Shown here in pieces: positions 1 through 64,000 of a stretch of DNA of 64,000 bases. The number at the start of each line of letters is the position of its first letter. Position 1 is the stretch's first letter. Under the pieces are notes generated by a model that was not told the DNA's origin, did no database searches, and was given only the letters and a program-made list of their open reading frames with translations. Made by a program: the position numbers and the translations under genes. Origin of the DNA: Saccostrea echinata (taxonomy: Eukaryota); assembly GCF_033153115.1 (NCBI RefSeq), contig NW_026889750.1:41478001-41542000 (forward strand), written 5' to 3'.

Positions 1-42662: not shown

Positions 42663-42840
42663 CAGGCTCGTAGTACGGGAGGCATTTTTTTTAAAAGGAA
42701 CGCTGCTTCCCCCTTTTTTGTTGCAGTAAGGTCAAAATCTGAAAATTCTTGCACTGAACAAAAAATTACCGAACAATTAAAGACCAACCCCCCCCCCCCC
42801 CCCCACTCCGAAATAGGATATTGGATTTAGGGCAAAATAT
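42663..42840. mobile_element. Truncated copy of the CAGGC-terminal, poly-C-rich MITE family
   Basis: Starts CAGGCTCGTAG; shares TTGCAGTAAGG and CCCCCC..CGAAATAGGAT with the copies at 53167 and 57730. Confidence 0.55.
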
Positions 42841-42912
42841 AACATCTACAACATTGTGCATTAAGCGAACAATAACACCACTCTGTGTCAGTATACATAA
42901 TGCCTATGTATC

Positions 42913-43216
42913 TGTTTGTTTGTGTGTTTATTGTTTAACGTCCCTCTCGAGAATTTTTCACTCATATGGAGACGCCACCACTTGTCGGTGGATAGCTGCA
43001 AATTTTGACCTATACTCGGCACTTAGGGCCATTGAGCAGTGAGGGATCTTTTTCGTGCCAGAACCTACTGCGAAACGGGACCTCGGTTTATGAGGTCTCA
43101 TTCGAAGGACCGGTCTCGACGTCCCACAGTGAGATTCGAACCCGCGACGTAAGGATCAACTCCTTACTCCGCGACTCTAGAGCGAACGCTCTAACGACTG
43201 CGCCACGCGGGCGACC
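42913..43216 (-). mobile_element. tRNA-derived SINE (MetaSINE-like core), near full length
   Basis: On the - strand: A box TGGCGCAGTCG, B box GGTTCGAATCT, central GGCACGAAAAAGATCCCTCACTGCTCAATGGCC, 3' CCATATGAGTGAAAAATTCTCGAG and an (AAAC)n tail. Confidence 0.85.
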
Positions 43217-43219
43217 CTT

Positions 43220-43930
43220 TGTACATGTATCTGTATCAGTAAATATACATGAACATACATTTGTATCATTGAAAACTAAATTACCCATGTATATGTATTA
43301 GTTTTCCATATTGATCATGTATCAATGTACATATTGTACGTGTATCTATATCAATTTACATATTGTACATGTATCTGTATCAGTTTTCCATATTGATCAT
43401 GTATCTTTATCAGAACACAATCATTTATATCATTGTACATGTACATGTTGTATCTATATCAGTTTACATATTTAACTTGTTGTATCTGTATTAATGTAAA
43501 TATTGTATATGTATTTGTATCAAAGTACATATTGTACATTTACCTGTCTCAATGTACAAAACATAAATGTATCTGTATCAATTTACATATTGCACATGTA
43601 TCTATATGAATACACATATTGTACATGCATCTGTATCAGTTTACATATTGTACATGTATCTGTATCAGTTAACATACTGTACATGTATCTGTATCAATTC
43701 ACATACTGTACATGTATCTATATCAGTTAACATACTGTACATGTATCTACATCAGTTTACATATTGTGCATGTATCTGTATCAGTGTACATACTGTACAT
43801 GTATCAGTTTACATATTGTACATATAGCTGTATATCAGTGAACATTTATGTCATTGTACATATTATGCATATATTTCTATCAGTTTACATATTTTATATG
43901 TATCTGTTAAGTACATGTAAGTACATGTAC
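43220..43930. repeat. 29-bp minisatellite, over 20 degenerate units
   Basis: Consensus CATATTGTACATGTATCTGTATCAGTTTA; the 29-aa periodicity of the overlapping ORFs (87 nt = 3 units) confirms the unit length. Confidence 0.93.
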
Positions 43931-45138
43931 AAGGGATTTTACGGGCAAGACTTGGATTCAAACCCACTATCTGTGATTTTTAGAAAAGCGCTTAATGTCA
44001 ATTAAACCACCGCAAATGAATTTGCCTGTTTTCCACATTCCTCGTCATAATATGCTCTCTCTCTCTACTCATCCACCCCTTGAAATAAAAAACAATCTAG
44101 GCCTACCTGTGACATGCCATTGTACCCCTCAGTTCAAAAGCATTGTCAGGGCACCAAGAGAAAACTAACAGAAAAAGAGAAAAAAAAATTGATGGACCAG
44201 ACTGAATGCGAATCTGGCTCTCCCGACCTCCAGTGCGGTACCTCATCATAGAAAACATACTGCTCGGATGTATCGAACGATAACATGGAGGTTCGCGGTG
44301 CAATGAAAGAGGAGTAACTCTAAATTTCTGCTGGAAACTTAACGCATTCCAATTAAACAACGTACATAAGCGACATATATATAGTAAACATATTCCAAAA
44401 TGGGTACATATACAAGTCATATAAATGCATTTTTATTTATTTTTTTATTTTATTTATTTATTTGTTTGTTATTTATTCATTTTTGTTGATAAAGTCAATG
44501 ACATGAGGTTTAGGCCATCAATTAAAGATGATTTTAATGTAGAACAAAATTTTATCGAATAAGATAATCAAATCCAATAGTATGTTTACTTTTCTATATG
44601 CATATAGCGATTCCCTTTACCAACATTTTTATCAACTTAGGACAATTGAAGAGCATATCTTCGGTAAAACCATACAAAGTTGTCCGGAGGCAGTTCTCAA
44701 ATTTTTATGAAAATTTGTGGACAGGTTTAACTGGTTACACTATCCACAAGTATTATAAATCTCAATATATTTTTTTCGATCAGTTTAATATGGCCACGAA
44801 GAACCACCTACATGTACCAGGTATACATGTAATATGCCCTTTCTGGTCAGATTCCAATTGTATTTCTGAAAAAATTAATATCGCTCTTCTAAGACTTAAA
44901 TTTTACTAACATTTAAAATCTTGCTTAGGTAAACCAAGTGTGCTTGCTAGATAGAAACACCTTTAATCCATTGAAAAATTTCTTAACGATAAAGTACAGG
45001 GGTGGGATGGGGGATTCTTAAAAGTTTGCATTTTGCTAATATTTCACTTCTTGCACAATGTGAGAAGTGAAACTGTTCATATCTTGCAAAGCAATGCTTT
45101 GATTTGAAATGTTATAGTAAAATATAATTGCTGGGACC

Positions 45139-46173
45139 TTTATTGTGTCGCCTGCAGAGCAGAGACTAAGGGATCACTTTACCCGGCGTCTGTCTGTCTA
45201 TCCGTCTGTCACACCCTATCTCAAGAACTGTAAGAGGTATGGATTTGATATTTTGCACATATATTGCATGGCACAATGGCTTTTGAAAACTACCATGGTT
45301 ACCGACCTCGTGAGCTTTAATTTGAACTTGACCTTTGACCTACTTTTCAAAATAGCTTATAGTGCCGATATACAGCATATTTTTGACATTTAAGAGAGAA
45401 GTCTGTGCTATTTAGCATGTGCACTATTTGTCATAAGACAATATGAAAAATACCAGCATTACAATCCACTTGACCTTGACCTTTGACCTACTTTGCACAA
45501 AATATCTCTGCCAGTTTAATTAAACGTATGACTTTTGAATTTTGAGAGGCAGGGTTAAGATAATAAGCATTTATACATGTTTATGAGCTCATGATAGCGT
45601 ACTTTGAAACCGTATGATATTCAGTTACCAGACAAAAAATACAATGAAAATACATCGGGATCGGTATTCAACAATGCATGGTATAGACTGATAATTTCAG
45701 TAAATACAGACTAAAATCTCTTTTTAATGATTATTGGAAACACGTTTAGCTCATGAAAAAGTACTTTGAAACTGTATGATATATTCAGTTACCACAAACT
45801 TTAAATACTATGAAAATACATCGGGATCGGTATTCAACAATGGATCGTGTAGACTGACAATTGTTGTAAAGATAGACTGAAATCTCTTTTTGGGGATTTT
45901 GAAAACACGTATTAATAAAATGTCAAATAGTTATTTCTAATAATTTCAAATTAATTATTCCTTTGAGGGTTATGGGACCATATTTTCTTTGATTGTCAGA
46001 TTCTATCGTAGTCATACTATCCATTGATGCCATTTTTCTTCACAGGCAAATGCATGAACTATCAATCTTTTATGCTCATAGTAAATAAAAAGCTGACCAC
46101 TCTTAGATTTATTAACACCTTTAATGAAGCTATACAAAGCAGGCGACACATGCGTTCCTTGGAACACTCTAGT
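45139..46173. mobile_element. Helentron/DINE-like non-autonomous element
   Basis: Subterminal IR TGTGTCGCCTGC (45144) / GCAGGCGACACA (46139); (GTCT)n microsatellite near the left end; TTGACCTTTGACCT core repeats; internal ~162-bp tandem pair (45586, 45748); right-end hairpin GTTCCTTGGAAC followed by CTAGT. Confidence 0.75.
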
Positions 46174-46843
46174 ATACATTGAACTGAAATATCGTGCTGG
46201 TATTTTAAAAACTAAAGAGATTCATTGAAAATACAATAGTTGCAATTTTTGAGGGAAAATATGCACTTTAAAAAATATTCTTATATTTATGTTTCTATTT
46301 TTCAAAACTATTTTTGGTGTAATTATAGTATTTTTAAAAAGTTTAATCATTCAATAAGTACAAAGAAATTCTGATATCAAATCACATCTATAATGAAGCC
46401 TATCCAGTAGGATCCTTAGCGCATGTAATAGGCTTTTTCGCATTCTGATATCGAGTGTGCATATCTATTTCTATAACCAGCATCTATAATAAAACTTATC
46501 CAATTGGAGCCATAGCACATTTAATAAGCTTTTTCGCCTACTCTAGTAGTGATTTCTTGAACACTTTTAACCAAAAGTTTGTCATGCAATCTTAGTTTAT
46601 ACATGTGTAAACTCAGATTATACAAAAATGATATGTAAATGTTAAAAGTTCCCTTATATGATAAATATGAAAATCATCGAGTTTGTATGGAATATATATA
46701 TATATAGCAAATTTTGAGGTATCTCTTAACAAAAACCACCGGAATAACAACATTCGGATAATATAATAATAATTATTTGGCTATAACTGCACTTCATTTC
46801 ATTTAGATAATTTTAGTTAAAGGTGGTCTTCATATTGAAAATG

Positions 46844-46878
46844 ACTTGAGCCTTCTGCTCAGGTGAGCTAATAAAAAA
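46844..46878. mobile_element. Isolated terminus of a Helentron/pearl-like element
   Basis: ACTTGAGCCTTCTGCTCAGGTGAGCTAATAAAAA (GAGC/GCTC hairpin plus A-run), recognised from memory as a common oyster repeat end. Confidence 0.5.
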
Positions 46879-47494
46879 AGGGTAGGACACTATTTCTGAG
46901 GCAAAAGCGTGTTTGGAGCACGGTGGATGTTTTTCAAACAACCTAAGGAGACAAATCGTTCCTATATACTTTACGTATACAATATATACATTGCTTCGTT
47001 CCACTCCAATGCATTTAATTCGAATAAATAGATATTATATAGTGCTTTGAATTTTTGCTAAACTGGTCTATTTCCGATTACAATCACAACGATTTTAAGG
47101 TAAGTTAATTGGTCACCTAAACCCTAGAAATTGATATCAAAAGTAAAAAAAAAAAATGCCCCGACTCTTAAATCCAGTTAAAGATGGCCAAAACGCTAGA
47201 AAACTGACATTTTTCCAACTTGTATTATTTAGGTGGAAGAATAATTTTTCTTGACATGTACTTAAAGACCAATCAGAATTTTTGTTTAAAATCACTGTGA
47301 CAAAAACCGGAAATAGGGCAGCCTAGCAAAATTCTTAGACCCTTGGAGGTGTAAAAATATCTATTTCTTCGAGTACAAAAGTCATGAAAATCATTCATAC
47401 AATAAACCAAATATATACGATGTTTCATTTGATTCACTATTACCTTTTGTCAATAAACAATTATGTCTACATCATAAACCTTACTCTGTACCCT

Positions 47495-49790
47495 TTAAAC
47501 TTTTATATAGCTTATTCGAAGAAGCTTAAGCAAGTCCATACTTGGATTCTTGAACACCAGAATACAGTCTTGTGTTTGTGACTATGGATGTTGCCAAACA
47601 CAGGTTCTTTAAACCGCCACATGTCACGGGAGATAATTCCGAATCAACCCTTTGATTCCCTAAGCTTAAATTTGCTAATAAAGGTATGGACGCTGTAAAC
47701 ATTTATTTAGCAACATTGTTAATCATAAAAAAGTTCAATCTTGTATTCCATCGTGTTTTAAGTTGGAGTCTACATCTTGCATTACAGATATTCCCCAACC
47801 GTTGCATCCAAAATTTTCAAAAATCTACAGTGCGTATCGACCATCTAAAACAAAACTTTCATATGTGTTCTTGTTCTTCTTCTTTCAACTATATAGTGCA
47901 GCTGGACACATCATTACTGGTGATGTAAGTATAATTTAAAATGACGACCTTAACGATATCGTTTTAAAAATTCCTAAATTTTGGGAGCTTTTCCATCGTT
48001 AACTTTCCTTATCTATGTAGAAATATTCCGCTATAACCTGCATATGGTGTTTACGACTCCCAACCAGGGATGGGGTCAATTACTTTAAAAAGTAATTAAT
48101 TAAATTACAATTACTTTCACTTTTTCTTCAATTAAATTACAATTAAATTACAGGCTTTCTAAGATGTGTAATTAATTAAATTACAATTACTTTACGAAAG
48201 TAATTAATTAAATTACAAATTACATTTTTCGTTTTTTTTGAAAATTTTTATAATTCTTGTCAATGAATATACAGAACATCATTCATCTGTATATAAGCTC
48301 AGCCTCTGCACAAACAATACAAGAAATAATAAGCTATATAAGCATTGTGTATTTTGTGGTTTAATTTATAATTTTTATATACTAAACATTAAAGAACTAT
48401 CTGAGATCAGTTTGATACTCAAAACCTACATGTACATAAATTGCATGGCTTATGATATTTGATTTAAAGAGGGTATTTTAATAGAGTAAATGAGTCGCAA
48501 CTGTAACCCCTCTAATTAAATATTTCCTTTGAAAGTAACCTGAACATCCTAAATTGCTATTTATGGTGAACATTTTTACTTCAAAAATAATAATAGTACA
48601 GAACATAACTTTTTCAGATACAAAATTTATTCATTAAAAATCTCTTTAGATGTTAAAATAATTATCAAATTGAAAGATTTTCTTTTCTAAAGCTAGCAGA
48701 TTTTTAACTGAAATAATTATCACCATTGGCTTTGTCTTCTAAATCATGGAATGAATACCTCTTTAGAGGGGTTGATTTGTTTTGATTGCAATTTACAGCT
48801 GTGATATGGAGGGCAATTATATCTCTTTCCAACAAGAGAGAACTTAATTAATGACACACACAATCTTTTTCTTTATTATTGACCAACAACAAAGATTGAA
48901 ATATAATAAATGTGTGTTTCATGACTGAAAAGTTGGCCTAAGAAGGGTGGTACAAAATTTTGATAAACATAAAATAAAAAATTCAATTTTACACAATGAT
49001 TAGAAAGAAACTAGATTATTATTATGAAGTCCATCATTTATTTGCTCATAAACATTAACTTAAGATTTTGTATAATTGAAGGATTGAGAATATGTTTTAC
49101 AGTAAAATAAAAGACAATAAAATGGGGAGGTAGTGGTGACAATATATCATCAATGTGTATTATATAAAGTAATTGAATGTAATTGGAAAAGTAATTGAAA
49201 TTACAACCTATTTTTATCAGTGTAATTAATTAAATTACAATTACAAGTAATTGAAAAAAATGTTCAATTACAAATTACTTCCAATTACTTCAAAAAATGT
49301 AATTAATTACGATCAATTACAATTACTTTTTTCAATTACCCCATCCCTGCTCCCAACTTATTCGATGCTCAAGAGCATGCTCTAAGTACGATCTATTTTT
49401 AAACCGAGGCGGACTACTAAAAGATAGGTTGATGTTACAGGGATTTCAACGAACTCGTTTAAAGTCAGTATTTCGTAAATACCCCTACTATGGTCGTTGT
49501 ATTGACCTTGTTAGCAAATATGATCCATTTTTGGATCGTGTTTCATAACAATTGTTAGTGGCTTTTGATTTTGTACTTAATTTGATTACGGAATATTCCG
49601 TTTAACTGATCAATACATTGGGCTCACGGCGGGTGTGATCGATCGACTGGGGATGCTTACTCCTCCTGGGCACCTGATCCCACCTCTGGAAATTCCTGGG
49701 GTCCGTGTTTTAGGCCCTGTTCACAGATTTGTATTGTTTGTAGAATTTTTTGTGATCGATAACTATTCGTTATCTTCACCTTTTTCATTT
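47495..49790 (+). mobile_element. Degenerate, internally deleted Penelope-like retroelement (Naiad-type), interrupted by a hAT element
   Basis: Broken frames read LKFANKGMDAVN..HKKVQSCIP..AGHIITGDV, then FSIVNFPYLC.NIP..PAYGVY.SQ|LIR.SRACS..F..RG.LL...LMLQGFQ..RLKS.FRK; GC-rich 3' region at 49621-49710. Confidence 0.75.
48065..49349. mobile_element. Non-autonomous hAT-type DNA transposon, 1285 bp
   Basis: TIR CAGGGATGGGGT / ACCCCATCCCTG; perfect 8-bp TSD CTCCCAAC (48057-48064, 49350-49357); subterminal AATTAC/GTAATT arrays at both ends. Confidence 0.93.
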
Positions 49791-50039
49791 TAATTCCACA
49801 CCCGGAAATCCAACCTATACTCACAGTTCAATTTCAAAAGATCAAAATCGCCTTTCATTTTTGAGTACTTTTTACATTCCAGGCAGTGAAGTGAGTTTGA
49901 TTTACCTTACCTATAATGGATTCCAAAACGTCATAAAAATCCTTACAGAAAAGGTATATTGAAGGGTCCAGTATATGTTCAACCAGTAACCTACCTCTAC
50001 TCCTCAACAAATTATGAACTGGTGTAAAAGAGAAACTTC

Positions 50040-50975
50040 AGACGTATTGTTCTACAACATATTCAAGAAGTGGTGTAAATCAAATATGGATTCTTAAAAA
50101 AAAAAAAAAAAAAAAAACTCGGAAGAACTTTTGGAAAATTTAAAATCTCAAAACTTTTCAAACATCAATAGGATAAAAACATATGACTTTTCTACGCTTT
50201 AGACAACCATTCCTCACGAAAAATCAGGGTTTTTTTTTTTTACATTACAGACAACTGCTTCCTCAATAAACAAGGAAGTCAAAAATTTTCATATAACTTC
50301 GTTTAAAAATCCTTCTGATTCTACACACAAGTACTCTGAAGTTGATATTAAAAAGATGCCGGATCTCCTCATTGACAATATCTACTCGTATGTAGTCTTT
50401 GGAGACTAGGTCTCCCAACAATTTGTTGGAATTTCGATGGGCACTAATTGTGCTCTTTTATCAGTCGACCTGTTTTATATAATTATATTCCTCTGAAGCA
50501 GAATTTTTTTTCGAAAACTTCGTCAAGAAAACTCTTGTTGTGGACTTCAACTCAACATTTAGACATACATGTCTATCGACGATGTTTTATCAAATAACAA
50601 TAGTTACTTTCATATGTCGCCTTGATATATCTCAATGAACTTGAAATAAAAGACACTACGAAGTCTGCCACATCTGTTTCACATTTGGATGTTTTGCTGA
50701 TTATAGACAATAATGGCCAACTAATAACTAAACTGCATGTATGACAAACGGGATGACTTCAGCTTTTCCATCATCAACTTCCCTTATTTATGTGCAATAT
50801 CTTTCAATTTATTCCAACTCAAGAGCATACTCCGAATCAGATCAATTTTTAAACTAAGGCAAACTACTGACAATAATACAATGATTTCAACAGCCCCATT
50901 TAAAGTCAGCTTTACGCAAAATCTACGGTCGTTATTGATGACCTTGTTTGTAGATACAACCTGTCGTTGCATACA
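50040..50975 (+). pseudogene. Penelope-like reverse transcriptase pseudogene fragment
   Basis: YCSTTYSRSGVNQIWILK..KTYDFSTL*TTIPH..QFVGISMGTNCA..FNSTFR[ins]IDDVL..ELEIKDTT..KL[ins]YDKRDDFSFSIINFPYLC, with stops and frameshifts. Confidence 0.85.
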
Positions 50976-50986
50976 AAGAACTTAGA

Positions 50987-51061
50987 TGCAGAACTGTAGC
51001 TCTCCGAAAAAAAAAATGACAGACCGGTCTGTCATTTTTTTCGGAGAGCTACAGTTCTGCA
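50987..51061. repeat. 75-bp near-perfect palindrome without a spacer
   Basis: TGCAGAACTGTAGCTCTCCG(A10)TGACAGACC|GGTCTGTCA(T7)CGGAGAGCTACAGTTCTGCA; the arms differ only in homopolymer length. Confidence 0.9.
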
Positions 51062-51829
51062 GCTAACAAAGAACTGCGGAGACACTCACACGTCAATATT
51101 TTGCAGTTTACAAAATCCTTTAGAGGAAAAAATCTAATGAAAAAGAACATTCTAACCCAGTCTTTGTTTCTAAAGGGTGAAAGAGTTTGTCCAACCGATT
51201 CCATTGTTTTATTGTGTGTGTGTGTGTGTGGGGGGGGGGGGGGGATCAGTTTGACGTAATGCAAGGAATAAACCTTTAATGATTCATAAGAATTGGCTGG
51301 GAAGTTATACTGAGAAAAAAGATTTTATTCTCCTTGTTTTCGTGGCAACAGTGACCATTTAGAAAAAAATTGTATGTCGAATGACAACTACCGGTAGACT
51401 TTTACTGTGAAGTTACGATAAGATTTTTCAAGTCATCTGCAAAATATTGGAGGTGGAGCAACATAACTAAAACTGTCCAAAATGGACAAATAACCCCCGC
51501 TGGGTTTTTCAGAAAAGGTACCAAGTCACTTAAAAGTATTTTAAAGATCAAGGAGCTGTTCACAATTTGTTTAAACATTAAGAGTGAAAATTTAACTGCT
51601 CATTGTATTTTTTAAAGAATGATGAACAAAGCTGCAGCCAAATAAAACATCAAAATACTGATAATCATGTTTTTTAAATTAGAAAAAAATTAAATGCAAC
51701 TATCTGTCATCTGTGTGAGACATGACATTCTGTAATTTGTTTGCTCATATATAAAAAATAAATAAATATATCATATTATACAATATCAAATTAGTATTTA
51801 CCGGTATACCAAATTAATTTTGAAAATAA

Positions 51830-52521
51830 AGGCCTATTTACACGGTATGATTTGTAAGATGTGACTCGCCACATCTTACAAATCATACCGTGTAAATAGG
51901 GAAATCATAAGCCAGATATGAAGTCAGATGGAGTCAGATGGAATAGAGACATGTTCTATTCTGTCTGGCAAGTCAGATGGTTTCAACCAATCATAAGAAA
52001 GGTCATAAAGGTTGATCTAAATTAGGTACTATTAACATGTGGATTTTTCCCGAACTTTTGCTCCAGATTAATTTTAAGATTAATGTGATATCTTACATGG
52101 CCAAATCTTGGGGGAATTTTTCATTCCATGTACTCGAATTGATAATGGCAGGAAAGTGAAACTGAACAAACAGATTGATTAAAAAATCATACTCAGAAGT
52201 AAATTTGTCTGAAAAAATGAAACCATTTGGGTTTTCCGTGGCCAATTCTTTACTTATTGCATAATATGCACCATGTCCTAACCAAGGTCTTGCCCATGTT
52301 CTTCTGTGTTCAATTGGCAAATAGCTGCTATCATTAGGAAATGGAAAGGTAGTATGTAATTGCCGTTTTCCATTCTTAAATTGTAAACAATAAGAAATTT
52401 GGAGGGAAATATTAATGAACTACATATCTGACAAATCATACAATGTAAATGAAACACTGGAGTCAGATGTGAAATCACATCTGAAATCACATCTTACAAG
52501 TCAGACCGTGTAAATAGGCCT
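51830..52521. mobile_element. PIF/Harbinger-type MITE, 692 bp
   Basis: TIR AGGCCTATTTACACGG / CCGTGTAAATAGGCCT; TAA TSD on both sides; internal (A)GTCAGATG repeats. Confidence 0.9.
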
Positions 52522-53166
52522 TAAAAGATCCAGTAACTATTTATTTAATCTGACAGACTTGCAATTAAGAGAGTTAGAGTCCAAATTTTCAATTCTTCTG
52601 CCCATTTCCCACGAGATATAGATAGCACCTGTTTGATCAGAGATGTTCAGCTTCCCACATTGAACTCATTCATTATAATGCATGTCCACTCATTACTCCC
52701 AAGGGACAAATGGATTTACACTATCTGCTGTGTGATGCACTGTAAATTTTAAGTCTGCTTTTTTATAGTACAATATGAATGCATATTTATGTCACTACTG
52801 TTAGAAACAAAGATTTTTTTTGTAAATTTGTTACAAGCTTTATATAATGGGAAAAAAATTGTGTAATCTTGATAAAACATTTTTACTGCATAACTCTTAG
52901 ATTTGTAGGGACTATCTATCTTAAAACTTTGTCGAATACTTGGTATTTTTTTTTAAAGTTTCAATGACCTATTTTTAAGCTGCAATTTACATTTTTCTAC
53001 AAATGTACCAATTGCAGTTTCTTTTCTATGTCTCAAATCGATTCCAATAGACCCCCCTAAAATTTGTTTGCGGGGGGTATAATAACTCCCACCTCTGCCG
53101 GGGTGACATAATAAAACGTTATGAAAATTCAAACACCATATATAGAGACAGAGATATCTGATCTTT

Positions 53167-53411
53167 CAGGCCTGAAGAACGCATGCAGGGGGAGGGGGCG
53201 CCCCCTTTTTTGGGTATAATATTTTGCTGTAGTAACTTTTCCTTCATATGCTGGTTGCCCCCCCCCCCCCTCCACTTTTTTTTGCAGTAAGGACGAGCAC
53301 TGTCAAATTCCAGGATTTGGACGGTTAAATAGGTTTTTTTTTTGCTTGTCAGATTGTTTTTGGGAAGTTGCCGCCCCCATCCCCACTTTTGAAACCGTTG
53401 CTACGGGCCTG
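53167..53411. mobile_element. MITE with CAGGC..GCCTG termini and a 5-bp TSD
   Basis: TCTTT|CAGGCC ... GCTACGGGCCTG|TCTTT; poly-C/G tracts. Confidence 0.8.
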
Positions 53412-54398
53412 TCTTTGATTATGTTGTGCTACAATCTCTTGACTTCTCAGATGGGGAGAAGACTAAACATAAGACTGCAGAAATACCAAAATGTGGTATT
53501 GAATACAGGAACCAGGCTCACTAGACGAGATTTATTTTAACATCATTAGATGTACAGTGTAGATGTTTAGTGAGATACATTGTATAGCAGTCTGCTATGT
53601 GTTGAAAATCATTAATCACAACCAGCAGAAGATGAAAAGGAAGATTTTCCTACAAACAGTCTTGCGCAATCTTTCTTTAATTCTCTCCATACATAAAAAA
53701 GAAACATGAGTATTTGAAATTTATTTTTTTTAGCATTTTCAAAAATGGAAGACTTGGTTGTTCACTAGATTTTGTGTTAACAACATCATTGATTTTAGAT
53801 AGAATCCAAAGTCACTTATACCGATTTCCTTTAACTGTCGGATCAGAGGCAAGATTATAAAGACAGAAAAATATAAATTTGTAAGGACATTTGTAAACAA
53901 TATTATACTTCAGGTATAAGGAAACAAAACAATTTGACAAAAAATGTGAAAAACTTCTTAATACTGATTGTTTTTTTTTTTTCAAAATAAAAGTTCATGG
54001 ACATTTTGTCATGTGTAGCAAGCAATAAGTCGACATAAAATACGAAAGAAAAAATAGAGTATAGATATATTATAAGTTTATGGTTCATAATAAAAATATA
54101 AGCTATGATATTCAATAAAAATAGAGAAAAAATTGAGTATTCAGATTGGCATAAAAATAATTATAATACAGATTGTGATCTAAGGACAAATAAAGATTGC
54201 AGATTTACAACATAAAAAAGAACAGAACAATGTGACAAAATACATCATACATACGTGTATTGAGAGACAGAGACTTTCAGTGATCTGCTAGTGGCATTCA
54301 TTCCAAAATAATTCACAATTAATGAACAAACATTAAAGTTATTAGCTAAAACAGCAGAAAGCTAAAATTATCGCCTTGAAAGACTCTGGTGATTCTAC

Positions 54399-54442
54399 TC
54401 AGATCTGGTCTCCATCTTCTTTTCGTTCCACTCTGTTCAATA
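54399..54442 (-). CDS. IGFBP-Kazal-Ig protein, exon 4 (C-terminus)
   Basis: Acceptor TTTTTCCAG|TA, phase 1; encodes VLNRVERKEDGDQI then TGA. Confidence 0.7.
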
Positions 54443-54794
54443 CTGGAAAAAATTTAAGTACAAAATATTGTATATTTCCGAATTCACAAATTGCAACGCT
54501 TTAGGACTAAAAGTACCCTAAACCTTCAGTGCTTTTGTTTTAATCTCTGAAGGGAACCCCATATTTCCATATTTTTGGAACAACTTATTTATGACATTCT
54601 CATTGATAGTGTGTATTTTCAGTAACAAGTAAGCCTTAGTTAGTCTTTAAAGTCGGTTTATGAATAGATTAATAGGTTAGACACGTCATTTTGTTGCTCG
54701 TACATTACACATTTGAGCAGAGTTAGTATAACATTGAAAATTTTGTTGTTTGCCAGCAAAACACGAAGTCCATATATTGGTGAAAATTTCCTAC

Positions 54795-54968
54795 CTTTCT
54801 CGTGAATCTTAATCCTCCCAGTCTTTTTGTCTGATCCCAGCTTGTTGTGGGCCACACAAATGTAGTAACCCTCGTGGTGCTTGCTGGCCTGTTCCACCTG
54901 AAGCCACCCCGTCACCTGGTACTTTTCGGGACCACCCCGGGATACAGTGGAGACCGACATGTCGTCTC
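54795..54968 (-). CDS. IGFBP-Kazal-Ig protein, exon 3 (Ig domain, second half)
   Basis: Acceptor TTGTAG|GA, donor AAAG|GTAGGA; GDDMSVSTVSRGGPEKYQVTGWLQV..EGYYICVAHNKLG. The RGGP..VTGW motif is typical of the IGFBP7 family. Confidence 0.93.
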
Positions 54969-55352
54969 CTACAAGTTTAATGAGACGAATGTTAAATCAT
55001 TTGCAGACACCTTACCTTCTGGTCAGCCACCACACTGCGGTCCTTTCGACAAGCCACATTGCCCACTTCAAAAAATTTGAATTAATTATGTGTTACTCAA
55101 AACCTGTATGCATTCATGTACATCTTCAATTCCTATTTCATAGTAATTAATTACATGATTAATGAATGGACAGTATCATATATAAAACTATGGATACAAA
55201 ATACAGAGTTACTATGGTTAGCATTTTTTATGAAGATTAACCATATGATGTTTAGCTAATTACAAGGTGACGGGGGGGGGGGGGGGGTGGCGGTAGCTTT
55301 GAAATCCCAACTAAACCATCTTTTTCTGAACTCCTTAATATTGACAAGTTAC

Positions 55353-55496
55353 CTGGCAGGTTGCTGATTTCTGCGTCTGTCCTCTGGAACAGCCAGCCAA
55401 TGTGAGGGATCGGGTATCCTGCAGCTTCACAGATCAGAACCACATTGTCTCCAGTAACGTTGGTTACGCTGTCTGGTCCAGTCAGGATACGAGGAG
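55353..55496 (-). CDS. IGFBP-Kazal-Ig protein, exon 2 (Ig domain, first half)
   Basis: Acceptor TTTCAG|CT, donor CCAG|GTAACT; APRILTGPDSVTNVTGDNVVLICEAAGYPIPHIGW...NLPG. Confidence 0.93.
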
Positions 55497-55733
55497 CTGA
55501 AATGTTTAAAAGTATACAACTTTGAACATTTAGATTCTAATGGAGTGTTAGGATATAAGTTCAATATATCTATAGTATTAACAGAAAGATTCTTTTGTAT
55601 AACATACAGCAGTCATATGTAACAGTTATTCCTTATCCAAGCCTTTTCTTCTATTTGTTAGTCGACCGACTTTAGTCGTGGTTCTGAATTTTAAACATAA
55701 CAGGGATCTATGTATAGTGCATATAGATATTAC

Positions 55734-56151
55734 CTGATTTGCACGGTCCGGAGCTCTGGACTTTTAGATCACGTCCTTTCTTGGTTTGGGCCTCTCTGAG
55801 CTTACAGATGCTGGTGTATGTGACGTCATCGGTACCACAAAGGTTATCCTGATAGTCACAGACACACACTCCCAAATCTTTGTTGCTTTCCATCTGAACA
55901 CAGGTAAGGTAGTCGCCACATTTTGGGTACTTGTCCCCCTGTCCCGGCAAATCACAGACCTCCCCCTCAGCCTGGGCGCACACCTGACAACATTTACACC
56001 TATCACGGGTGATTCCTGCCTTACAAACCATGTCTTCCTGGCTAGGACAGGCACTGCGATCGCAGACCCCGCAGTCAGCAGGGATATCAATTTGTCCCAT
56101 TGAAAGACAAAGGAACCCCAAGAAACACGAAAGAAACACCACTCCGTTCAT
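55734..56151 (-). CDS. Secreted IGFBP-related protein (IGFBP7/KAZALD1/IGFBPL1 family), exon 1; full CDS join(56151..55734,55496..55353,54968..54795,54442..54399), 259 aa
   Basis: Hydrophobic signal peptide MNGVVFLSCFLGFLCLSMG; IGFBP N-domain C..CD...CP....C..G...DRCKCCQVCAQAEGEVC...CGDYLTC; Kazal CVC..LCGTDDVTYTSICKL..GPC; donor TCAG|GTAATA. All introns are phase 1 and the frame is consistent (780 nt). Confidence 0.94.
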
Positions 56152-56264
56152 CCTGAATTAGTAGATATCGTCCCCCGATCTTTAATTCCAATGGACGAAA
56201 CACTAAGGAGAACCTCCTAAATGTTTCTTAGTATTCAGAAATCCGTCGGAAAACAGTTGATGAA

Positions 56265-56275
56265 CAAAATGGCGG
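56265..56275 (+). promoter_or_regulatory. YY1-type motif in a candidate bidirectional promoter
   Basis: CAAAATGGCGG lies 114 bp upstream of the IGFBP-like ATG, in a CpG-richer patch between two divergent genes. Confidence 0.4.
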
Positions 56276-57234
56276 ATTTTTGGAAGTGGGGAGTCTTCGA
56301 CTGCACTGTGTTTATGCCAAAGATAAAATATTGGGGGCTCCCTAGGGATAATATATTCTCTGTGCAGCTTTTATCTGTTCGATCGCAGTGATTATCACAC
56401 AGCCATAAAGCTACCATGAATCACAGCGCCTTATCTTAATTCCTCTAGTCCGAGGCGATGATAGTAAACGATAAGTAAAGCAACTGTACCCTCGACGTGC
56501 CTCATCGCAATCTGGTGAGAACAGCAAGATGTTTTACTCATAACTACGGCATCGGTGGAATTTCCCATTCTGAAATGAGGGGAGTACAATACACCATTCA
56601 ATGTTATAAGGACCATACCACTTATTTACAGGAAATTAAGTAGATGACCAAGTGCATATCAAACCTAAGTTATGACGAATATTACAATTATTAAAAGCAG
56701 TAAAATTGGAAAGAATGAATTTAAACAGAAAAAATGAAATAAAAAAACACTTATCACAATAAATGCTAATAACTCATTTTGAAGGTGTTTTGCCCCCCCC
56801 CCCCCCCCCGTGCGCCACCACCACACTTTTAAAAAAATAATGTCATACAATAAGTGTCCTATTTGTTCATATATTAATAACCAAGCGATTTTATGCATAC
56901 AAGAGGCATTTGCGTTTGTAGAAAATGGTTGAATTTCAGTAGAATTGTTGGAACTAGAAAATCCCCTTACCCAAGGCCTGGAATTAAGAAATACACTGTA
57001 CATAAACAAATCTTTCAAAAAAGTTTTGATAAATGCTATTTATTATCTACCATTTCAATAAGTTCCGTGCAGAAAATTGTTGAACTGGGTCCAAAAACTT
57101 GACACTTTAAACAATTCTTTATCTTTTCCATTGAACCAACTTTCTCGACGATTGATTTACACATTATCTAACAAAACCTTTGTAATTGCTGTCGATCGTT
57201 TTCGCAATCAATTTAAAAATTTGTAGATAGGAGC

Positions 57235-57264
57235 ATGCTGGTTAAAACCATGGCCAAATATGAA
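57235..57264 (+). CDS. NlpC/P60-like gene, predicted first coding exon (MLVKTMAKYE)
   Basis: TTGTAG acceptor at 57226, ATG at 57235, consensus donor GAA|GTAAGT; phase 0, matching the acceptor at 59227. Confidence 0.55.
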
Positions 57265-57729
57265 GTAAGTTTTAAATGTTCTCAAGGGTCTTTAGTTTAT
57301 AATTTAGAAACCTAGTCTACAGGGTTCTAAGTTTTCTATTTAGTGAATTGTTGTGCTAAATTACGCTATTGTACATGTACGATATCCCTGTTGGATATTT
57401 TCCCTTTACTTTTATTGTATTTGAAGGCTTTGTTTTTATGTGAATTCAAATATTGTACTGTATAAAAACAAAGATCGTAATGGGGATTATAAATGCAAGT
57501 TGTCTTAGGTGTAAGTAGGTTCGCAGTTGTCTCCCGATTCCACCGTTTTTTTAATCTTATAATCAACTATTAAGTTTTGTATTATTATTACTAAAGTTTA
57601 ATAACGATTTAATGTATATATAACGATGATATGTTAATAAATCTGAAAGTTGAAGGTGTTAAAAGCACCCAGATGCATTCCGTATGTAACGTGAGAAGAA
57701 GGAATGGTTTCTGTTTCATATCAATTGTA

Positions 57730-58054
57730 CAGGCAAATGGTACCAGGGGCTGCCCCCCCCTTCTTTTTTTCCAAGCATAACCTTTTACTATTGAAAATGT
57801 TCAATGAAATGCTGGTTGCCCCCACCCCCCTTTTCCCATTTTTTGCTGTAGCATAGTTATATCATGGTAATTTGGTAACGTATCAATAAAATTAAGTTGT
57901 GAAAGGAAGTTGGAACCCCCCCCCCCCCCTTCACGAAATAGGATTTTCGATTTTGGACAACTTTTTGCTTGTCACGTTTTACGTTTTTCAGGTAAGCTAT
58001 CAATTTTTTCTCTGGTTGCCCCCCCCCCCTTTCAAAAACGATACTACGTGCCTG
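57730..58054. mobile_element. MITE with CAGGC..GCCTG termini and a 5-bp TSD (second complete copy)
   Basis: TTGTA|CAGGC ... CTACGTGCCTG|TTGTA; shares GCTGGTTGCCCCC, TTTTGCTGTAG and TTTGCTTGTCA with 53167-53411. Confidence 0.8.
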
Positions 58055-59227
58055 TTGTATGATTGGGAATGAAAATCTCTATATGAAATATGAGGTACAG
58101 TTATTGATGTTAAGAGGGACCGACCCTTCTTAAAAGAAAGATAGCTTTCCAAGTAAAAAATCAAAATTAAAGTTTAATGAGTTATTGTTAAGACACACGT
58201 CAAACATTATCAAGAAAGTTTAGAAAATTTGCATTTGAGCAGGTTTATATACCTTTTCACTCTCTTTCACAAATGTGCACCGAAACAATTGCTGGATTTT
58301 AACAGGGTATTGGAGTCTCCCCATTTTTTTTTTCTAAAATAAACTCAAATGTTCAATTGGTGTCATATTTTTCATTTTATTAGCACAAAAATATGGAGAT
58401 GTTAGGGGCTTCGCCCCCTGTATTCTTAGAATAAAATTAAAACAAAATCAATTAAATGAATGAAATGAATCAGACAAATTTTTGATATAGGGGGCGTTGA
58501 AGCCCCAACAAAAAATCCTGGACCCGCCACTGGAAAGAACTGAAAATACGGATGCATATAAGTACATATATTCCTTTCTAAGATATGTAGAATTACTTTT
58601 TTGTCAATTCAACACATAATGGTACATTACAATCATGACGATGTTATGTGTGTCAAAGGGATAGGATACTAGTAAAAGCCCTATCAAAAAATTATCAGCC
58701 CAACCCACCCAACTCGACAAGCGCCATGCGTTTTTTTTTTGTACAACCCTCTTCTTTCAGATGTTTATTACATGCATTCCTTTTCTTCAATTTTACTTTA
58801 TTGTATTTTTTCTGAAATATATTACAATTTTAAAGGGAAAAAAACCCATACAAATGTATAAATACATGTATGAACATGTTGTAGCATAACATATTTGTAT
58901 TGTCTTGGGATCAATGACAATAATTTGGACACTTGACACTGGTATTGTCTATGATTATTAACGCTGAATACAATATTATATAACTGTTTATGTAACTGTT
59001 TATATACATATTTATATATATAAAAAAACAATGTATATTGTGAATTATGTTTAAATTGTGCATTTATATATGTGGAAATGCCTCTCGGGGCCCTTGATTG
59101 GTAAATAAAATAGCTTATATCTTGTATTTTGTACAGTGTATTATAGTATATATGTAATCAATTTGTTGTTCAACCTTTTTAAGACTGGGAAGCAACGTAC
59201 ATCCGTTTTCATACTCTCTTTGATCAG

Positions 59228-59424
59228 CTTGCAGGTGGCTTGATTGTAACAGAACGTGTTTCTCCCAATATCCGGATGTACTATGTCGCCAAGCACCATG
59301 TTGGGAGTCTGCTTTGGTCCTCTGACAGCGATTTTCACAAAGGAAACAAAAAGGACAAATCTGCCATGTTTGTATATGATGTTATAAGGGAAGCTGATCT
59401 GGCAGCGCCATGTCAGAAACCTTG
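59228..59424 (+). CDS. NlpC/P60-CHAP-like (papain fold) protein, exon 2
   Basis: Pyrimidine tract then CAG| acceptor; LAGGLIVTERVSPNIRMYYVAKHHVGSLLWSSDSDFHKGNKKDKSAMFVYDVIREADLAAPCQKPW; donor TG|GTAGGT. Confidence 0.8.
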
Positions 59425-59592
59425 GTAGGTATATACAAATAAATGAAATAAAACTAATGCATCATTTCACAATTTCCCCTCCCTTTCTCCAATATCTTTG
59501 ATTAAAAGTAAAAATGATTCTAAATTAGTTATTAACTAATAAAACGGAATTTCCTTTTCAAAATTTGGGTACATTGTGATGATATGTTTTAG

Positions 59593-59887
59593 GTTTAGTG
59601 GATACTCCCCGGCGCATTCATCGGAGTGGGGAGACAGGAAGTCCCAAATCATTCATGCGTGTCGGAACTTCCACACCGTATCCATTCCAATGCGAGGCGA
59701 TATTGTGGCGTTCCCCAACAATAATGGCCAAACACACTGTGGCATTGTATCTACGGGCGGGTGTTTCATAGGAACTTCAGACAAAAGAATTGTGGAGACT
59801 AAAATACCTTCCTTTACAAAGAGGGTGTTCTGGCGGTATATCGGCAACGTACCCAGTACCAGCAGATTATTTGAAAAATTCAAATGA
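59593..59887 (+). CDS. NlpC/P60-CHAP-like protein, exon 3; predicted CDS join(57235..57264,59228..59424,59593..59887), 173 aa
   Basis: Acceptor TTTTAG|G completes the Trp codon; FSGYSPAHSSEWGD...PMRGDIVAF......HCGIVS..CFIGTS...VFWRY; stop TGA. Confidence 0.8.
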
Positions 59888-60312
59888 GATGGTGGATGTA
59901 GTCTTGTCTCCATTGTAACTGTGTGTGAACTACTTCAACCTCTTCATTTCATCCAATAGAGCGTTATGTTATAAGAGAGGAAAACTTTTGAGATGTTTGT
60001 GGTATTGTTGGTATATTGTGGAAATATAAATAACTAAAATCTGCTGTAGGAGAACTGAGATAGCTACTTGTATTTGTGAAATTGCATGAATCATTATATT
60101 TGAGAAACTACATGTATGTCATTTGTATTTTGCGTGGAAAGTCAAGATACTGTGGAAGCAGCACCGAATTTATAATGCATAAATCCCAAATTGTGTAGGA
60201 GTATTTTGACCAAAATCTTACTTGTATTGTTGAAATATCATCAAACAATGGCCCATATGTCTACTAGATTGTATCCTTACAGTCCCAATTTGATGACTGG
60301 TAATAATTAGCT

Positions 60313-60399
60313 CAATCGGAACATCACTCGGCCTTTTTCCATGTTTCCGTCAAGTTCCGGAAAAAAACGACGGAAAAGGCCGAGTGAGGTCCAGATTGT
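60313..60399. mobile_element. Very short foldback/MITE
   Basis: CAATC.GGA.C.TCACTCGGCCTTTT(T)CC / GGAAAAGGCCGAGTGAGGTCCAGATTG inverted arms around a ~30-bp spacer. Confidence 0.6.
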
Positions 60400-61475
60400 A
60401 CTAAATATCTGTACTAAACTGGGTTATCATACTTCTGTTATAAAAATGGATCCTTTAAAAAAATGAAGACTTTTTTAGTTTGAATATTCACATATAGCAA
60501 AGCTATTCCTGGGAATAAAATATTCTATCAACTCACTAAAAATATACTTATAGAATAGAATAGAAAAGGATTTATTACCAAATCAGGGCCCAATGGGCAT
60601 AAACATATAACATGTATAATTACAGATAAGATAACGGACAGAATACAACATATAATGAAGAGCAATTCTTCCATTTAGTACATTGGTGGTGTTTTTAGTT
60701 TCATATGTAGACATAGGTTGTTTTGATTTAAGATATATCTGTACCTTCAATTGATACAACTTAATGTGCAATCATGTGCATTATTACCATTAATATTATA
60801 CATATAACTGAACACATTAAAAAAAAGATACATCAACAAGAGGCAGCAAGAGTCGGTGCTAAAGGATATACAGAAATCCACTTCTGCCTCATGTAGAATA
60901 AACAGATACATAATCTATGGAAAAGAGTATTAAAAAACAAAAACAAAAACAAAAACAAAAAAACAAAAACAAAAACAAAAAAAACACACAATAATAATAA
61001 CAATAGCAATAACAATGATAATAATAATTTAAAAAATTGTATGTTGAATGCCATGTGTAAATTATATTAAACTGCAATAAACAGCAAGAGTCAGTGCTGA
61101 AGGATAGTATTATTATTATTTTAATTAATCCACTTCTGCTCAATGCGGAGTATACAACACACGCATATTAACAACATAACATACTATAGTATAAGTAGTG
61201 AATTAAAGTACATGGAAATGAAAGTCGAGATCAACATGTGACTTTGAATTTGTCTAACTACATATGACTTATAAATTCACACAAATTGCACAGCACATCA
61301 ACATCTTCACAGTTCATTAACCATAAAAATTGGTTACTTTTAGACATACTATTAAAAAGATGAGATCTCAGAGATATTGTGGAGAGTAAATTAATTCTTG
61401 ATAGACTATGGCATTGACATTATATGGACATATATTTAATAATCTTGAATTAAATGTTCACGTTCAGCAACGCTA

Positions 61476-62778
61476 CACTTTAAAAAATGTGCTTAGGAAA
61501 TAAACACTTCTATTACGTGTTTAGATCTAAACGTGTTTGATATTGTGTTTAACAACAAAACACTTATGTCTAAATGTATTTAAAATCTATATGCGTTTAG
61601 ATATTGAACATGTTTTTTGTTTTAAATTCGGTCAAGTGCAGAGTTATCTTCCCGGAAATGATACATATTTGAACGTTAATAAGCGCGGTTGTCGAAACAA
61701 AGAAAATCACAACAAAACAGTAAACGATGTTTTCAAGAAAGCTGATGAGAACTTGAGTGCCAACCACCGCAGAAATAGTGAAAAACATGTGAAAGGCTCA
61801 TTGTTATTGCTGTAGGGTATGTATACTTTTGTTTTAATATTAAATAAACATGATGAGCAAAGTAAATAACATTGCACTTTATATCAAGGATGTCTTTCGG
61901 TGTTATGTCATGTATTCATAAATGAGAGTAAATATTGAATCTATATAGTTGCAATAATATTTATTTAAACATTTTTATAATATGCTTAGTAATTAATGTA
62001 AAACTTTAGCATGTTCAGTGAGGAACACATACTTTTACTTAAATGCAACGTACGTCCTTTCTTACAGGTTAACTTAATTGGATAGCCGACAGAAAGAACA
62101 AAATTCATTTCTGATAATGGATGTGAGTTATACTGCCGTAGAAAATACCTTCAAGATTATCCAGATACTCTGCTGCTTTGTTTACATCACGACGGATTTG
62201 AAATAGTGATCCGTATTGCATCACACTGCAAGAAGCACACTATAGCTGGAGTCTTTTACATGTATATTTACTTTGTATTGTGCTACTGGTACAAAATGCA
62301 GACAATTCAACACAATTCAACAACTTGGATGTTACTAACTCTTTAGATGCCAGTTATTTTTATATGTCAAAACTTCTAAAAGACTTTGTAAAAAACAATT
62401 GAAACCATTCACAAGTAAAAGGAATTCCACCGAACAATGATTCCGTGACTGCGTGAGAACACTTTACTGTGTGTTAGGCCTTTTTTTTTTCATTTTAATA
62501 TGATGTTTAGAAGTAAATAAAACTTAAAACGGACACACCTGTATATTTTTGGTTTTCTTGCAGATCCTTGTTTAAAACATTGAAGTGTTTAGCTTCTAAA
62601 CGCGAATCTAAGTGTTTAGAATTGTGTTTAAACTCTAAACATGTATGTATTTAGGTTTAAAACACTTTCCATTACGCGTATTGAAATTCAACATGTTTGA
62701 AATTTAAACGCATTAAAAAAAGTGTGACAAGAATGTGTTTAGAAATGTGTCTATCATCTAAACACATTTTTTACAGTG
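61476..62778 (+). mobile_element. Deleted CACTA/EnSpm-type DNA transposon with a transposase remnant
   Basis: TIR CACTTTAAAAAATGTGCTTAG / CTAAACACATTTTTTACAGTG, TA on both flanks; subterminal TGTGTTTA/TAAACAC repeats; ~62105-62260 reads YPDTLLLCLHHDGFEIVIRIASHCKKHTIAGVFY, resembling the EnSpm motif LY.DDFE..NPLGS...KHK...FY. Confidence 0.75.
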
Positions 62779-62871
62779 TACATATGGGTATGAAATGTCC
62801 TATCCATCCTTCAGGAAAAATGTATTCACATGTACATCAGTAAATAAAACGCTTATCCATGAAGATCTTAA

Positions 62872-63650
62872 AGGTGCTTGGACACAGATTTGAAGTTAAT
62901 ATTTTCTCAGATTTTCTGTATAATATCATGACTTATATGTTGCTATAGCATTTCATACTAAAATATAATAAAAATCTTATTTCATGTCGAAGTTATTGAA
63001 ACTTCAAATTTCTGGACGCGTTTGATTGACACATCCTTGCATTTTCACAATTTTTAATTTTATTCTTAATACTGAAGAAAAGTAGCAGTTTTGTTGTGTA
63101 TTAATGAAAAGTATTAAAACTATAATCCAGAAAATTCAGAGTAGAAATGTTCGAAAGCAAAACCCACTCACAGTATTGTCAGTCCGTGCCTAGTGGTGTG
63201 TGCAGACTTTAACAATTGAACACACCCGGTGAATCGTAAACATTAACAATAACAGAGCTCGTGCCCTGTTTACAGAAACAGTTTACATTTCACGGGTGTA
63301 TTCAATTTGTTAAACTCTGTACACAACACTGAGCACGGGCTGACGATATTAGTGAGGGGGTTTGTTTTCGCACATTTCTACTCTGAATTTTCTGGATTAT
63401 AGATGTAATGTTTTTCATTAATACAAAACAAAATCGCTTTTTTTCTTAAATATTAAGGATAAAGATAAAATTTGTGAAAGTGCAAGGATGTGTTAATCAA
63501 ACGCGTCCAGGAATTCGTAGTTCCAATAATTTCCAGATAAAATAAGTTTTTAGCTATATTTTCGTGTGAAATGCTATTGCAATATATAAGTCGTGATATT
63601 ATACAGAAATTTTGAGAAAATATTAGCTTCAAATCTGTGTCTAAGCACCT
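62872..63650. mobile_element. Kolobok-type foldback MITE, 779 bp
   Basis: TTAA|AGGTGCTTGGACACAGATTTGAAG ... CTTCAAATCTGTGTCTAAGCACCT|TTAA; imperfect inverted arms extend ~370 bp, almost to the centre. Confidence 0.88.
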
Positions 63651-64000
63651 TTAAACCTTTGACAGGAGTTATTCCAGGACAAATCCTCTGGGGGTAGTTT
63701 CTGTCGCGGTTTTAATAAAAGAACTATCCCACTCACAGCCACTTTCGAAAGAGCTAAACAACTAGACAATGTAAGATACCTTAGGTATAATTGGTATATC
63801 CTATTTTATTTGAAAGGGGGGGGGGGTAAGTGCACAGTTGAATATGTGCAGCTAAGCGATTGCAAGGTCCAACCCGAAAAAAAATGATTCAATACAGGTA
63901 TACTAGTAATCTAAATTACATGTATCAAGAAAAATAGTTAAAAGGGAAATTATGTCCCGACATTCCCTAGGGTAGGATTGAGAGCACACTCCGGTCCTCT

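Follow-up and report, generated by a model that had tools for sequence, protein, structure and literature searches.

A spliced and expressed CHAP-type gene of the oyster Saccostrea echinata with serine at the position of the catalytic cysteine

The window, a stretch of 64,000 nucleotides of Saccostrea echinata DNA, contains on its forward strand a gene whose sequence reads as three exons and two GT..AG introns, with junctions 57264/59228 and 59424/59593 and a single open frame. Its features are listed below; residue numbers are those of P0001, the orthologue from Saccostrea cucullata.

57144..57264, forward strand: exon 1, with a 5' UTR reaching back to 57144 or further ahead of the start codon
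57265..59227, forward strand: intron 1, 1963 nt, GT..AG, phase 0, with abundant C-tract repeats
59228..59424, forward strand: exon 2, N-terminal half of the domain including the helix of the nucleophile position, from the translation and the orthologue alignment
59360..59362, forward strand: Ser codon TCT in the catalytic Cys column of the family (residue 50 of P0001)
59425..59592, forward strand: intron 2, 168 nt, GT..AG, phase 2, interrupting the Trp codon TG|G
59593..59887, forward strand: exon 3, stop included, encoding the C-terminal domain half with EW, RGD, HCGIV, IVETK and WRY
59696..59701, forward strand: Gly-Asp of RGDIVAF, columns G106 and D107 of the family alignment
59735..59737, forward strand: His codon CAC in the catalytic His column of the family (residue 119 of P0001)
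59795..59797, forward strand: Glu codon GAG in IVETK, at His+20, which may complete a CHAP-type triad as its third residue
59885-59887, forward strand: stop codon TGA, end of exon 3

The splice signals are GTAAGT after 57264 and GATCAG up to 59227 for intron 1, and GTAGGT after 59424 and TTTTAG up to 59592 for intron 2. The coding part of exon 1 comprises 30 nt counted from the ATG at 57235, and the phases are compatible. An earlier note on this DNA had proposed three exons with canonical, phase-matched splice sites, a structure borne out by the sequence, by the exon joins of the orthologues and by intron-less transcript contigs that contain both junctions. The same note gave an open reading frame of 173 residues, which stands as an uninterrupted spliced frame but is probably 168 residues long. 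An in-frame TAA at 57214-57216 shuts the frame upstream of both candidate starts, ATG 57235 (173 aa) and ATG 57250 (168 aa, MAKYE). The latter is the more likely start because all three annotated orthologues begin with MA(K/E)YE and because small indels at 57229-57236 in one related transcript contig span the first ATG. The translations of exons 2 and 3 contain HVGS..W, KSAMFVYDVIREA, EW, RGDIVAF, HCGIV and WRY, and with them every motif that had been listed.

The proposed check of the junctions in RNA-seq data gave a positive result. Junction 59424/59593 is present in intron-less contigs of four public runs from three studies, and junction 57264/59228 in an intron-less contig of one run (X6), which spans 57144-57264 and then continues at 59228. 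Exon 2 is covered by contigs of runs X1, X2, X3 and X6, and the Ser codon is unchanged in the X1 and X2 contigs, where all listed differences are accounted for. The gene is thus an expressed and spliced oyster gene. An origin of the intron-less contigs from a retrocopy was ruled out, as a search of the contigs of the genome found a single locus for each exon.

The nearest non-animal relatives of the gene are bacterial, which would be expected if the locus were bacterial contamination or a mis-assembled bacterial fragment. This reading was rejected and its probability is negligible: the gene has two spliceosomal introns with both junctions in transcripts, has a G+C content of 35% on a chromosome-scale contig, has animal genes as neighbours on either side (an IGFBP/Kazal exon, a Zic gene) and has orthologues in three oyster genera.

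For domain and fold assignment exon 2 and exon 3 were searched separately, and the full-length fold was taken from the database orthologue P0001, which is 91% identical. Exon 3 gave weak Pfam matches to NLPC_P60, CHAP, DUF6950 and DUF1287, of which CHAP (PF05257) scored 14.0 against a gathering cut-off of 26 and NLPC_P60 (PF00877) 16.7 against 23. Against the same cut-offs the CHAP and NLPC_P60 scores were 15.2 and 15.4 for P0001 and 23.6 and 22.9 for P0007. Relatives of the family exceed the CHAP cut-off of 26 with 28.7, 34.9, 35.9, 30.7, 32.9 and 27.2 bits, and membership in Pfam CHAP holds for the family, by transitive homology, and not for the focal protein alone. In the AF2 model of P0001 (pLDDT 87.5, pTM 0.82) helix 49-60 carries the nucleophile position at its N-terminus, strands span 97-153, and the His belongs to the one formed by residues 118-123. 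All top Foldseek and VIA matches of this model are NlpC/P60 or CHAP proteins, with VIA Z scores of 13.5 (8ev5), 12.8 (4xcm) and 12.6 (LytE). The modelled fold is that of the papain-like NlpC/P60 superfamily, CHAP type, in agreement with the fold first suggested from the motifs.

Among the best structural matches are LytE, CwlO, MepS/Spr and NlpC B3 of Trichomonas vaginalis (Z 11-13.5, rmsd 2.4-3.4, 106-120 residues); the Trichomonas NlpC enzymes were likewise acquired laterally by a eukaryote (PMC6299479). These canonical DL-endopeptidases share only 15-22% identity with the oyster protein. They carry DCSG and a His-rich triad, whereas the family studied here has KCN, Ser or Gly at the position of the third His, and a better score with the CHAP model; in the focal protein Gly takes the place that the third His has in P60 enzymes. 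They were also the best matches of a family profile among sequences of solved structures, with LytE at E 1e-4. Neither a profile of the three orthologues alone (no matches) nor the single bacterial member P0021 (nothing useful) retrieved relatives among PDB sequences.

Annotated orthologues with the same exon joins occur in S. cucullata, Magallana gigas and Crassostrea virginica, and exon 3 matches oyster proteins at E values from 1e-41 to 6e-53. Identity between genera amounts to 74-81%, with C. virginica 79-81% identical to the other two orthologues. Among the relatives retrieved, oysters are the only animals in which the focal clade turned up. A search with exon 2 for further species yielded only Magallana-like fragments, which carry Cys, and the Ostrea-like fragment P0006 covers exon 3 only, with the His present.

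The family has a single conserved Cys column, at the start of helix 49-60, where 39 of 44 family members have Cys; this is the column of the Ser reported at the nucleophile position. The His reported as retained, encoded by CAC, likewise belongs to the one conserved His column, which holds His in 46 of 49 sequences. G106 and D107 of the GD motif, present in all 49 sequences, are the only invariant columns of the family, and the Glu of IVETK is invariant in the three orthologues and present in 21 of 49 family members. In Saccostrea, Ser, His and Glu are all kept, a formally possible triad. The nucleophile position differs by lineage: Saccostrea has Ser, M. gigas Cys and C. virginica Gly; the last also has Phe in the His column, where Saccostrea and M. 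gigas have His. Cys in all orthologues had been named as a pattern contrary to the proposal, and it is not the pattern found. Ser as a private variant or sequencing error was ruled out, since it recurs in S. cucullata and in transcript contigs from related oysters.

All three orthologues share the replacements N51A, G118T and V120C next to the catalytic positions. They retain 18 of 26 family-conserved columns, and of the eight that differ, five (50, 51, 118, 119, 120) are at or directly beside the Cys and His positions.

Such a pattern could also mark a gene drifting towards loss, which would have lost its role together with its secretion signal and would show early decay in its Cys and His changes. 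Two lineages lost catalytic residues independently of each other, the clade has a long stem branch, and in exon 2 non-synonymous codons outnumber synonymous ones among the listed differences, although the figure for exon 2 is unreliable. Decay is nevertheless quite improbable. The frames are intact in three genera at the identities given above, free of stops and frameshifts, spliced transcripts occur in several runs, and the 18 conserved columns are kept. Against a related Saccostrea transcript at least 19 synonymous and 12 non-synonymous codons were counted, corresponding to a pN/pS of 0.18 overall and 0.09 in exon 3; these rough values come from an incomplete set of the differences in assembled contigs.

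On its animal side the wider family around the focal clade consists of secreted proteins with a CHAP domain, which occur in bivalves, gastropods and annelids and show the motifs KCNxFVYDV and GHVGIV. Animal genera with the family are Tegillarca, Pinctada, Mercenaria, Crassostrea, Magallana, Saccostrea, Haliotis, Patella, Capitella, Lamellibrachia and Saccoglossus. Cys-retaining paralogues, which had been suggested as a target of search in bivalves, were found in the genome of the focal gene itself: three secreted paralogues carry both Cys and His. One of them (L002) has a signal-peptide exon; the secreted paralogue on C12 has its signal peptide on an exon of its own. The place of focal intron 2 corresponds to a phase-2 intron in paralogue L004 and, within about one codon, to an exon break in L002. 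In the focal orthologues a check of N-terminal hydropathy gave no signal peptide, as had been noted from the sequence: it peaks at about 1.0, whereas the relatives checked, with one exception, reach 2.3-3.2. The focal protein is predicted to be cytosolic.

In the tree the focal clade (100/100) falls inside the spiralian set on a branch of 1.54, and the spiralian set is separated from the bacterial set at 96/92, the tree being unrooted. The Saccoglossus sequence falls with the bacteria, and the focal three-taxon subtree disagrees with the species tree.

Bacterial relatives comprise 92 loci over many phyla, with Rhs_assc_core found upstream of the CHAP domain. In Delftia acidovorans (L034) the CHAP tip forms the C-terminus of a 1470-aa RHS protein, and in Pseudomonas (L026) a PAAR gene is followed by the CHAP protein and a small ORF. 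These CHAP tips have the domain of the family with the motifs KCN[LK]FV[YH][DE], GD, GHVGIV and (Y/W)RRY, at 25-35% identity to the focal clade. Unlike the focal protein, they are fused to or placed beside delivery modules, and all have Cys and His; the small ORF that comes next in each may be an immunity gene. On the evidence of sequence and gene order, the bacterial family closest to the animal one consists of toxin domains, namely RHS tips and a PAAR-adjacent protein. We infer a transfer from bacteria to animals, a direction which would follow from taxonomic distribution and not from a rooted tree.

Dae2 of ticks and Dae4 of Nematostella are likewise animal genes derived from amidases of interbacterial toxins, and belong to the same papain-like NlpC/P60/CHAP superfamily. 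Dae proteins gained eukaryotic signal peptides and introns (preprint 10.1101/2020.04.10.036376; PMC8713801), as seen also in the secreted paralogues of the oyster gene, and Nematostella has a second Tae4 homologue without the catalytic Cys (PMC8713801). The comparison with Dae drawn in the earlier note fits as an analogy, as the bacterial relatives are toxin tips: the focal gene is eukaryotic and intron-bearing, and its closest non-eukaryotic kin appear to be interbacterial toxin domains. It differs from Dae in having neither signal peptide nor Cys, and in bacterial kin that are RHS tips and a PAAR-adjacent protein. Searched against all PDB sequences, the family profile gave E values of about 0.9 for Tse1 and 1.5 for Tae3 and no match to Tae2 or Tae4 at E<=10; Pfam Tae4 is absent from the domain matches of the family. 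Fold Z scores of P0001 were 10.9 for Tae3, 8.6 for Tae1, 6.6 for the Tae4 type and 6.0 for Tae2, compared with 12-13.5 for canonical NlpC/P60 enzymes. In sequence terms the family is outside Tae1-4. The RHS/PAAR-linked CHAP family of bacteria, with its spread among bivalves, gastropods and annelids, may represent a further toxin domestication beside Tae1-4, if not already catalogued. Literature searches on oyster NlpC with horizontal gene transfer, on locus and accession identifiers of the orthologues and paralogues, and on dae taxa returned nothing relevant.

We consider it probable, with moderate confidence, that the locus is an expressed, leaderless oyster gene of CHAP type whose nucleophile changed from lineage to lineage and whose function is ligand binding independent of a thiol. 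The ancestral family would have been the secreted CHAP family seen in bivalves, gastropods and annelids. In an oyster ancestor one copy would have lost its signal-peptide exon and evolved fast, its catalytic centre being remodelled by N51A, G118T and V120C. Later the nucleophile would have diverged by lineage, with the Cys kept in Magallana and replaced by Ser in Saccostrea and, together with the change from His to Phe, by Gly in C. virginica, the rest remaining conserved. The outcome would be an intracellular amidase domain, weakened or dead, that still holds a ligand in its substrate groove; the most plausible ligands are stem peptides of peptidoglycan and other gamma-glutamyl or D-amino-acid peptides. 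Classical amidase activity has probably gone; its loss and the ligand-binding role are what we infer from these features. A function common to the orthologues is most likely independent of thiol catalysis, because the nucleophile varies among them while the rest of the protein is conserved.

A precedent for a non-catalytic member of the fold is RipD (Rv1566c) of Mycobacterium tuberculosis, an NlpC/P60 protein which reportedly binds peptidoglycan and does not cleave it (PMC12067865). Its structures 4jxb and 4lj1 are among the fold matches of P0001. Common to the two are the NlpC/P60 fold and changes at catalytic positions, which in the oyster clade affect the nucleophile of Saccostrea and C. 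virginica and the His of C. virginica only. RipD comes from a bacterium, is exported and has all triad residues changed, whereas the oyster protein is animal and leaderless and in Saccostrea keeps the His and the Glu. A narrower version, in which oysters made a domesticated bacterial toxin amidase into a non-hydrolysing cytosolic reader of peptidoglycan fragments, one that senses or sequesters muropeptides and has no relation to NOD or PGRP proteins, is distinctly unlikely; if true, the loss of the nucleophile by lineage (Cys, Ser, Gly) would be the trace of a switch from cutting to binding.

The earlier note had left open a pseudo-enzyme, a peptidoglycan binder or a Ser-nucleophile variant, and the orthologue pattern favours the first two over the third. 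As an active hydrolase the Saccostrea protein would use a serine-type triad of Ser50, His119 and Glu139 on an intracellular amide or ester substrate. All three residues are present, the GD and WRY scaffold motifs are retained, and Ser is the fixed state of at least two Saccostrea species, as it is of related transcripts. EGL-26, a member of the NlpC/P60 superfamily in Caenorhabditis elegans, reportedly has Ser for the catalytic Cys and requires it. On the other hand, swaps of Cys to Ser in papain-like enzymes usually lower activity by orders of magnitude, and the stem changes beside both catalytic residues predate the loss of Cys. The C. virginica orthologue has Gly and Phe, and therefore a shared function cannot depend on a Ser-His-Glu triad. 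We regard an active serine hydrolase in Saccostrea as unlikely.

The protein could instead be a new enzyme, thiol-dependent or not, acting on a host substrate (e.g. as isopeptidase or acyltransferase), active in Magallana and modified elsewhere. Both Cys and His are kept in M. gigas, and the stem changes beside the active site are as expected with a change of substrate. The protein is predicted to be cytosolic, and the superfamily includes acyltransferases and phospholipases (PMC3142127). The nucleophile varies among close orthologues, however, and neither sequence nor fold links the protein to the permuted LRAT or YaeF branches; canonical peptidoglycan endopeptidases match best. Such an enzyme is very improbable.

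Cell-wall amidase toxins of bacteria are known to have been taken over by animals as secreted effectors of immunity, and the locus would represent a later step, in which loss of the leader moved a copy into the cell, the active site was remodelled and the nucleophile came to differ among oyster genera. It may indicate an intracellular bacterial-sensing component so far unrecognised in commercial bivalves that suffer bacterial mortalities. Observations that go beyond the earlier note are the Cys of M. gigas and the Gly and Phe of C. virginica, the Cys paralogues in the same genome and the position apart from Tae1-4. Cys, Ser and Gly with Phe on one scaffold form a natural allelic series for how enzymes turn into binders. 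M. gigas keeps both Cys and His, so that catalysis may survive in some lineages and the functions of the orthologues may differ.

There is good support for reading the gene at 57235-59887 as expressed, without a leader and specific to oysters, derived from a CHAP toxin family that animals domesticated from bacteria, with Ser at the nucleophile position in Saccostrea. Its exons are as follows:

Up to 57264, plus strand, exon 1, with GTAAGT directly 3'
59228-59424, plus strand, exon 2, preceded by GATCAG and followed by GTAGGT
From 59593, plus strand, exon 3, preceded by TTTTAG and closed by the stop codon TGA at 59885-59887

Intron 1 is in phase 0, and intron 2 interrupts a Trp codon between TG and G; in the six-frame ORF list the two halves of the gene are separate ORFs. 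The splice sites named in the earlier note (57264/59228 and 59424/59593) are present as described in the sequence of 57100-60100, and all of its motifs were found in the translations of exons 2 and 3. These two exons were analysed singly, database orthologues being used for full-length analyses. The 173-residue ORF proposed there stands in its spliced frame, though probably not in its start at 57235. The N-terminus MA(K/E)YE, common to all three orthologues, corresponds to the ATG at 57250, a contig from a public run of a related Saccostrea differs from the window by indels of 1-2 nt at 57229-57236, and an in-frame TAA lies 5' of both ATGs at 57214-57216; on these grounds the predicted product is probably 168 aa long. 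Extension of the coding region further upstream inside exon 1 is impossible.

Searches of protein databases with exon 3 matched oyster proteins at E values of 6e-53 to 1e-41. The full-length matches are the orthologues P0001 from Saccostrea cucullata (165 aa, 91% identity to the exon-3 ORF of the window), P0007 from Magallana gigas and P0008 from Crassostrea virginica (168 aa each), all colinear with the gene across both exon joins. They are annotated only as 'uncharacterized', and a literature search on them found no paper. P0010 (119 aa), which duplicates the exon-3 protein of M. gigas but with many replacements in the pattern of C-to-T converted DNA, is probably a database artefact called from bisulfite-sequencing reads and was excluded from alignments. 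The RNA junctions called for in the earlier note were recovered: contigs from four public runs, covering three studies, join 59424/59593, and one run joins 57264/59228. Since a genome search found only one locus per exon, these intron-less contigs are transcripts, and a retrocopy as their origin is ruled out. No window-species protein identical to the product was found in protein searches with the focal sequence; the gene may be absent from the annotation of its own genome.

The DNA flanking the gene is animal, on a chromosome-scale contig with a G+C content of about 35% at the locus. Two neighbouring features carry Pfam matches:

55708-56151, minus strand, 147-aa ORF with IGFBP (E 4e-7) and Kazal (E 5e-8) matches, head-to-head with the gene and about 1.1 kb upstream, probably one exon of a gene for a secreted protein of the IGFBP7/Kazal type
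20498-21367, minus strand, exon of a gene for a Zic transcription factor, read as a 289-aa ORF that carries zinc fingers of the Zic (zf_ZIC E 4e-26) and C2H2 types

The exons of the window and P0001 gave only weak Pfam matches, to NLPC_P60, CHAP, DUF6950 and DUF1287. The Cys-bearing P0007 comes near the thresholds (CHAP 23.6 vs 26; NLPC_P60 22.9 vs 23), and a profile search of 1.84 billion representative sequences delivered 57 relatives, many of them above the CHAP threshold. An AlphaFold model of P0001 built from a 49-sequence alignment (pLDDT 87.5, pTM 0.82) matched NlpC/P60-type structures exclusively in Foldseek (probability 1.0, E about 3e-3). Exhaustive structure alignment bears out the fold first proposed, with Z scores of 13.5 for Trichomonas vaginalis NlpC B3, 12.8 for a Thermus thermophilus DL-endopeptidase, 12.6 for LytE and 12.1 for CwlO, followed by Tae3 (10.9), Tse1 (8.6), a Tae4-type enzyme (6.6) and Tae2 (6.0). 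The family profile gave no significant match to the solved proteins of Tae1-4, the type VI secretion amidase effectors; at least by sequence the family runs parallel to, and outside, Tae1-4 and their animal Dae descendants.

The animal proteins of the family have signal peptides and contain the motifs KCNxFVYDV, GD(I/V)(I/V)AF, SGHVGIV and WRYxC. They occur in bivalves (Tegillarca, Pinctada, Mercenaria, Crassostrea, Magallana, Saccostrea), gastropods (Haliotis, Patella), annelids (Capitella, Lamellibrachia) and the hemichordate Saccoglossus. In the further family members P0030, P0041 and P0042 the CHAP-type domain is C-terminal to a zincin/Aspzincin_M35-like region (P0030 Pfam E 1e-5). On the bacterial side 92 loci were confirmed, spread over Proteobacteria, Bacteroidota, Planctomycetota, Cyanobacteria, Acidobacteriota, Verrucomicrobiota and others, and in two of them an RHS-associated core lies upstream of the domain. 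Two bacterial contexts are:

L034 20-4881, Delftia acidovorans, 1470-aa RHS protein with CHAP as its C-terminal tip, then an overlapping 153-aa ORF
L026 2736-5094, Pseudomonas neuropathica, PAAR-motif gene, 331-aa CHAP-tip protein and an overlapping 188-aa ORF

Because of these RHS-core and PAAR contexts the bacterial members are read as toxin modules. The small downstream ORFs (188 and 153 aa), without a match in Pfam, could be candidate immunity genes. On an unrooted tree, the broad spread of the family across bacteria and its restricted one among animals make bacteria to animals the favoured direction of transfer. In that tree the spiralian set is separated from the bacterial set at 96/92. 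Saccoglossus kowalevskii P0036/P0070 is placed on the bacterial side, adjoining bacterial sequences, a placement that points to a separate transfer or an artefact of rooting. P0024, P0040 and P0047 (ENA/Logan contigs of up to 763 kb) form a well-supported clade within the animal half.

The same genome holds three secreted-type paralogues, all retaining Cys and His:

L002 and L003, contig 12, about 16.606 and 16.648 Mb, about 40 kb apart
L004, contig 29, about 41.711 Mb

The three exons of L002 encode the signal peptide, the Cys half and the His half, with 100% identity to S. echinata RefSeq XP_061177296 (P0014), which makes S. echinata or a very close relative the most likely source of the genome. 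The exon break of L002 aligns with focal intron 2 to within about one codon, and in L004 the matching position is occupied by a phase-2 intron. The three focal orthologues form a clade (100/100) within the spiralian set on a branch of 1.54 substitutions per site; protein and profile searches found no member of it beyond oysters. The focal proteins have no hydrophobic leader, in agreement with the first reading of the sequence, and the C-terminal Cys of the secreted forms is missing from them. In the simplest history, a family gene would have duplicated in an oyster ancestor, one copy shedding its leader and then diverging fast.

In the family alignment the Ser of the window occupies the sole conserved Cys column (39/44), where helix 49-60 begins, and its His occupies the sole conserved His column (46/49), which places both residues where the earlier note had them; the GD motif is invariant. 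Of the 26 columns in which at least 75% of the family outside the focal clade agree, 18 are unchanged in all three orthologues. The eight others include (P0001 numbering) C50 and N51, the nucleophile and its neighbour, and G118, H119 and V120, the His and its neighbours. All three orthologues have N51A, G118T and V120C, changes that are therefore older than the oyster genera.

M. gigas and Magallana-like fragments have Cys at the nucleophile position; Ser stands there in the window, S. cucullata and transcript contigs of the public runs X1 and X2, in which every listed difference is accounted for. That all orthologues might carry Cys is thus contradicted by Ser in S. cucullata and by Gly, with His replaced by Phe, in C. 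virginica; Ser is real and lineage-fixed in Saccostrea, and not universal among orthologues. Both TCT and a GGN Gly codon can be reached from TGT in a single step, and outgroups carry Cys, so that Cys is likely the ancestral state. Haliotis asinina P0023 and Patella caerulea P0048 have also lost both residues (Cys to Asp and Tyr, His to Thr and Ile) with signal peptides kept, so that catalytic loss is recurrent in the animal branch; a close relative, P0043, retains Cys and His.

Slow decay of the gene is one alternative. Between genera the orthologues are 74-81% identical with intact frames. Between the window and a related Saccostrea transcript at least 19 codons differ synonymously and at least 12 non-synonymously, a rough pN/pS of 0.18 overall and 0.09 in exon 3, from listed differences only and with exon 2 thinly covered. 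Both point the same way, to constraint. The Ser/His pair of Saccostrea could alternatively mark a Ser-type hydrolase, and the Cys/His pair of Magallana a new enzymatic activity retained there; since Cys/His, Ser/His and Gly/Phe orthologues are equally conserved, the function they have in common is most likely independent of catalysis. The best guess is that the retained groove would bind a ligand, for which RipD, the non-catalytic NlpC/P60 protein of Mycobacterium tuberculosis, and a Cys-less Nematostella Tae4 homologue are precedents. Adoption of bacterial amidase toxins by animals, with some copies catalytically dead, is already known; the presumed intracellular relocation and the natural Cys/Ser/Gly series among close oyster genera are new.

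Intron 1 contains, at 57740-58060 and 58400-58500, several C- or G-tract motifs with runs of 8-14 C between similar short words. Unrelated contigs of RNA-like runs stack on these tracts with loose ends, up to 314x at 58009-58109 (run X6), and the tracts probably belong to a repeat family that is dispersed and transcribed.
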